Numbered from the stretch's first letter, positions 1 through 64,000 are shown. The stretch: 64,000 nt of DNA from Polyangiales bacterium (GCA_044229975.1 JBGARZ010000011.1:290784-354783); one strand, 5' to 3'. The notes: a model not told the origin generated them from the letters alone. Numbers and translations are program-made.

Positions 1-382
1 GGTAGAGCGCGTCCTGCGTGTTGCCCACCACGATGCCGTCGGCGTCGACGGCGAGGTCGTTCATCGAGTGGTTGTTGCGGTCGCCCGACGGAAACGTGAA
101 GGTCCCGATGCGACGGAACGCGTTGGTGCGCGGGTTGACCTCGTAGAGCACCGTCTCGGAGTGCGCGTACACGAGCGTGGTGCTGAGGTCGGTGCCCGTG
201 TCGCGGATGGGGATGACCCCGCGGTCGACGGGCCCGCCTAGGTCGACGGGGTCGGCTGCGTCCGAGGCCGCGTCGAGCCCGCCGCTGTCGGCGATGAAGC
301 GCGAGGTGTCGTCGGCGCAGCCCACGAAAAGAAGCGCCGCGAGCGCCGGAACAAGGGAAGTACGGTCGAGCACGGCGCGCAC
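1..382 (-). CDS. Myxobacterial-type secreted lipoprotein, partial (runs off the left edge)
   Basis: Manual translation: signal/lipobox LAALLFVGC, then VYAHSETVLYEVNP...MNDLAVDADG beta-propeller-like motifs. Start codon uncertain (373 or 382). Confidence 0.6.
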   Translation of the reverse strand, partial: MRAVLDRTSLVPALAALLFVGCADDTSRFIADSGGLDAASDAADPVDLGGPVDRGVIPIRDTGTDLSTTLVYAHSETVLYEVNPRTNAFRRIGTFTFPSGDRNNHSMNDLAVDADGIVVGNTQDALY

Positions 383-757
383 GCTGAACGATCCCCTGGG
401 TGATGGCAAGACAAGCGCGGCGCCGGGGTGCGCGGAAAAATCACCGAAATCAACTTCGTGCGACCCCCCATTGCCAGCGGGTGAGGAAATGGTGTTAGGT
501 TCCGCTCGCCTCGCGGATTCCATTGCCGGCCCCGGAGTTGTTGCTTCGCTGAAGGGAGGTGGAACCGCCGCTCACGTCGTGAGACGCGGGCGGGGATGGT
601 GCTCATCCCAGGCGTGGTCTGGCGGCTGATCCGTCACTCACTCACACCAACGGCGGCAACGTCGTCGGTGCAGACCACGAATCGCGTGACGGTGCATCGC
701 TCGACGAGACGACCCACAACTTCCGGGCGTCCGTCACCAACTGTTCGAGGTCGTGTC

Positions 758-1117
758 ATGGGATCCAGAATCTACGTCGGCAATCTCCCCTTCAGCGCGG
801 ACGAGTCTCAAATTCGCGCCCTCTTCGAGCCGAGCGGCAGCGTGCGGGAGGTTCGCATCGTTGAAGATCGCGAGACCGGCCGTCCGCGCGGCTTCGCGTT
901 CGTCGAGATGAGCAACGAGACCGAGGCCCAGGCCGCGATCAAGGCTCTCCACGGCCTCAACTTCGGTGGCCGTAGCCTCACGGTCAACGAGGCGCAGGAG
1001 CGTGAGAACCGCGGTGGCGGTGGCGGCGGCGGCTTCGGCGGCGGCGGCGGCGGTGGCCGTCGTGGCGGCGGCGGCGGCGGCGGCGGCTTCGGTGGTGGCG
1101 GCGGCCGTCGCGGCTGA
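758..1117 (+). CDS. RRM RNA-binding protein with Gly-rich tail
   Basis: RNP2 IYVGNL, RNP1 RGFAFVEM, poly-Gly/RGG C-terminus; ATG at 758. Confidence 0.95.
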   Translation: MGSRIYVGNLPFSADESQIRALFEPSGSVREVRIVEDRETGRPRGFAFVEMSNETEAQAAIKALHGLNFGGRSLTVNEAQERENRGGGGGGGFGGGGGGGRRGGGGGGGGFGGGGGRRG

Positions 1118-1173
1118 TCGCTCCTCGACCCCGATAGACCGACGACCCCAAGGCCGTCGGTCTCGTCTTTGCG

Positions 1174-1207
1174 AAAGCCGGTGACCCTTCAAGGTCATCG
1201 GCTTTTT
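1174..1207. terminator. Intrinsic terminator, probably bidirectional; a second hairpin lies at 1136-1163
   Basis: AAAGCCGGTGACC-cttcaa-GGTCATCGGCTTTTT between convergent genes. Confidence 0.75.
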
Positions 1208-2364
1208 GCGTTTCCCGATGATCGTCGCCACGCGGCCGCCAGGTGCGTGGCGTACCAGACGCCCACCAGCGCGAAGCACACCCGCGCGACGGTGACGTAG
1301 CGACCCGTGATGTGCGTTTCGTTCCAGTGATGGGCGTCGCGCAGCTTCGAGAGGTCGCCGTCCTCGTCGCTGCCGAAGAGGCTCCCCCACGGAATCAGCG
1401 ACCAGTCCGCCGCGCAGCCGCGCCAGAACAGCGCCGCGTCGACGAGCGCGTACGCCCCGAGCGCGAGCGAGATCCAGCGGAAGAAGTCCCACCGCGCCTT
1501 CGGCGGCAGCGGGTGGTGAAACGCCAGCACCAGCGCGGTGGCCCACACCATCTCGCCTGCACACCCCGCCCACGTGATGACCATCTCTTGCGTGTCGCGG
1601 TCGAGCCCGAAGGTGCCCGCCATCGTCGCGACGAAGAACACCGCGGCCATCACCACGAGCATCCACGTGCGGCGCAGCAACCCGAGCGCGGCGAGCCCGA
1701 CCTGCGCGACGAGCAGCCCGACGAGCACCAGCCACGAGCGACCCGGCACCCACAGCGTCAGCCCGATGGGCAGCGGAACCGCCATCCAACTGCACGCCCA
1801 CGCCGCCGACGCGTGACCGAGCTCGTGCAGCGACACCCGCACGCCCCCGAAGAGGAACGCCGTGAGCGCGAGCTTGCGCGCGACGAGGGACACCGCGAGC
1901 GAGACGGGCACCGCGAGCGCGGCGCGGCGCAGCGACGGCGGCTTCCACACGGGCGCGTCGGGGTCGACGAGCACCGGGTTGTCGGCGCGGGGTGGCGGTG
2001 GCGCGCGACGACGCTGGACGGCCGCGCGCAGCGACGGGAGCTGCGAGAGGGCGACGAGGGTTCCTTCGCAGTAGGGGCAGCGCTCGATCCACGGGCCGAG
2101 GGGGCGCGCGAAGGGGACGCGGTCGAGCACGAGGCCGGGGCAGCGCGGGCACGGTCGCGCGTCGTGGTCGACGGCGCCGTGGTCATCGGCGGGCTCCCAC
2201 GGGTCGAGCAGATCGTCGGGGTGACCGGTGAGGCGCGAGAGCTCGCCGCGGTCGCACCACGCGAGCTCACACGCGGTGCACCAGTCGACCACCACGCCCT
2301 CGACGGCGAAGGGACCCATGGGGAGACGGCACGCGGGGCACTGCGGCGGTGGGGTGTCGCTCAC
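1195..2364 (-). CDS. Tandem zf-TFIIB-like Zn-ribbon protein fused to a membrane M50-like metallopeptidase domain
   Basis: Two CPxC...CxxC units (VVDWCTAC..WCDRGEL; IERCPYC), multiple TM segments, HELGH motif, later GDL. Start uncertain. Confidence 0.65.
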   Translation of the reverse strand: MSDTPPPQCPACRLPMGPFAVEGVVVDWCTACELAWCDRGELSRLTGHPDDLLDPWEPADDHGAVDHDARPCPRCPGLVLDRVPFARPLGPWIERCPYCEGTLVALSQLPSLRAAVQRRRAPPPPRADNPVLVDPDAPVWKPPSLRRAALAVPVSLAVSLVARKLALTAFLFGGVRVSLHELGHASAAWACSWMAVPLPIGLTLWVPGRSWLVLVGLLVAQVGLAALGLLRRTWMLVVMAAVFFVATMAGTFGLDRDTQEMVITWAGCAGEMVWATALVLAFHHPLPPKARWDFFRWISLALGAYALVDAALFWRGCAADWSLIPWGSLFGSDEDGDLSKLRDAHHWNETHITGRYVTVARVCFALVGVWYATHLAAAWRRSSGNAKSR

Positions 2365-2501
2365 GCGGGAGGCATCGCAGCACGCGCCGAGGGAAGAGGG
2401 CAACGGCCACGGTGTGGGGCGGGGTGCCGACGACGGTCACGATTCCTGCCAAAAATTTCGCGACAATTTTCTGCCGACCCGTCGGCCGGGATAGGTTCGC
2501 A

Positions 2502-4082
2502 GTGGTGTCCCCCCAACGCCACCTTCGCGGAGCTCTCGCCTGCGCGCTCGCCGCGCCGCTGCTGATCTCCACCGCGGCTCACGCGGAGGGTGGCGTGCGC
2601 AAGGGCCCGTACCTCATGGCCCCGCGGCCGGGCGCCATCACCGTGATGCTCGAGCGCGATGCACCGGGGCCCATCGCCGTGCGCGCGTGGCGAGTGGCCC
2701 CCGAAGGGTCCCCCGTCGGGACGCCCGTCGAGGCGCGCGGCACGGCGTCGGTCAACCTCCACGAGGTGCTGCTGGAGGGCCTCGCGTCGGGCGTGCGGTA
2801 CCACTACCAGGTCACGGGCCCCGGCATCGCGACCACCGAGGGGGTGTTCAGCACGGCGCCGCAGCGCACCGAGCCGTTTCGCTTCCTGCTGTACGGGGAC
2901 ACGCGCACCAACGCCCGCGCGCACGGCGCCATCGTCACGGCCATGCGCCGCGAGGGCGCGGACTTCGTCGTCCACACGGGCGACCTCCTCGCCGACGGCC
3001 GCCAGGAGCGGCAGTGGGACGAGTTCTTCTCCATCGAGCGCGACCTGCTGCGCGACACGGTGTTCATCCCCGTGGTGGGCAACCACGAGCTGCGCAACTC
3101 GTCGCGCATCGGCATCGAGAACTTCCGCCGCTACGTCAACTGCCCGCCGCCCGACGCGCCGCGCCCCGAGCTCGACTACGTCGTGCGCTTCGGCAACGTG
3201 CAGATGATCCTCGCCAACGCCTACGACGACTGGTCGTCGGCCCCCATGCGCACGTGGCTGGAGAACCACCTCGCGCAGGCCCGCCGCGACGGCCCCAACG
3301 ACTTCCTCCTCGTGGTCACCCACTGGGGGATGCACTCGTCCGGTCCGCACGGGGAGAACCGCTCGCTGCGCGCCGCAGGGCTGCCCGAGATGTTTCGCCG
3401 CTACGGCGTCGACCTCGTCGTCGCGGGCCACGACCACGTCTACGAGCGCGGCGAGGAGCGCGGCCTCCACTACGTCGTCACGGGCGGCTCCGGGGCGCCG
3501 CTCTACAGCCGCCGCACGGAGCACCCGTACACCCGCTTCTTCTCCGCGCAGCACCACTACGTGCGCGTCGACGCCGACGCCGACAAGCTCGACCTCACCG
3601 CGGTGCGACCCGACGGCACCATCCTCGACCACTTCGTCATCCGTCACCCGCAGCGCGGCGCGCGCGTCGCCGCCGCCATCGAGGAGTCCGTCGCACCCGC
3701 GGTCGAGCCCGTCGTGGCGACGGCCGAGCCCGAAGGCGACGAGACCCACTCGCGGCACCACTCGTCGAGCCGCCACCACCGCGATGGTTCGACCCGCCGT
3801 CACCGCGAGCGCGACCCGCTGCCGCCACCACCCGCGCCGACGCCGACGACCACCGTCGCCAGCGCCGAGCCGACGCCGCGCGAGCCGACGCCTGGCGGGC
3901 TCGATCGCGAGCTGCGCAACGCACGGCTCCCGGCGCGCGCCCATCGTGACCGACGGGTGCAGTCGCACGGGTGCCTGTGCGCGTACCCCGGCGTGGCCTC
4001 CAACAGCGACCTCGGCATCGGGCTGCTGGCGTTTGGGCTGTGCGCCGTCGGGCTGCGGGGACAGCGGAAGCGCGGCGCGTAG
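2502..4082 (+). CDS. Purple acid phosphatase-type metallophosphoesterase with FN3-like N-domain and MYXO-CTERM-like C-terminal anchor
   Basis: GDTR, HTGD, GNHE, GHDHVYER motifs; C-terminal GCLC + hydrophobic stretch + RKR. Start approximate. Confidence 0.85.
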   Translation: MVSPQRHLRGALACALAAPLLISTAAHAEGGVRKGPYLMAPRPGAITVMLERDAPGPIAVRAWRVAPEGSPVGTPVEARGTASVNLHEVLLEGLASGVRYHYQVTGPGIATTEGVFSTAPQRTEPFRFLLYGDTRTNARAHGAIVTAMRREGADFVVHTGDLLADGRQERQWDEFFSIERDLLRDTVFIPVVGNHELRNSSRIGIENFRRYVNCPPPDAPRPELDYVVRFGNVQMILANAYDDWSSAPMRTWLENHLAQARRDGPNDFLLVVTHWGMHSSGPHGENRSLRAAGLPEMFRRYGVDLVVAGHDHVYERGEERGLHYVVTGGSGAPLYSRRTEHPYTRFFSAQHHYVRVDADADKLDLTAVRPDGTILDHFVIRHPQRGARVAAAIEESVAPAVEPVVATAEPEGDETHSRHHSSSRHHRDGSTRRHRERDPLPPPPAPTPTTTVASAEPTPREPTPGGLDRELRNARLPARAHRDRRVQSHGCLCAYPGVASNSDLGIGLLAFGLCAVGLRGQRKRGA

Positions 4083-4091
4083 GGAGAGGCG

Positions 4092-4745
4092 CTACGGGTT
4101 GCGCGGCAGCACGCAGGTCGGCGTGACCCGGTTGAGCAGCGCCTCGTCGTTTTGCAGGCACACCTGGCCCGTCGGGCAGGTGCCGTCGTTGGCGCAACGC
4201 TGGAGGCACACCGAGACCGTCGTCGACGTGGGCGCCGCCGCGCCGATGTAGATCGCCTGGAGCGTCGCGCAGTACGCGTTCGCCCCGTTGGGCAATCCCC
4301 GGCAGTAGGCATCGCCGGCGGTGCCGTACCGGCACGGGGCCGCGCACAGGTTGCCCAGGCAGAGGCCCGTGGTGCAGTTCATGTTGTTGTCGCAGCGCTC
4401 GCCGAGGCGGGCCGTCGCCCCCGCAAACGCCGCCTGGCAGAGGAAGCACACCCGCTCTTCGAGGCAGCTCTGCGCGCCGCCGCACTGCTCCGACAGACCG
4501 CAGTCGTTGTCGCTGCGGCACTCGTTGCGCTGCCGCAGCTCGGGGTCGCGGCACGTGCGACCCGTCGCTCCCACGAGGCACCGGCCGCCGTTGTAACAGG
4601 CCACCTCGTCGCAGCACGGACCGCCGTTTTGCCCGCAGTCCGTTCGCACGGGCGTGTCGTGCCAGTCGTCGCCGCCGCAACCGAGCGCCAATGCCGACAG
4701 CACCAGCGCCCACCCGCGCGCCCTCGCGATGGTCTTCGTGGACAT
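4092..4745 (-). CDS. Cys-rich lipoprotein
   Basis: Lipobox LALGC, numerous Cys repeats. Confidence 0.75.
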   Translation of the reverse strand: MSTKTIARARGWALVLSALALGCGGDDWHDTPVRTDCGQNGGPCCDEVACYNGGRCLVGATGRTCRDPELRQRNECRSDNDCGLSEQCGGAQSCLEERVCFLCQAAFAGATARLGERCDNNMNCTTGLCLGNLCAAPCRYGTAGDAYCRGLPNGANAYCATLQAIYIGAAAPTSTTVSVCLQRCANDGTCPTGQVCLQNDEALLNRVTPTCVLPRNP

Positions 4746-4864
4746 CAACGCGGGATGCTCGCACGCGCAGGAAAAGTGCTCAACCCACGGGCGACCATCG
4801 CGACCGTCATGAACGCCGACAAGTCCGTTGACCGTCGCACCGCCGTGGGTGTCCCTTCGAAGCC

Positions 4865-7279
4865 ATGAGGTCCCCGATGCGTCACGGTTTCGCCAGCGCC
4901 CTGCTCGTGCTCGCGCTCTCCCTCGCAGCCTGTAGCAGCGGCAACTCGGTCGTCGGTGGCGGCGACGCCGGCTCCGTCGTCGACCTCGGCGCGTCCGACC
5001 TCGGCCTCCCCGATGTGCCGTCGCCCATGGATGTTCTGCCCCCCATGGACGCGCCCGACGTCCCGGCGCCGATGGACACACCCGATGTTCTGCCCGTCGA
5101 CAACGGGCCCGCGCGCTGCGCCGCCGACGGCGACTGCGTGGGCAACGCCGGCGGCCCCGCCTGCGACGTCACCTCGGGCCGCTGCGTGACGTGCACCACT
5201 GCTTCCGACCGCTGCCCCGCAGGCCAGTACTGCGTCGGCGCCACCAACACCTGCGCCAGCGGGTGCCGCGACGACGCCGCCTGCAACACGGGCGGCGCGC
5301 CCGACGGCGGCGCCTCGTCGTCGCGGCGCTGCGACACCGCCACGCACGCCTGCGTCGACTGCCTCACCGACGATCACTGCCCCTCCGGAACCCTCTGCGT
5401 CGGCAACCTCTGCGTCGCCGGCTGCAACGCCGGCCGCGCGTGCCCCGCCACGCAGACGTGCTGCTCCGGCGCGTGCGTCGACGCGCAGTCCAACAGCGCC
5501 CACTGCGGCGTGTGCGAGCGACGGTGCATGGTGGCCAACGCGGTTCCGCTGTGCCTCAACGGGGGGTGCGCCATCGTCGCCTGCGTCGCGCCCTTCGGCG
5601 ACTGCGACGGGATGGCGGCCAACGGCTGCGAGGTCGACACCTCGCGCGACACGGCCCACTGCGGCGGCTGCGGCATGGCCTGCGCCACGCGGCCCAACAC
5701 CATCACGAGCTGCGCGGGCGGCGCCTGCGCGTACGCCTGCGCGACGGGCTTCGCCAACTGCGACGGTGACCCGAGCAACGGCTGCGAGGCCGACGTCCGC
5801 GTGAGCACCACGAACTGCGGCGGCTGCGGCGTGCGCTGCTCCCCGGTCAACGCGACGGCGGCGTGCGTGGCGGGCGCGTGCGGCTACACGGCCTGCGCGG
5901 CGGGCTACGGCGACTGCGACGGCAACGCGGCCAACGGCTGCGAGGCCGACCTGCCGGTCTCGGTGAGCCACTGCGGCGCGTGCGGCAACCGCTGCCCGGC
6001 GACGGCCAACGCGGCGCCGGTGTGCGTCGGCGGAACGTGCGGCACGGTCTGCACCGCGGGCTTCGCCGACTGCGACAGCAACCCGGCCAATGGGTGCGAG
6101 GTCGACACGCGCACCGACATCGCCCACTGCGGCGGCTGCGGCCGGCGCTGCGGCGCCGCGGGCGGGGCGCCTACCTGCGTGGCGGGCGGGTGTTCGCTGG
6201 CCTGCGCCGCGGGCTTCGCGGACTGCGACAGCAACGCCACCAACGGGTGCGAGGTCGACACGCGCACCAGCCGCGCGCACTGCGGCGGCTGCGGCATCGC
6301 GTGCGACGCCAACGCGGCCTGCACCGGGAGCTGCGTGTGCAACCCGGGGTACATGGGCAGCGGGCTCGTGTGCGCCGACGTCGACGAGTGCGCGACGGCC
6401 AACGGCGGCTGCGACGCCAACGCGACCTGCCGCAACACCGTCGGGTCGCGCACCTGCACGTGCAACGAGGCGTACACGGGCGACGGCGTGACGTGCGCGC
6501 CGGTGATCATCGACCTCACCATCGCGGCCAGCACCACGGCGTACAACGTGTTTCTCCAGGCGGGGGCGCCGATGATCCCGCGCGTGGTGCGGGTGACGGT
6601 GAACCCGGGCGTGGTGGTGAGCTCGACGAGCACGGGCGTTCCGGCGCTGGTCTCGGGCGCCTTCCGCGCGGGCTCCGAGCTGCGCATCGTCAACCGCGGA
6701 ACCATCACCGGCGCGGGCGGCGCGGGCGGCGCGGGCGGCGGCTTCTCGGGCGCCGGCCCCAACCCGCAGAGCGCGGGTGGGGCGGGCGGCGCGGCGATCT
6801 CGACGACGACGCGCCTGGTCATCGACAACACCGCAGGCAACATCTGGGGCGGCGGCGGTGGCGGCGGCGGCGGCGCGGTGGCGACCATCACCAACGTGCT
6901 CGCGGGCGGCGGCGGTGGCGGCGGCGGCGCGGGCACGACGGCGGGCGGCGGCGGCGCGGCGGGCCCGGCGTTTTCGGGCGCGCAATACCCGGTGGGGTAT
7001 GCGGGCGGCGCGGGTTCGGCGAGCGCGGGCGGCGCGGGCGGCGCGGGCGGCAACAGCGGGACGTACCCGCGGCAGTACGACGGCAGCGGTCGCGGGCTGG
7101 GTGGCGCGGGCGGCGCGGGCGGCGGACCGGGTCAGGCGGGCGGTCGCGGTGGCGACGGCAACCTCGGGGGCGCGGGCATGGCAGGCGGCGCGGCGGGCAA
7201 CGCCATCGTGCTCAACGGCAACACCGTGACGTGGATGGGCGGGGACAACAGCACGCAGGTGCGCGGGCCGGTGAACTGA
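4865..7279 (+). CDS. Surface lipoprotein: Cys-rich repeats + Ca-binding EGF-like + C-terminal gp38-like Gly-rich adhesin domain
   Basis: Lipobox LAAC; repeated CDG..NGCE.D....HCGGCG units; DVDEC EGF-Ca motif; Gly-rich motif domain from about 6503. Confidence 0.85.
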   Translation: MRSPMRHGFASALLVLALSLAACSSGNSVVGGGDAGSVVDLGASDLGLPDVPSPMDVLPPMDAPDVPAPMDTPDVLPVDNGPARCAADGDCVGNAGGPACDVTSGRCVTCTTASDRCPAGQYCVGATNTCASGCRDDAACNTGGAPDGGASSSRRCDTATHACVDCLTDDHCPSGTLCVGNLCVAGCNAGRACPATQTCCSGACVDAQSNSAHCGVCERRCMVANAVPLCLNGGCAIVACVAPFGDCDGMAANGCEVDTSRDTAHCGGCGMACATRPNTITSCAGGACAYACATGFANCDGDPSNGCEADVRVSTTNCGGCGVRCSPVNATAACVAGACGYTACAAGYGDCDGNAANGCEADLPVSVSHCGACGNRCPATANAAPVCVGGTCGTVCTAGFADCDSNPANGCEVDTRTDIAHCGGCGRRCGAAGGAPTCVAGGCSLACAAGFADCDSNATNGCEVDTRTSRAHCGGCGIACDANAACTGSCVCNPGYMGSGLVCADVDECATANGGCDANATCRNTVGSRTCTCNEAYTGDGVTCAPVIIDLTIAASTTAYNVFLQAGAPMIPRVVRVTVNPGVVVSSTSTGVPALVSGAFRAGSELRIVNRGTITGAGGAGGAGGGFSGAGPNPQSAGGAGGAAISTTTRLVIDNTAGNIWGGGGGGGGGAVATITNVLAGGGGGGGGAGTTAGGGGAAGPAFSGAQYPVGYAGGAGSASAGGAGGAGGNSGTYPRQYDGSGRGLGGAGGAGGGPGQAGGRGGDGNLGGAGMAGGAAGNAIVLNGNTVTWMGGDNSTQVRGPVN

Positions 7280-7295
7280 CGGCGATGGCCGCGGG

Positions 7296-7457
7296 TCACT
7301 CCAGCTCGTTGGTGATCTCGATGGGGCTGCCGACGATCTGGCCGTCGGTGGCGGTGCCCGTGCGGGAGAAGGTCGAGTAGCGCGTGTCGCCGTCGAGGTC
7401 GCCGATGGCGGTGACGGTGAAGGAGGCGTTGGCGCCCGTTCCGGCTACGGTGGTTTC
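7296..7457 (-). pseudogene. C-terminal remnant of a type IV pilin-like gene
   Basis: ASFTVTAIGDLDGDTRYSTFSRTG...EITNELE* resembles the myxobacterial pilin C-terminus; in-frame TAG immediately upstream, no start or prepilin signal. Confidence 0.6.
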
Positions 7458-7506
7458 CTACTGAGGAGATCGACTTCTTCTCTGCTTCCAACGTCGCACA
7501 GTTCGC

Positions 7507-7746
7507 CGCGTCCACGCCGGAGTTCACCGTGCCGCCCCCGCGCCCGTCACGCTCGGTTCACTCCGGGCTATTTCACGCGGATCGCCCCGCCGCAGCGGGG
7601 CTCCGTGCCTCCGTCCAGGGACGACAGAATGCCTTCAGGTGGGCCTCCTGAGCCCCGCTGCGGCGGGGCGATCCGCGTGAAATAGCCCGGAGTGAACCGA
7701 GCGTGACGGGCGCGGGGGCGGCACGGTGAACTCCGGCGTGGACGCG
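7507..7746. repeat. Long palindrome A (REP-doublet/REPIN-like): 97-bp arms, 46-bp spacer
   Basis: 7507-7603 is the reverse complement of 7650-7746. Confidence 0.95.
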
Positions 7747-7754
7747 ACGGGTTC

Positions 7755-8726
7755 TCAACCTGAAACACTCCGACTCAAACTCCGACACTCCCCCCGCAAC
7801 CACCGCCCGACCTCGTCCCAGCGCGGCCGCTCGCGCGCTGCCTCTGGCGTCAGCCACGTCACCCCCGCCTCGCCCCGAAACCACGTCCGCTGCCGCTTCG
7901 CGAAGCCCATCGTCGCGCGCTCGATCGCCAGCGCCAGTCCATCCCCCGGCAGCTCGCCTCGCAGGTGCGCCACCACCTCGGCGTACCCGACGCTCCCGAG
8001 CGGCTTCAGGTCCCACTCGTAGCCGTCCGCCAATATCGCCCGCACCTCGTCGACCCAACCGCGCGCCAGCATCGCCGTCGTGCGCGCCACCACCCGCTCG
8101 CGCAGCGCGTCGCGCTCCGTCTCCAGGCACCACCACGCCGCTTCGTAGCGCGGGCCCTCCGCGGCGTGTCGCCGGTGGTGCTCCGACAGCGCCTCGCCGC
8201 TCACCGTCCACACCTCCAGCGCGCGCACGATGCGCACCGGGTCCGTCGGGTGGATCTTCGCCGCGTACGCCGGATCAACCACCGCCAGCTCGCGGTGCAT
8301 CGCCGCCAGCACCTCGGCGCCCTCCGACGCACGTGCCCGCAGCGCCGCGCGCACGTCCGGGTCCGATGGGATGCCCATCGCCAGACCCTTCACCAGCGCC
8401 CGTTGGTAGAGGCCCGTCCCGCCGACGACGATGGGAATCCTCCCTCTCGCGGCGACGTCGGCGATGGCGCGGTCGGCGTCCTCGATGTACCGCGCGGCGT
8501 CGTAGTGGGCGCGCAGGTCGACCGTCCCCAGCAGGTGGTGCGCAACGCCCATGAGCTCCTCGTCGGTCGGTCGCGCAGACCCGATGACGAGGCGCTCGTA
8601 GAGCTGGACAGAGTCCGCGCCCACGAGTTCGCCACCGAGGGCGAGCGCGAGGTCGACGGCGAGGGCGGTCTTGCCCGTGGCGGTGGCCCCGGAGACCACC
8701 AGGAGGCGCGGACGCGTGACGGTCAC
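7755..8726 (-). CDS. miaA: tRNA dimethylallyltransferase
   Basis: GATATGKT, ADSVQLY, VGGTGLY, RIVRALEV, SVGY, FAKRQRTWFR motifs; GTG overlaps the glgA stop. Confidence 0.96.
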   Translation of the reverse strand: MTVTRPRLLVVSGATATGKTALAVDLALALGGELVGADSVQLYERLVIGSARPTDEELMGVAHHLLGTVDLRAHYDAARYIEDADRAIADVAARGRIPIVVGGTGLYQRALVKGLAMGIPSDPDVRAALRARASEGAEVLAAMHRELAVVDPAYAAKIHPTDPVRIVRALEVWTVSGEALSEHHRRHAAEGPRYEAAWWCLETERDALRERVVARTTAMLARGWVDEVRAILADGYEWDLKPLGSVGYAEVVAHLRGELPGDGLALAIERATMGFAKRQRTWFRGEAGVTWLTPEAARERPRWDEVGRWLRGECRSLSRSVSG

Positions 8727-10186
8727 GCCGTCGCGGAGGCGGTGTCCTCGGAGGCCGGGAGCAGCTCGCGGTAGACGGCGGCGTAGCGGCGGGCCGAGCG
8801 GTCCCACGCGTGATCGAGGCGCATCACCCGGCGGCGCAGCGACGCGAACTTCTCGGGCTGCGCGAAGGCCGACAGGCCCCGCGCGATGGCCCCGTAGAAC
8901 GCATCGGGCGTGAGCTCCTCGAACACGAAGCCGGTGCCCGTGTTGAGCGAGGCGTCGCAGTCGACCACGGTGTCGCGCAGGCCGCCCGTGTCGCGCACCA
9001 CCGGGATCGATCCGTAGCGCATGGCGTAGAGCTGCGTGAGCCCGCTCGGCTCGAAGCGCGACGGCACCAGGAAGAGGTCGGAGCCCGCGAAGATGCGGTG
9101 CGCCAGCGCGTCGTCGTAGTCGGCGCGGAAGGCCACCTTCTCGGGCATCTCCTTCGCCAGCGCCGTCATGGCGTCGGCGAGCTCGGGGTCACCCGACCCC
9201 TGCACCACGAGCTGAACGTCCTGCCGCAGGAGCTGCGTCACGCCCGCGAGGAGCAGGTCGACGCCCTTCTGCTTGTCGAGCCGCGCAACCATGCCGAGCA
9301 CGGCCGTCTCCGGTCGCTGCGGGAGCCCGAGCAGCTTCTGGAGGCCGGTCTTGCAGCGGGCCTTCGGCAGCGGGTCGAACACGTCGTAGCGGGCGGCGAT
9401 GTGCGGGTCGGTCGAGGGGTTCCAGACGCCCGGGTCGAGGCCGTTGAGGATGCCCGTGAGGCCCTTCGCATGCGCGCGGAGCACGCCGTCCATGTTGGCC
9501 CCGCCGGCCGCCGTGAGGATCTCCTTGGCGTACGTGGGCGACACCGTGGTCACGCGGTCGGCGTCGAGGAGCCCGGCCTTCAGCCACGACACCTTGCCGT
9601 AGAACTCGTAGCGCCCTGCGTCGGCCCCGAGGCCCAGCGCTTCGAGCGACTCGACGCCGAAGGTGCCCTGGTGGGCGACGTTGTGGATGGTGAGCACCGT
9701 CCGCACGTTGGCCAGCCGCGGGTCTTCCGCCGACGCCTGACGGAGCAGCGCGGGGACGAGCCCGGTGGTCCAGTCGTGCAGATGCACCAGCTCGGGAACG
9801 CGCGACTGCATCCGCATCCACGCGACGGCGCCCTTGCAGAGCAGGCCGAAGCGCCGCGCGTTGTCCTCGTAGGGGGCGCCCTCGCCGTACACCCCGGGGC
9901 GATCGCTGATGCCCGGCGCGCCCAGCAGCACCACCGTGACGCCCGACGGGAGCCGCGCCTCGTAGACCTCGGCGTCGACGGTCTCGGTGCCGATGGCGAC
10001 CTTCACCTTCACCAGTCGACGGGCGAGCGCGTGCTCGGCGGGGTCGATGCTGCCGTAGCGGAGCGAGAGGACGGTGACCTTGTGGCCGAGGGCGCGCAGC
10101 GCCTTGGGGAGCGCGCCGACGACGTCCCCGAGGCCGCCGACCTTCGAGTAGGGCACGACCTCCGGGCTGATGAAGAGGATTTCCAT
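8723..10186 (-). CDS. glgA: Glycogen synthase
   Basis: KVGGLGDV, HLHDW, TIHN, PSRFEPSGLTQLYAMRYG, TGGLRDTV. Confidence 0.97.
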   Translation of the reverse strand: MEILFISPEVVPYSKVGGLGDVVGALPKALRALGHKVTVLSLRYGSIDPAEHALARRLVKVKVAIGTETVDAEVYEARLPSGVTVVLLGAPGISDRPGVYGEGAPYEDNARRFGLLCKGAVAWMRMQSRVPELVHLHDWTTGLVPALLRQASAEDPRLANVRTVLTIHNVAHQGTFGVESLEALGLGADAGRYEFYGKVSWLKAGLLDADRVTTVSPTYAKEILTAAGGANMDGVLRAHAKGLTGILNGLDPGVWNPSTDPHIAARYDVFDPLPKARCKTGLQKLLGLPQRPETAVLGMVARLDKQKGVDLLLAGVTQLLRQDVQLVVQGSGDPELADAMTALAKEMPEKVAFRADYDDALAHRIFAGSDLFLVPSRFEPSGLTQLYAMRYGSIPVVRDTGGLRDTVVDCDASLNTGTGFVFEELTPDAFYGAIARGLSAFAQPEKFASLRRRVMRLDHAWDRSARRYAAVYRELLPASEDTASATA

Positions 10187-10271
10187 GGGGCGCGGAGACT
10201 ATCCCCGCAGCGCCCGCGGGCGCAACGAGGAGCCGCCGTTTACATGGGAGGGTATGAGGGCGCTGGACGGC

Positions 10272-12611
10272 TCAGCGCGCGACGCAGAGCGCGAAGCGAC
10301 CGGAGACGGTGTTGCCGACGGAGCACCACGACGACGACTCGGCGCCGCACGACGCGGTGTTGCCGATCCAGTGGGTGCCCATGTACTGGTAGACGCCGAA
10401 GAGGGCGGGGCACTGGGGCGGATCGGTGCCGCAGAGGGTCTGCGCGAGGCGCTGCATGGGATTGCCGCAGCTGTTCTCGAAGTTCATCTGGCGGCAGAGG
10501 CCGTCGTTGTAGGTGCAGCCCGACACGCCGGTGCAAGGCGCCGTGAGCCCCGCGCCGTTGCACGCCGCCAGCACGTTGGCGTCCGTCAACAACCCCGGCA
10601 CCGGAACCCGGTACCATGTGATGCCGCCCGCCACGCCGACCACCGTCGCCGACACGCACGACCCGCTGGTGCAGGTGCCCGACGAGCAGACGTTGCCGCA
10701 CGACCCGCAGTTGGTGTTGTCCGACGAGAGCGTGCGGCACACCCCCGAGCAGTTGGTCTGCCCCGCGCCGCACACCACCACGCACGACCCGCCCACGCAC
10801 GCGCGCCCGGCGCCGCACGCGTTGCCGCAGGCGCCGCAGTGGCTGGCGTCCGTGCTCGTGTCGCGGCACGCCCCGCTGCACAGCGCGAGCCCCGCGCCGC
10901 ACACCGACCCGCAGACGCCCGCCGAGCACACGCGCCCCGCGCCGCACGCCGTCCCGCACGCGCCGCAGTTGGCGTTGTCCGTCGCGAGCGAGCGGCACAC
11001 GCCCGAGCAGTTGCTCGTCCCGGCCGTGCACGACACCACGCACGACCCACCCACGCAGCGGTTGCCCGCCGGGCAGACGTTGGTGCAGCTCCCGCAGCGG
11101 TTGACGTCCGTCTGGAGGTCGCGGCACACGCCGTCGCAGGCGTTGAGCCCGCTGGCGCACACCACCTCGCAGCGGCCCGCCGTGCAGACCTGGCCCGCGA
11201 TGCAGGTCGTCCCGCACGCGCCGCAGTTCTCGCGGTCGCGCAGCAGGTCGCGGCACGTCCCGCCGCAGTTGGTCGTTCCGCCGCCGCACGACAGCGTGCA
11301 CACGCCCGCCGAGCACACCTGGCCCGTCGTGCACGTGCGCCCGCACGCCCCGCAGTGGGCGCGGTCGGTGGTGAGGTCGCGGCACGTCCCCGAGCACTCG
11401 CTCAGGCCCGCGCCGCAGCTCACGGTGCACACACCCGCCGAGCACACCTGGCCCGCGTCGCAGGTCGTCCCGCACGCGCCGCAGTTGCGGCGATCGGTGT
11501 CGAGGTCGCGGCACGCGCCCGAGCAGTTGCTGAGCCCCGCGCCGCAGCTCACGGTGCACGCCCCCGCCGAGCACACCTGCCCCTCGGCGCACGCCGTCCC
11601 GCACGCGCCGCAGTTTGCGCGGTCGGTCTGCGTGTCGCGGCACGTCCCCGAGCACTCGCTGAGCCCCGCGCCGCAGCTCACGGTGCACACGCCCGCGGAG
11701 CACACCTGACCCGCGGCGCAGGCCGTCCCGCACGCGCCGCAGTTGGCGCGGTCGCTCGCGAGGTCGCGGCACGTCCCGGTGCAGTCCGTGGCGCCGCCCG
11801 CGCACGAGAGAACACACCGCGCATCCGCGCAGATCTGCCCGGCCGCGCAGGCGCTGCCGCACGTCCCGCAGTTGGCGCGGTCGCTGCGGAGGTCACGACA
11901 CGTCCCGGCGCAGTCGCTCAGGCCGGTGACGCACGACACCGCGCAGCGGCCGCCGATGCACACCTGGCCGTCGCCGCAGGCCATGCCGCAGCCGCCGCAG
12001 TGGGAGCGGTCGGTCTGCGTGTCGCGGCACGTCCCCGAGCAGTTCTGCAGGCCGCTCACGCACGACACCACGCAGCGGCCGTCGGTGCAGATCTGCCCGT
12101 CGCCGCAGGCCATCCCGCAGCCGCCGCAGTTGGAGCGGTCGTTGCGCGGGTTGGCGCAGTAGCGCTCGGCGCCCGCGTCGCTGCTCACGTTGATGGGTCC
12201 CTGACAGAGCTGGAGCGACGCGCCGCACTCCAGCGCGCAGCGGCCCATGGCGCAGACGAGGCCCGCGCCGCACGCCGTCCCGCACGCGCCGCAGTTCGAC
12301 CGATCGGTGTCGGTGGTGACGCAGCGATCGCCGCACAGCACCTGCCCCGTCGGGCACGACGCCTGGCAGGCGCCCGCGACGCAGACCTGGGTGCGCGGGC
12401 ACGCGCGGCCGCAGGCGCCGCAGTGGTCGCCGTCGTCCTGGAGCGACACGCACGACCCGCCGCACGCGACCTGCGGCGCGGTGCAGGTGACGTCGAAGCC
12501 GGCGTCCATGGGGGTGACCACGCCGCTGACGAGGGGTTCGCTGCTACAGCCGAGCGCGAGGGCGACGAGGAAGAGGGCGAAAGCGGCGACGGGGGACATG
12601 GTGCGGCGCAT
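10272..12611 (-). CDS. Cys-rich repeat lipoprotein (Stig1-like tandem repeats) with distinct Cys-rich C-terminal tip domain
   Basis: Lipobox LALGC; about 15 roughly 40-aa repeats CSGTCRD...DRANCGACGTAC..GQVC; unique C-terminal 120 aa. Confidence 0.88.
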   Translation of the reverse strand: MRRTMSPVAAFALFLVALALGCSSEPLVSGVVTPMDAGFDVTCTAPQVACGGSCVSLQDDGDHCGACGRACPRTQVCVAGACQASCPTGQVLCGDRCVTTDTDRSNCGACGTACGAGLVCAMGRCALECGASLQLCQGPINVSSDAGAERYCANPRNDRSNCGGCGMACGDGQICTDGRCVVSCVSGLQNCSGTCRDTQTDRSHCGGCGMACGDGQVCIGGRCAVSCVTGLSDCAGTCRDLRSDRANCGTCGSACAAGQICADARCVLSCAGGATDCTGTCRDLASDRANCGACGTACAAGQVCSAGVCTVSCGAGLSECSGTCRDTQTDRANCGACGTACAEGQVCSAGACTVSCGAGLSNCSGACRDLDTDRRNCGACGTTCDAGQVCSAGVCTVSCGAGLSECSGTCRDLTTDRAHCGACGRTCTTGQVCSAGVCTLSCGGGTTNCGGTCRDLLRDRENCGACGTTCIAGQVCTAGRCEVVCASGLNACDGVCRDLQTDVNRCGSCTNVCPAGNRCVGGSCVVSCTAGTSNCSGVCRSLATDNANCGACGTACGAGRVCSAGVCGSVCGAGLALCSGACRDTSTDASHCGACGNACGAGRACVGGSCVVVCGAGQTNCSGVCRTLSSDNTNCGSCGNVCSSGTCTSGSCVSATVVGVAGGITWYRVPVPGLLTDANVLAACNGAGLTAPCTGVSGCTYNDGLCRQMNFENSCGNPMQRLAQTLCGTDPPQCPALFGVYQYMGTHWIGNTASCGAESSSWCSVGNTVSGRFALCVAR

Positions 12612-12769
12612 CGAGAGGGCTCCTTCGGTGGGGAGGAGGGCAGCGTATGCGAAGGGCGCCGACGGGGGCGAGCGGATGATGAAGCGCACCGATGCGCGTC
12701 ATCGGTGACGCGGGCGTTGGCGATGGAGCACTACACCGCGGACGACGAGAAGATCCAACCGAGCGGTTC

Positions 12770-13258
12770 GCGGAGCCCGGCCGCATGGCGCGAATCTCCG
12801 CGAGCCAACGCGCGACCGTCGCCTCGAGCGATGGGTACGACGCGCTCAAGACGCGGCACAGCAGGCGTTCGAGGTTCTGGAGATCGTCGAGACCACCGAG
12901 GGTGGGGCCGTCCGCGCGCCAGGCGACCCCACGAAGCGCAACAGACTCCTCTGCCGCTCGCGAGAGACTCCACGTCTCGCCGCCAGGGTCGCGCGAGACC
13001 GACCACGGTGACGCGACCGACGAGAGGTCTCCAAGCGCGCCGTGGACCCGATCGACGAACGCACCCGGTTGGTCACCATCAGGGTCGAACACGAAGGCCA
13101 CGCGGTCGTATCGCGCCGATGGTGAGCGTCGCATCGCGTTCCAGGCGCAACCTCGCGCCGGAATTCCCGCCCGCAGTGGCGCCGAACAATCGCTTGCCGA
13201 TCTCGATCAACGCAGAGACGTCGTCGGGTCCTTCAACGAGGACGAGGCGCTGGCTCAC
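12770..13258 (-). pseudogene. Disrupted TOPRIM-like (DUF3226/DUF4435-like) partner of the upstream ABC-type ATPase
   Basis: GTG overlaps the ATPase stop; MSQRLVLVEGPDD stops early; a different frame carries VAFVFDPDG (DxD) and QNLERLL. 3' boundary approximate. Confidence 0.65.
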
Positions 13259-14307
13259 GCGCGGAGGTCCTGCGCGAGCTCCTCGCGAACGTAGCGGGCG
13301 CTCTCTCCGTTCACTACGGTCGCGCGCAAAACGCCCTCAGTCAGCCGGAGCCGATGCACGGTCGGCAGCGATCCACCGTCGCCCTCAGGAAGCTGCAGCA
13401 GCAGGTCGATGAGCTCCATGCTGTGGGTCGACAGAATCACCTGCGTACCCAGGGCGACCGCGTCGCGGAGCACGACGGCGAGCTCACCCAGGTAGCGCGG
13501 GTGCTGAAAGCTCTCGGGCTCTTCGAGCAGCACGACGCCACCGTCGCCCGCGTCGTAGACCTGCGCCGCGACCTCCAGAAAACGCTTGAAGCCGTCGCCC
13601 GCGAGGTAGGCCGGCACCGTCGGCGCGTCCCCGTGGATCGCGTGCAGCACGAAGTCGTCCTCGACCTTGAGGATGCGAAGATCCGTAAGCGTCGGCATCG
13701 CCCGTTGTAGCGAGCCGACCACTCGCGCCACGCGGCGCTGTTTCTCCAGCTTCGAGTAGGCGTCCTCCAGCGCGCCCGGCGCTCGCACCGCCTCGACGTC
13801 GACGAAGCTGCCTGGGAAGGGGGTGGTGACCTCCCCATGTTCCACATAGGTCTCCGAGAAGCGACGCGCCGAATCGACATGCGCGATGGACGAAGAGGAG
13901 TTGACCCGACCGGCCCACTCGAAGCTCGCCTGCGTCTGCAATGGTCGCATGGGCTCCGTCAGCTCATGTTCACGGGCCTCGCGAAGGAGATCAGGCTGGC
14001 GGATGGAGGGCAGCAACAAGGCGACGGAGCAACGCCGCCCATCAGGGCCGGTTGCTTCCACCAACGCGCTCTTCGCCGTCCCGTGCACCACATGCCGGGC
14101 CGCATGAAGCGCAGGCCCTCCGCGCCGCAGCAACGTCCGCCAGATGTTCGCCGCGTCGACCCCGGCGCTCACCGCCCAGATGGCCTCCAACACGGTCGAC
14201 TTCCCGCAGTTGTTGGGGCCTACCAGGATGCTCATCGGCGACAACCCCTCCAGGACGCCGTCTCGAATGCCGCGAAGGTTCTGGATCGTCACGCGCTCGA
14301 TGCTCAT
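13255..14307 (-). CDS. AAA_15/AAA_21 (ABC-like, OLD/AbiEii-type) ATPase
   Basis: IQNLRGI, Walker A GPNNCGKS, LAGDG signature, Walker B LLEEPE, STHS H-loop. Confidence 0.9.
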   Translation of the reverse strand: MSIERVTIQNLRGIRDGVLEGLSPMSILVGPNNCGKSTVLEAIWAVSAGVDAANIWRTLLRRGGPALHAARHVVHGTAKSALVEATGPDGRRCSVALLLPSIRQPDLLREAREHELTEPMRPLQTQASFEWAGRVNSSSSIAHVDSARRFSETYVEHGEVTTPFPGSFVDVEAVRAPGALEDAYSKLEKQRRVARVVGSLQRAMPTLTDLRILKVEDDFVLHAIHGDAPTVPAYLAGDGFKRFLEVAAQVYDAGDGGVVLLEEPESFQHPRYLGELAVVLRDAVALGTQVILSTHSMELIDLLLQLPEGDGGSLPTVHRLRLTEGVLRATVVNGESARYVREELAQDLRA

Positions 14308-14416
14308 CGCTGCGACCGAACCCTACGCCGTCTTCGCGCTCTGGTGTCAACGGCGCTCGGCGCTCCTGAGGTTCACGGCAAGACCACCCGCCCCGCGCGG
14401 CGTAGTCTCTCGCACC

Positions 14417-15235
14417 ATGAGCCCACCCACGCTCACCGCCCTTCGCTCGGCGCTCCCCGTCGCGCTCTCGGTCGCGGCCCTGCTCGCGCCCGCGGCGGCA
14501 TCCGCCCAGCTCCTGCGACGCGCGTCCGAGACCGTGCACACCGGCTCGTCCAACCGGCGCCGCGACGACAACGACTCGCCCTCCCCGTCGCCCTCCACGC
14601 CGTCCTCTTCTTCGTCGTCGTCCTCTGGTCGCGGCAATCGCTGGCTCCGACCGCGGGCCTTTCTGCCGTGCCCGTACGCCTGGGGCTACCAGGGCTACGC
14701 GGCGCCCGTCACCACGGCCCAGCACAGCGGGCGCGGCCTCGCGGTCATCACCACGCTCGACGGCGGCCTCGCCCTCTCGTCCGTCGGGCGCGGCGGCTTC
14801 GGGCTGCGGGTGCTGGGCTCGGTGCTGGAGTTCGAGCTGCGACTCAACGCCTTCGTCGAGCCCGCCGCCGAACAGACCACCTGGGTCGGCCTCGGGCGCT
14901 ACCGCGGCGCGGTGGCCCTCGCCGACAGCGCCGACGTACGACTGCGCTTCTTCGGCGGACTGCTCCATTGGGTCGACGACCGCGGGAGCGAGTTTGGCTT
15001 CGAGGGTGGCCTCGGCGTCGACGCGTTTCCGGGCGAACCCTGGGTGCTCTCCTTCGATGTGTCGGGCGGCCTCGTCGGGCGCGCCGGGCTCGTGGGCCTG
15101 CGCGGAACCGTCGGCTACCTCTTCGGGCCCGTCGAGGTTCAGGTCGGCTGGCAGCACGAGTCGCTCATCCCGACGGTGAGCGGCGGCAACGTCGACCTGA
15201 GCGGTCCGTTGGTGGGCTTGCGGCTCTGGCGGTAG
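14417..15235 (+). CDS. Secreted, probable outer-membrane beta-barrel protein
   Basis: Signal peptide ending ASA-Q, Ser-rich linker, alternating amphipathic strands, terminal LRLWR. Confidence 0.6.
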   Translation: MSPPTLTALRSALPVALSVAALLAPAAASAQLLRRASETVHTGSSNRRRDDNDSPSPSPSTPSSSSSSSSGRGNRWLRPRAFLPCPYAWGYQGYAAPVTTAQHSGRGLAVITTLDGGLALSSVGRGGFGLRVLGSVLEFELRLNAFVEPAAEQTTWVGLGRYRGAVALADSADVRLRFFGGLLHWVDDRGSEFGFEGGLGVDAFPGEPWVLSFDVSGGLVGRAGLVGLRGTVGYLFGPVEVQVGWQHESLIPTVSGGNVDLSGPLVGLRLWR

Positions 15236-15832
15236 GTGCCTCCCTCCACGCTCCCTCCCGAGCTGCTCGTCGGCGCCCTCGTCGTGGCGCTGCTGCTCGT
15301 CGTCGTGCAGACCGCGCGGCTCGCCTTCGCGCGCTCGCTCCCGCGCCGTCGCCTCCAGGCCGCGCGCGTCGCGGGCGCCGACGGCGAAGCGCGGGCCGAG
15401 CCGCTCCTGCGCTCGCTCGGCTACGCCATCGTCGCGCGACAGGCGCCCGCCACCTACGACCTCACCGTCGACGGCGAGCCCTGCGCCGTCGCCCTGCGCG
15501 CGGACCTCCTCGTCGAGCGCGGCGGCCGTCGCTTCGTCGCCGAGGTGAAGACCGGGCGACTCGCGCCTCGCCTGGAGACGCCCGCCACGCGGCGACAACT
15601 GCTGGAGTACCGCGTGGCCTTCGACGTGGACGGGGTGCTGCTCGTCGACGTCGACGCGGGGCGGGTGCACACGCTGGAGTTTCCCGAGGGGCCGTCGCGC
15701 GCGGCGGAGTCGGGCGGCGCGTGGCTCGCGTGGCTGCTGGTGGGCGGAGCGCTCGGCGTCGGTGCGATGGTCGCGTGGCAGCGGGCGCCGGCGACGACGG
15801 CGAGATCGGCGACGACGGGCGGCGGGCGGTGA
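15236..15832 (+). CDS. Membrane-anchored PD-(D/E)XK nuclease-like protein
   Basis: N- and C-terminal TM segments; GEARA...ADLLV...AEVKTG motif. Confidence 0.65.
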   Translation: MPPSTLPPELLVGALVVALLLVVVQTARLAFARSLPRRRLQAARVAGADGEARAEPLLRSLGYAIVARQAPATYDLTVDGEPCAVALRADLLVERGGRRFVAEVKTGRLAPRLETPATRRQLLEYRVAFDVDGVLLVDVDAGRVHTLEFPEGPSRAAESGGAWLAWLLVGGALGVGAMVAWQRAPATTARSATTGGGR

Positions 15833-15842
15833 GGAGCGACGG

Positions 15843-16086
15843 CCCGCTGGGCCGGAGTTCGCGGGCCCCCATTACGGGTGCGTGCAGTCGCTCACTCCGG
15901 GCTATTTCACGTCGTCACCTCGCTGCGCGAGGTTGCAGCACTGGCTTCGATGAGCAACCCATCGACTTGTTCATCGCCAGCCGAGAGTTACTGCAACCTC
16001 GCGCAGCGAGGTGACCACGTGAAATAGCCCGGAGTGAGCGACTGCACGCACCCGTAATGGGGGCCCGCGAACTCCGGCCCAGCGGG
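15843..16086. repeat. Long palindrome B (same family as A): 96-bp arms with 1 mismatch, 52-bp spacer
   Basis: 15843-15938 vs 15991-16086; shares CCGGAGTTC and CACTCCGGGCTATTTCACG with A. Confidence 0.95.
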
Positions 16087-16155
16087 GTCAGTGACGGTCT
16101 CGGCGGTGAGGGCCAACGCCACCCCGCCCCCCCCGATGGCACCTGTGCATAGACG

Positions 16156-16830
16156 ATGAGATGCCCCCCTCGCCTGGACCGTCGTGCTGCTCGCGGCGTG
16201 CTCCGATCGCGGCGCCGCGGCCCCCTCGTCGTGCCTGCGCTCCGACTTCAACCTCGCCGTCTTCAATGGCTACATCGACGAGCTCGACGTGCGCTTCAGC
16301 AGCGACGACGACCCGCCCACGCCCATCACCGACTTCGTCTGCGCCGCCGACCTCGGAACCTCCGGCGGCACCGTGCAGCAACCCCTGGAGGCCGCATATG
16401 GCGCGCTCATCGGCCACGAAGCGCGGGAGCGCGCGGGCAACACCGACCCCAACGCTGGGTTCGTTCGCCCCGACGCGGCGCTCGCCCTGCTGGTGATCTC
16501 CCCCGGCGACGCCTCGGTGCGCGACTGCCACCACGCCGAAGCGGGCGTGGCCTGCGAGGACGCCACGGACGTCTTCGACCCCGCGAGCACACGATGGTCC
16601 GGGACTTCGCTCGCCGAGCGCCTCACAGGCTACGCCGACGGGTCATCGCAAGATCCGACCTGGGCGCTCGACCGCTACATGGACCCGCGACGGCCCGAAC
16701 GCGGCTTGACCGGACTCAAGCCGGGACGCCCCGAAAACGTGGTGTTCGCGGTGGCGACGGAGGCCCCGTACGAGGTGCCGATGACCCGCAGCCTGACCAC
16801 CGACTGGGAGTGGGGTTGGCGCTCAGCAAC
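16156..16830 (+). pseudogene. Remnant of a myxobacterial vWA-like lipoprotein (frameshifted start, 3' truncated)
   Basis: VLLAAC lipobox is out of frame with ATG 16156 by one base in a C6 run; GTSG..QQPLEAA..AL...NAGFVRPDAALA motif; plausible coding ends where the convergent ATPase gene ends. Confidence 0.5.
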
Positions 16831-18394
16831 CCACGAGGTGGATGACGCGTCCGCCGACGACGAGGTCGCGTTGAAACAATCGCTCCGTCCACTGCGTCGT
16901 CGCGCGCAGGTCGAAGAGAACGAGCCAGCCCTCGGCGAGACCCAGCGAGTCGAGGTAACGGACGATCTGCTCGTGGGCCTCATCCTCGGTCTCCGTGTCG
17001 CGCCGGAGCTTCGTCTCGATCACGATGGACTGGGTCTTCCAGACGACGAGGAGATCGAGCGCGCCCTTCCCCAGGGCGTACTCACGCTCGATGCGGCCGC
17101 CGCCGTTCACGATGCGTTGCAGGAAGGCCATGAGCATCAGGTGCGGCCCCGACTCGCGGTACGAGAACCCGTCGGCCGCGAGGTGGCCGTCCTTGCGCCA
17201 GAAGGTCTGCCACGCGGCCATGATCTTCGAGACGTCGAGACTCCCGTCGGCCCCCACGTACCAGAGCGTGCGCTCGGCGAGCGACTCCTGCGCGGCGGCT
17301 GTGAGCGCCCGCGGGATGACCTCCCGATAGATCGGGTTGGCGACCTCCCAGCCCCCGTCGGCTCGCCGCAGGAGCCCGAGGCCCACGACGTATTGCAGGT
17401 CGGCGTCGACGTCGTTGAAGGGCAGCCTTCCACCAGCGAGCAGCGGGTCGAGCACGCGCCTCACCCGCGGCTCCTGCAACCGCGCGAGGAGCGAGTCGAG
17501 GTGCGTGCGGCGCTCCAGGATCATCGCGTCCTTCGCGGCGTCGATGTGCGCCGCGGTGACCGGCCTGGTACGGTCGCGCTCCTGTCGGTCGACGGCGTGG
17601 TCGGCGAGGGCGTTCACGAGCCATGGCTGGCCCTGCGAGAGCGACCACGCGCGCTCGACGGCGGCGTCCTCGAAGCGCTGCCCAGTGGACGCCGTGTGCT
17701 GTTCGAGGAGCTCGCCCACCTCGGGGCGCGTGAAGGCCGCGAGCGTCACGAGCTCGGCGGTCACGTTGAAAGGGGAGCTCGTGCCGAGCCAGCTCACCGC
17801 GCGGCGGTCGTCCTGCGACAGGGTGTAGTCGCGGATCGCGCGCATCCCGACGAGCACCACGCTCTGGGGCGCGGGCGACACCTTACGCGAGATGTAGAGC
17901 GCCCGCAGTTGCGTGAGAAACGACACCATCGCCGCGCCCACCAGACCGTCGGCCTCGTCGACGAGGAGCACGAGCGGGCGCGCGCTCGCCGCGCAGAGCG
18001 CCGTCACGTAGCGCACGAGCGCGGTGCCAGGCGTGGTGAGCCACTCGTCCACCGCTCCGGCATCAGGTCGCGCGAGGTCGGGCGCGAGGAGCCCGACCCA
18101 GCGATCGAACTCGTTGAGCACGGCGCGCATGGCGGTCGGCACGTCGGCGGTCTCACGAGCGGCCTGGATGTCGACGAGGAGCGCGCGCGGTCCGTCGCCG
18201 GTGGCGTAGTGCTCGACGAGCCACTGGAGGCTGGTGGTCTTGCCTGTCTGCCGACCCGCCGCGAGCACGAGCCAGCGCGCCTGCGCAATGAGCTCCATCG
18301 GGCGCCCGAGCCGACGCTCGGGCGGGAGCATGTAGTGGTCGTCGCGGTTGCAGGGCCCGGACGTGTTGAAGTAGCGCGCGCGGGTCTCGATCAC
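16823..18394 (-). CDS. AAA-like ATPase with C-terminal PD-(D/E)XK nuclease
   Basis: FNTSGPC, GRQTGKTT, LLVDEAD, SPFNV, GQPWLVN, EREYALGKGALDL...IETK. Confidence 0.88.
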   Translation of the reverse strand: MIETRARYFNTSGPCNRDDHYMLPPERRLGRPMELIAQARWLVLAAGRQTGKTTSLQWLVEHYATGDGPRALLVDIQAARETADVPTAMRAVLNEFDRWVGLLAPDLARPDAGAVDEWLTTPGTALVRYVTALCAASARPLVLLVDEADGLVGAAMVSFLTQLRALYISRKVSPAPQSVVLVGMRAIRDYTLSQDDRRAVSWLGTSSPFNVTAELVTLAAFTRPEVGELLEQHTASTGQRFEDAAVERAWSLSQGQPWLVNALADHAVDRQERDRTRPVTAAHIDAAKDAMILERRTHLDSLLARLQEPRVRRVLDPLLAGGRLPFNDVDADLQYVVGLGLLRRADGGWEVANPIYREVIPRALTAAAQESLAERTLWYVGADGSLDVSKIMAAWQTFWRKDGHLAADGFSYRESGPHLMLMAFLQRIVNGGGRIEREYALGKGALDLLVVWKTQSIVIETKLRRDTETEDEAHEQIVRYLDSLGLAEGWLVLFDLRATTQWTERLFQRDLVVGGRVIHLVGC

Positions 18395-18433
18395 GGCGCT
18401 CTTCTCGTACCACCGCTCCCCTCGCGGGGGGAG

Positions 18434-19366
18434 CTACGCCCGGCGGATGCGCGGGTCGAGCGCGGCGTACAGCAGGTCCGTCACCAGGCTGCCCAACACG
18501 ATCCCGGTCGAGGCCAGCAGCACCGTGCCCATCATCACCGGGAGGTCCATCCCTGTGATGGCCTCGAAGGCCAACCGCCCGAGGCCCGGCCACGCGAAGA
18601 TCGCCTCGGTCACGATCGCCCCCGAGAACAGCGCGCCAAACGACAACCCCAGCGACGTCAGCACCGGCAGCAGCGCATTCCGCAGCGCGTGCTTCACCAC
18701 CACCGCCACCGGTCCCAACCCCTTCGCGCGCGCCGTTCGCACGTACTCCGATTGGAGCACCTCGGTCATCTCGCCGCGGACCAGCCGCGCCTCGGAGCCC
18801 GTCCCGATGAGGCCGATGACCATCGCGGGCAGCACCCCGTGCCACACATGGTCGAGCGCCGTCGTCCCGTAGCCCCCGATGGGAAACAGCCCCCACTGAT
18901 AGGCCACCACCAACAAGAACAACTTCCCCGACAGAAAGGTCGGCGTCGACAGGCCCACGAAGGTCGCGCCCAGCACCACCGACTCGGTGCGCGTTCCCTT
19001 CCGCAACGCCGCGACAGTCCCCGCGAAGATGCCCACCACCAACTGGAACACGATCGTCATCACGCCCAGCAGCATCGTGCGCGGGAGGCGCTGCGCGATG
19101 AGCGTTCGCACGGGCTGCCGGTAGCGGAAGCTCCGCCCGAGATCGCCCTGCACCAGGTTGCCCATGTAGCGGGCGTACTGCTCCAGAGGCGGGCGATCGA
19201 GGTGGTAGAAGCGGCGGATGTACGCGCGGTCGAGGTCGCTCGCGTGCGGCCCCGCGATGGTGGCCACCGGGTCGCTGATGCGAAGCGTCCCGAAGAAGGT
19301 CACCGTCGCCACGAACCACAGCACCAGCACGCTCCACCCGAGGCGCCGCAGGAGGAAGCGGATCAT
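18434..19366 (-). CDS. Peptide ABC transporter permease (DppB/OppB family)
   Basis: GDLGRSF, EYVRTARAKGL, HALRNAL, E.IFAWPGLG, LDPRIR. Confidence 0.93.
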   Translation of the reverse strand: MIRFLLRRLGWSVLVLWFVATVTFFGTLRISDPVATIAGPHASDLDRAYIRRFYHLDRPPLEQYARYMGNLVQGDLGRSFRYRQPVRTLIAQRLPRTMLLGVMTIVFQLVVGIFAGTVAALRKGTRTESVVLGATFVGLSTPTFLSGKLFLLVVAYQWGLFPIGGYGTTALDHVWHGVLPAMVIGLIGTGSEARLVRGEMTEVLQSEYVRTARAKGLGPVAVVVKHALRNALLPVLTSLGLSFGALFSGAIVTEAIFAWPGLGRLAFEAITGMDLPVMMGTVLLASTGIVLGSLVTDLLYAALDPRIRRA

Positions 19367-21126
19367 CGCAGACCACCCACCGAGAACGGTCCCGAGAAGG
19401 CCGCGAGCGCGCCGAGCGAGCTCGCATGACGAGCGCGAGAGGCGACCCAGTTGCGGCGCGGGAGGTCGAGCCAGGCGTCGCCGAGGAAGTCGTTCCAGAC
19501 GGGGTGCGGGGTCCAACCGCGGACCCAGGGCTGCGTCGCGAAGATGTTGGACGGCGTGTACATGAACGCCCACGGAGCGTCGCGCAGCAGCACGTCCTCG
19601 GCCTGCTCGTACAACCGCACGCGCGCGTCGCGATCGCCCTCGACCTTGGCGCGATCGAGCAGCCCATCGAGCTCGGCGCTGCGATAGAACGCCCGGTTCG
19701 AGCTGCCCTCGTCGTGGATGGAGCGCGAGTGGAAGTTGGGCTCGATGAAGTTCGACGGGTCGGGGTAGTCCATCGCCCAACCGTCGAAGCCGAGCTGCGC
19801 GGTGTGCCGTCGACCGATGGCCGCGTAGTAGATGCTCGCCGCCGCGGGGCGCTGCCGCACGCGGAGGCCGATGCGCCGCAGGTCGGCCTGGAGGATGTCG
19901 CCGTAGATGCTGCCGGTCTCGCCCTCGCCGACCCAGAGCGTGACCTCCTCGGCGATGCCGTCGGGGTGACCCGCGAGGGCCATCTCGCGGCGCGCAGCGG
20001 CGAGGTCGTAGCGCTGCCGCAGGGGGTTGTTGGCGCGGTAGCCCGCGATGCTCGGCGGGTAGAGCGACCACGCGGGCGTGATGCGGTAGTTGCGGGCCCG
20101 CGCGATGGACTCGCGGTCGAGGGCGTAGGTGACGGCGCGGCGCACGTGGACGTTGTCGAAGGGCGCCATCTCGGTGTTCATCATGACGCCGGCGATGAGG
20201 GTGCCGGGCTCGCGCACGACGTACGGTCGCCACGCCGCGTTGTTGAGCAGCCAGAGGTAGTCGGCCGTGCCCAGCGAGTAGTTGTGGACGTAGTCGATCT
20301 CGCCCGCGAGGAAGCGCATGAACTGGAGGTGCCGCGCGACCGAGAGGCCCATCTCGATGGCGTCGAGGTGCGTGCGCTGGGCGTCCCAGTAGCGCGGGTT
20401 GCGGCGCATCACGATGCGGGTGTTGGGCTCCCAGACGTCGAGGGTGAAGGGGCCGGCGCCGACGGGCCGCTGGCCGAAGCGCTCGTCGCCGAGGGCCTCC
20501 ACCACGCGGCGCGGAACGACCGACGCGAAGCGCATCGCGATGAGGTTGAGGAAGGTGCGGTCGGGCTCGGTGAGGCGGACGATGATGGTGCGCGGGTCAG
20601 GCGTCTCGACGCCGGCGAGGTGGGCCGCGCGGCCCTCGCGGAAGTCGGTGAAGCCGACGATGAGGCGGTAGTTTTCGCCGCCGGGCGACGGGAGGCGCCG
20701 CGGGTTGAGCATGCGCTCCCAGGAGTAGCGGAAGTCCTCGCTGGTGATGACGGAGCCGTCGGAGAAGACGATGCCGGGGCGGAGGTGGAAGGTGTACGTG
20801 CGCCCGTCGGGAGAGACCTCCCAGCGCTCGGCGAGGGCGGGCGCGAGCTCGACAGAGCCGGGCGCGTAGTTGATGAGCCCCTCGTGGATGAGCCGGGTGG
20901 GGATGCCCGCGGTGGTGTCGTTGGCGAGCGCGGGGTCGATGGTGTTGAGGTCGCCCTCGTAGCCGAAGCGGAGGGTTCCGCCGCGGTGCGGGGTGGCGCT
21001 GCCCGCGCCGAGGAAGCGGGGGTGGGGATACGGGTCGCGGCAGCCGAGGAAGAGGAGGGAGAGGAGGAGGAGGGGCGCCGACCTGTTATTGCCCGGGGTG
21101 AGGGCCGACGCCCGAACCCCGGTCAC
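19363..21126 (-). CDS. Peptide ABC transporter substrate-binding lipoprotein (family 5)
   Basis: Lipobox LFLGC, LAERWEVSPDGRTYTFHLR, PVGAGPF, PFDNVHVRRA. Start approximate. Confidence 0.93.
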   Translation of the reverse strand: MTGVRASALTPGNNRSAPLLLLSLLFLGCRDPYPHPRFLGAGSATPHRGGTLRFGYEGDLNTIDPALANDTTAGIPTRLIHEGLINYAPGSVELAPALAERWEVSPDGRTYTFHLRPGIVFSDGSVITSEDFRYSWERMLNPRRLPSPGGENYRLIVGFTDFREGRAAHLAGVETPDPRTIIVRLTEPDRTFLNLIAMRFASVVPRRVVEALGDERFGQRPVGAGPFTLDVWEPNTRIVMRRNPRYWDAQRTHLDAIEMGLSVARHLQFMRFLAGEIDYVHNYSLGTADYLWLLNNAAWRPYVVREPGTLIAGVMMNTEMAPFDNVHVRRAVTYALDRESIARARNYRITPAWSLYPPSIAGYRANNPLRQRYDLAAARREMALAGHPDGIAEEVTLWVGEGETGSIYGDILQADLRRIGLRVRQRPAAASIYYAAIGRRHTAQLGFDGWAMDYPDPSNFIEPNFHSRSIHDEGSSNRAFYRSAELDGLLDRAKVEGDRDARVRLYEQAEDVLLRDAPWAFMYTPSNIFATQPWVRGWTPHPVWNDFLGDAWLDLPRRNWVASRARHASSLGALAAFSGPFSVGGLR

Positions 21127-21152
21127 ACCACGGCGCAGCGCCCCCACGGCGG

Positions 21153-21476
21153 TCAGCGCGGGAGCGCCCGGGACTGCACCGCGAGCTGGTTGACGGCCCA
21201 CGTCTCCGCCGCCCGCAGCGACAGGAACGACACCCCCATCCCGTCGCGCACCACCCACCGCACGACGCAGCGGAGCGTCGCGGGCTCCGGCAGGAGCGGC
21301 AGCGTGACGGTGACCGCGACCTCCGTGCCGAAGGGCAGCGACAGCGCCGTCGTGTCGAGGAACATCCCGCCCAGCGACAGGTCTCTCGTGCGGCACTCGA
21401 CGCGCTTGCCGTCGGCCTCGAAGCTCGCCCGCAGCCTCGCGGGAAACCGGACGTGTGCTCGCTTCTCGCTACCCAT
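21153..21476 (-). CDS. PilZ domain protein
   Basis: RAHVR (RxxxR) and DLSLGG (DxSxxG). Confidence 0.9.
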   Translation of the reverse strand: MGSEKRAHVRFPARLRASFEADGKRVECRTRDLSLGGMFLDTTALSLPFGTEVAVTVTLPLLPEPATLRCVVRWVVRDGMGVSFLSLRAAETWAVNQLAVQSRALPR

Positions 21477-21559
21477 CGTGAGGGACGCGGACTCTCTCAC
21501 GCGGCGGTCGTTGGTGTCATCGGGTTTCCCACCGGGGGCGTGGTGGTACCGTCGCTGCC

Positions 21560-22492
21560 ATGACCGTCGCCGCCCCGCCGAAGCCCTGGGACGTCCCTCC
21601 CCTCATCGCGCTCGGCGCGCTCGCGCTCGCGGCGGCCATCATCTTTCCGCTGGTGCGTCCGACCGCGCTCTACCCCACCGTCCTGCCGCCGCTCGCGATC
21701 GATGGTGCCGCGCTCATGGCCGAGCACCGCCGCGACCTCGCGCGCACCCGCCCCGTCGCCACCACCGAGGCCCTCGCCGCCTGGAACGCCCTCACCCTCG
21801 CCCAGTCCCGCTCCGTCCGCGAGCGCGCCGGGTGGCAGGCGCAGGCGACCTTCGCGTCGCAGCTCTTCGAGGCCACGGAGGGCGCGCCCGAGGCGCGTCT
21901 CGCGGTGCGCGCGGTGGCGGCGCAGCAGTTTCTCGCCAACCTCGCCAACCCCGTGAGCCCCGGGACCATCGTCGCGCGGCGACACGGGCTCACGGGCCCC
22001 GAAGCCGACCCGACGATCACGGACGCGCATCGGCTGGGGTGGTTCTTCTTGAGGTGGGAGCGGCTGGCGCTGCCGACGCCGGAGCATGGGCACGTCGAGC
22101 CGCTCACCGACACGCTGCTGCGCATCACCCCGGCGACGCAGCGGGCCTTCGCCTCGTGGCTGCTCTCCGCGAGCTGCAACGACATCACGGGCAGCGCCAA
22201 CCCCGACCCGCGGGCGTGCGCCGAGGTGCGTCGCCCGATGATCGCCTTCGCGACGCGCGTCGACCCGCGCTACCCGCGCGACGAGGCGCTCGCGGCGACG
22301 GACGTGATGCTGGCCGTGGGGCTGCGGCACCCGCGTGTGGTGCCGGGCGACGAGCGCCGCGGCACCGACCTCGAAGAGGCCCAGGCCGCGCTGCACCAGG
22401 CGCAGGACCGCTACCAGGCGCTCTCGCGAGCGCAGCCCGACCGACGCTGGACGCGGTACTCGCTGGCCGTGTTGCGCGAGCTGTCGGAGTAA
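21560..22492 (+). CDS. Hypothetical membrane-anchored protein
   Basis: 310-aa ORF with GC3 bias and N-terminal TM segment. Confidence 0.7.
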   Translation: MTVAAPPKPWDVPPLIALGALALAAAIIFPLVRPTALYPTVLPPLAIDGAALMAEHRRDLARTRPVATTEALAAWNALTLAQSRSVRERAGWQAQATFASQLFEATEGAPEARLAVRAVAAQQFLANLANPVSPGTIVARRHGLTGPEADPTITDAHRLGWFFLRWERLALPTPEHGHVEPLTDTLLRITPATQRAFASWLLSASCNDITGSANPDPRACAEVRRPMIAFATRVDPRYPRDEALAATDVMLAVGLRHPRVVPGDERRGTDLEEAQAALHQAQDRYQALSRAQPDRRWTRYSLAVLRELSE

Positions 22493-22508
22493 GGGGGCGA
22501 CGAGCGGA

Positions 22509-23360
22509 TCAGCCGCCCATCTTCGCCAGCAGCGCCCTCAGCCGTGCGGTCTCCGCTTCTGCACTCTCCGCCCGGAGCCTGGCGTTTTCGGTCTCCGCCT
22601 CTGCACTATCGGCACGGGCCTCTGCACTCTCTGCGCGCACCTTCGCACTCTCGGCCTCCGCCTTCGCACTCTCGGCCTCCGCTTTCGCACGCTCAGCCTC
22701 CGCCGCGGCTCTCTCGGCCTCTGCCGCGGCTCTCGCTGCCTCCGCCTTCGCGCTCTCGGCTCGCTCCTCCGCGGTCGGCACCAGCACGTCTCCCCGCGCG
22801 CCCGTCGCCAGTCGCACGCACGGCTTGCTCTTGTCGCTCACCGCCCGCAGCCAGCACCCCAGCGCACGGCTCTGCACCCGATCACCCTGCGACGCCTCCA
22901 CCCGCACCAGCCGCCCTCGCACCCGCCGCCACACCTGCCAGCGCACCCGCTTGCGCGACCGCGACGTCGCCCATGGGTCGAACACCACGAGCTCCTTCGC
23001 CCCCATCGCCTCGTAGTCGGCCGGCGCCTCGTCGTAGTCCTTCTTCCAGTCGTCGCCAACGATCTCCAGCGCGAAGCTCGGCGCGTGGCCCTCCCACACC
23101 TTCCACGAGCTCACCGCCGGGATGTCCTGCGGCACGCCGTCCACCACGTAGACGTCCGGCGCGCGACGCACCCCGTTGTCGCCCTCCACCCAGTAGAAGA
23201 ACTGATCCGCTCCCGCGTGGGCCACCCGTCCCTCTGCCACCAACCACTGCGCGATCAGCGGGCGCAGAAGCTCCGCGATGAGCCGCTGGAGTTCGTGCTC
23301 CGCCATGTCATCGCTCTCCGGGTAATGGACCGCGTCCCACCGCTTTGCCGTCGCGACCAT
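22509..23360 (-). CDS. Uma2-family endonuclease with coiled-coil AE-repeat tail
   Basis: YPESDDMAE, APDVYVV, ALEIV, YEAMGAKELVVFDP; 21-bp tandem repeats at about 22550-22760. Confidence 0.9.
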   Translation of the reverse strand: MVATAKRWDAVHYPESDDMAEHELQRLIAELLRPLIAQWLVAEGRVAHAGADQFFYWVEGDNGVRRAPDVYVVDGVPQDIPAVSSWKVWEGHAPSFALEIVGDDWKKDYDEAPADYEAMGAKELVVFDPWATSRSRKRVRWQVWRRVRGRLVRVEASQGDRVQSRALGCWLRAVSDKSKPCVRLATGARGDVLVPTAEERAESAKAEAARAAAEAERAAAEAERAKAEAESAKAEAESAKVRAESAEARADSAEAETENARLRAESAEAETARLRALLAKMGG

Positions 23361-23459
23361 GACTCCCGATCTATCACACGCCGAGGCGCTCTGCTTAGCG
23401 CCCGCTGAAGCGCTCCAGGTACCGCTCGACGCACCGCCGCACCGTGGTCCCATCGGCGA

Positions 23460-24070
23460 TGCCCAGCTGCCGAGCGGATCACCAGGTCGTCGCCGTGGCC
23501 GCGCTCTTGATCGAGCAGGGCGTTCTGCTCGTCGACGTAGGCGACGGCGTCGAGCAGCGCGGGCAGGCGCGTGTCGGCCGTCACGTCGCGAGGCACGGTG
23601 ACGGTCAGCGCGTGGCCCGTCGCCAGCGCGAGGCGCATCGGGACGCCGAGCTCATCGAACCACGCCCCCAGGGCCGCGGTCACACGCTCGGCGAAGTCGT
23701 CGGCGCCGACCCACCCGGGCGCGCGCGGCTGCTCTGGAGCGGCGTCCGGAGACTGCGCCGCGAGGTCGAGCACCGCCTCACCGTGGGCCAGCGACTCGGG
23801 GGCGTGCGGGCGCAGGCGGAGGGAGGTTCCGTTGCGGCTGCCGAGGTCGATGACCCACGCGCCGTCGGGGCCACGGCCGACCAGCGCGTGCTGCGCGGAG
23901 ACCTTCTCCGAGTCGATGGCCAGCGGGACGACCCGCCACGCGGAGAGGTCGTGCGTCGACGCCACGCGCGCGGCGTCGGGCGCGCGACCGATCAGGAGCG
24001 CTGAGCCGGGTGCGAGCGTGGCCACGTGGGGTTCGGTGCGGCCGGGAACATGAACGCGCAGACGCAACAT
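23460..24070 (-). pseudogene. Truncated FHA-domain protein, probably the 5' part of an FHA-sigma54 activator
   Basis: LIGR, VSAQHA, DLGSRNGT FHA motifs; plausible coding ends at DLVIRSAA, where an AAA domain would normally begin. Confidence 0.55.
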
Positions 24071-24130
24071 CGGCGCGACGGTGTGGGAGAGACGAAGCGC
24101 GCGTCAAGGCGTTGGTCGAGGGTCGTGCGC

Positions 24131-24655
24131 TCAGTGCCGGACAGCGGCGGCCAGCATCGCGAAGGCGATTCCGCCGACGATGGCGAGCGCGTAGAGGCCC
24201 ATCATCACGGCGGCCGAGATGCCGACGAAGCGCCAGAACGTCGTCTGCTTCTGCACCGCGTCGGCGAGGCCCTCCATGGGGCCGCCCGCGTCGGCGTAGC
24301 GGCCGATGCTGCTCGCGTAGCGACCGAGCAGGTACGACGGCGCGAAGTAGAAGGCACCGAGCACGATGTACATCACCCCGATCGCCGGACCGATGACCCC
24401 GCCGAGCCCGTGAGGACCCGACGGGCCGAAGGCGCTGCCCAGCAGACCGCCCACCATCGTGACCAGGCCCAGCAGGATCATCATCCCCGCGCCGATGTAC
24501 CCGAGCACCGACAGGAACATGATCCACGGCTTCGCGCGCTTCATCGCGTCGAGGATCTGGCTCTCGGGGCCGCCGTAGCCATCGCGGAAGGCGCCTCCGG
24601 TCGGGTTCGGGTTGGCGAGAGATGGCGGGGGCGGCGCAGGGATGAAGTCGTTCAT
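24131..24655 (-). CDS. DUF5362-like membrane protein
   Basis: KPWIMFLSVLG...YFAPSYLLGRYA...QTTFWRFVGI. Confidence 0.75.
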   Translation of the reverse strand: MNDFIPAPPPPSLANPNPTGGAFRDGYGGPESQILDAMKRAKPWIMFLSVLGYIGAGMMILLGLVTMVGGLLGSAFGPSGPHGLGGVIGPAIGVMYIVLGAFYFAPSYLLGRYASSIGRYADAGGPMEGLADAVQKQTTFWRFVGISAAVMMGLYALAIVGGIAFAMLAAAVRH

Positions 24656-24784
24656 GGAGGGCGATGGTATGCCCCGCCGAGGCACGTTGACCATCGCCGG
24701 GGGTGCATTGAACCTCCCGCCGTCTGAGGGCATCCCACGGCGCTCGTCCCCCTTCTTCCTTCCTCTCGTCGGAGCTCATCCATC

Positions 24785-26749
24785 GTGTCCAGAAGCTCGT
24801 CCCTCCTGCTCGCGTGTTGCCTCTCCACCGCGTGCGCGCAGACCGTCACCTCGGGCATCGCACAGCCCGACGCGGGCACCGCCGTCGACGCGCCCATCGT
24901 CATCGCTGACGTGAACCCGCCCACCGACGTAGGCGCGCCCGTCGACGCAGGTGCGCCCATCGTCATCCCCGACGGCGGCGTCTCCGACGATTGCCGCCCC
25001 GCGACGTGGTGCTGGGAGCGCCCCTTCCCCACGGGGGAAACAGCCGTCGCGGCCGTCGCGCCGTCCGCCGATCGCATGGCCTTCATCACCGAAGGCGGAA
25101 CCCTCGTGCGCTGGGAGTCGGGCCGCTGGAGCACGCAGACGCTCACGCTGCCGGGTCAGCCGACGGGCCTGTGGCTCGGGGCCGATGGTGACGTGGTGCT
25201 CACCGTGGTCGAGCGCATCTCCCAACGGGAGCGCTGGATCGTCGAGCTGCGCAGCGGCGCCCAGCGCATCACCGCGCTGGCGGGTCAAGGCTACGTGAGC
25301 AACCCGCAGTCGAGCGGCGACACCGTGTGGGTGCAGGGCGCGCGCGAGCTCTACCGGCGACGCGGCGACGCGGCCTGGGAGACCATCGACGGACCGGGGA
25401 GCGACGCGCTCATCGCGAGCCTGCACGTCGTCGGACCCAACGAGGTCATCGCGCTGGAGAGCTGGGGCTCGGGCAGCGGAACGGGCCTCCTCCACCGCTA
25501 CAACGCCGGCGCGTGGGAGCTCGTGGTGGACTTCCGCGAGCGCTCCGCCGACCGGGTCGAGGGCCCCATCGTCGCGCACGACGGCGCGCTGTGGATGCGC
25601 ACCTTCGAGCCCGACCGCGGGCTGCCGGGGGTCGTGCGGGTGGTGGGCTCGGAGACCGAATACCTGAGCGTTCCGCGGGGCACGAGCTCGATCAGCCTCG
25701 CCGCGGTGGGCACCGAGGTGTGGCTCATCGACGGCAACCGCGCGTGGCGTCGGCGAGGCGACGAGTGGGTCGCGGTGATGGGCTTCCCGGGTCGCTCGTA
25801 CGGCGTCATCACGGGCTTCGGCGACGGCGTCGCGTGGGTGCTCAACGAGGGCATCCATCGCTTCAGCGGGGGCGCGTGGCAGCGCGTGGCGGAGGGCGAC
25901 CAGCCCACCGGCAACTTCTGGGACGTGGGCGGTGAGCCGCTGCTGGTGTCGTATCGCCCGTCGGGCTTTCTCGCGCTGCGGGCGGGCACGCGACCGACGT
26001 GGGCGCTGGAGCCGATGATGTTGCAGGGAGACATCATCGGCGACGCCGCGCCGGTGCAGGGCGTCGGAGCGCTCGCCACGGACGAGGGCGTGATGCGGGT
26101 GACCGGGCGCGCCGTGGGGCGGATGGTGACGTGGCCCGAGCGGGGCGTCGGGCGAGTGATGAGCGCGAGCCCGGCGGGCGTGTGGGCGTGGCTCACCACC
26201 AACCGCTTCATCGGCCTCGTCGGCGACGCGTGGACGGAGGTGACGGGGCCGGTGTTCGAGGACGTTCCGCGCGCGGGGTACACCGTCGACGCGGTGCACT
26301 TCACGGCGGACGGGCGGCTCTTCGTGGCGGCCTCGGTGGTGACCGGGGACAAGCAGGTGCGACGGCGGGTGTTCGTGCGCGAGGGCGAAGGGTGGCGGCT
26401 GGTCGTCAGCGAGATGGGGGTATTCGGGCGGACGGAGTCGGCGTTTGTCGTGGGTGATACGTCGAGCGACGTCTGGATCGGCCTGTCCGGCCTGCACCAC
26501 TTCAACGGGATGACCGCGTCGCTGGTGGCGCCCGGCCTCGACGTGCAGGGGCTCTCGCGGCGCAGCGACGGGGTGGTGGTGGCCCTCACCGCGACGACGG
26601 TGCAGACCTGGGGCGCCGACGAACGGCGCCTCGCTCCGGTGCCGCTGCCGCCGGTGCGGGCGCACTTCACGCGGGTGCATCAGGTGGCGGGGACGCGGGT
26701 GCTGCGCGTGGCCAACGCGAGCGGGCAGGTGATGCGCTACACGCCGTAG
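24785..26749 (+). CDS. Beta-propeller lipoprotein
   Basis: Lipobox LSTAC, WCWERPFPTG, repeated W-containing blade motifs. Confidence 0.75.
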   Translation: MSRSSSLLLACCLSTACAQTVTSGIAQPDAGTAVDAPIVIADVNPPTDVGAPVDAGAPIVIPDGGVSDDCRPATWCWERPFPTGETAVAAVAPSADRMAFITEGGTLVRWESGRWSTQTLTLPGQPTGLWLGADGDVVLTVVERISQRERWIVELRSGAQRITALAGQGYVSNPQSSGDTVWVQGARELYRRRGDAAWETIDGPGSDALIASLHVVGPNEVIALESWGSGSGTGLLHRYNAGAWELVVDFRERSADRVEGPIVAHDGALWMRTFEPDRGLPGVVRVVGSETEYLSVPRGTSSISLAAVGTEVWLIDGNRAWRRRGDEWVAVMGFPGRSYGVITGFGDGVAWVLNEGIHRFSGGAWQRVAEGDQPTGNFWDVGGEPLLVSYRPSGFLALRAGTRPTWALEPMMLQGDIIGDAAPVQGVGALATDEGVMRVTGRAVGRMVTWPERGVGRVMSASPAGVWAWLTTNRFIGLVGDAWTEVTGPVFEDVPRAGYTVDAVHFTADGRLFVAASVVTGDKQVRRRVFVREGEGWRLVVSEMGVFGRTESAFVVGDTSSDVWIGLSGLHHFNGMTASLVAPGLDVQGLSRRSDGVVVALTATTVQTWGADERRLAPVPLPPVRAHFTRVHQVAGTRVLRVANASGQVMRYTP

Positions 26750-26792
26750 GCGTTGCACCGGACGGCGTGACCGGGAGAGCATCGCCGCCCGC

Positions 26793-29700
26793 ATGACCAC
26801 CCCAGTGGCTCCGAAGACCGCGCCGAGGGGCGTCGCGGACGCGATGAAGCGCATCGCCGCCTCGCGAGACGTAGCAGCCCGCGCCGATGACCTCCCGGCG
26901 CTCCCGGCCTTCGACATCGAAGCCATCCGCGTGCCGGTCGAGCGGCGGCTCGCGGAGCAGTTGGAGAAGATCCCGGCCTTCGCGAGGCTGCGCGACAAGA
27001 TCGACCCGCCGCCACCCGAGGCCGTGCGTCGACGGCTCATGGCCGAGGCCCTGCGGCTGTCGGAGTCCATGGCGCCGGACACCTACGCCTACGCCCACGC
27101 CGCGCGGCGAACGCTCAACATCGACCGCCCGCTGGAGATCTATCAATCGGGCGGCCAGGAAAACGCCGCGATCCATCTCATCGAGGAGCCCATCGTCCTC
27201 GAGATCATGGGGCGGCTCATGACCCTGCTCGACCGCGGCGCGGCCATCGCGGTCTTCGGCCACGAGTTTGGCCACTACCTCGCGCACGGTCCGTGGACGC
27301 CCATCGGCCGCACCGGCACCGCCGCCAACGTGCTGATGCGGATGGACGACCTCGACGACACGCTCGTGTCCGTCGCCAGCGCGCTCTTCATGGCGCGCGA
27401 GCTCACGGCCGACCGCGTCGGGATGCTCGCCTGCCAGGACCTCGCCGCCCACCTCCGCCTGGAGATGATCTGCACCACGTCGCTCCCCGGCGACGCGCTC
27501 ACCTGGGACACCGACGCGTACCTCCTCCAGTGTCGCGAGCTCATCGACGCCCTGCTCGAAGGCAGCGACCAGGCGGCGGGCAGCACGCACCCCGAGCACA
27601 GCGTGAGGGCGTGGGCCGCGTGGCTCTTCAGCGAGACCGCGGAGTACCGCGCGCTCACCGGCAAGGGCCCCGGCACCCGCGCGCTCGCCGACGTCGACGC
27701 CCTCATCGACCGCGTGCTCGCCGCCCCGTCGCTCGACTTCGACTGGAACATGTTCGAAGCGCCGCCCGTCGAGATGCACGAGTGCGCCCTCGCGTGCAGC
27801 GTGCTGGTCGCCAGCGCCGACGGCGACCTCGCCGACGTCGAGGCCGACGTCATCGAGAAGGTGTTCGCGCCGCTGGTCCCCGACTGGCGCTGGTACCTCG
27901 ACGTGGACAACGCCCGCGAGCGGCTCGCCGAGGTGTCGCCGGTGATGCAGTCGGTCGGGGGTGACGCGCAGCGCTCGCTCTTCCTGCTGCTCATGCACGT
28001 CGTCGCCGCGGACGGGAAGGTCTTCGAGGGCGAGGTCGACATGGTGCTCGCGCTCGGCGACTACCTCGGCCTGGGCCCCCTCTTCCATCGCCTCATGGGC
28101 GCCTCGCTGCGCGCGCTGGGGTTGTCCCTCCGCGTCGACGAGGAGCCCGCCGTGTCGATCCCGCTGCCGCCGCGCAGCGGGGAGGCGCTGGAGGCGCTGC
28201 GGGCCTTCCTCACCGGCGTCGTGCGGCGCCGGGGCGCGCAGACCACGCTGCGCCGACTGGTGCGCCTCGTGGGCGCGACGGACCCGACGCCGGAAGTACT
28301 GCGCGCCCTCACCGCGGAGATCGCCCGCGCCGGGGTCACGCTCGACCCGCCCTTCGATCAAGGCGATCTGGAGACGGAGCGCTCGCTGACGGTTCCGCAT
28401 GCGACCGTCGCCGCGGCCCCGGTGCGCGCCGCCCGCCGCGACGCGTCGCTGCTCCCCGAGGAGCGGGCCAACCTGCTGCGCGCCGTCACCGTGCTCCGCG
28501 ACCAGCTCGTCTCGGGCAACGGCAACAGCCCCGCCGTGCGCCTCCGTCGCCCGCGCGCCGGCCGCACCATGGACCTCCACGACCTGGAGTCCCTCTCCAC
28601 CGGCCTCGCCGAGCGCACGCTCGCGCAGCTCCGCGAAGGCCGCCGCGCGAAGCTCGTCGACGCCACCGAAGCGGGCGCCCACGCGGGGGGACAACGCGTC
28701 GCCGCCGCGCTCCTGCTGCTCGACCGCGACGCGAGGCAGCGCGTGGAGGAGACCGGCGCGCGCGACCTCGCAGTGGGCCATCCCTTCCTCGCGGGCATGG
28801 TGCAGGGCTACCTCGTGCGCGGCCCGCTGGTGCTGCACCCGGTGTCGCTGGAGCGCGACGCCCGCGGCGCCCGCGGCTTCGGGCTGGTGCCGTCCAAGGA
28901 CGAACCGCCGCAGGTCAACATGGCCCTCCTGCGACTGCTCTTCGCGAAGAAGGGCTACGCGTTTACCGACGCGCTCGCGGAGTTTCTCGACGCGGCGGCG
29001 GCCGACCCCGCGCGCAGCGTCGAGGCCATTCTGGAGACGCTCGCGCAGGTGGGGCTCACGCCGACCCGCGCGCCGAGCGCCCTCTCCCCGCTGCGCGACC
29101 GCGCCGAGGAGATCTTGCAGTGGAGCGGCGACCGCCTGGAGCTGGAGGAGTGCGCCGTGCTGGGCTTCTTCCCGCAGTCCGACAGCGACCTGCTGCAAGA
29201 CTACGACGCCCTGCTCACCGCGCTCGGCGACCCCACCGTCGACCCGGGCGCGCTGCTTGGGTGTGCCACCACGCTGCTGCCCGCCGAGATGCGCGCGGCG
29301 CTCCAGGGAGTTGAGCGCGCCTCGTCGCTCCCCTCCCCCGACTCGACCCTCGGGACGGTGCTCTACGCCGACCCCAGCCAGCGCGCGGTGCTGCGCCGCG
29401 CGGCCACCGAGCGGGCGCTGGTCATCGACGGACCGCCCGGCACCGGCAAGAGCCAGGTGATCGTGAACCTCGTCGCCGACGCCCTCGCCCGCGGCGAGCG
29501 CGTGGCGGTGGTGTGCGAGAAGCGCGCGGCCCTCGACGTGGTGGCGCAGCGCGCGCAGTCCGTCGGGCTGCGGCACTCCATGGCCCTCGTCCACGACGTG
29601 TTCGACGACCGCAAGGGGCTCTACGCCCAGCTCACCGCGCGCCTCGAAGAGACCACCGCGCGCACCCTCGACACGGCCGACGCGGCACGGGTCACCCAGG

Positions 29701-32660
29701 AGTCCCGTCGCATCGAGGAGGCGCTCGCCGCCCGCGGCGCGGCCCTGCGACAGACGCTCGACGGCAGTGACCTCACGGCGGGCAGGCTCCACGCGCTCGC
29801 GTCCGCCATCGAGGCGCCCGACGTCGAGCTGCCTGCCCCGATCGCGATGGTTCCCGAGCGCTCCCTCGAAGCGCTCGCCGACGCCCTCCTCGCGCTGCGC
29901 CCCTTCGCCGACCTCTACGCCCCCGGCGCCCGCTGGGCCGCGGTGCAACGCCCCTCCTACGCCGACCTCGACGCGCGCGCCGTCGTGGCCCTGCGCGACG
30001 CGCTCTCGCAGGCCCTCGCCGCCGCCCAGGAGCTGGAGTCCCTCGCCGCCCGCAGCCCCGTCACGCCCGTCGACGTGCACGCCGTTCGCGGGGCGCTCGA
30101 CGAGGCCGTCGCGCTGCAACCCGCCGTCGCGGCGGCGGCGCCGTCGGTGCTCTTCCCGGTGACCGAGGGGCTCGCGGTGCAGCCCGGGGCGTACGCCGGG
30201 GCGCAGGAGGCCATCACCGCGTGGCGCTCGCAGTACGCGCTGCTCGCCCGCCTGCCGGGTCGCGTCGAGCTGAGCCTGAGCCCGGAGGGGCAGCAGGCGC
30301 TGGCGGTGGTGCACGCGTGGGCGGGGAAGTTCGGGCGCTTCTTCGTGGGCGCGTGGTGGGGCGCTCGCAAGACGCTGCGCGAGTCGCTGATGCGCGCGTG
30401 GCCCGAGCGCTCCGCGGCGGGCTTCGACCGCACCTTCCTCGACGACCTGCGCGCCCACGTCGACGCGTCCAACGCGTGGCGGCGGCTCGACCACGCGCTC
30501 GCGGGCGTCGGGCTCTCCCACGCGCGACCCTCGACGGCCGCGGCGGGCGCCGAGGTGCTCGGTGCCCTGGAGGCGACGCTTCCCGTAGCGGGACGGCTCG
30601 CGGGCCTGAAGGCGGCGTTGGTGCGGGTGCGCGCGTGGCCCGACCCGCACGCGGGCGCCGCGCAGTGGGGCGCAGTGCTCCGTGACCGGCGCTCGTTGCT
30701 CACGCTCACCGAGCAGGCGCAGCGGGCCACGGCGGCGCTCGGAGGCAGGTTTCCGTGGCTGGGCGCGCAGCCCGCGTCGGGAGACCTCGCGGCGACGTTG
30801 CAGGCGTGGGCGAAGGACGGCGCGCGGCTCGCGGCGGGAGACCGCGCGATGGCGGAGGCCACGGCGATCGCGCCCGACGCGGCGGCGATGCTGGCGGTGA
30901 TGACCCGCGCGATGGGCGAGGCCGAGCCCAACCGCTGGCGCGAGGCCCTCGTGAAGCGATGGGCGCGGGCCCGCATCGCGCGGCTGGAGCGCTCCAACCC
31001 GGGGCTCACGGAGCGAGACCGTCCGACGGCGTGGGGAGAGGTCGACGCGGCGGGCGCGGCGCTCACTGCGCTGTGCGATCGCGCGACGGCGCTGGAGGCG
31101 CAGCGGGTGGCGGCGCGGCTCGACGACATCGCCGTGCTGCGATCGGCGCCCGCGCAGAAGGGCCGACGCAGGACGGCCGATCAGGCGACGCGCGAGGCGA
31201 TGCTCAAGGAGGGGCGCAAGCAGCGCAACGTGATGCCGCTGCGGGCCTTCGCGCGGCGCTTCGCGGGCGTCGGGCTGCTCGACGTGCTGCCGGTGTGGCT
31301 CCTCTCGCCGGAGACCATGACGGTGCTGTTTCCGCAGGAGGCGCTCTTCGACCTGGTGATCTTCGACGAGGCGTCGCAGTGCACGGTGGAGAGCGGGCTG
31401 CCGGTGCTGCTGCGGGCGCGCCGGGTGCTGGTGGTGGGCGACGAGAAGCAGATGCCGCCGTCGTCGTTCTTCACGTCGTCGGCGACGGGGGATACGGACG
31501 ACGAGGCGCCCGCGGCGAAGTCGGCGCGCGAGCTGCTGGAGGCCGAGTCGCTGCTGTCGCTGGCGCGCACGCGGCTGGAGCGCGTGGGCCTGGAGTGGCA
31601 CTACCGCTGCCGCCACGAGGAGCTCATCGCCTTCTCCAACCACGCGATGTACGAGGGGCAGCTCCGAACGATCCCGTCGACGGGCTCGCCCGCCGCGCCG
31701 CCGTCGATGCGCTGGGTCGCGGTGCCCGACGGCGGGTACGACGCCGGGCGCAACCTCCCGGAGGCGCGCGCGGTGGTCGAGGTGATCGCCGAGCTGTTGG
31801 CGCGGTCCGAGGCGCCGTCGGTGGGGGTGGTGACCTTCAACCTGCCGCAGCGGGCGGCGGTGCTCGACGCCGTCGACGCGCGACGCGGGGCCGACCCGGC
31901 CTTCGCGAAGCTGTGGGACGCGGCCATGGCCCGCGAGCGCGTCGACGAGCGCCCCTTCGTGAAGAACCTCGAGAGCGTGCAGGGCGACGAGCGCGACGTG
32001 ATCGTGTTCTCGACGGGTCACGCGCCGGTGGAGCGCAAGGTGGCCAACCGACCGCCGGAGCGGTACGTGCCCGCGCGCTTCGGCCCGCTGGGGCAGCGGG
32101 GCGGCGAGCGGCGGCTCAACGTGGCGATCTCCCGCGCGCGGACGGAGTGCGTGGTGGTGGCGTCGTTCGAGCCGTCGATGCTGTCGGTGGCGCGGGCGGC
32201 GTACGAGGGGCCGCGGCTGTTCAAGGCCTTCCTGGAGTTCGCGTGGCACACGTCCAACGGGCGGCGACCGCAGGCGCGGGAGATCCTGTCGCGGATGCGC
32301 GGGCCCGCGCAGGAGCAGCGCGCGGGGACGGCGCAGCCCACGGTGCGGGCGTGGCTCCCGTTGAAGGTGCAGGTGGCCGCGACGCTGCAAGGCATGGGGC
32401 TCGCGGTGGAGCTCGACGTCGGCACCTCGTCGGCGCGCGTGCCGGTGGCGGTGATCGACCCGCAGGACCCTGGACGCTACCGGCTGGCCATCCTGTGCGA
32501 CGAGGGCGACGGGGCGGAGGACGTCTTCGATCGCTGGGTGCACCGACCGCGGGTGCTGGGCCTGCGCGGCTGGCGGGTGATCACCGTCGACGCGCGGCGG
32601 TGGGACCTGAAGCGCCGCGAGGTGCTGGCGGAGATCGCCACGGCGCTGCGCGCACCGTAG
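26793..32660 (+). CDS. M48 metallopeptidase-TerB-DUF4011-like-SF1 (UPF1/DNA2-like) helicase-degenerate Vsr/MTES_1575-like fusion
   Basis: HEFGH, RELTADR, STHP; two ADG...E TerB motifs; GPPGTGKS, DEASQ, GDEKQ, HYR, VQGDERD, RLNVAISRAR. Confidence 0.9.
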   Translation: MTTPVAPKTAPRGVADAMKRIAASRDVAARADDLPALPAFDIEAIRVPVERRLAEQLEKIPAFARLRDKIDPPPPEAVRRRLMAEALRLSESMAPDTYAYAHAARRTLNIDRPLEIYQSGGQENAAIHLIEEPIVLEIMGRLMTLLDRGAAIAVFGHEFGHYLAHGPWTPIGRTGTAANVLMRMDDLDDTLVSVASALFMARELTADRVGMLACQDLAAHLRLEMICTTSLPGDALTWDTDAYLLQCRELIDALLEGSDQAAGSTHPEHSVRAWAAWLFSETAEYRALTGKGPGTRALADVDALIDRVLAAPSLDFDWNMFEAPPVEMHECALACSVLVASADGDLADVEADVIEKVFAPLVPDWRWYLDVDNARERLAEVSPVMQSVGGDAQRSLFLLLMHVVAADGKVFEGEVDMVLALGDYLGLGPLFHRLMGASLRALGLSLRVDEEPAVSIPLPPRSGEALEALRAFLTGVVRRRGAQTTLRRLVRLVGATDPTPEVLRALTAEIARAGVTLDPPFDQGDLETERSLTVPHATVAAAPVRAARRDASLLPEERANLLRAVTVLRDQLVSGNGNSPAVRLRRPRAGRTMDLHDLESLSTGLAERTLAQLREGRRAKLVDATEAGAHAGGQRVAAALLLLDRDARQRVEETGARDLAVGHPFLAGMVQGYLVRGPLVLHPVSLERDARGARGFGLVPSKDEPPQVNMALLRLLFAKKGYAFTDALAEFLDAAAADPARSVEAILETLAQVGLTPTRAPSALSPLRDRAEEILQWSGDRLELEECAVLGFFPQSDSDLLQDYDALLTALGDPTVDPGALLGCATTLLPAEMRAALQGVERASSLPSPDSTLGTVLYADPSQRAVLRRAATERALVIDGPPGTGKSQVIVNLVADALARGERVAVVCEKRAALDVVAQRAQSVGLRHSMALVHDVFDDRKGLYAQLTARLEETTARTLDTADAARVTQESRRIEEALAARGAALRQTLDGSDLTAGRLHALASAIEAPDVELPAPIAMVPERSLEALADALLALRPFADLYAPGARWAAVQRPSYADLDARAVVALRDALSQALAAAQELESLAARSPVTPVDVHAVRGALDEAVALQPAVAAAAPSVLFPVTEGLAVQPGAYAGAQEAITAWRSQYALLARLPGRVELSLSPEGQQALAVVHAWAGKFGRFFVGAWWGARKTLRESLMRAWPERSAAGFDRTFLDDLRAHVDASNAWRRLDHALAGVGLSHARPSTAAAGAEVLGALEATLPVAGRLAGLKAALVRVRAWPDPHAGAAQWGAVLRDRRSLLTLTEQAQRATAALGGRFPWLGAQPASGDLAATLQAWAKDGARLAAGDRAMAEATAIAPDAAAMLAVMTRAMGEAEPNRWREALVKRWARARIARLERSNPGLTERDRPTAWGEVDAAGAALTALCDRATALEAQRVAARLDDIAVLRSAPAQKGRRRTADQATREAMLKEGRKQRNVMPLRAFARRFAGVGLLDVLPVWLLSPETMTVLFPQEALFDLVIFDEASQCTVESGLPVLLRARRVLVVGDEKQMPPSSFFTSSATGDTDDEAPAAKSARELLEAESLLSLARTRLERVGLEWHYRCRHEELIAFSNHAMYEGQLRTIPSTGSPAAPPSMRWVAVPDGGYDAGRNLPEARAVVEVIAELLARSEAPSVGVVTFNLPQRAAVLDAVDARRGADPAFAKLWDAAMARERVDERPFVKNLESVQGDERDVIVFSTGHAPVERKVANRPPERYVPARFGPLGQRGGERRLNVAISRARTECVVVASFEPSMLSVARAAYEGPRLFKAFLEFAWHTSNGRRPQAREILSRMRGPAQEQRAGTAQPTVRAWLPLKVQVAATLQGMGLAVELDVGTSSARVPVAVIDPQDPGRYRLAILCDEGDGAEDVFDRWVHRPRVLGLRGWRVITVDARRWDLKRREVLAEIATALRAP

Positions 32661-32724
32661 GTCGTCGTCGTCGCGACGGGCCGTGATAGCGTCCGCGCGC
32701 CTGAAGGAGGCGAACGGAGCGACG

Positions 32725-33321
32725 ATGGTGACGACGAGAGCGTGGCTGGGTCTGGTGTTGGCGTTGGGCGGCGGGGTCTTCGGGTGCGCGTCGCGCCCGC
32801 GCGCATACGGGTACGTCGCGGCCGACGTGCAGGCGTGGGAGCACGCGAGCACGGTGCTGGACTTCAACGGCGACGCCAACTTTGGCGGGGGTGAGCTGAC
32901 GAGCGGGTTCACGCCCGACCCGTGGGCGTTCCAGATGACGGCGGGCGGCGGTCGCAACCCCATCAACATCGCGACGCTCGGGATGCGCGACAGCCAGACG
33001 GGCGTGATGTGCGGGCGGTCGTTCGTGACGCGGCGGCCCGACTTCCACTTCAACTTCAACGCGGGCGTGACCTTCTCGCTGCTGCGCTTCTGGGTGCTGG
33101 TCAACAACGGCACCGACGCGACGCTGGTGGTCCGCGAGCCCGACGGCCACTGGCGCTGCAACGACGACCACGGCCGCGGGTGGCAGTCCCCGACCATGCC
33201 CGCGCTCGACTTCCACTCGCCGCAGGCGGGGCGCTACGACATCTGGGTGGGGTCCTTCGACGCGTCGGCCAACAACCCCGCCTCGCTGTACGTCACCGAG
33301 CTCGAAGCGCACCACCCGTAG
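32725..33321 (+). CDS. Lipoprotein with PPC-like beta-sandwich domain
   Basis: Lipobox VFGC, SGFTPDP, DATLVV..PDG.W.CNDD, GRYDIWVGS. Confidence 0.75.
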   Translation: MVTTRAWLGLVLALGGGVFGCASRPRAYGYVAADVQAWEHASTVLDFNGDANFGGGELTSGFTPDPWAFQMTAGGGRNPINIATLGMRDSQTGVMCGRSFVTRRPDFHFNFNAGVTFSLLRFWVLVNNGTDATLVVREPDGHWRCNDDHGRGWQSPTMPALDFHSPQAGRYDIWVGSFDASANNPASLYVTELEAHHP

Positions 33322-33676
33322 GAGCTTCGACGTCCCAGCGCGCGAGCTCTTCGCGGATGCGCCGGTCGAGCATCGCGACCAGCTCCGGGTCTTCGGCCTC
33401 CCACTCGTCGGGAACATCGAGCACCACGATCTCCTTCTCCCGCGCGATCTCGCCGTAGCGCTCCAGCAGCATCTCGCGGTGGCGCTTCTCCATCACGAAG
33501 ACCACGTCCCCGACATCGACGCTGGCGTAGAACCCACGATCCAGGAACGGCGCAGGGTCGGTGCTCACCACCGCGTCGCCGTTGTCGAGGGCGGCGACGT
33601 CCATGTCGGCATCCGTCGGGGCCGGGTCGGAGGAGCAGGCGGCGAGCAGCAGGACGAGGAGCGGCAAGCGGCGCAT
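33293..33676 (-). pseudogene. Chimera: lipoprotein N-terminus fused to the C-terminal half of an LMW phosphotyrosine-phosphatase-like protein
   Basis: LLLAAC lipobox; DVVFVMEKRH...VVLDVPDEW...DPELV; no N-terminal CX5R loop. Confidence 0.55.
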
Positions 33677-33803
33677 CCACCCACCCTGTCGCCCACCAAA
33701 ACAGCACGAACCTCCGTCTCGCTGCGGCGCCTCGGACGCACTGACGTCGGTGAGGTCGATGGTGTTTTCAGACCATCGCCTCCATGGCCAGCTCGCTCTC
33801 GAC

Positions 33804-34715
33804 TCAGACCGTTCGCACGTACCCGGTGTTGTGCGGTCCGACGGCGATGCCGCGCCCGTCGGGCTCGACGTGCAGCGCGTAGACCCAGCAGTGCCCGGTG
33901 CCCGTCAACGTGTGCTCGACGTGCCACGTCGCCCCCTCGTCGTCGCTGCGCACGATGCGTTCGAGCGACCCGACGAACCACTGCCCCGACGCCGTCGCGC
34001 ACACGTCGGTGACGTTGCGAACCACCTCGGGCAGCGCCACGTCGCGCCACGTCCGCCCGCCGTCATCGGAGCGCAGCAGCGTGCTGTCGCCCGCCGCGAG
34101 GAAGCACCCCGGCCGCCACGTCGCGAGCGCCTTCAGCGACGAGCGCGGTGACCCCTTCGGCGCCTCCACCGCGGCCCGAACGACCTCCCAACGAGCCCCG
34201 TCGTCGCTGCGCAGGATGACCCCGCCGGAGCCCACCGCGACGATGTTTCCGGCGCCGTCACCGAGCACGTCGGCGAGCGACGCCTCGGTCAGGGGGGGAG
34301 CAACCGACCACGTGCGACCGGCGTCGTGAGTGACGGCGAGGGTTCCGTTTGCGCCGCAGAGGTAGACGTCCTTGGGCGACGCGCACCACAGGCCCAGGAG
34401 CGTGACGTCGAGCCCGGTGCGGAGGCGCTTCCACTTGCCCTTGTGCAGCGTGACGAGCATGCCCTGCATGCCGACGACCCACGGCGCGCCACCGGCAACA
34501 CCACGGATGCGCGTGTGGTTGCGCCGCGAGACAAACTCCTCCAGCGCCCAGGTGTGACCGCCATCGGTGGAGCGCGCGATGGGCGCGGGGTGACCGAGCG
34601 AGGGGATGCCGGTGAGCCAGAGGGTTCCGGCGCCGTCGCCCCACGCGCTCGCGTACCAGTTCGGACCCGGGAGGGGATGGAAGAAGGTCCACGAAGGCGT
34701 CGCGGTGTTGCCCAT
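33804..34715 (-). CDS. BNR/Asp-box (YCF48-like) beta-propeller protein
   Basis: Repeated RSxDGGxTW motifs. Confidence 0.85.
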   Translation of the reverse strand: MGNTATPSWTFFHPLPGPNWYASAWGDGAGTLWLTGIPSLGHPAPIARSTDGGHTWALEEFVSRRNHTRIRGVAGGAPWVVGMQGMLVTLHKGKWKRLRTGLDVTLLGLWCASPKDVYLCGANGTLAVTHDAGRTWSVAPPLTEASLADVLGDGAGNIVAVGSGGVILRSDDGARWEVVRAAVEAPKGSPRSSLKALATWRPGCFLAAGDSTLLRSDDGGRTWRDVALPEVVRNVTDVCATASGQWFVGSLERIVRSDDEGATWHVEHTLTGTGHCWVYALHVEPDGRGIAVGPHNTGYVRTV

Positions 34716-34744
34716 TGGAGGGAGGAGCGTATCCGATCGCTGGA

Positions 34745-35540
34745 TGACGCGACCCGGTAGTGGCTACCGACAGCCCACCTACGAGAGGAGCCACCCCACG
34801 CCAAGGAGCACGGCGAACGCGCCGCCGTCGATCGGGTGGCCTCGCGCGCCCGCGCCGCCCAGTGGGCGCTCGGCCTTACGCTGCTCAACGGCTTCCTCGA
34901 CTTCTGCGCGCGGGCCTGGTCCGTCGTGCAGATGCAGCCCGGTCCGGCGGGAGTCGATGCGACGCAGTCCACGTTCCAGCTCGCCGAGCTGGTCGTGTAC
35001 ATCAGCACGATGGGCGCCTTCGTCCTCATCGTCGCGACGCCGATCGTCTTCCTCCAATGGGTGCACGGGCTCATCGCCTCGACCCGCGCGCTCGACGGCC
35101 GGTACTTCCGCTGGACGCCCTCCGGCGCGGTGTGGGCGTTCATCATCCCGTTCGTGAGCCTGGTGCGCCCGTATCACGTCATGCGCGACGCCTACGCTGC
35201 GCAGGAGCCCGACGCCGTCCCGCCGCCCGCGCCGCGAGTGACCGCGGGCGAGCGCGACGGCTACCGCGGCGTCACCGTCGTCGACGCGCCAACGCCGCAC
35301 ATCCCGACGGCGTTCATCGGGCTGTGGTGGGGCGCGTTCGTGCTGTCGCGGCTCACCCGAGCCAGCGGGTCGACCCCCGCGGGCGCCTCCGTCGAACGCA
35401 TCGTCACGGCGTACGAGTGGAAGATGGTCTCGGACGTCGCCTCGATGGTCGCCGCCGCGCTCGCGATCGTGTTGGTCCGCAGCGTCACCGCGCGGCTGCT
35501 CGAACGTCGCCGTCGCATCGTCGCCGCGCAGTCGACCTGA
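34745..35540 (+). CDS. DUF4328-like membrane protein; 5' end apparently frameshifted near 34783 (in-frame part from 34836)
   Basis: VFLQWVHG, AVWAFIIPFVSLVRPY, GLWW motifs. Confidence 0.75.
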
Positions 35541-35602
35541 GCCCGTCGGCTGATCGCCCGCACGCATGACGAGGGCGGATCGTCACAGCGCGCCGGGCGC
35601 CG

Positions 35603-36940
35603 TCACATGCAGCCGGAAGCGCGGGAGAGACGAGCGACGGCTTCGAAGTGTTCGCGCGCGGCGTCGTACGCGGCGAGGGCGGCGGCGGTGTCGGCGCCGA
35701 GGTCGCGGCCCCCGCTGCGGACGATGGTCGAGATGCGCTGAATCGCCAGCACGAGCGCGCACGCCGCGTCGGCCGAAGGGACAAACGGCCGGCCCATCGG
35801 TGCGACCCAGGTCGCGGGAGAGATCGTGTGGGGCGTCGTGACGACGACCCAGCCGCCCGCGGGAAACCGCAGCGACACCTCGCCCGACCAGACCCCCGCG
35901 GGGAGGACGACGGTACGGAGCACTGCCCCGTTGAACCAGATTCGCGCGGAGGTGTCGGCGCCGGTACGCCAGCGCAGGCGCAGGCGCGCGGAGCCGTCGG
36001 CGGGCAACGCCACCGGATCGGCCCCGAGGCTGCCGAGGTCGTACTCCACGCGGTCGTCGCTGCGATCGACCAGCCCGGTCTGTCGCGCCCGGATCGCGCC
36101 GAGGAACTGCGCGTGATCGAGCGCCACCGGGTTGGCGACGCGAGCCAGCGTGCGCACCGAGCCGAGGTCCCGCACCCAGCAGGGGTAGTCCACTCCGGCG
36201 GTGAGCGCGACGTGGACGCCCGCGTTCATCATCAGCGTCCAGGCGTCGGGCTGTAGCGTCTCCAGCGCGGTGTTGGGCATGCTCTCCACGGAGACGAACG
36301 ACAGCAGGCCCCGCGCCGCGTGCACGGGCATCTCGAAGGGCTCGCCCTCGTTGCGGTAGCGGCTCGCGATCACATCGAAGGCGGTGATGTGCGCGAGGCC
36401 GAACATCATCGCAGGGGACGCCGCGTGCAGGTCGTCGGCGAGGAGCACCGTCGATCGCCGCGTCGCGAAGGAGTTACCCGCCGAGTTGTCGAGCACGGGG
36501 GCGAGCCCGATCATGTGACCGGTCGCGCCCGGCGGGATGCCCGAGGTCTCAAAGCCTTCGTAGAGCGGACCGCCCGGGGGAGGATCCGTCGCGGGCGCGG
36601 TGAAGGCGCCGCGACGGTCGAAGATCTCGTGCCCCCATCGCAGCACCTCGACGAGCTGTACATGGCCGTCCCGCATCCGGCCCCGGACGACGTCGAGCGT
36701 CGGGTCGGTCGGGACGTCGCAGTTGTCCGCGTGCACATGTACATCCGCGGTGATCCAACGGTCGACCCAATCAGCGCTGACCGCAGTGACGGACTCCACC
36801 GCGGTCGCGTCTTGCGCTCCGACGGCGGCGTCATCCGTCGCCGGAGCCGTCGTGCAGCCCGATCCCAGGAGCATCGTCGTGACGAGGCCCAGCCGAAGGA
36901 CCCTTCCGTGGGACGACCACGACTTCACCACGCCAGACAC
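35603..36940 (-). CDS. Lipoprotein with PHP-like (CehA/McbA-type) metallohydrolase domain
   Basis: Lipobox LGSGC; WITADVHVH, GFE, GHM, LAH, AGVD motifs. Confidence 0.65.
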   Translation of the reverse strand: MSGVVKSWSSHGRVLRLGLVTTMLLGSGCTTAPATDDAAVGAQDATAVESVTAVSADWVDRWITADVHVHADNCDVPTDPTLDVVRGRMRDGHVQLVEVLRWGHEIFDRRGAFTAPATDPPPGGPLYEGFETSGIPPGATGHMIGLAPVLDNSAGNSFATRRSTVLLADDLHAASPAMMFGLAHITAFDVIASRYRNEGEPFEMPVHAARGLLSFVSVESMPNTALETLQPDAWTLMMNAGVHVALTAGVDYPCWVRDLGSVRTLARVANPVALDHAQFLGAIRARQTGLVDRSDDRVEYDLGSLGADPVALPADGSARLRLRWRTGADTSARIWFNGAVLRTVVLPAGVWSGEVSLRFPAGGWVVVTTPHTISPATWVAPMGRPFVPSADAACALVLAIQRISTIVRSGGRDLGADTAAALAAYDAAREHFEAVARLSRASGCM

Positions 36941-37012
36941 CGCTTCAGCATCGCCACGAGTCGCGCCCGATGTCGAGCGGAAGCACCGCCAGCGCCCCGA
37001 AGGAGGCGACCG

Positions 37013-37993
37013 TCAGCGGTCGGCTTCGCGCTCGGCCAGGGCGCAAGCGCGCGCTTCGAGGGCCGCACGAACGACGGCCTTGGTGTGACGAGCGATCTGC
37101 CGCGCGTAGGCGGGCTCCTCGCGGGCGACGTCCTGCACGACGCGGCGGACGAGGCGGTCGATGCGCTCGTCGCGCGGGCACTGCCAGCGGCCGCCCTCTG
37201 CGAGGTGCTGCCGCGCGTGGGCGAGCCGCTCGCCGTTGACGACGCGCGCCGCGAAGCCCTCCGCGGTGTCGTCGCTGCCCGGCGTCTCGTCGAGCGCCTC
37301 GCGGCGGTTGGGGTGCTTGTGCTTGGCGACGAGCAGACGACCGGCGCCGTCTCGGAGTGCCGGGTCGCTCCAGATCACGACGCCCTCGTGGGTCGCGTCC
37401 GCGTGACGGGACGAGGCCCCGCGCGACCCGGCGTGCGCCGAAGGGCGATCGAGCAGCGCGTCGAAGCGTTCGGGGTCGGGCGCGCCGCGGTAGAGGCAGG
37501 GCGCGAGGATGAGGCCGGTCTGCGCCGCGAGGTCGCACAGCGAGGGGAGGCGACGCACCGACCCGGCGTCGTCGACGTGGTCGAGCGCGTGCGACCACCC
37601 GAGCCACGCGTCGCCGACCGTGGCCGCGAAGAGCACGAAGTGCGCGGACGGTCCGTAGAGGAAGCCCGTCGCCTGGATGCCGCGACCGCAGGTCTCGCCG
37701 TACAGCGTGAGGTGGTCGGGGAGCGCGCGCGCGACGTCGCGCAGTGACTCGAAGCGCACGTTGGCGACGAAGCCGGCGCGCAGCTCGGGCTGGCAGAAGC
37801 CCTCGTCGCCTTCGAGCAACGACCGCCCGCCGACGACGAGCTGTTCGACGCGGTGGAGGTCGCGCGGGACACCGACGCGGGTGTTGGAGCCGTCGATCTT
37901 TTCGAGGCAGACGACCTCGCGGGCATGGTGAACGGCATCGGCCTCGCCTCGATACGCGGCGATGCAGGGAAACACAGCAGGAACGAACGTCAT
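37013..37993 (-). CDS. RNA ligase, Rnl2-like
   Basis: Motif I EKIDGSN, III LYGE, IV EGVVI, V AKHK, helical C-domain. Confidence 0.82.
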   Translation of the reverse strand: MTFVPAVFPCIAAYRGEADAVHHAREVVCLEKIDGSNTRVGVPRDLHRVEQLVVGGRSLLEGDEGFCQPELRAGFVANVRFESLRDVARALPDHLTLYGETCGRGIQATGFLYGPSAHFVLFAATVGDAWLGWSHALDHVDDAGSVRRLPSLCDLAAQTGLILAPCLYRGAPDPERFDALLDRPSAHAGSRGASSRHADATHEGVVIWSDPALRDGAGRLLVAKHKHPNRREALDETPGSDDTAEGFAARVVNGERLAHARQHLAEGGRWQCPRDERIDRLVRRVVQDVAREEPAYARQIARHTKAVVRAALEARACALAEREADR

Positions 37994-38291
37994 GGGAGCA
38001 CCTTCGGGTGGTTCCCGAGCGGAGGGTTGCGTGGGCGTGCGCGCACGACCGCCGGGCGCACGACGAGGCGCTGCGTGGTCGGCGACGGTCGCGTCTGCGC
38101 GAGGAAGCGCCGTCCCCGCTCGGACGAACGACGACTCCCTCTTTGCGCTGGCGCGCCCCGCGGCGCCGACCCGATCAGCTCATGGCGGCGCGGACGTTAT
38201 CGCGCGGCCGCGTCGCGGGCAACGAGCGCGCGTGGCGCTTCGGCGGCGTCGGCGTGGACGGTCGCGAGCGGCCGAGGGTAGCGTCGCGCGC

Positions 38292-39071
38292 ATGGAGCCA
38301 GCGTGGTACGCGGTGGGGTCGGACGTCTACCGCGGGGGGACGGTGCGAGGGCACTACCCGCCCTTCGACTCGGCGTGGGGCGCGGTGAGGAGGGCGCACT
38401 CCCTGTTCTGGCAGTGCCTGTCGACGCTCCTGAAGGTGACGCTGCCGGTGATGGTGCCGGGCGCGGCGCTGTCGTCCATCGTCACCGCGTACGGCATCGA
38501 CGGGACGCTGCCCGACCTCGCGTCGCGGATCCTGGGGTTGCTCTTCTATGCGTGGATGGCGGGCGTCTCGACGCACGTCGCGTGGCAGCGGGTCGAGGGG
38601 CGCACGGCGAGCACCCGTGGGGCGGCGGCGGTGGGCGCGAAGCTCCTGTGGGCGATGCTGCGGGTGCACCTGCTCTACTATCTCTGCGTGGCGATCGGCG
38701 CGTACCTGATCGTGCCCGGCCTCTACCTTGCCGGGCGGTATGCGCTCGCCGAGCCAGTCGCGTACTTCGAGCGAACCCGCCGGGCGCGCGACGCGATGGC
38801 CCGCAGCGCGCAGCTCACCCGCGGGGTCGCGTGGCGAGCGTCGGGGGCGCTGCTCCTCGGGGTGGCGACCGCCCTGCCGTGCGTGGTACCGGCGGCGCTC
38901 CTGCACACGCTCTCCGACCGCCCCGCGTGGAGCGCTCTCGCGATGACGGCGACGGGCGTCTCCACCGGGCTGGTGATGACGTTCGTGAGCGTCCTCCAGG
39001 TGGTGATCTACCTCGGCGTGACGGGCGCACGGCCCGAGCCCGACGCGGGACGCACGGCCGACCCAGGCTGA
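38292..39071 (+). CDS. Multi-pass membrane protein
   Basis: LIVPGLYLAGRYALA...AMARS..LTRG pattern, several TM segments. Confidence 0.75.
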   Translation: MEPAWYAVGSDVYRGGTVRGHYPPFDSAWGAVRRAHSLFWQCLSTLLKVTLPVMVPGAALSSIVTAYGIDGTLPDLASRILGLLFYAWMAGVSTHVAWQRVEGRTASTRGAAAVGAKLLWAMLRVHLLYYLCVAIGAYLIVPGLYLAGRYALAEPVAYFERTRRARDAMARSAQLTRGVAWRASGALLLGVATALPCVVPAALLHTLSDRPAWSALAMTATGVSTGLVMTFVSVLQVVIYLGVTGARPEPDAGRTADPG

Positions 39072-39278
39072 CGCGCGGCGGAGCAGAGAGCCCGCGGATC
39101 GAACTCGAGCTGGTACGCGCGTCACGACCGGGCCTCGACACCTGCGCCGAAGACTTCGGTCGACGTGATTGATACCGATGCGCCTGCCAGGCGTTCTTGA
39201 AGGCGTTGCGGGACGACCGCCAGAGCGGGCCGCGAGAGTCGCACGAGCCGACGCCGCCAGGGAGGGAGCCCGTGGCGT

Positions 39279-40613
39279 CTACCGGGTAGGCGTCTTCTTC
39301 TTCGTCGCGACCTTCTTCTTGGGCGCTGCCTTCTTGGGCGCTGCCTTCTTGGGCGCTGCCTTCTTGGGCGCTGCCTTCTTCTTTGTCGCGGCCTTCTTCG
39401 TCGCGACCTTCTTCGTCGGTGCAGCCTTCTTCGTCGCGGCCTTCTTCGTCGCGACCGTCTTCACCGGCGTCGCGCCCAGCTCGTCGTCCCCGCCCTCCCC
39501 GGAGTGCTCCCAATCGGGAACCTCGTAGAGCAGCTTCGTCCCCGCGACGAGCTTGCGGTTGTACGAGGTGCTCTGGATGAACACGAGGTACTTGTCGAGC
39601 GCCACGGGCTTCACCTTGTCGCGCTCCCCCGGGCGCAACCCGATGAGCGCGCGCGCCTTGTCGCCCGAGTAGAAGTCGCCCGACTCCTTGTCCATCAGCA
39701 CGACCTCCTTGCCCTCCTGAACGAGCTCGGACTTGGTGAGCTGGTAGAAGCCGCGACCCGGGTTGAAGCTCGCGCCCTCCCCCTCGATGAACGTGCGGAT
39801 GTCCGCCACCGCGTCGACGTCGAGCACCTGGAAGCGACCCGCCGAGACGGGCTCCAGCTTCCCCGTCACCTTCACCGTCGACGCCTTCCCCTTCGCCGAC
39901 GCCGACGCCGATGCCTTCGCCTTGCGGCCGAGCATGGTGTCGAACATCCGCCGGAGCGAGCCGTTCATCCGGCGCGCCTTGGTGACCTCGGCCTCGTACG
40001 CGCCGAGGTGCTCGTCGCCGTGCTGCTTGAACGCGACGGCCTGGATGAGGTCGGTGATGTACGAGAACTGGTCGAGCGTGAGGTAGAGCCCGTCGGTGCG
40101 CCGGGCGACCTCCTCGTAGAACCCCTTCGAGTGCTTGCGGATGCCCGGCATCGCGTGCACGCCGTAGACCTTCACGCCCGCCTCGGTGAGCAGGTCGAGT
40201 TCGTTCTTCCAATCGAGCTTGAGCTTGTTGGCCGGGTACTTCGGGCCGTGCGGCACGTCGTCGCCGATGAGCACGAACACCTTGGCCCGACCCGCGCGCC
40301 ACTTCTGCGACCGCGCCGTGTAGAGCGCGTACTCGTACGCCTCGGGCGCGTCGCCGCCATAGGTCCCCTTCACCGTCTTGATGAACTTCAGCACCGACGC
40401 CTGGTTGTCGGTGAGGTCGACCTTCTTCAAGAGGTACTGGCGCTTCTCGTCGCAGTAGTCGCCGTGCGCCATCACGCCCACGCGCAGGCCCGGGATCTCC
40501 TTGAACAACCTCCGCACCGCGGCGTCGGCGTTGCGCCGGAGCTGCGTGAGGCACGGGTACATGCTGCCGGTGGTGTCGAAGCTGATCACCACGTCGATCG
40601 CGTCGGCGCTCAT
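39279..40613 (-). CDS. vWA domain protein with conserved C-domain and histone H1-like PKKAA tail
   Basis: MIDAS FDTTGSM, HGDYCD, GGDAPEAYE, IGDDVPH; GRGFYQLTK domain; 15-bp tandem repeats near 39300-39450. Confidence 0.88.
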   Translation of the reverse strand: MSADAIDVVISFDTTGSMYPCLTQLRRNADAAVRRLFKEIPGLRVGVMAHGDYCDEKRQYLLKKVDLTDNQASVLKFIKTVKGTYGGDAPEAYEYALYTARSQKWRAGRAKVFVLIGDDVPHGPKYPANKLKLDWKNELDLLTEAGVKVYGVHAMPGIRKHSKGFYEEVARRTDGLYLTLDQFSYITDLIQAVAFKQHGDEHLGAYEAEVTKARRMNGSLRRMFDTMLGRKAKASASASAKGKASTVKVTGKLEPVSAGRFQVLDVDAVADIRTFIEGEGASFNPGRGFYQLTKSELVQEGKEVVLMDKESGDFYSGDKARALIGLRPGERDKVKPVALDKYLVFIQSTSYNRKLVAGTKLLYEVPDWEHSGEGGDDELGATPVKTVATKKAATKKAAPTKKVATKKAATKKKAAPKKAAPKKAAPKKAAPKKKVATKKKTPTR

Positions 40614-40717
40614 GGTCTCTCATCCTCCCGAAGTCAGCCGTTGAGGCCGCCGATGGGAGCGCGCGCCCTCCGGCCGCATCAAGCGCCAACGCCGGGCTCG
40701 CGCCGACGGCCCGCCGC

Positions 40718-40864
40718 GTGGGGCGGGTGCAGCCCGTCGACGAGCACGACTCGATCGAGCAACTCGCGCTCTCGCACGACGGCGGTGGGCTCGTCGTCGG
40801 GACGACGTGCGGCGTCGTGGCGGTCTACGCGCGCACCGAGAGCGTCGTGTCACCCACGGGCTGA
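40718..40864 (+). pseudogene. Possible C-terminal remnant of a WD40-like protein
   Basis: DSIEQLALSHDGGGLVVGTTCGVVAVY looks like a last propeller blade. Confidence 0.35.
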
Positions 40865-40898
40865 CGAGGGTGTCCGACTGGTCTACCTATTCCGTCTC

Positions 40899-41378
40899 AT
40901 GGCCTCACCCGCGACCCGCCACGTCGCGCTCGCCGCGCTCGAAGTCCTCGCCTGCGCGACGGGTTCCGCGTTGTGGCCCGCGCCTGCTCCAGATCGCGTG
41001 GTCGTGGCCCAGCGCACACACGACCTCGGCCCGGTCAGGTTGCGCACGCGCATCGTCGACGACCTGAGCGTGGTGACCGGGCGCGACGAGGTGCGGGTCA
41101 CGCGCCGGCCAAACACCCGCACGCCCACGACGCTGGTCGTGACGAACTCGCCGGCCGCCGCGGCGCCGGACCGTCCCGCGTGGCTCACCACGCAGTGCGG
41201 CCTCCGCGTGAACTACGGGGTGCAGCGCGAAGGAGGAGGCTCGGGCGGCGAAGAGGCCACCGTGCGCGGGACGCTGCGCCTGTCGTGGGCGCGGCTCGCC
41301 TTCACGTGCAACTCGCAGTCGGAGTGGGGCGAGCCCGAAGGCGCCTGCCTCGGGCTCCTCGAAGCGCTGTGCGAGTAG
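40899..41378 (+). CDS. Tsi3-like T6SS muramidase immunity protein
   Basis: Signal-like N-terminus with LAC; RTP..LVV, Y.V...GGGSGGEE, QSEWGEP...LLE match recalled P. aeruginosa Tsi3 motifs. Confidence 0.7.
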   Translation: MASPATRHVALAALEVLACATGSALWPAPAPDRVVVAQRTHDLGPVRLRTRIVDDLSVVTGRDEVRVTRRPNTRTPTTLVVTNSPAAAAPDRPAWLTTQCGLRVNYGVQREGGGSGGEEATVRGTLRLSWARLAFTCNSQSEWGEPEGACLGLLEALCE

Positions 41379-41416
41379 GTGACCGGGATTCGGAGTAGGC
41401 GTCGGCGAAGGCTTGA

Positions 41417-41571
41417 AGGCCGCAAGGGCGCAAGGGCCGCAAGGGGGAGATGGTCGAGGAGTCGTGGCGGTGATCGAGAGGCTGGTCCAGTGGGCTGGGA
41501 CGGTCGTTGGCTCCCCACGACACCGTCATGATCGCCGCCTCCCCCCTGCGCCCCCTGCGCCCTTGCGGTCT
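41417..41571. repeat. Degenerate palindromic element E (GCAAGG-repeat family, related to D)
   Basis: AGGCCGCAAGGGCGCAAGGGCCGCAAGGGGGAG ... CTCCCCCCTGCGCCCCCTGCGCCCTTGCGGTCT. Confidence 0.8.
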
Positions 41572-41597
41572 GTGTTCCCTTCGACGCCGCGCGGGAG

Positions 41598-42872
41598 TCA
41601 CGAGCGACCGAGGAGCGCTGCCAGCAGGAGGGGTGCGCCCAGGGCCGCGGCCGACGAGAGCGCGAGCAACGCCGGCGCTGCCGCATCGAGAGCGGCGCGC
41701 GTCATCGCGTCGTGCAGCGTGCCCACCACGACTTCGTACGCCTCGACCGCGGCGCTCGTGCGAAACGGCGCCCCGCCCGACTGCCGCGCGCGCACGATCA
41801 CCTGACCCACGGGGAGTGATGTGACGTCGGCGGTGAAGGCCGTCGTGTCACCGACCCGCAGCCGACCGCCGCCCTCGTGCCACGCCTCCTGCCACCCCGC
41901 TGGGTCGAAGGGACGGCGGGCGAAGCTCGCGAGCGCGAGCAGGAGCGCGAGCGCGCTCGCAACGAAGCCGCCGATGATCCAACCCCGCGGCGGGGCGAGC
42001 TCGGACGCGATGTCGCCACGATCGTAGGCCACCTGCTGGGGAGGAGAGCCCGCGAACGCCAGCACGTCGCCTGACGAGCGGTGGGGCGAGACCTCCACCA
42101 GCCACGCGCCGAGGCCACGCGCCGACCGGATGCGGAGCACGGACCCTGGAGGCACGCTGTCTCTCGCGCCGCTATCCGGCATCGGCCCGCTCCCACACTC
42201 CGAGGCCACCCGAACGTGGCACACGACGTTCTCGAACCGCGCGAGTTCGCATTGCCTCTCGACGCAGACGCCACCCACCCGGCGCGCGTCGGAGCGGGTG
42301 GATCGCGCATCGATCGCCTGGGTGACCGCCGGGATCTCCCCGACCACCGGCTGCGCAGCGACCCAAGCGTCGGGGGAGTCGGGCAGCCTCGCGGCGCGGT
42401 GCATCGCCCGCGTCGCGAGGCCCAGGAGGCCGAGGGCGAACACGCATGCGACGACGCGCAGCGCGCCGCGAGTGATCGGCGCGCGGTGGTTCGCAACGGC
42501 CGCGACGATGAGGCGCGAGACGCATGCGCCGACCCACCAGACGAACACCAGCAGGAAGGGAAACCCGATCATGGGGGTGCCACAGGTGAAGTAGGGCAGC
42601 CGCGAGACGTCTTCCGAGAGCTGGGATACCGCCGCAAGACACAACGTCGGCAGCACGACCTGGAACGGGAGGGCGGCCCGCGTCAGCGCGTTGCGACTGT
42701 CACAACGGCGGAGCGAGAGCGAGACCGCGCAGGCCGCGATGGTCACCGCGACGACCGCCAGCGTGCACAGGTGCGAGCTCGCGCCGAGTGACGCCATCGC
42801 GCCGAGGAGCGAGGCGGCGCCGACCAACCCGAGTGCGGCCTCCATCGCGTATCCCCGACTCGACGCTCGCAT
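41598..42872 (-). CDS. Hypothetical multi-pass membrane protein
   Basis: Several TM segments, long ORF; start may be 42845. Confidence 0.65.
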   Translation of the reverse strand: MRASSRGYAMEAALGLVGAASLLGAMASLGASSHLCTLAVVAVTIAACAVSLSLRRCDSRNALTRAALPFQVVLPTLCLAAVSQLSEDVSRLPYFTCGTPMIGFPFLLVFVWWVGACVSRLIVAAVANHRAPITRGALRVVACVFALGLLGLATRAMHRAARLPDSPDAWVAAQPVVGEIPAVTQAIDARSTRSDARRVGGVCVERQCELARFENVVCHVRVASECGSGPMPDSGARDSVPPGSVLRIRSARGLGAWLVEVSPHRSSGDVLAFAGSPPQQVAYDRGDIASELAPPRGWIIGGFVASALALLLALASFARRPFDPAGWQEAWHEGGGRLRVGDTTAFTADVTSLPVGQVIVRARQSGGAPFRTSAAVEAYEVVVGTLHDAMTRAALDAAAPALLALSSAAALGAPLLLAALLGRS

Positions 42873-42935
42873 CCAGCGAGGAGAGCACCGCCGCGAGCCA
42901 GCGACAAGCGGCGCTCGACGCGTCGACGCCCCGCG

Positions 42936-43709
42936 CTACGGCATGCGCAGCACCACCGGCGTCGCGGCGGTCCCGTGGAGCCGCCACGATTGCGCGGGCT
43001 CTCGATAGCCCTGCGGGTGCTCTTGCAGACCGCCGTCGTCGCGCGCCGCGATCGCCCACAGCTCCACGACCGCGCCCGGCGGAACCATCCGCGTGCCGTC
43101 GATCTCGACGCCGTCGACCACCGCGACGTGGCGCGCGTCGACCCACACCGCGGACCCCTCGCGGTCGATCAGCTCGAAAACTCCCCCGCTCGCGCAGCGT
43201 GGCGCCGCGGCCGAGACCCCATCTGGAATCATCTCGCACGCCACGCATGGCACGCCCCGATCGTTCGAGACCGGAACGAACGCCCGTACGAACCCGCGCA
43301 CGCGCACCGGCCCCGGCGTCAGCTCCCGCAGTTCGCGTCGCACGGCCGCGTCGAAGTAGGTGAGGTCGCGACCGCGGAGCCGGTCGAGCACACAAGCAGC
43401 ACCGACGTTCGCGGCGTGGTGGCCCATCATCGCCCCGAGGACCATCAGCACGACGCAGGCCACCAGCACGATCACCAGCGAGAACCCCCACCCACCGAGC
43501 AGGTGGCCCAACCAGGGGACGACGACGATGACGCTGAAGACCGCGGCGTGCAGCGCGCCCAGGATCGTCCCAGCAGCGAGGCTCCCCGAGAAGTCGCGCG
43601 GGCGTTCGGGCTCGGCGGGGTCGCCCTCGGCGCGCATCGGCCGCGCGCATCGGTCGCAGGACGCTTCGAACGGGGACCGGTCGCCGCAGGACGGGCAGGA
43701 GTAGTTCAT
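42936..43709 (-). CDS. Zn-ribbon plus two-TM hypothetical protein
   Basis: CPSC...CDRC, TM pair, beta-rich C-domain with GYR motif. Confidence 0.65.
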   Translation of the reverse strand: MNYSCPSCGDRSPFEASCDRCARPMRAEGDPAEPERPRDFSGSLAAGTILGALHAAVFSVIVVVPWLGHLLGGWGFSLVIVLVACVVLMVLGAMMGHHAANVGAACVLDRLRGRDLTYFDAAVRRELRELTPGPVRVRGFVRAFVPVSNDRGVPCVACEMIPDGVSAAAPRCASGGVFELIDREGSAVWVDARHVAVVDGVEIDGTRMVPPGAVVELWAIAARDDGGLQEHPQGYREPAQSWRLHGTAATPVVLRMP

Positions 43710-43826
43710 TGGAGGATCGTTCCTTTCACGAACGATCGTGACAACGCGGCGACCCGGGGGTTCTGTGACCTGGAGAGGGCTGTGGCGGAATGATTCGCCG
43801 GGGCCACCACACGAGTCGTCCCGCGT

Positions 43827-44573
43827 CTACGACTCGCAGTAGCCGTAGTCGGCGGGTCGGTCGGAGAAGCGCAGGCACGGCGCGCCGCCGGGACAATCGC
43901 CGCGCAGCAACGAGCAGGTGCGCCGACACACGCCGGGGGCACCGACGCAGGTGAAGGGCCGCTCGCACTCGTTGGTGAAGCGGCACGCGGCGCCGCCCGC
44001 AACGGTTCCGACTGGTAGGCAGTTGCCGCCCCCGTGCAGGCTCGTGGGGGAGCAGTACTGCCCTTCGGGACAGCCGTTCTGGAGCACATAGTCGCAGCCC
44101 CCGGGGCGCGTGCATGCGTAGAGGCCCTCGACCGATGTCTTGACCGCGCAGCGGCTCCGAGCGGTGGCGTTCGAGAGGTCGTCGCACGCGTCGTCGCCGC
44201 AGCAGAGCCGCACGCAGCGCGCCCCCACGCAGCTCAACCCCGGCGCGCACCGCGACGTGGTCGTGCACGAGGCGAAGACCGGCACCGCCGCGCGTTCGCT
44301 GCACGCGGGCGTTCCGTCTTCGCCGAGCCCGCAGGTGCCGCCGCCAGCGCAGCCCGCGCCCGTGATGGGGTCGCACATACCGGGCGGACCGCACGCCCCG
44401 CCGCTCTGGACGTCGGAGGCGTTCGCGGTGTCCGTGACTGGAACGTCCGCCAGCGAGGCGTCGGTGGTCGCGTCGGGAGCGAGCGACGGTGCGCCGACGT
44501 ACGACGTGCAGCCGAGCGCCGACGCGAAGGCCGCGACGAGCAGAGCCTGGAGGGCGCGACCAGAGCCGGTCAT
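43827..44573 (-). CDS. Cys-rich lipoprotein
   Basis: Lipobox ALGC, CDP...GC repeats. Confidence 0.75.
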   Translation of the reverse strand: MTGSGRALQALLVAAFASALGCTSYVGAPSLAPDATTDASLADVPVTDTANASDVQSGGACGPPGMCDPITGAGCAGGGTCGLGEDGTPACSERAAVPVFASCTTTSRCAPGLSCVGARCVRLCCGDDACDDLSNATARSRCAVKTSVEGLYACTRPGGCDYVLQNGCPEGQYCSPTSLHGGGNCLPVGTVAGGAACRFTNECERPFTCVGAPGVCRRTCSLLRGDCPGGAPCLRFSDRPADYGYCES

Positions 44574-44688
44574 TCGCACACGACGAAGTCCGAAGGGAGC
44601 TGATCGAGAGAAACGCACTGGCTCCACGGGCAACGCGACTGGTCTACGGGGTTGCCCATCGGTCGTCACGCGCCGAAGTCGGCGCGGC

Positions 44689-45519
44689 TCAGTTCACGCA
44701 GTGGCTGCCGGGGCGAAGGGGGTGCCTACCTCGCACATGACAATAGGAGACGATCTGCGGGATGCGCGGGGCGCACTCGGGGTAGGGGCTGCGTCCGTGG
44801 CAGGTGCCGACGAACAGACGGAGCTGCTCCCCGGCGGGGCAGGTGCGCCCGTCGGGGGCGACGGCGACCGCTTCGTGATGGTCGGGGATGCAGGCGGAGT
44901 CGCAGTCCGCGTCCTGCACGCAGCGGCGGCCCTCGTCGCGCGTGGGGCGATCGCAGTAGGCGCCGCCCCGGCCCATTCGGTAGGTCCCTTGGACGGCGGC
45001 GCACTCGGCGCGAGCGCGCGCGAGGTCGGGACTCTCGACGCTGAAGATCGACGCCTCCGCCGTGACGGTGCGACCGTCTTCGGTGAGGGCCGTGATCGTG
45101 AGGCGCTGTGTCGTCAGCGAAACACTTCCCATGATCTGAAATTCCAGCGATCCGCCGTGTGAGAGCGTCGCGGCATCCGGACCGAAGTTGAACTCCATGT
45201 CCGCGCCTGCCACGTCGGTGCGCAGCATCTCGCCATGCTGAATCGTCACGCGGCCCTCTCCGCACCAGAGCAGGGTGGCGCGGCCACGACCAGCAGCCAG
45301 CCCGTTGGGAGGCGACCAGATCCTGGCGATCGGCGCAGGCGGCACGATCACGAGCCCGCTCAGGCCCTGGCACGGAGAGGGCGGTGGCGCTGGCTCGTGG
45401 GCCGCGACGACAGGCGCAGGCGCACACTGCGGCGTGCGCGGGGACGGCAAGCGCGCCGTGCATCCAACGAACGCGAGGAGAACGAGAGGGACAACGCCCG
45501 GTGAATGTCTGGAACGCAT
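44689..45519 (-). CDS. Lipoprotein with Cys-rich C-terminus
   Basis: Lipobox FVGC; C...T.D.G..C..D.DC...C motif. Confidence 0.65.
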   Translation of the reverse strand: MRSRHSPGVVPLVLLAFVGCTARLPSPRTPQCAPAPVVAAHEPAPPPSPCQGLSGLVIVPPAPIARIWSPPNGLAAGRGRATLLWCGEGRVTIQHGEMLRTDVAGADMEFNFGPDAATLSHGGSLEFQIMGSVSLTTQRLTITALTEDGRTVTAEASIFSVESPDLARARAECAAVQGTYRMGRGGAYCDRPTRDEGRRCVQDADCDSACIPDHHEAVAVAPDGRTCPAGEQLRLFVGTCHGRSPYPECAPRIPQIVSYCHVRGRHPLRPGSHCVN

Positions 45520-45743
45520 TGGACCCACGCGTTCCAGACCCGTCGTGGGCGCGAAGGTTCCTTCCAAGAGGGAGGCGGTCTCCTTCGCGACGCTGCGGTG
45601 GATGTAGGCGGCTTTTCCCGCTTCGAACTTTTTTGCAAGGTGACCCTCCAACCGCGCAAGCCCATGCGTGTAGGCATTTTCGGGCAATTCTTGAAGCGAC
45701 GCGCTGCGCTGTGAGGTCTGGATGTTGCTCGCGTGATGCGCCC

Positions 45744-47141
45744 GTGCGGACCGCCGAACGCCTCTTCGCCCAGACCATCAAGGACCCGCCGTCTGTGCAC
45801 GAAGAGCGCACACGGACGGCGCCTGTGCTCCTGGGTGATGCTCGCGATCCGCTCATCGGGCGCGTGGTGGGCAAGCGCTATGTGATCGAGGCCCTCCTCG
45901 GAGCGGGGTCGATGGGCCGCGTCTACCGGGCCCGGCAGCGCGTGCTCGGAAAGACCGTGGCGCTCAAGGTGCTCAACGCCGACTTCGCCTCCGACCTCGC
46001 GGCGGGGCAGCGGTTCTTGCGCGAGGCGAAGGCGGCCAGCCGCTTCGACCACCCCAACTCGGTGACGGTGTTCGACTTCGGCCGCGAGGCAGATGGCACG
46101 GCGTTCATCGTGATGGAGTATGTGCGCGGCGAGACCCTGGGCGGGCTCATCCGGCGCCTCGGCACGGTGCCCGCGGGTGATTGCGTTGCGATCATGGCGC
46201 AGGTGCTCTCGGCGCTCTCCGCCGCCCACGAGCGCAACATCGTGCACCGCGACGTCAAGCCCGAGAACATCATGCTGCTCCCGCGCAGCGGCGACGACGG
46301 CGGCGGCTATGTGGTGAAGGTCGCCGACTTCGGCCTCGCCAAGATCGTCGGCGACGATTCGCTCAAGCTCACCGCGCCAGGCATCAGCCCTGGGTCGCCT
46401 TCGTACATGTCCCCGGAGCAGGCGCAGGCGAGGGGCGTCGGCGCCTCCAGCGACCTCTACCAGTGCGGCGTGATGCTCTTCGAGATGATCACCGGCACCC
46501 TCCCCTTCCGCAGCGACAGCGCCGTCGGCGTCATCATGATGCACCTGCACGACGAGGTGCCGTCGCCGAGCGCGCGCAACCCCGCGTGCCCCCCGGAGCT
46601 GGAGCGGGTGATCCTCCACTCGATGGCGAAGGACCACGCGCGCCGCTACTCCACCGCGCGCGCCATGCGCCACGCGCTCCTGGGGCGATCGCAGCGCCCG
46701 CCCGCCGAGGAGTTTCTCCGCCGCCACGCCCGGCCGGCGACCCTCACGGCGTCGTTTCCGTGGCGCGTCGATAGCTCGCCCGCGTCGGAGGTCGTCGCCT
46801 CGGGAGAGCGCCGCATCACGAAGGTCCGGTCACGCGCGTGGGGCGGACTCGCTGCCGTGGCCGCGTGTCTGCTCGCCTTCGGAGTCGCCGCGCGCCCGCG
46901 TGTCCCGGCGACGGCTCGACCAAACGCCGCCGCGCCCGTGGCGGAAGCGCCGCCGCTCATGGCGGAGATGATCTTCGAGGCCGACTCGCCCGAGGTGACG
47001 CTGCCCCCGCCGAGGCCCGCGGTGCGTCGCGCGGTCGTGCGCCCGGCGCTCGTCCGACCCGTGGTGCGCCCGATCGCGGCGCGTACGGTCGCGGCACCGG
47101 CGCCCCGACCCGCCCCAGGGACGACGCGACCGCCGCAGTAG
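45744..47141 (+). CDS. Hanks-type Ser/Thr protein kinase with TM segment
   Basis: GAGSMG, VALK, HRDVKPEN, DFG, YMSPEQ. Start approximate. Confidence 0.95.
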   Translation: MRTAERLFAQTIKDPPSVHEERTRTAPVLLGDARDPLIGRVVGKRYVIEALLGAGSMGRVYRARQRVLGKTVALKVLNADFASDLAAGQRFLREAKAASRFDHPNSVTVFDFGREADGTAFIVMEYVRGETLGGLIRRLGTVPAGDCVAIMAQVLSALSAAHERNIVHRDVKPENIMLLPRSGDDGGGYVVKVADFGLAKIVGDDSLKLTAPGISPGSPSYMSPEQAQARGVGASSDLYQCGVMLFEMITGTLPFRSDSAVGVIMMHLHDEVPSPSARNPACPPELERVILHSMAKDHARRYSTARAMRHALLGRSQRPPAEEFLRRHARPATLTASFPWRVDSSPASEVVASGERRITKVRSRAWGGLAAVAACLLAFGVAARPRVPATARPNAAAPVAEAPPLMAEMIFEADSPEVTLPPPRPAVRRAVVRPALVRPVVRPIAARTVAAPAPRPAPGTTRPPQ

Positions 47142-47161
47142 CTGGGCGGTCGCGGCGAGCG

Positions 47162-49282
47162 TCAGCGGGCGCGGGCCATGAGCGCTTCGAGGCGGAAGTA
47201 CCGCGGCTCGTGCGCCGACTCATCGGCCGTCAGGACACCGTTGACGTTGCGGCCCCAGCAGACGACGCCGCCGGACGCGCGACGGGCGCAGGCGAGTCCG
47301 TCCCGACTGACCACGATCTCGACGGCGTCGCTGAGACCAGGAACGAGCCGCCCGGTGTCGTCCCCATCGGTCCTGCCGTAATCCGGCGCGCCCGGCTCGA
47401 TGACAAAGGAGGCCCACCGACAAGCCACTCGGCCTTGCGTGGAGAGGACACAGTCCTGCATCCCCCACGCCCTCGCCCGCAGGTCCCCTCCGACCGCCGC
47501 CCGGAGCGATTCGTCGATCCCGTCGATGGGGTCGTCGGGACGATGGTCGCGCAGGGTGAGGGACAGGTCGAACTCACCCGACCCGGTGGCGACGCGCGGC
47601 AGCGTCCGAAGGATCTCCTCGCGCACGCTCCGACGCTCCTGCTCGGTGACCCGCTCGTTGACCCCGGTCGCCTCGGCGGCGCGTGGACAGACGACGTCAC
47701 CCCGTCGAAGCGCGCAGACCATCGCGAACTCCGTGATGATCCTCTCGTACCCGTCCAGCGCCGCGATGGGAGCGAACCTGAACATCGACCCGAAGGGCGA
47801 CGCCACCCAGGCCCGCGACTGCCCATCCAGGATGAACAGAAGCCCATCGACGAGCGCCAACGAGTGTGGCGACGCAGGCATGGTCTCGTCGGGGACGCGC
47901 GATGGGGTGGCAAACGGATCGCCGTTCCAGCAGTGGACGGTGCCGTCGTGATGACTGACGCAGATGCCGCGTTCGTTGGTGACCATCTCCGTAACGGAGC
48001 TCGTCTCCGGAAGCGCGCGTGGTCCCCATGGCGGGTCAGGGTTGATCGTCGTCGACGACGACGGCCCACCCCAGCACGTCACGCTCCCCCGCTGCAACGC
48101 GCAGACGTAGGACCCGACCGACACGAGGCGCTCGACGGCGTCGAGGCCGCGCATGACGACGGGCGCCTCGCGACGCTGAACCCCGCCGTGCTGCAACGAC
48201 GATCCCCAACAGCGCACCTCGCCCGAGGCATGTCGCACGCAGCGCGCACCATGCGCGAGTGCCACTTCGGTGATGTCGGCGAGGCCCTCGACGCGAGAGA
48301 GACCAACCTCCCTCTCGCCCGATCGGCTGTCCTGCCCACCGTCCAGGTCGCCGCAAGAGAGCCGGTGATCGAGGCCAACCAGGCAGACTCCGAGGCCGCC
48401 CACCGCGACCCCGGACGCTCGCGTCTCGGGAGACAACCGGACGGGCCATGTGTCCACCCACGTCGACGGGCAGTCGTCGTCGATGTGACCGCAGATCTCG
48501 GACCTCCAGAAGGCGAGCCCGCAGCGCACGTGCCCCTGTCGCCCCTTCACGCAGGTCAGCGGAGACCTCAGCGAGGACGCGAACCCGACCGGGTCCGGCA
48601 CGCCCACCGTTGCCGTTCCCAACACCGACTCCCGATCGCGTGATGGAGGGTCCGCGTCGGGGTGGGGAAACGCGACGGTTCCGTCGGAGCGCAGCTCACC
48701 GAGCCCGAGTTCGATGACGCCGCGCCGCTCGACGTCGACCCACTCGACGGACGACGCATCGCGCCGACGGGCGACCAACCCGTCCTCCAGGCGGGCTCTT
48801 CCATCCGCGGTGATCTGCACGACCCGCCCATGCCCGGGGATGTGCTGCGCCACGCAAGGACGGTGCGTGCACTGCGCGACCGTGGCGGCGCTCGACGCGT
48901 CGAAGAAGTTCCCGCGAGCGTCGATGGCCCAGGCCCCATCGGGCATCAGCGCGATCGCATCGCGCGCCGGCACCACCTCGGGGACGCGCACCACGTCCGT
49001 CCCCCGCCGCACCAGGCGACCCGGCAGGCGCACCACGACCGCGCGGTCGCCCTCCCCCTGGACGACGCTCACCTGCTCGCCGCTCGCCAGCCTCCCGCCG
49101 TGAGCCCGCGCCACCGCCCGCGCGCCCTCGCCGAGCTCCCACGCGCGCTTTCGCCGGACCCGACCGACGCGCAGCGCGACGGGGACCGCCACCGCCGCCG
49201 CACACGCGACCAGCAACCATCGCAGAGGCCAGCGGCGCGGAGGCGGCGCGGACGCACGGAGCGGCCCGGTGCGGTAGGGCAT
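47162..49282 (-). CDS. RCC1-like repeat membrane-anchored protein
   Basis: Repeated C......G.V.CWG motifs, N-terminal TM segment. Confidence 0.8.
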   Translation of the reverse strand: MPYRTGPLRASAPPPRRWPLRWLLVACAAAVAVPVALRVGRVRRKRAWELGEGARAVARAHGGRLASGEQVSVVQGEGDRAVVVRLPGRLVRRGTDVVRVPEVVPARDAIALMPDGAWAIDARGNFFDASSAATVAQCTHRPCVAQHIPGHGRVVQITADGRARLEDGLVARRRDASSVEWVDVERRGVIELGLGELRSDGTVAFPHPDADPPSRDRESVLGTATVGVPDPVGFASSLRSPLTCVKGRQGHVRCGLAFWRSEICGHIDDDCPSTWVDTWPVRLSPETRASGVAVGGLGVCLVGLDHRLSCGDLDGGQDSRSGEREVGLSRVEGLADITEVALAHGARCVRHASGEVRCWGSSLQHGGVQRREAPVVMRGLDAVERLVSVGSYVCALQRGSVTCWGGPSSSTTINPDPPWGPRALPETSSVTEMVTNERGICVSHHDGTVHCWNGDPFATPSRVPDETMPASPHSLALVDGLLFILDGQSRAWVASPFGSMFRFAPIAALDGYERIITEFAMVCALRRGDVVCPRAAEATGVNERVTEQERRSVREEILRTLPRVATGSGEFDLSLTLRDHRPDDPIDGIDESLRAAVGGDLRARAWGMQDCVLSTQGRVACRWASFVIEPGAPDYGRTDGDDTGRLVPGLSDAVEIVVSRDGLACARRASGGVVCWGRNVNGVLTADESAHEPRYFRLEALMARAR

Positions 49283-49316
49283 AGGGTCCGATGGTCTCCC
49301 CCGCGCGCGGACCTGT

Positions 49317-50291
49317 CTACCGGAGCGCTGGTGGACAAGACGCCCACGGGACAGAGTCGGGCTTCACATCGCGCGGCGCTTGCGCGACCCGTGCACTCCG
49401 CGCGACCGCGGCGCACACGACGACCGTCGCCGAGGTCGCGACGAGGGCCGGGGTCACCCGCTCGCCGAGGAGGAGGGTCGACCAGAGCGCCCCGAGCGGA
49501 ACCTGGAGCAGTTGCACCTGGCTCGCCCTGGCGACGCCCACGATCGCGAGGCCGCGGTAGTACGCGAAGAAGCCGAGCAGCATGCTCACCACGGTCACGT
49601 AGGCGAGACCCGCCAGCGCCGCCGCAGAGGGAGCCACCGCGAGGGGCCGGAGCACGAGCGCGAGCACCGAAGCAGGGCCCGTGAGAGGGAGTGCGAGCAC
49701 GAGCGCCCACGAGATGACGCGCGAGCCGCCCATGGAGACGGAGAGCCTGCCGCCCTCGGCGTATCCGACGGCGACGAGCAGCACCCCGACGAGCAGCAGC
49801 GCGTCCGCCGAGCCGAGGCTGCCGTGCCCGCTCTGCCATCCGAACGCGACGACAGCGGCGGTTCCGACCAACGACGCGCCCCAGAACGCCCTCGACGGGC
49901 GCTCGCCCGCCCGCAACGTCGCGACGACGGCGGTGAGGGTCGGCGCGAGGCCGATGATAACGTTACCGTGATTGGCGCTGAGCGACCGTAGCGCGATCGC
50001 CGACAGGAGCGGGAACCCGACGACGACCCCGCCCGCGACGAGGGCGAGCGAGCGCCACTGCGCCCGCGTCGGCAGCGGCGCGCGGGTGGCCCGGAGGTAG
50101 ATCGCCGCGAGCACGGCGGCCATCGCTGCGCGACCCATCCCGACGGTGATCGCGCCGAGCTCCGTCACCGCCGCCCGCGTCGCGGTGAAGCTCATGCTGA
50201 ACGCCACCACCCCGAGGACGGTGAAAAACATGCCCGCGGAGGGAGATAGGGTTACCGCCTTTGAGCTGGTAACGTTATCATGATTCTTCAT
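49317..50291 (-). CDS. EamA/DMT family exporter
   Basis: About 10 TM segments, GVVVGFP, GYAEGG, GFFAYYRGL, SQVQLLQ; start 50291 or 50232. Confidence 0.92.
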   Translation of the reverse strand: MKNHDNVTSSKAVTLSPSAGMFFTVLGVVAFSMSFTATRAAVTELGAITVGMGRAAMAAVLAAIYLRATRAPLPTRAQWRSLALVAGGVVVGFPLLSAIALRSLSANHGNVIIGLAPTLTAVVATLRAGERPSRAFWGASLVGTAAVVAFGWQSGHGSLGSADALLLVGVLLVAVGYAEGGRLSVSMGGSRVISWALVLALPLTGPASVLALVLRPLAVAPSAAALAGLAYVTVVSMLLGFFAYYRGLAIVGVARASQVQLLQVPLGALWSTLLLGERVTPALVATSATVVVCAAVARSARVAQAPRDVKPDSVPWASCPPALR

Positions 50292-50304
50292 GAAGAGCAG
50301 TAAC
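50245..50304. promoter_or_regulatory. Candidate MocR operator
   Basis: Inverted GATAGGGTTACC (50245-56) / GGTAACGTTATC (50268-79) plus AGTAAC (50299-304); exact extra copy at 49956-49967. Confidence 0.55.
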
Positions 50305-51726
50305 ACATCCGCGGCGAGTTCGGAAGAGGCGGGCTCGTCGGTGGAGCGCGTGCGGGCGTTTCTGCGCGCGGAGGCGGAGGCGATCGGTGGCGGCGGTCGC
50401 ATCCCGTCGGTGCGCGAGGTGTGCACGCGCCTCGGGGCGAGCCCGGTCACGGTGCAGCGCGCGATCACGGAGCTGTCGCGGCAGGGTGTGCTCGTGCCTC
50501 GCCCGGGCGTCGGAACCTTCGTCGCGGGCTCACGGTCGGCGGAGGCGCCGCGTGATGACTCGTGGCAGCACGGTGTTCTTGGGGCGTGGGACGAGTCGCC
50601 TGCGACGCGTGCGTTCGAGGTCGCCCGCGCGGGTCACCTCGAACTGTCGAGCGGGTACCTCGACCCGACGATGCAGCCGGTGGCGCTCGTCGCGCGGGCG
50701 GCGCGGCGGGCGGCGGGCAACGCGCGCCTGTGGGGGCGCATGCCGGTCGAGGGGCTCGTCGATCTGCGCCACTGGTTCGCGCGCGACGTCGGCGGCGGGG
50801 CGACGGAGGAGAGCGTGCTCATCGTTCCTGGCGGGCAGGCCGCGCTCGCGACGACGCTGCGCGCGCTCTCTCCGTACGGCGGCGCGGTCGTCGTCGAGGC
50901 GCCCACCTACTTCGGGGCGCTCACGGTGATGCGCACGCTCGGCCTGCGCGTGGTGCCGATCCCGGTCGACGACGAGGGCATCGTCACGGCCGGTCTCGAA
51001 GAGGCGATCCGGGCTTCCGGCGCGCGGGTGCTGTACCTCCAGCCGGCGTTCTCCAACCCGTCGGGGGCGGTGATGTCCGCGGCGCGACGTCGCGAGGTGC
51101 TCGCCATCGCCGAGCGCGTGTCGGCGTTCGTGATCGAGGACGACTACGCGCGCGATCTCGCCTACGCCAACGTCTCGCCGGCGCCCCTCTTCCGCGAGGC
51201 GCCGGGCCGGGTGGTCTACCTGCGCTCGCTCACGAAGACGACGGTCCCCGGGCTGCGCATCGCCGCGATCGTGGCGCACGGCCCGGTGCTCGCGCGCATC
51301 CGCGCGATGCGGGCGGCGGAGGATATGTTCCTGACGGGCGTGCTCCAGGGGACGGCCCTCGACGTGGTGACCTCACCGGGATGGGAGACGCACAAGAAGG
51401 CGGTTCGGGCGGCGCTGGTGGCTCGTCTCGACGTCGCCCTCACCGCGCTGCGGCGGCACTTTCCCCACGCGATCGTGCGACGTGTGCCGGAGGGTGGGTT
51501 TTCGGTGTGGGTCGAGCTCCCGCGCGGCGTGTCGGAAGCAGAGCTCACCGCCGCGGCCTTCGACAAGGGCGTCCGCGTGACGGAAGGGGCCGCGTGGTTT
51601 CCGCCGGGGAAGTACGCCGATCACGTACGCATCGCGCTCTCGGGTGCGACCGAGGACGATCTCGAGCGCGGGGTCGCCACCCTCGGCCGCATCGGCGAAC
51701 GGATGTTCCGCGCCGCGCGCGACTGA
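50290..51726 (+). CDS. MocR/GabR-family GntR regulator with PLP aminotransferase-like domain
   Basis: PSVRE...SPVTVQRA...RPGVGTFV wHTH; EAPTY, NPSG, IEDDY, SLTK..PGLR. Confidence 0.95.
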   Translation: MKSSNTSAASSEEAGSSVERVRAFLRAEAEAIGGGGRIPSVREVCTRLGASPVTVQRAITELSRQGVLVPRPGVGTFVAGSRSAEAPRDDSWQHGVLGAWDESPATRAFEVARAGHLELSSGYLDPTMQPVALVARAARRAAGNARLWGRMPVEGLVDLRHWFARDVGGGATEESVLIVPGGQAALATTLRALSPYGGAVVVEAPTYFGALTVMRTLGLRVVPIPVDDEGIVTAGLEEAIRASGARVLYLQPAFSNPSGAVMSAARRREVLAIAERVSAFVIEDDYARDLAYANVSPAPLFREAPGRVVYLRSLTKTTVPGLRIAAIVAHGPVLARIRAMRAAEDMFLTGVLQGTALDVVTSPGWETHKKAVRAALVARLDVALTALRRHFPHAIVRRVPEGGFSVWVELPRGVSEAELTAAAFDKGVRVTEGAAWFPPGKYADHVRIALSGATEDDLERGVATLGRIGERMFRAARD

Positions 51727-51786
51727 CCCGAGAGCGGGGGTCGAGCGACTCTGGTACGACGCGCGATCGGAGCGGCTCGCGGTGGG

Positions 51787-52135
51787 CGGGGCTTACGCTG
51801 CGGCCTCAGCGCAGCGCGTGACGGTCAGGCATGCAGTCGCCGGGGCCCACGCCGCGGCGTCAGCGCGGCGCGCAACGGTCGGGCATGCAGTCGCCGGGGC
51901 CCACGCCGCAGCGTCAGCGCGGCGCGCAACGGTCCGGCCCGCAGTCGAGTTCCGTAGCCCCACGAGACCCGATGAGTCGTTCGGACCGTGACTGCATGCC
52001 AGACCGGTGCGCGCCGCGCTGACGCCGCGGCGTGGGCCCCGGTGACTGCATGCCAGACCGGTGCGCGCCGCGCTGACGCCGCGGCGTGGGCCCCGGTGAC
52101 TGCGGGCCGGACCGGTGCGCGCCGCGCCGACGCCG
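51787..52135. repeat. Inverted array of 54-bp tandem repeats (BIME/REP-like)
   Basis: Forward units at 51828 and 51882 (plus flanking partials); reverse units at 51990, 52044 and a partial at 52098; unique central spacer of about 43 bp. Confidence 0.9.
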
Positions 52136-52277
52136 TGCCGAAGACGCGGGAGAGCCGCACCCGGACGTCCGCGGTCTCATCGGTCGTCTCGCGCGACATC
52201 GCGCGCAGTGTGCACCGAAGCGTCGCGACCGCTCCATGCGCCGCGGAGTAGACCCCGACGGCGGGTTCCGCCTGACG

Positions 52278-53258
52278 ATGCTGGTGATCCGTGCGAGAGA
52301 TCGAGGCGTGCCAGGGTTCATCCAGAGGGCGGGGGCGGTTCCGTGGTTGCTCCTGGCGCTCGTCGTGGTCGCAGGGATGATGGGCGCCGCGGTGATCCTC
52401 ACGCGCCGACCGGAGACGCCACCCACCGTGCCCGCACGCGTCGAAGCGCCGACCGCAGTGACGCCCGCTCCGCCGGTCGCGCCCACGCCCGTTCCTGTTC
52501 CTGTTCCTGTTCCTGTTCCTCCTCCTGCTCCCGACAGGGGCACCCCTGGCACGTGGATCGACGGCACCAGTCCGGCGGAGGAGTCCGGCGCGATCATGCG
52601 CGGGTGCACGGCGTCGCAGGTGTCCGGCGCCCTCGTGCACGAGCGCGTGTCGCTGCGGGAGATCCTCGACCTGGGCCTGCAGATCAACACGCCCGCGGAG
52701 CAGCAGAACGGCGCCGCCGCGAGTCGCCTCCAGGGCTGGCGCGCGAGCTGGCTTCCCCCGGAGAACGACGACGGCCCGGGCGTCTGCGTCGCGTCGTACC
52801 GCTACCAGATCGCCGGTCGGCTCATGATCGCGTCGTTCTACTACCTGCACGGGCCACCCGCGGTGGCGTACCCCGGCAACGAGGAGGCGAGCCGCATCAC
52901 CGCCATCGCGGACGCCGAGACCGAGCAGACCCCGGTGGGCGGCCCGCGGCAGACCAACGACGAGATCGCGCAGCGTTTCGTGCGCCACGTGTTCACCCAG
53001 CGCCTGCGGGACGCGCTTCGCTCTTCGGATCTGCTCGACGCCTACACCGACCCCAACGATGGCAGCGTCCTCGTCATCCGCTCGATCGCCCCGTGCGACG
53101 ACGAGATCCCGCGCGCGCTCGTGCGCAACCGCACGTTGCTCGCGTCGATGCAGCAGTGCGGCTTCCGCCGCGTGGATTGCCGCAACGGCATCCCGCGCAG
53201 CACGCCGCCGACCAGCGCGGAGGTCCCGCCGCGCCGCCGGGGTCGCGGTCATCACTGA
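52278..53258 (+). CDS. Hypothetical membrane-anchored protein with Pro/Val linker
   Basis: TM segment, GTTCCT hexamer repeats encoding PVPVPV, globular C-part. Start uncertain. Confidence 0.65.
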   Translation: MLVIRARDRGVPGFIQRAGAVPWLLLALVVVAGMMGAAVILTRRPETPPTVPARVEAPTAVTPAPPVAPTPVPVPVPVPVPPPAPDRGTPGTWIDGTSPAEESGAIMRGCTASQVSGALVHERVSLREILDLGLQINTPAEQQNGAAASRLQGWRASWLPPENDDGPGVCVASYRYQIAGRLMIASFYYLHGPPAVAYPGNEEASRITAIADAETEQTPVGGPRQTNDEIAQRFVRHVFTQRLRDALRSSDLLDAYTDPNDGSVLVIRSIAPCDDEIPRALVRNRTLLASMQQCGFRRVDCRNGIPRSTPPTSAEVPPRRRGRGHH

Positions 53259-53422
53259 CGGGCGGCGCGCAGCGCGAGGGGCTCCAGCGTCGCATCCCGC
53301 CCTGTGACCGGGGCGTCGAACAGCGTCCCGGCATTGAACGCCGAAAGCTGAAGTGAGCCGACGCTCCAACGTGTCGAGTTCCTGCCCGACGGGTCGGGCG
53401 CGTCTGGCGGGCGCGCCTGTGT

Positions 53423-54007
53423 CTACTTGGAGGCCCCGGAAGGGCCCGAGCCCGCGGCGTCGCGAACCTTCCTCCAGAGGTCGAGCAGCCCGAGGTCCTT
53501 CGCCCAGCGTTCGATGTAGGCCACGTCCAAGGCGCCGCGTCTCACTTCGACTACGCCAGACACATCGCGGAGCTGACGCTCGGAGCCGGACATGGACGCC
53601 CACTCCAACTTGCTGAGGATGGTGTCCTCGGGCGTCGCGACGAAGACGGCGGTGCCGAGAACGCTCGCGGGGGTTCGGCGACGAAACTCCTCGACGCTGA
53701 ACGGTCGCGCCTTCCGGACGATGAGGTCGACCTTCCAGCCGGAGGTCATGTCGACGACGTTGAACATGCTCCGCCGACGGAGCGCGTCGGTCGCCGCCTC
53801 TTCGCTGACTTAGTACGTGTCGCTCGGGAGGGCGGCGACGAGCGCGGCGAGCGTCTCCGCCGTCGGTTCGATGACGAGGTCGATGTCGTGCGTGGTTCTC
53901 GGCACGCCGTGGAGCGTGCTCGCGAACGAGCCGACCAGAATGTGCGGGATGCCCGCGAGGTCGAGCGCCGCGACGATCCTACCGAGGAGATCTCCCCCCT
54001 CGCTCAT
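53423..54007 (-). pseudogene. Nucleotidyltransferase toxin (MenT1/DUF6036-like) interrupted by in-frame TAA at 53810-53812
   Basis: VGSFAS..HG.PRTTHDIDL, then TY*VSEE, continuing in frame to KVDL, TPEDTILSKL, RQLRDV. Confidence 0.82.
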
Positions 54008-54255
54008 GGCGCGACGGGCGCCTCGCCAGGCCAGATCGAGGCGGTGATCTCGTCACCGAGGAGCAGGCGGAAGAGAGCGCGTCGCAGCCGGTCGGCGTCG
54101 TAGTCGGGGTGGCGCGCGCGGATGCCGTCGAGCGCCATGCGCCGAACGTCGTCGCTCATCTCGAAGGCCATGCGCACGCGCGCCTCCGGTCCCATCCGCC
54201 GGTACGCATGCAACTGGGCCTCGTGCGCCCCCGCGTCGGTGTCGAGCGGCCTCAT
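54004..54255 (-). CDS. Small helical antitoxin-like protein (MenA1/Rv0078B-like)
   Basis: 83 aa, RRMGPEARVRMAFEMS...GIRARHP; stop overlaps the NTase start. Confidence 0.7.
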   Translation of the reverse strand: MRPLDTDAGAHEAQLHAYRRMGPEARVRMAFEMSDDVRRMALDGIRARHPDYDADRLRRALFRLLLGDEITASIWPGEAPVAP

Positions 54256-54338
54256 CGCGCGCAGGCTACCAACAGCGTGCGACGCGCGCACGTCCGACTG
54301 CGCGTGTCCGCGTTCGACCGTGCACTGTCCCCCCCGCG

Positions 54339-56180
54339 TCAGGGCGTGAGCGCGGCCCCGACCACGCGCAGCTCGTCGACGAGCGCGTTGCCGACGGTGC
54401 GCCCCGCATCGACCGCGTCGTTGGTCACCACCAGGCGCCACCGCCCGCTCGGGAGAGCGCCCACCGCCGCCGTCTCCACCTCGCGCCAGAACCCCTGGAG
54501 CACGATGGGCAGATCCTCGCCGTCGCCCTGCGGGGCGAGCACGACGCGGTCCGCGAAGGGCGTCGTCAGCGCCGCCGCGGGGCGGTTGAAGGTGAGCTGA
54601 AACCCAATGCTGCTCAGCACGACCCGCACGTCCTCGCCGCGGAAGCGCAGCGTGGCGCCCGCGGCGTCGGGGGCGACGGTGGCGTTCCAGAAGGTCCTCT
54701 CGGGGACCGTCCCCTCGCCCGCTTGCGGAGAGGTCACGGTCGTCGGGAGGTTCATCGGGTGAGCACCTGGGAAGGTCCACGTCGCGAGTGGGCGCCGCTC
54801 TCCGGCGGCCGTCACGAGCTCTGCGCGGTGGGGACGACCGTAGCCCCAGTAGACGTGAAACCCCGGCTGCGTCGCGGCGGCGGCCGTCGACCCCGCGGGA
54901 ACGACGTGGAGCCCGATCTGCTGGTTGAGCCCTGCGGCGGTCTCGGCGCGCAGCCGCGCGTCGATGGTGACACCCGTGGACGACTGCCAGGTGAAGGTGT
55001 CCCGAAGCTCCGCCGCTGCGCCGCCGCCGTCGAGGCGAAGCACGCCCATCGTCGCGCCTTCGTAGGTGTAGCGGGCCTCGGACACCGCTCCGCCGCGCGC
55101 GATCATCCCGCCGCCCACCGCGCCGCTGCCCGCGTTGGCGTCGAGCGCGCCGTCCTCGAAGCGGTCCCACGCGAGGGTGCGTCCCGGGTCTTCGAGGTAG
55201 TCCAGCGCCTCGGCGAAGCTCTCGCCGATCTCGTCGCCGTGCCCGCCGGGGCGCATCACGAGGCGCACCGCGTTGCCGTGATTGAGATGACCGTAGCGGT
55301 AGATGGCGGCGATCTCGGCCCGACGGAAGTCACCGTACTGGGTCATGAGCGCGCAGCGGAAGGTCGACGGGAGCACGCTCATGCTGGCGGCGGCAGTGCC
55401 CGGCGCCTCGTAGTCGTCGTCGCGGTTGTCGGCGGCGGTTCCGGCGGTCTGCCACCCGGGGATGCGCGTCGGGAAGCTCGCGCCGACCCGCCCGAGGAAG
55501 CCGCGAAACACGTCGGTGCGGAGCAGCGAGAGGTCCGACGTGACGCGGCCGCCGCCCGAGAGGCCGCCCGCGTAGACGCGCGCCGGATCGACGGGGAAGA
55601 GCTCGGCGGCGCGCAACGCACCGAGCAGGGCGACACCGCGGCGCAACGACACGGCCTGCCCGTTGCCGACGCCGAGGCCCGCCACCCAGATGACGTCGTG
55701 CGCGTCGAGGGACGCCTCGTACGACGGCGGGACCGCGTGCGTGTCGGCGAAGTCGACGTAGGTGATGAGGCCGTAGCGGCGCGTCGTGTCGGCCGGGTCG
55801 AAGCGCGCGGGCAGGCGAACGACGTACATGCGGGCATCGAGGTCGACGCGATAGTCGATGTCGCGCGGAGCCACGGTGAGATCGACGGCCGTGGGGTTGG
55901 TCAGCCGACCGAGCGCGAGCGTCGTCGGGACGCCGGGTCGCAGTCCGAGCGGGCCCGTCACGTCGCGCGCGGGCACGTCACGCACCGGCGCGTCGGTCGA
56001 CTGGACGTCGGGGATCGGGGCGTCCATCGGTCCGGGCGACGCGTCGGTCGGGGCGACGGCGGCCTCGTCGCAGGCCGCGAGGGTCGCAGCGAGCGCGACG
56101 GCGGCGCGCAGCGGACGCGCGCGGCGGGGTCGCTGACGATCACAAGAAGAGGCTCTCCGGTCGGACCCGACGTGGCGCAT
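54339..56180 (-). CDS. Lipoprotein with alpha/beta-hydrolase-like domain
   Basis: LAAC lipobox; VDPARVYAGGLSGGG nucleophile elbow; GGH. Confidence 0.7.
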   Translation of the reverse strand: MRHVGSDRRASSCDRQRPRRARPLRAAVALAATLAACDEAAVAPTDASPGPMDAPIPDVQSTDAPVRDVPARDVTGPLGLRPGVPTTLALGRLTNPTAVDLTVAPRDIDYRVDLDARMYVVRLPARFDPADTTRRYGLITYVDFADTHAVPPSYEASLDAHDVIWVAGLGVGNGQAVSLRRGVALLGALRAAELFPVDPARVYAGGLSGGGRVTSDLSLLRTDVFRGFLGRVGASFPTRIPGWQTAGTAADNRDDDYEAPGTAAASMSVLPSTFRCALMTQYGDFRRAEIAAIYRYGHLNHGNAVRLVMRPGGHGDEIGESFAEALDYLEDPGRTLAWDRFEDGALDANAGSGAVGGGMIARGGAVSEARYTYEGATMGVLRLDGGGAAAELRDTFTWQSSTGVTIDARLRAETAAGLNQQIGLHVVPAGSTAAAATQPGFHVYWGYGRPHRAELVTAAGERRPLATWTFPGAHPMNLPTTVTSPQAGEGTVPERTFWNATVAPDAAGATLRFRGEDVRVVLSSIGFQLTFNRPAAALTTPFADRVVLAPQGDGEDLPIVLQGFWREVETAAVGALPSGRWRLVVTNDAVDAGRTVGNALVDELRVVGAALTP

Positions 56181-56313
56181 GCGATCTCCAGTGGCCGCTC
56201 CCTCGCGAAACCGTCGTGGAAACGATACGACGGGTCTGCCTCCCATGCTGATGCGGCTCGTGAGGCCACCGACGCGTCCGTTCGTCGCGACGGGCATCGT
56301 GCTTCGACGCGCG

Positions 56314-56523
56314 CTACCCGCGCACGGCGCGAGACCGCAGACGGGCGAGGCGAACACGCTGCACGATCACCACCAGCGTCAGCACCACCGTCACCACCGG
56401 AAACACCACCAGCAGCAGGAGCGCGTTGGTGTCGCGGTAGGTCGTTCCGGAGAGATGGGCGGTGCGCAGCATGAAGTCGACACACGCCGCGTAGAGCGCC
56501 GTGCCCATTCGCACAAGACTCAT
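56314..56523 (-). CDS. Small membrane protein
   Basis: CVDFML...GTTYRDTN + TM; start overlaps the upstream stop. Confidence 0.65.
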   Translation of the reverse strand: MSLVRMGTALYAACVDFMLRTAHLSGTTYRDTNALLLLVVFPVVTVVLTLVVIVQRVRLARLRSRAVRG

Positions 56524-56939
56524 GATCCGGCCCTCGCGCTCAGCCGTCTCAGCTCGCGATGCTGACGCCACGCGATTACCCACAAGAGATACATCAGCCC
56601 TGGCCAGACGGTGCAGCACACCAACAGGTTGGCGATGCCGTAGCCGAGGCTTCCGTTGTTCGAAAACAGCCTGCCCAGCGTGGAGAGCCCGCGGATCGTC
56701 CCGCCGAAGAGGTAGCGGTCGCTCGTGAGCACCGCGGGCAGCACGGGGCGATGTCGACACCCGTGGTTGTGGCAATACCAGGTGCAGCGATCGGCGCGAA
56801 ACCGCTGCGCCGGCATCGCGGTGCGCACCATCGGAACGCTCGGGTCGGTCGCGTTCACCCCGTACAGAAGCGCCCACGGCGCAAGCAGTGGGAGGACGTA
56901 GATCCAGAGAAACCACAGAAGGCCACGCATTCGGGGCAT
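56520..56939 (-). CDS. Small membrane protein with CTWYCHNHGCRH motif
   Basis: Two TM segments; Cys/His cluster; GYGIANL motif paralleling the neighbour. Confidence 0.65.
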   Translation of the reverse strand: MPRMRGLLWFLWIYVLPLLAPWALLYGVNATDPSVPMVRTAMPAQRFRADRCTWYCHNHGCRHRPVLPAVLTSDRYLFGGTIRGLSTLGRLFSNNGSLGYGIANLLVCCTVWPGLMYLLWVIAWRQHRELRRLSARAGS

Positions 56940-56949
56940 CGCGGCGAGT

Positions 56950-57115
56950 CTAGTACCTCGTCGCAGGAGTTCTGACGGGTTGAAGAAGCCGCAAGGGCGC
57001 AAGGGTCGCAAGGGAGGACGACTCAGGCGACTCACCCTCATCTCATCTTGTCCTTGCGACCCTTGCGCCCTTGCGGCTTCTTCAACCCGTCAGAACTCCT
57101 GCGACGAGGTACTAG
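56950..57115. mobile_element. Palindromic MITE-like element D with CTAG at both ends (64-bp arms, 38-bp spacer)
   Basis: 56950-57013 is the reverse complement of 57052-57115. Confidence 0.75.
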
Positions 57116-57224
57116 TGGATGGGCGATTCAACGGTGGCGAGTTTCACGGGCACGAGCGACACCCCCGATCGCAGGGCGTCGACACCCTTCCGCCTCGTCG
57201 CAGCCGCGACGATACTCGCGCACC

Positions 57225-57964
57225 ATGACGCTGCCCTTCCGCTGGAACCTCGCGCGCCGCGAGCAGCTCGGGCACCTCGCGCAAGGCGAGGAGGCGCCGA
57301 GCTACCCCGGGCTCGTCGACGATCTCCGCGAGTGCTGCGCCCGCGTGCTGGCCCTCTCCGGCGATTGCGACCTCGTCTTCGTGGGTCGCTCGCCCGAGAG
57401 CATCTTCGATCACCTCGGCGGCCTCCTCCTCGACACCTCGTGGGCCCCGCGCCTGACGCTCGTGAACGTCTCGCTCCGCGGCGCCTCCGACTTCCCTCCC
57501 GACGCGCTGCGCGCGCTGCGCGAACAGCTCACCGAGGCTCACCTCTCGCCCGAGGCGATCGCCACGCGCGAACGAGGCGTGGCCTTCGTCGACCTCGTGG
57601 CGACGGGCGGCACCTTCGGCCGGCTCGCGACGGTGCTGCTCGACTGGGCGCGCGATGCTGGCGTCGACGAGAGCGCCGTGCGGCGGCGTGTTCGATTCAC
57701 CGGCATCACGTGGCGCACGCACACCAGCCCCAACACCATCCGCTGGCACCAGCGCGCCGAGTGGACGCGCTGCTCTCCCCGCCCCGCGCGAACGAGCACG
57801 TCGAAGCGCTGCGCCTCGCGCTGCGTCTCTTCGACGCCGGACGACGGGACGCGTTGCGCGAGCGCTTCGCCGAGCGGCTTGTGCAAGAGCGCGCGATGCG
57901 CGAGCCGTGGTTCCGGTCGCTCGTGCTCGAACTCCGCGGTCGCTCCGCACGCTCCCGCGGGTGA
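57225..57964 (+). pseudogene. Disrupted conserved hypothetical with a PRTase-like FVDLVATGGT motif
   Basis: Plausible frame to AEWTR, then the C-terminus (EALRLAL...EPWFRSLVLEL) continues in another frame near 57770. Confidence 0.6.
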
Positions 57965-58606
57965 ACCTCGTCGCGGTCACGGTGACGCCGAACACGCCCG
58001 ATCAGGTCGGCGTGGTGCGCGCGGCGCGGTGCCTGGGCCGGAGCTGCTTCACGCGATGTTTGGTCCCGACACGACGCTCATCACCGGAGGGCCACTCAAG
58101 AACCTCGGCGGCGCGCTGAAAATACCGGGGTTTCGTCTCGGGCGGCTCGTCGTGCAGGGAGGCTTCGCGGGCGAAGGGGTCGTACCGCGCGAGCAACAGT
58201 TGGAGAAGTTCCAGGGGCTGGTCACATGCCCGACCTACAACCTCAACGGCGACCCGAAGTCCGCGCTCGCCGCGATCGCATCACCGGCCATCGCAGCGAA
58301 GCGCTTCGTGTCGAAGAACGTCTGCCACGGCGTCCTCTACGACGCGGCGATGCACCAGCGCGTCGGCGCCGTGAAGGACCGCTCGCAGTCGCTCGACCTC
58401 ATCTGGCGCGGCATGGACGAGTACCTCCCGAAGGCCGCAGCCCGGCGCGAGATCACCGCCACCGAGGTGCGTGAGAGCAGCGACGACGCTGGCAAGAAGC
58501 TGCACGACCCGCTCGCCGCGTGCTGCGCGATCGACGAGTCGATCGGCGAGTGGCCGAGGTCGAGCTCTTCCGCGAGCGCTTCGTCGCGACCTTCACCGCG
58601 CACTGA
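57961..58606 (+). pseudogene. Disrupted nucleoside-hydrolase-like gene
   Basis: TGGPLKNL, VVQGGFAG, YNLNGDP, HDPLA; N-terminal Asp-rich motif missing; frame changes near 58030 and 58555. Confidence 0.65.
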
Positions 58607-58680
58607 ACGCGAGCCACGCCGCGCTTCGAGCGCCCACTTTCTTCTCGCTGGGGGTGCGGGCTGCGTAGCGTTCGCGGACG

Positions 58681-59574
58681 ATGCCCGAGCGCCCCGACCT
58701 CGAATACGTCGCCCCCGTCCTCAACGCCGCCGTCATCGGACGAACGATCACCGACGTCGCCGTGCGCAAGCCCGTGGTGCTGCGCCTCGGTGTGCCGGGC
58801 GGCCCTGCCGCGCTCGTCGGCCGCCGCATCGTGCACGTCGACCGGCGCGCGCACTTCGTCGTGTTCACCCTCGACGGCGACTTCGACCTCGTCGTCTCGC
58901 CGATGCTCGCGGGTCGCTTTGCGATCGTGACGGAAGACGTCCGCGCCCCCGGCGACCTCGCGCTCACGCTCACACTCACCCACGGCCGCGTGCTCCGCTA
59001 CCGCGACGACGTCGCCATGGGGAAGGTCTACGTGATGCCGCGCGCGTCGCTCGACACGATCCCGGGCTTCGCGCCCATCGGCGTCGACGTGCTCGACGCG
59101 TCGCGCTTCACCCGCGAGGCGTTTCGCGATGTGGCGAAGAAGCGTCGCGATCAGGTGAAGGTGTTCCTCATGGACAAGACCGCGCTCGATGCGATGGGCA
59201 ACGCCTACGCCGACGAGGTGTGCTGGGCCGCGGGGCTGCACCCGAAGCGCCGCGTCGCGAGCCTGACGCCGACGGAGGTCGACGCGCTGCACGACGCGAT
59301 CGTGACGGTGCTCAGGGAGGCGCGCGACGTCATCCGGCAACGGATGCCACCGCTCGACGAGAAGGTGCGCGACTTCCTGAAGGTGCGCGGTCGGGCGGGG
59401 GAGCCGTGCCCGCGGTGCGCGACCACGCTGCGCAGCGCGGGGGTGCACGGACACGACGCGGAGTTCTGTCCGACGTGTCAGGTGGACGTCGGGGAGACGG
59501 CCATCGTCGACTGGCGAAAGGTTCCGGTGGCGGCCGAGCGCCCAGCGGGCATCGCGAAGCGGCGGCGGCGGTAG
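58681..59574 (+). CDS. Fpg/Nei-family DNA glycosylase
   Basis: N-terminal MPE, MLAGRF, H2TH MGNAYADE, Zn finger CPRC...CPTCQ. Confidence 0.92.
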   Translation: MPERPDLEYVAPVLNAAVIGRTITDVAVRKPVVLRLGVPGGPAALVGRRIVHVDRRAHFVVFTLDGDFDLVVSPMLAGRFAIVTEDVRAPGDLALTLTLTHGRVLRYRDDVAMGKVYVMPRASLDTIPGFAPIGVDVLDASRFTREAFRDVAKKRRDQVKVFLMDKTALDAMGNAYADEVCWAAGLHPKRRVASLTPTEVDALHDAIVTVLREARDVIRQRMPPLDEKVRDFLKVRGRAGEPCPRCATTLRSAGVHGHDAEFCPTCQVDVGETAIVDWRKVPVAAERPAGIAKRRRR

Positions 59575-59628
59575 GCGGCACGGGACGATCGACGGGTGAC
59601 GTGAAGCAGGGGGACGGGACCGCCGTCC

Positions 59629-59928
59629 TCAGCGGCCGTACGCGTGCGCGCCGTGGCGTCCGAGGCTGCCGCCGCCGCGAGAGGCTCCCTGCTCGGCGAA
59701 GCAGATGTGCATGGGGTAGTTGCGGAAGGCCGTGCCGTTGAGCCACGAGACCGCGTTGTTCGCCGACGCGTCGCAGTCCATCTCGACGGTCGCGGAGATC
59801 ATGCCGAGGCGCATGTCGACGTGGTCGAACTTCACCGAGACCGCGGTCCCGGCTGTCTTCAACACGGCCTTGACGTCTTCCTCGGAGGTGCCTCGGCAGA
59901 TGTTGGCGACCTTGATCTTGCTTCCCAT
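59629..59928 (-). CDS. Divergent RRM-fold protein
   Basis: MGSKIKVANI...ATVEM...A..A...LNG aligns with the RRM at 758. Confidence 0.75.
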   Translation of the reverse strand: MGSKIKVANICRGTSEEDVKAVLKTAGTAVSVKFDHVDMRLGMISATVEMDCDASANNAVSWLNGTAFRNYPMHICFAEQGASRGGGSLGRHGAHAYGR

Positions 59929-60512
59929 GGTGGACCTCGTGTCGTTCGGGTTGTTGCGTCGAGCGCGTCGAGCGCGTCGACAGGACACCCTTCAGCACAC
60001 CCGGTGCCACGCACGAAATGGCCATGGTTTCCCGCGCGTTCGTGCTCGCGACGGACGGCGTTGTGCAACGACGGTGCGCGCCGTGTCCCCGCGGGCTGTG
60101 CAGCGGCGTGGCGCAGCGCAGCTCCCGGGCTTCGGGCCGTCGCGCTGGACTAAGGTGCGGGCGAGGCGCGGTGAGCTGCGCGCGAAGATCCGCGGCGGCC
60201 GGGTTGCGCTGGATGGCCGTGAGGTTGCCGCGCGTCTCGGCCGCGCTGGTCTGGAGCTCGTCGCGGCGGGTGGTCTGCTGGTCGTTGGCGAGGTCGACGC
60301 CCACGGTGAACGCCGTGCGCGCAGTGACCACGGTCTCGTTGTGACCGTGCCCGTCGATGGTGGTCGGGACGAGCGCGTTGCCGTTGCTGTTCTCGGTTCT
60401 GGTGGGCGGCTCGACGAGCGTCGCGCCGTTGAGGGCCTGGCGGAGGAGCAGTCGCGCAGGCTGGGCGACCCGCCTACTCCACAGAGGCGACGTTGGGAGT
60501 AGCGTCACCCCG

Positions 60513-61121
60513 ATGCAAGACCTCCTCGAACTCATCTGGAAGACCGACGGCGCGCTCACGGACGACGCGATCATCCGGACCATCGTGCGACCCGAGGTCG
60601 CGCTCGGTTCGGTCACGCTGGGCATGCCTGTCAGCGAGGTGTTCGGCGCGATCGAGCGCGGCCCGGCCAATGAGCGCGGCTACCGTCTCCAGGTCGGCGA
60701 CGAGCACCGGGTCGAGGTCGGGACCGCGTCCGACACCGTGGCGCACCACCTGTACAACGAGGACCGCAACACCTGGCGCCTCGCGTGGCTGGAGTGGGCG
60801 GCCGACCAGCGCACCAACCAGCTCGTCGTCGCGCGCTTCGTCGTGGGAGAGACGTCCCGCGCGCCGTCGGCCGGGGTGCTTGGGCTGCTCGCCGGGTTGC
60901 GCGGCGCGCTCGACGCGGCGCTGGGTCCTGGCGTCGAGCGGCGATCGAAGCATCGTCGCGCGGTGTGCCGACCAGTGGACTGGGTGAAGGGCACGGCGAC
61001 GCTGACGCTCGGCGCGGGATACATGACGAGCGACCGCTGGGACGACTACACCGCGATCGTGTTGGAGGCGTTCGACGCGTCGTGGCCCGACACGACCGCG
61101 CGCTGGCGGATGTTTCGCTAG
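60513..61121 (+). CDS. Hypothetical protein
   Basis: ORF with normal codon bias; no recognised motif. Confidence 0.6.
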   Translation: MQDLLELIWKTDGALTDDAIIRTIVRPEVALGSVTLGMPVSEVFGAIERGPANERGYRLQVGDEHRVEVGTASDTVAHHLYNEDRNTWRLAWLEWAADQRTNQLVVARFVVGETSRAPSAGVLGLLAGLRGALDAALGPGVERRSKHRRAVCRPVDWVKGTATLTLGAGYMTSDRWDDYTAIVLEAFDASWPDTTARWRMFR

Positions 61122-61179
61122 GGCAGCGAGGCTGAAGTCACCCGGCGTTTCCGAAACAGACGCGAGCGCCGCCCGGCTC

Positions 61180-62115
61180 CTACTCGCGCGCCACCTCGAA
61201 GAGCGTGGGCTCGGCCGTCATGCTGGTTCCCGCAGACGAAGCCCAGCGCGCCACCTGGTGGTGCTGCCACCCGAGCAGGCCGAAGGCGACCGTCACCACC
61301 GCGAGCCGGATCCACGGCGCGGCCCGGTCGAGCGGCGTGCGCTCGTCCACCGCCGCGACCGCCTCGGAGCGAACCGTCACCATGCGGTACGGCGACTGCC
61401 CGTGGGCCACCTCGCGCGCCTCCCGCACGCGCCGGATCACCTCGCGCCCCGCGTTGACCAGCAGGTAGAGCACCGACCACCCGAGGAACCACGCCCCCGC
61501 CCGCCAACTCAGCATGAAGCGGTCGAGCGAGGCGACGCGGGCGTCGTGCTCAGGGTGCCGCACCACCGCGATGCGGGAGCCAAGCGAGAACGTGGCGCCC
61601 TTCAGCCCCGCGGGATCGTCCATGCGTGGCCCGGTCATGACGCAGTGAAACTGGAGCACGTGCCGGTCGTCGCTCTGCCGGTACGTCAGCGTGGAGACGA
61701 AGTGCATGTCGCGCGGGACCACGCTCTCCTGACGGGTCTCGCACTGGATCTGCTCGCCCCCCGGCAGCGAGACGCGGACGAAGGCGGTGCGCCCGCCGTA
61801 GCCGCGCAGCTCGCGGCGCAGGAAGAAGAGGTTGTCGATCGCGAGCGACTCGGTGACGGTGCTGTAGTGCTCGCCGTCGGGGCCGCCGACGGGGGCACCC
61901 CACGGCAGTTGCGGCCGCGCCCACGGACGGCCGGCCAGCGCGCGCGCGGCGATGGGCTCGTCGATGGGGATCCACTCGCGGAGTTCGAGCGTCCCAGGCG
62001 AAGGGCGGTCGACCAGGGGACGCGACTTCGCGACGAGGCCGGCCGTCCACGCGAGGTAGACCGCGAGCAGACCGCATAGTGCGAGGAACAGCGCGTGGTG
62101 CCGCGAAGGGACCAT
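61180..62115 (-). CDS. Hypothetical membrane protein
   Basis: Three TM segments, SPYR motif. Confidence 0.65.
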   Translation of the reverse strand: MVPSRHHALFLALCGLLAVYLAWTAGLVAKSRPLVDRPSPGTLELREWIPIDEPIAARALAGRPWARPQLPWGAPVGGPDGEHYSTVTESLAIDNLFFLRRELRGYGGRTAFVRVSLPGGEQIQCETRQESVVPRDMHFVSTLTYRQSDDRHVLQFHCVMTGPRMDDPAGLKGATFSLGSRIAVVRHPEHDARVASLDRFMLSWRAGAWFLGWSVLYLLVNAGREVIRRVREAREVAHGQSPYRMVTVRSEAVAAVDERTPLDRAAPWIRLAVVTVAFGLLGWQHHQVARWASSAGTSMTAEPTLFEVARE

Positions 62116-62320
62116 CGCGGCGACGCTATCACTTCGCGGCGGGCGGCAGAGCGCCACGGCCTCGGCGTCGACGGCCGCGTCGCGACGTCGGCGCACAACC
62201 ACGGCGGACTTCACGAGCTTCAGCGGGCAGTGGGGCGACGCGGGACCCAGCCCACGTCGGGCGCTTCGATCGGCACGCCGCCGTCGTCGTCACGGGGCGC
62301 GAGGGCGCGCTCGGCGGAGC

Positions 62321-62620
62321 TCAGCGGGCGATCGGCTCGCGGGCGTGATGGTAGACGCGGAGCACCTCGAGCAGGGCCGGCGCGCGGCGGTAGTAGATCA
62401 TCACCGGGTGGACGAACCACCGACGACACCGATCGCCCGTCACCAGCGTCACTGCGGGGCCATCGAGCCGAGGGTCACATGCGGCGAGGGTCGACAACGT
62501 GTCCGCCACCCTCGCAAGAAACTCCCGCGCCGCGACCGGGTTCCGCTCTTCGAGGTACTCGACCATGTCCGCCAGGTCGACGCTGGCCAGCAGCGCGAGC
62601 TCGATGCGATCGGACGTCAC
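62321..62620 (-). CDS. RelE/ParE family toxin
   Basis: A..DL..MVEYLEERNP.AA...IYYR....LEVLRVYHHAR; GTG overlaps the antitoxin stop. Confidence 0.88.
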   Translation of the reverse strand: MTSDRIELALLASVDLADMVEYLEERNPVAAREFLARVADTLSTLAACDPRLDGPAVTLVTGDRCRRWFVHPVMIYYRRAPALLEVLRVYHHAREPIAR

Positions 62621-62868
62621 CGCGGGCGAGCGTCGAGCCGCGCCTTGAGCTCCGCATGCACCGTCTCCCACGGCACCCCTTCGCCCGCGTCGAGCTGGCG
62701 CATCGCCGCACGGATGCCCTCCTCCTGCTCCAGCGTGAGCTCGAAGTCCTCCTCGGCCGGCACAACCTCCACGCGGTAGCGCCCCGGCGGCAACCCCGTC
62801 AGCAGGTCCCCGATGCTCGCGGGGACGTCCGTCCCGTTCCAGTCGATCACCTTGGCCGCGTCGCCCAT
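62617..62868 (-). CDS. Antitoxin of the ParE module
   Basis: Acidic 83 aa, LT.EQEEGIRAA..QLDAGEGVPWE. Confidence 0.82.
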   Translation of the reverse strand: MGDAAKVIDWNGTDVPASIGDLLTGLPPGRYRVEVVPAEEDFELTLEQEEGIRAAMRQLDAGEGVPWETVHAELKARLDARPR

Positions 62869-63177
62869 GCCCGCAGCCTGCCTCACCGCCGACACCTCGC
62901 GCAACCCGCCGCCCGGCCACACGCGATCCACCTGAGCCTCGTTGGAGTCAATCCTGTGGACTGGAAGTCAGCACGCGACCGGGTGACGTCCGTGGCTCAC
63001 TGCGCGCCGAGCGGCGCAGGCGCGACCTCCGCCGGCGGCGCAGACTCGTCAGTGGGACAGGGAGCCCGATCAAGGAGCGCCCTCAGGCGAAGTTCGAGTT
63101 CCGAAAGCTGCTCAGGAAAGGTCGGCCGATCGAGGCGCTCCGCCGCCGCTTCGCGCAGAGCTTGCGACGCGTCGAGC

Positions 63178-63476
63178 GCCTCGCGGACCACGTCGACCCG
63201 TCGGCCCCCCAACGCGTCCTCCCCCGGAGGGGCGCTCTCGCTCACGCCCGCAGTCGCCGGGCTTACCCGAAGGGACGCGCCCGCCCACGCCCGCAGTCGC
63301 TGGGCCTCCCGTTCGTCGCAGCTCCGCGCGAAGGACGGCGTCGACGGAGGGGTTGGATCGGCAGCGTGGGCGGGCGCGTCCCTTCGGGTAAGCCCGGCGA
63401 CTGCGGGCGTGAGCGAGAGCGCCCCTCCGGGGGAGGACGCGTTGGGGGGCCGACGGGTCGACGTGGTCCGCGAGGC
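63178..63476. repeat. Long palindrome C: 113-bp arms, 73-bp spacer
   Basis: 63178-63290 is the reverse complement of 63364-63476; contains CCGGAG and CCGGGCT like A/B. Confidence 0.95.
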
Positions 63477-63774
63477 CCGGACGGCGGGGAAAGGGGCGGG
63501 CGAAAGGGGAGGGGCGGGAAGTGATGGAAGGTGCCAAGAGTCGGTGGGAGCCCAGCGGGGCCACGGCGAGAGCGTTGACGCCAGGAGACCGCCAGACGTA
63601 GCTATGGGGCGGATCAATGGGCGAGAGGGCGACGATTGACGACGCGAGGTGGGCTTCCCGAGACGAGGGGGCCAACGGCCGACGCGAGTCGACGAGCGGT
63701 GGGCGGCAACGCGTTGCCCGTAGGGCGGACAGCGGGCATCGGAGATGGGGTGGGACCGGAATGGTTGTTAGGGG

Positions 63775-63877
63775 ATTAGGCAGCGGCGGTCTAATGTTCG
63801 GGGAGATTAGACAGCGGCAGCCTAATACCGATAGGGTGGTAATAGGCAGCGGGGGACGGCCTACTGAGATGTTGGAC
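63775..63877 (+). other. Integron attI-like recombination site
   Basis: GCCTACT-gagat-GTTGGAC (L box, 5 bp, GTTRRRY) preceded by two ATTAGRC-N7-GYCTAAT units. Confidence 0.6.
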
Positions 63878-64000
63878 TAAACCGCTTCGCGGTGGTTCAA
63901 CCGACATCGCTATCGTGCCCTACTTGCCAGTTGTCTGCAATGCCGATTCGGCTCCTTTCTCGCCAGTTGCTTCATCCATGGTGGTGTCCGCGCGAGCACA

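Follow-up and report, generated by a model that had tools for sequence, protein, structure and literature searches.

Organization of the gene and its product

The window analyzed is a stretch of 64,000 nucleotides from a Polyangiales bacterium (GCA_044229975.1 JBGARZ010000011.1:290784-354783), in which positions 4865 to 7279 encode a predicted lipoprotein. The following features were assigned to it.

4865..7279, plus strand: whole gene, lipoprotein with a gp38-like head, 804 aa; its codon score and GC3 are those usual in this genome
4865..4933, plus strand: signal peptide with lipobox LAAC (Cys23), read from the sequence; the Cys is invariant in 8/8 rows of alignment A1
4934..5116, plus strand: Asp/Pro-rich linker, residues 24-84; 57% identity among genus orthologues
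5117..6316, plus strand: Cys-rich stalk, residues 85-484, containing five to six repeats of about 52 aa; MXAN_6577-like, below the family cut-off
6317..6496, plus strand: EGF-like modules, residues 485-544, with EGF_3 at 509-544 and a Ca-EGF-type DVDEC motif
6497..7276, plus strand: gp38-like head, residues 545-804; predicted beta-helix and polyglycine-II sandwich, without the phage attachment domain

The reading frame with a lipobox described in the initial annotation was borne out as a real gene, for which Met at residue 5 (position 4877), where the orthologues begin, is the probable start. The lipoprotein signal LAAC23 is present, as read from the motif. A lipobox does not tell which envelope face carries the protein. 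The linker is the part on the stalk side with the lowest conservation. Disulfide-rich repeats and EGF modules of about 500 aa had been described; the repeats and the EGF_3 match (residues 509-544, E 3.9e-12) were recovered, but the Cys-rich part is shorter, at about 460 aa, with 74 of the 75 Cys of the protein falling in residues 85-544. Five repeats of about 156 nt were located at 5542-6310, and one orthologue (P0003) carries a precomputed EGF_CA label. The stalk resembles the MXAN_6577-like (NF041328)/STIG1-like repeats, a family that describes the stalk only, and its match to NCBIfam NF041328 (E 1.3e-18, 67.2 bits) lies below the curated cut-off of 100. The head, 260 aa long, has no Cys and 32% Gly, and all the motifs quoted for it initially are present in the order given. 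A search for a sigma-70-type promoter found none. Contigs of four sequencing runs were compared with positions 4700-6700; in the one RNA run among them, the pieces listed are short and differ at about 8-15% of their letters. Runs with a share under 0.2 outside these four were disregarded. We infer that the protein is lipidated and displayed outward, the stalk serving as its spacer.

Homology of the head to phage gp38

The query alone gave no match to Pfam GP38 (PF05268) at the cut-off, phmmer found no match of the head to S16 gp38 (6F45), and the PDB returned only a collagen-like match (E 0.14). Tail-fibre families were matched among the PHROGs (phrog_11439, E 1.7e-9; phrog_2056, 'host specificity', E 1.1e-5). 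The precomputed PF05268 label was carried by 92/92 proteins of one set of relatives, close orthologues included, and by 120/120 among the matches listed (120 of 200). Alignment A2 was built from the head and 118 of 120 listed proteins (P0033 and P0179 were left out), and 78 of its 119 members match PF05268 at E<=1. As a profile against the PDB, A2 recovered PP01 gp38 (9V85, E 2.2e-9) and S16 gp38 (6F45, E 3.6e-8), the sole matches below E 0.01. All 30 Atlas matches belonged to a GP38 set (best 0.95). The A2 profile, the PF05268 matches of its members and the Atlas matches show the head to be homologous to gp38. A direct hhalign comparison of alignment A4 with one T-even gp38 gave a probability of only 46 over 95 columns.

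With the 119-row alignment, AlphaFold modelled the head at pLDDT 94.9 and pTM 0.91 (single-sequence run, pLDDT 38), and the fold predicted is of gp38 type. In VIA, the model aligned with 6F45_D over 202 residues (Z 22.9, rmsd 2.8, chain range 43-249) and with 9V85_C (Z 21.9, chain range 43-259); the next unrelated fold after gp38 among 48,161 chains scored Z 8.7. Foldseek returned 9V85 and 6F45 as the sole matches under E 0.001 (TM 0.47-0.56), while viral predicted structures matched the model up to TM 0.72 and a springtail antifreeze protein scored only E 3.9. Ten Gly-rich motifs and five distal loops, mapped on the sequence, follow the gp38 order and agree with the 6F45/9V85 profile alignment. 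The gp38-type head proposed in the initial annotation was thus upheld, as the A2 profile, the AlphaFold model, Foldseek and VIA all point to S16/PP01 gp38, and the structural check suggested there against S16 gp38 gave a predicted polyglycine-II sandwich with 6F45 matched.

Generic low complexity was excluded by the superposition on gp38 and by a control set of 11 other heads of the genome with more than 25% Gly, which do not match the A2 profile. Mycobacterial PE_PGRS proteins and other glycine-rich PPII bundles have Gly-rich PPII/PGII helices in common with the head (available portions of PMC13243192 and bioRxiv 10.1101/2023.11.25.568672). The former, however, combine a PE domain with a long PGRS bilayer, whereas the protein studied here has no PE match in Pfam and ends in a compact domain of 260 aa whose model superposes on gp38, and a PE_PGRS assignment was rejected.

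The gp38 proteins of T2/T6/S16/PP01-type Straboviridae (PF05268; 6F45_D, 9V85) have the predicted beta-helix and polyglycine-II sandwich in common with the head, as well as the ten Gly motifs, the five distal loops and the C-terminal strand pattern. Their residues 1-42 form the domain that docks gp38 on gp37 (PMC6851490, available portion). Unlike them, the head sits on a lipoprotein stalk and lacks this attachment domain (helical, with three Trp): the alignment to 6F45_D begins at residue 43, and the EGF module stands where phage gp38 has it. Prediction of a two-copy complex of the head scored 0.00, which has no bearing either way.

Genomic context, host and origin

The host genome (10.0 Mb in 39 contigs) contains 43 MYXO-CTERM matches, and the orthologues are labelled Myxococcales, Myxococcaceae or Deltaproteobacteria. 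The host is therefore of Myxococcota type, in agreement with the myxobacterium that had been supposed. The gene is single-copy in this genome, its head has a GC3 of 0.93, which is also the genome mean, and it lies next to miaA and to a small ORF for a Cys-rich, lipoprotein-like product. In relatives, the gene is flanked by what we take, from sequence motifs, to be a kinase-like gene and GTPase-like housekeeping genes. Ten of the 40 window ORFs, a set derived mostly from a codon-score caller, have a PHROG match at E<=1e-6, and no family of the head, tail, lysis or integration categories was found among the 40. The earlier observation that no phage genes are nearby was therefore confirmed for structural, lysis and integration families; a prophage remnant was rejected on the same grounds, and no gp37-type phage tail-fibre locus was seen.

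The gene is present in 9/9 genomes of the genus and in 0/22 genomes of the family's other genera, some of which are incomplete. Seven relatives share one locus, two (G000 and G006) carry the gene elsewhere, and the neighbours differ across the three genus loci. Identity to the orthologues is 72-76%, in the lower range of the neighbouring genes (mostly 60-92%), and in one genus member (G002) the head is frameshifted, either truly or by assembly error. These identities suggest that the gene was gained near the base of the genus and has been inherited within it since. In a phylum sample, 14/401 genomes were positive (at most five candidates scored per genome), with the gp38 heads on several unrelated stalks; a 'class' sample gave 1/301, its group codes being nameless and allowing no taxonomic conclusion. 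As for the predatory lifestyle supposed for the host, M. xanthus-type contact-killing genes are conserved only in Myxococcaceae, according to the available portion of PMC11821767.

Because most relatives of the head look like phage proteins, a phage source of the fold is the simplest reading. The query itself falls in a group of 13 rows made up of proteins that are cellular or fragmentary (FastTree, support 84), and most deep forks of the trees are open. A tblastn search of the head against phages found nothing, as did a scan of GTDB contigs with A2; scans of IMG/VR with the head, A4, the Burkholderia protein P0249 and a loop-4 DNA pattern yielded no relative of gp38 type, 0/37 loci matching the profile. 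The gene could equally well have been gained from another bacterium or captured directly from a phage. The domesticated phage adhesin of the initial annotation is thus retained as regards gp38 homology but not as regards direct phage capture, since the nearest relatives are cellular and no close viral copy was found.

Conservation of the distal loops

The five distal loops lie at the following positions.

6743..6772, plus strand: distal loop 1, residues 627-636; the sole clearly variable loop, with substitutions at near-constant length
6878..6904, plus strand: distal loop 2, residues 672-680; conserved NVL(A/G) core
6971..6994, plus strand: distal loop 3, residues 703-710; invariant in 22/22 full orthologue heads
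7058..7099, plus strand: distal loop 4, residues 732-745; conserved G-x-YP-x-Q-aromatic core
7154..7168, plus strand: distal loop 5, residues 764-768; invariant in 22/22 full orthologue heads

Invariance was counted in the 22 full heads among 24 close orthologue proteins. The Phe/Tyr residues of loops 3 and 4 are invariant, and the loop 3 motif recurs in P0249. Across 10 genus pairs, loop identity (0.72-0.93) tracks beta-helix identity (0.75-0.92). The control was provided by 13 T-even gp38 proteins, of which 54/78 pairs have a beta-helix identity of 0.74-0.92; in these matched pairs, mean loop identity was 0.27 vs 0.83 for the beta-helix. In the available portions of PMC12892980, PMC6851490 and PMC12032242, gp38 figures solely as an adhesin of the phage tail tip whose loops are hypervariable. 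The head studied here differs in being chromosomal with conserved loops, and the hypervariability initially expected was contradicted, as loop identity follows the scaffold and only loop 1 varies. Diversification of the DGR type was rejected: the gene is single-copy and the genome holds no second head-like template.

Selection was estimated from seven sequences of the genus, of which five contain the full head, by pairwise counts, which are not independent, giving dN/dS values of 0.27 for the beta-helix, 0.19 for the Gly motifs and 0.41 for the loops. Individually, dN/dS was 0.19 for loop 4, 0.68 for loop 2 and, over 10 codons, 1.3 for loop 1; loop 3 showed zero amino-acid changes at pS 0.50, and loop 5 likewise showed none. 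A chromosomal, non-prophage gene under purifying selection is supported. The same data bear on whether the head is a non-binding relic of a phage gene or a Gly-rich cap whose role is structural alone. The frameshifted head of G002 and the lack of a direct Pfam GP38 match would suit such a reading, but retention in 9/9 genus genomes, dN/dS below 1, an invariant loop 3 at pS 0.50 and the absence of prophage context make it barely credible.

The prey or kin recognition proposed initially included a polymorphic kin receptor with homotypic binding like that of TraA. A single copy, a Cys-rich stalk, a Myxococcota host and variation of loop 1 between species speak for such a receptor, and TraA too combines a Cys-rich repeat stalk with a recognition domain in Myxococcota (PMC6372800, available portion). 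Its specificity, however, needs a highly polymorphic domain (same source), whereas in the present head conservation extends to four of the five loops between species and to three of them between phyla, and kin recognition of this type is therefore unsupported. The architectures differ as well: TraA has an N-terminal polymorphic PA14-like domain, a MYXO-CTERM anchor and a TraB partner, as opposed to the N-terminal lipobox and conserved C-terminal head of the present protein, where none of the 43 MYXO-CTERM matches of the genome lies at this gene and no adjacent traB or TraB-like neighbour was found. A kin receptor is accordingly very improbable, and only loop 1 leaves room for one.

A loop class common to distant taxa

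A profile search of 1.84 billion representatives, seeded with A4, gave 4,320 matches at E<=0.001, of which the best 150 of 4,320 were used. With 10 genome loci and four T-even rows added, 170 heads were compared (score at least 120, near-full cover, redundant rows dropped). Identity of at least 50% at 21 loop-core positions was found in 14/170 heads, the median being 14%. These positions were chosen after viewing A4, which contained L042, L043 and L045; these three rows therefore carry no independent weight, and the class is over-represented among the 170 heads. Twelve of the 14, the other two being genus rows, lie outside the genus and have only 25-49% beta-helix identity. The members include other Myxococcota-type EGF lipoproteins, Burkholderia ubonensis Ig-repeat proteins and their look-alikes, and the proteins P0220 and P0230.

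P0249, from Burkholderia ubonensis by its record, agrees at 17/21 positions with 34% scaffold identity (binomial p 1.4e-5); against plasmids, only its Ig repeats matched. P0220, a lipoprotein that clusters with a Bdellovibrio sp. record, agrees at 14/21 positions (binomial p 0.08), as does P0230 (binomial p 0.016); for both, the binomial test taken alone is weak. P0230, 1,771 aa long with virion/tail-fibre PHROG matches (E 7e-144), is probably a phage virion protein, as judged from profile matches and two partial viral relatives and not from its own contig. Stand-alone short phage-like proteins with the loop class were not found in the 170-row set, P0094, so labelled, being an orthologue fragment. 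When the 20-row loop class was treated as one clade, AU tests gave p 0.24 for beta-helix columns and 0.58 for sandwich columns, values that speak neither for nor against exchange of a loop cassette. The conserved aromatic residues could be structural by analogy with PP01, in which Tyr209 and Tyr159 have been proposed to hold other loops in place (PMC12892980, available portion).

A more far-reaching suggestion, which we consider possible but unlikely, is that loops 2-4 form one gp38 specificity cassette that recognises a structure common to many Gram-negatives, and that it has passed between a phage, Bdellovibrio, several Myxococcota lineages and Burkholderiales, each with its own stalk. In predators, this receptor-binding face of a phage would serve as a broad prey sensor within a large plug-in library of heads.

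The Cys-repeat stalk as a probable display platform

A six-frame motif scan of the genome found 93 ORFs with the same stalk repeat. After 12 with short tails and one overlapping ORF were dropped, there remained 80 whose tails measure 130 aa or more, and their heads fell into 45 clusters, the gp38 head being the sole member of its own. Pfam matches, obtained for 15/40 scanned heads (of 79 others), include fibrinogen-like, FGE-sulfatase, RCC1, FG-GAP and LamG-type domains. Outside Myxococcota, gp38 heads are also found at the end of proteins that contain Ig-like, TIG, pilin-type or SpvB/FG-GAP regions; as judged from sequence, they are not special to myxobacteria and occur on many bacterial carriers. 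The survey for Myxococcota fusions of Cys repeats and gp38-like heads suggested in the initial annotation thus succeeded in part, with 14/401 phylum genomes positive but gp38 heads found on many other bacterial carriers too.

The arrangement is reminiscent of the Bdellovibrio MAT adhesins, trimeric fibres with a conserved N-terminal domain, some of them with S74 chaperones, whose many different tips include phage-like ones and for which prey recognition has been proposed (PMC10769870, available portion). The logic is alike, a common presenting end with many tips; in the present genome, one Cys-repeat stalk serves about 45 types of head. The MAT proteins are, however, trimeric fibres, whereas the protein described here has a lipobox-bearing, disulfide-rich stalk with a gp38-type tip, and the two are likened by architecture, not by sequence.

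Proposed function

The protein would be lipid-anchored in the outer membrane, its lipobox suggesting an outer-membrane lipoprotein, with the disulfide-bonded stalk holding the head outward. The five distal loops would form the binding face, as in S16 and PP01 gp38, whose distal loops bind the receptor (PMC12892980, PMC6851490 and PMC12032242, available portions), and loops 2-5 may bind one conserved surface structure on other bacterial cells. The loop set recurs in a lipoprotein of Bdellovibrio, in Burkholderia-type proteins with Ig repeats and in a virion protein that is probably from a phage; the ligand would therefore lie on other Gram-negative cells, where a conserved outer-membrane protein surface or an LPS-core-type glycan would be candidates. 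Within the set of about 45 head types that this stalk carries, the protein would act as one attachment probe, probably with some redundancy. A stalked outer-membrane lipoprotein whose conserved head loops bind one common structure on other bacterial cells is the reading we prefer, with a probability of roughly 0.5.

The ligand could also lie outside bacterial prey. As a glycan or matrix adhesin, the head would stack its aromatic loops on a common polysaccharide (floc exopolymer, chitin, cellulose, or fungal or protist wall) and anchor the cell to a substratum or food particle. The invariant Phe/Tyr of loops 3 and 4 and the many sibling heads of lectin-type families on the same stalk are consistent with this, and both metagenome runs with a share of at least 0.2 are from wastewater/sludge. 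The Burkholderia carriers are not known as predators. Loop B of PP01 may moreover contact LPS sugars (PMC12892980, available portion). The occurrence of the same loops on the probable phage protein P0230 and on the Bdellovibrio protein fits a bacterial surface better, however, and characterised gp38 proteins bind outer-membrane proteins or LPS (PMC12032242 and PMC12892980, available portions). A matrix adhesin is consequently regarded as rather unlikely.

Binding to the cell's own envelope, to an outer-membrane protein or LPS in the periplasm, on vesicles or on the surface, was also considered; the head might, for instance, shield a phage receptor or help to assemble a complex of the envelope. 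A conserved self-ligand would likewise give conserved loops, the lipobox would suit either face of the envelope, and a phage-type protein has the same loops. Such a ligand would nevertheless have to be common to carriers of different phyla, the 460-aa stalk seems better suited to outward reach, and no conserved partner gene accompanies the head, whose neighbours differ between the three genus loci. We therefore consider an own-envelope binder improbable.

A literature search, mostly of freely readable main texts, found no paper on a gp38 domain in a cellular surface protein, and 'gp38' is absent from the main text of a paper on fibrillar adhesins (PMC9210967). The fusion is not unique, since one protein of Burkholderia bears the automatic UniRef name 'Gp38 domain-containing'. 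The gp38 fold predicted here belongs to a stable cellular module, probably of the cell surface, whose fixed putative binding face is common to distant bacteria and a probable phage protein. If this face binds other cells, the head would offer a small, Cys-free and probably monomeric probe of prey attachment by uncultured Myxococcota and Bdellovibrio, and would point to a broadly conserved receptor that could be found by pull-down, the conserved cross-taxon loop class making a hunt for the ligand feasible. A Pfam GP38 match by itself is no marker of a prophage.

The main-gene locus and its orthologues

The site occupied by the main gene in the majority of the genus was found to be empty in the source genome, G000 (contig C39, 140187-140623), which carries there instead an inverted-repeat element roughly 420 nt long. 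This element is different from the one located downstream of the main gene in the window, which was identified together with a short coding fragment:

7281-7445 (-), coding fragment of 49 codons, convergent with the main gene
7504-7749, near-perfect inverted repeat with 100-nt arms (99% complementary) and a 46-nt spacer

The inverted repeat, for which a folding z of -22 was obtained, is part of a repeated element with 19 copies in the genome (E<=1e-40), inferred to be MITE-like or REP-like. The coding fragment, which we take to resemble the C-terminus of a pilin-like protein, breaks off near this repeated element, and six related stretches were found at other places in the genome. In the main-gene orthologue L018 (protein P0007; G002, contig C172, 7591-10092, minus strand), frameshifts were observed within the Gly-rich head, reflecting either a pseudogene or an assembly error.

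Other stalk proteins of the source genome

The same stalk-and-head repertoire as the main gene includes a further lipoprotein encoded in the window:

10272-12689 (-), 805 aa, about 14 Cys repeats of the STIG1-like/MXAN_6577-like type, C-terminal head lacking any annotation

Heads containing more than 25% Gly were carried by eleven further stalk proteins of G000, for example:

C2, 102541-105180
C11, 180183-182300
C20, 401708-405019
C35, 111908-116353

The gp38 profile matched none of these eleven heads, and those scanned against Pfam gave no match; they are possibly further polyglycine-II domain types.

gp38-like heads on other carrier proteins

Among the database proteins, a terminal gp38-like head was seen on secreted proteins of the SpvB/FG-GAP/TcdB-midN type (P0008, P0014, P0018, P0023, P0026, P0029, P0030 and P0042), one of these carriers being named Polaromonas sp. 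A23. Fusion of such heads to Flp pilin and N-methyl pilin-type proteins in P0104 and P0231 suggests that they serve as pilus-tip adhesins. Two or three tandem heads with differing loops were present in the secreted-looking P0218, P0223, P0225 and P0226; P0223 and P0225 start with what is presumably an archaeal class III-like signal motif.

Additional ORFs in the window

Two further ORFs lie close to each other:

37016-37993 (-), RNA-ligase-like ORF (phrog_548 match, E 2.4e-12)
39282-40613, ORF presumed from its motif to be vWA-like

Follow-up and report, generated by a model that had tools for sequence, protein, structure and literature searches.

The window analysed here, a stretch of 64,000 nucleotides from a Polyangiales bacterium, carries a single stop-free open reading frame (26793..32660, + strand) encoding a protein of 1955 aa with the domain order M48 protease, TerB, winged helix, DUF4011, Upf1-like SF1 helicase (interrupted by a large insertion) and MTES_1575 nuclease-like domain. 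Throughout the clade of proteins that share this fusion, the pair of acidic residues typical of the nuclease family is never complete, and the predicted zinc-protease site is complete in nearly all members. The clade-wide loss of nuclease residues, the presence of an HPx4R plug in the protease and the winged helix emerged from this analysis. With somewhat less than even confidence, we favour the reading that the gene by itself forms an anti-phage system, akin to PDC-S37, Prometheus and Hhe, whose output is a gated protease; protein cutting would then likely replace DNA cutting as the weapon in a one-gene anti-phage system.

Third-position GC stays at 0.90-0.98 over the full length of 26793-32660, which is therefore the coding frame; a 2176-aa antisense frame, devoid of any Pfam match, was rejected as the shadow of a high-GC gene. 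The frame and every motif position given by the sequence-only reading (HEFGH, ELTAD, STHP, Walker A, DEASQ, RVPVAV and AILCDE) were confirmed. In a Pfam scan, DUF4011, AAA_11, AAA_12 and MTES_1575 scored above their cut-offs, and two domains fell under theirs: M48 reached 16.7 of the 20.3 bits required and TerB 21.1 of 24.4 bits. No transmembrane segment is predicted in the 1955-aa protein, the top 19-residue hydropathy mean being 1.62. The gene is single copy in its 10.0-Mb, ~71% GC source genome, and its GC is mostly slightly higher than that of the flanks, so that it bears no sign of recent foreign origin. Sigma-70-type promoter sites and terminator sites were looked for and none was found.

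The N-terminal part of the protein, aa 1-536, was modelled with AlphaFold2 (mean pLDDT 84.8, pTM 0.82) and compared with 48,161 solved chains using VIA-align; the top rows were TerB folds followed by M48 proteases; Foldseek on the same 536-aa model returned nothing at E 0.001, whereas VIA-align did give matches. A weak Pfam match, fold rows and conservation together define a soluble M48-family zinc metalloprotease domain at aa 45-310 (26925..27722, + strand, as for all features below), whose closest folds are 3c37 (Z 8.2-8.5, rmsd 4.7, 161 aligned), ZMPSTE24 (Z 7.7-8.0) and BepA (Z 7.6-7.7). The M48 Pfam cut-off is passed by relatives, for example P0021 at 33.3 bits. The HExxH motif reads HEFGH (H157, E158 and H161; 27261..27275) and is followed by ELTAD (27399..27413), containing the third zinc ligand E203 and the plug-holding D207, the predicted equivalents of E201 and D205 in BepA. 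These five residues are invariant in 120/120 aligned proteins (119 listed matches and the query, P0002 being excluded as near-self), and among 158 module-bearing proteins they are found in 155 (H157), 155 (E158), 157 (H161), 155 (E203) and 158 (D207). Near-invariant columns make up 23% of the M48 domain, 10% of the nuclease domain and 2% of the helicase insertion.

HEFGH, ELTAD and STHP had been read together as the full M48 zinc and catalytic set. This proved correct for HExxH and the third ligand; STHP (27582..27593), in contrast, overlaps the start of an HPx4R motif (H266, P267 and R272; 27588..27608), the predicted equivalent of H246, P247 and R252 in BepA, and thus belongs to an inhibitory plug. 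Among the 158 module-bearing proteins, H266 is kept in 151, P267 in 156 and R272 in 158. In bioRxiv 10.64898/2026.07.01.735768, HPx4R is described as an M48 autoinhibitory plug in which His is the fourth zinc ligand and is held by an Asp-Arg-Pro triad, and the spacing of the plug residues is the same in BepA as in our protein. Since this plug is conserved, the protease is predicted to be latent; by analogy with M48 biology, H266 would fill the fourth zinc site and keep the enzyme off until displaced.

The TerB domain (27756..28127) carries twin acidic motifs with D343, E350, D407 and E414, each present in 120/120 proteins, and it matches the folds 2ou3 (Z 9.5-10.1, rmsd 4.4, 137 aligned) and 2h5n, so that the twin-motif TerB domain proposed by the sequence-only reading is upheld, though its Pfam score is under cut-off. 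Such twin acidic motifs have a metal-binding role in TerB. TerB and DUF4011 had been described as meeting at a junction; a further winged-helix-like domain (aa 464-536, 28182..28400), identified by secondary structure, a middling CtsR row (Z 5.7) and other winged-helix rows, stands between them. After a linker at aa 537-551 comes the DUF4011 region (~aa 556-830, 28458..29282; PF13195, 32.9 bits), for which the fold comparison of a 960-aa model gave no separate row. This model of aa 1-960 reached a pTM of 0.66 with low confidence in the linker between protease module and helicase, and hence it does not show a fixed protease-helicase contact.

The helicase is split by an insertion into a first part (29358..29642), with the Q motif and Walker A (29430-29453), and a remainder (31110..32282), with the Walker B motif DEASQ (31365-31379) and motifs III-VI. 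The Upf1-like SF1 motifs Q, I, II and III-VI are all intact, as had been claimed, and they form the most conserved stretch of the protein. The insertion (~470 aa, 29670..31082) is poorly conserved, with a mean pairwise identity of 0.29 and near-invariant columns at 11/471 positions. The nearest solved relatives of the helicase, which would act as the sensor, are IGHMBP2, Sen1, Dna2 and Upf1.

The protein ends with an MTES_1575 (Vsr-like) nuclease-fold domain (32358..32648; Pfam 42.4 bits), including the motifs RVPVAV (32436-32453) and AILCDE (32487-32504), in which Pro replaces Asp at 1884 and Leu replaces Glu at 1901. REase motifs point to these two family-conserved acids, and we take both positions to be the catalytic ones. 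A search with aa 1430-1955 among 1.84 billion representatives gave 14,434 matches, of which the best 150 were taken and sorted by architecture; the alignment comprised 248 proteins in which the helicase part and the nuclease part are both present, and the residue counts omit 26 partial proteins and four N-terminally truncated members of the fused clade. Both nuclease acids are kept in 0/135 fused proteins versus 78/83 full-length relatives outside the clade, and unfused homologues thus do not share the degenerate nuclease. Outside the fused clade the two positions are 96% and 98% acidic; within it, position 1901 is acidic in 0/135, position 1884 is Asp in 21 and Pro in 109, and a further three positions typical of the family, namely 1858, 1915 and the His, have also been lost. 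The domain had been called apparently dead. The loss of both family acids agrees with this description, whereas newly conserved acidic and His/Gln residues do not: an acid occupies position 1904 in 99% of fused versus 6% of unfused proteins, D1903 is present in 94%, position 1917 is His or Gln in 135/135 (H1917 in 80%) and Q1860 is found in 135/135. Given these clade-specific residues, the domain has not simply decayed.

Residue migration occurs in this nuclease fold, and the C-terminal domain could accordingly be rewired and not dead, D1903, E1904, E/D1913 and H1917 forming a shifted metal site in a helicase-nuclease that has the protease as a second arm. We consider this improbable, despite the conservation of the new residues and the retention of the domain, above its Pfam cut-off, in nearly all members. 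Indeed, both core acids and the three other family-typical positions are lost, Pro stands in place of the metal-binding Asp in 109/135 proteins, and the domain is under weaker constraint than its counterpart in unfused relatives, being 0.09-0.16 less conserved in the fused clade at matched helicase identity. Moreover, two Nannocystis-type members have acquired a separate DEDDh exonuclease: P0018 and P0019 (~2240 aa) carry this extra RNase_T-family domain N-terminal to the protease (82 bits in P0019). Another addition is found at the opposite end in 36/135 fused proteins (e.g., P0035, P0093 and P0021), as a C-terminal extension of 110-153 aa, which comprises a linker rich in proline plus a small conserved domain, winged-helix-like by eye and without a Pfam name in those scanned.

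The fusion is shared by a whole family. Searching aa 40-450 against proteins of 1075-3422 aa, with 7987 candidates scored, gave 196 long relatives, and among the 120 matches listed nearly all carry DUF4011, AAA_11/12 and MTES_1575; the fusion is hence no singleton, and an assembly artefact was rejected as its source. Four low-depth contig sets yielded only short pieces, including near-identical ones that cover 27963-28357 and 28398-28548; none of those listed extends across the full TerB-DUF4011 junction, and they add little to the evidence. The family is present in Myxococcota, Proteobacteria and Opitutae; among the matches listed, named carriers are Polyangium, Nannocystis, Sandaracinaceae, Rhodanobacter, Fulvimonas, Dokdonella and Opitutae, including the cultured strain Fulvimonas soli DSM 14263, Polyangium fumosum and a Nannocystis sp., and the closest named relatives belong to Polyangiales and other Myxococcota. 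The distribution is patchy. A fused-type module was detected in 14/400 genomes of the phylum (E below 1e-40), ten of the 14 sitting in open frames of 1939-2167 aa, and an orthologue with 82-87% identity is present in 4/8 other genomes of the genus. Two of these orthologues have long flanks, and their locus differs from that of the window; in genome G401, the upstream gene is present without the helicase, and its downstream 1.5 kb has no match to the window. In three assemblies (L006:9218-16006, L026 and G418:C144), the fused gene is frameshifted or split.

In a FastTree phylogeny restricted to the second part of the helicase (129 rows, with one distant match as the root), the fused proteins group with the four truncated ones in a single clade of 46 (support 0.998), in which the Asp-bearing members are nested. 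The fused proteins also form one clade, with an SH-aLRT of 100, in a quick tree of the M48-TerB module, for which the careful search is unfinished. Gain of the module and loss of the nuclease residues map to one branch and are therefore one event, so that their correlation amounts to n=1. Among unfused relatives, P0270, P0222 and P0241 have intact nuclease residues and, in place of the protease module, long N-terminal extensions, with TPR arrays in the two scanned; this helicase family thus has a slot of variable content at its N-terminus. The proteins P0054, P0055 and P0056 (1562 aa) have lost the winged helix, DUF4011 and the Walker A region internally and keep M48-TerB joined to the insertion and the second helicase half; they may represent one sample or an assembly error.

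The protease site is retained in 153/158 module-bearing proteins and missing in five (P0157, P0161, P0177, P0184 and P0137), in which the nuclease residues are also gone. Four of these five are full-length, have all helicase motifs intact and occupy four separate places in the tree, hence the helicase can persist without a protease site; the two of them placed in the M48-TerB tree have long protease branches there and ordinary branches in the helicase tree. The frame L057:6134-11905 is similar to P0157. DNA-protein crosslink proteases clear proteins bound to nucleic acid, and here too the protease might be an accessory that clears bound proteins from the path of the helicase, or cuts its own chain to release or silence it, leaving the helicase as the working end of a defence protein. 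The four full-length members fit such an arrangement, as does the strong conservation of the helicase motifs, and self-cleavage could take place in the flexible linker (aa 537-551); in addition, in the older giant relatives described in PMC3710099, a peptidase-like domain is combined with this same helicase-Vsr core, next to a separate HEPN effector. We nevertheless judge it rather unlikely, because the site is kept in 153/158 proteins and because a helicase whose associated nuclease residues are gone has, alone, no obvious lethal output.

Among known systems, the sequence-only reading had likened the protein to Hhe. The DUF4011-helicase-Vsr core in one gene is indeed common to both (NF042953, PDLC02194), but the likeness is loose, since the PDC-S37 and ProA profiles outscore Hhe: PADLOC gives 519 bits for PDC-S37 (best) and 259 bits for Hhe, and NCBIfam gives 553 bits for ProA (best match, cut-off 1500) and 334.7 bits for Hhe (cut-off 2000). 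Hhe lists a HEPN domain; none was detected here by Pfam at E 0.01, the N-terminal 536 aa being M48, TerB and winged helix. Regarding PDC-S37 (PDLC05009), aa 850-1952 match model positions 285-1338 of 1550 (~68% of the model), a best stretch that leaves out the M48-TerB-winged-helix module, and the nearest unfused relatives score 478-725 bits on this profile. According to bioRxiv 10.1101/2024.01.29.577857, whose main text does not name PDC-S37, PDCs are predicted from their position within BREX, DISARM or type I RM. Prometheus ProA (NF058533) is likewise a single gene with a DUF4011 and a helicase with an insertion, according to PMC13700489; its DUF4011 is N-terminal whereas ours is internal behind the protease-TerB module, which ProA does not have, and its C-terminal DUF3320 is absent here, our protein ending three residues past the nuclease-like domain (1952 vs 1955). 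The protein would work like the single-gene helicase systems PDC-S37, Prometheus and Hhe and, without HEPN or DUF3320, is a member of neither Hhe nor ProA.

A peptidase-like domain joined to a helicase-Vsr core has a precedent in the HEPN-transglutaminase-SF1-Vsr-wHTH giants (PMC3710099), which contain HEPN and transglutaminase domains; our protein has instead a zinc protease with a plug, and its nuclease residues are lost. TerB is present in the anti-phage systems Shango, Bunzi and Dionysus, alongside a helicase in Shango, but these are multi-gene systems without an M48 protease, and the Shango helicase is of DEAD/DEAH type. With BepA, HtpX, ZMPSTE24 and BlaR1, the protein shares the fold, HExxH, the third-ligand Glu, the Asp and HPx4R, whereas these enzymes are membrane or periplasmic proteins and ours lacks a transmembrane segment and is fused to a helicase. 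No description of an M48-TerB-helicase fusion was found in a literature search whose scope did not extend to the 2012 Ter-domain survey, the original Hhe and Prometheus papers and the PDC supplements, which could mention it; the architecture is apparently undescribed.

In the mechanism that we propose, the helicase, the winged helix and the former nuclease would bind phage-derived single-stranded DNA, RNA or an R-loop, and the latent protease would be switched on once the helicase engages this invader nucleic acid. ATP-driven movement or clustering might release the plug, TerB could provide ligand- or metal-dependent control, and the freed protease would cut a host or phage protein, halting the infection; both the coupling of protease to helicase and the protein target are steps that we infer. 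The M48 family is known from membrane and periplasmic quality control. That an immune helicase which senses nucleic acid has taken up a cytoplasmic member as its effector and pulls the His plug off the zinc, the ex-nuclease serving as a non-cutting binding domain, is a distinctly tentative proposal. If true, it would amount to a one-chain immune switch combining sensor, motor and protease, and to a new way to unlock an M48 protease, with plug release taking place away from the membrane. It would also represent a natural effector exchange within the large DUF4011-helicase-nuclease defence family to which PDC-S37, Prometheus and Hhe belong, and offer a handle on the role of TerB in defence systems. 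As the nuclease residues are gone, the helicase trigger should be readable as protease activity, making the trigger of the family directly testable.

The same two-domain module exists in myxobacteria as stand-alone M48-TerB proteins of ~400-450 aa, with 23-31% identity to the fused module, in which the helicase is absent and the neighbours are non-defence genes. Several of them pass both Pfam cut-offs, and on the quick tree they form a group apart from the fused copies. The ancestor, a PDC-S37-like helicase-nuclease, probably captured a stand-alone M48-TerB gene that already existed. A separate terB gene adjoins the stand-alone gene in 3/8 loci, and defence neighbours were found by Pfam scan in 0/8. 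A literature search found no paper on such proteins, which are widespread (L033-L047, L060-L066 and P0152) and in which the protease and plug motifs are complete. In L037, L041, L043 and L044, there is a small SF1 helicase gene at most two genes away, and in L058:8114-10969 (- strand) M48-TerB is the C-terminal portion of a longer frame whose N-terminal portion has no name.

The genomic context was surveyed at 24 loci of relatives, with up to four neighbours a side, a simple gene caller and Pfam, hand-picked candidates being submitted to PADLOC; two pairs each represent a single locus in related genomes, and at four loci one flank is short. Defence genes adjoin the fused gene at 9/24 loci, a raw count that lends contextual support to a defence role of the family, and 15/24 have no clear defence neighbour. 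By Pfam and PADLOC, the neighbours are Wadjet (L005), BrxC of BREX (L008), Qat (L009), type I-G Cas (L013), a DruE-like helicase with UvrD and an integrase (L014), a methylase and a MORC-like ATPase (L016), MzaC/Z1 (L017), HipBA and BREX (L049) and type I RM (L050). In L013, from Fulvimonas soli, the gene is flanked on its own strand by cas8g on one side and cas4-cas1 on the other, with a 38-repeat array downstream of it. No conserved partner gene was found among the up to four neighbours a side of the loci scanned.

It is also conceivable that the protein has no anti-phage function and serves in stress or genome maintenance, the TerB-gated protease and the helicase handling damaged nucleoprotein complexes. 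The donor M48-TerB module lies in non-defence contexts in 8/8 loci, the neighbours in the window are mostly unrelated genes, the M48-TerB part has no match in plasmid or phage collections, and one study (bioRxiv 10.1101/2022.11.11.516204) lists a large DUF4011 gene as a core marker shared by all its P. aeruginosa isolates. This explanation has a low likelihood in our view, given that the fused gene occurs in 14/400 genomes of the phylum and in half of the genus, at differing loci, that it is inserted in a type I-G operon in F. soli and adjoins eight other defence loci, and that its nearest profiles are all defence families. We retain the anti-phage protein with a gated protease as the preferred reading.

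Two features of individual loci can be added. In L013, an exact 37-nt duplication (9761-9797 and 9834-9870) covers the start codon of the gene; its 73-nt spacing equals the period of the array, yet the DNA between the copies is not CRISPR repeat. The window locus is not a defence island: next to the gene lie a predicted lipoprotein-like gene, one for a Uma2-like nuclease whose tail is a coiled coil (22509-23453, - strand) and an RNA ligase gene (37013-37993, - strand), and 12 kb off lies an AAA_21 ATPase (13255-14307, - strand) that resembles PDC-M38A, AriA and HEC-01A.
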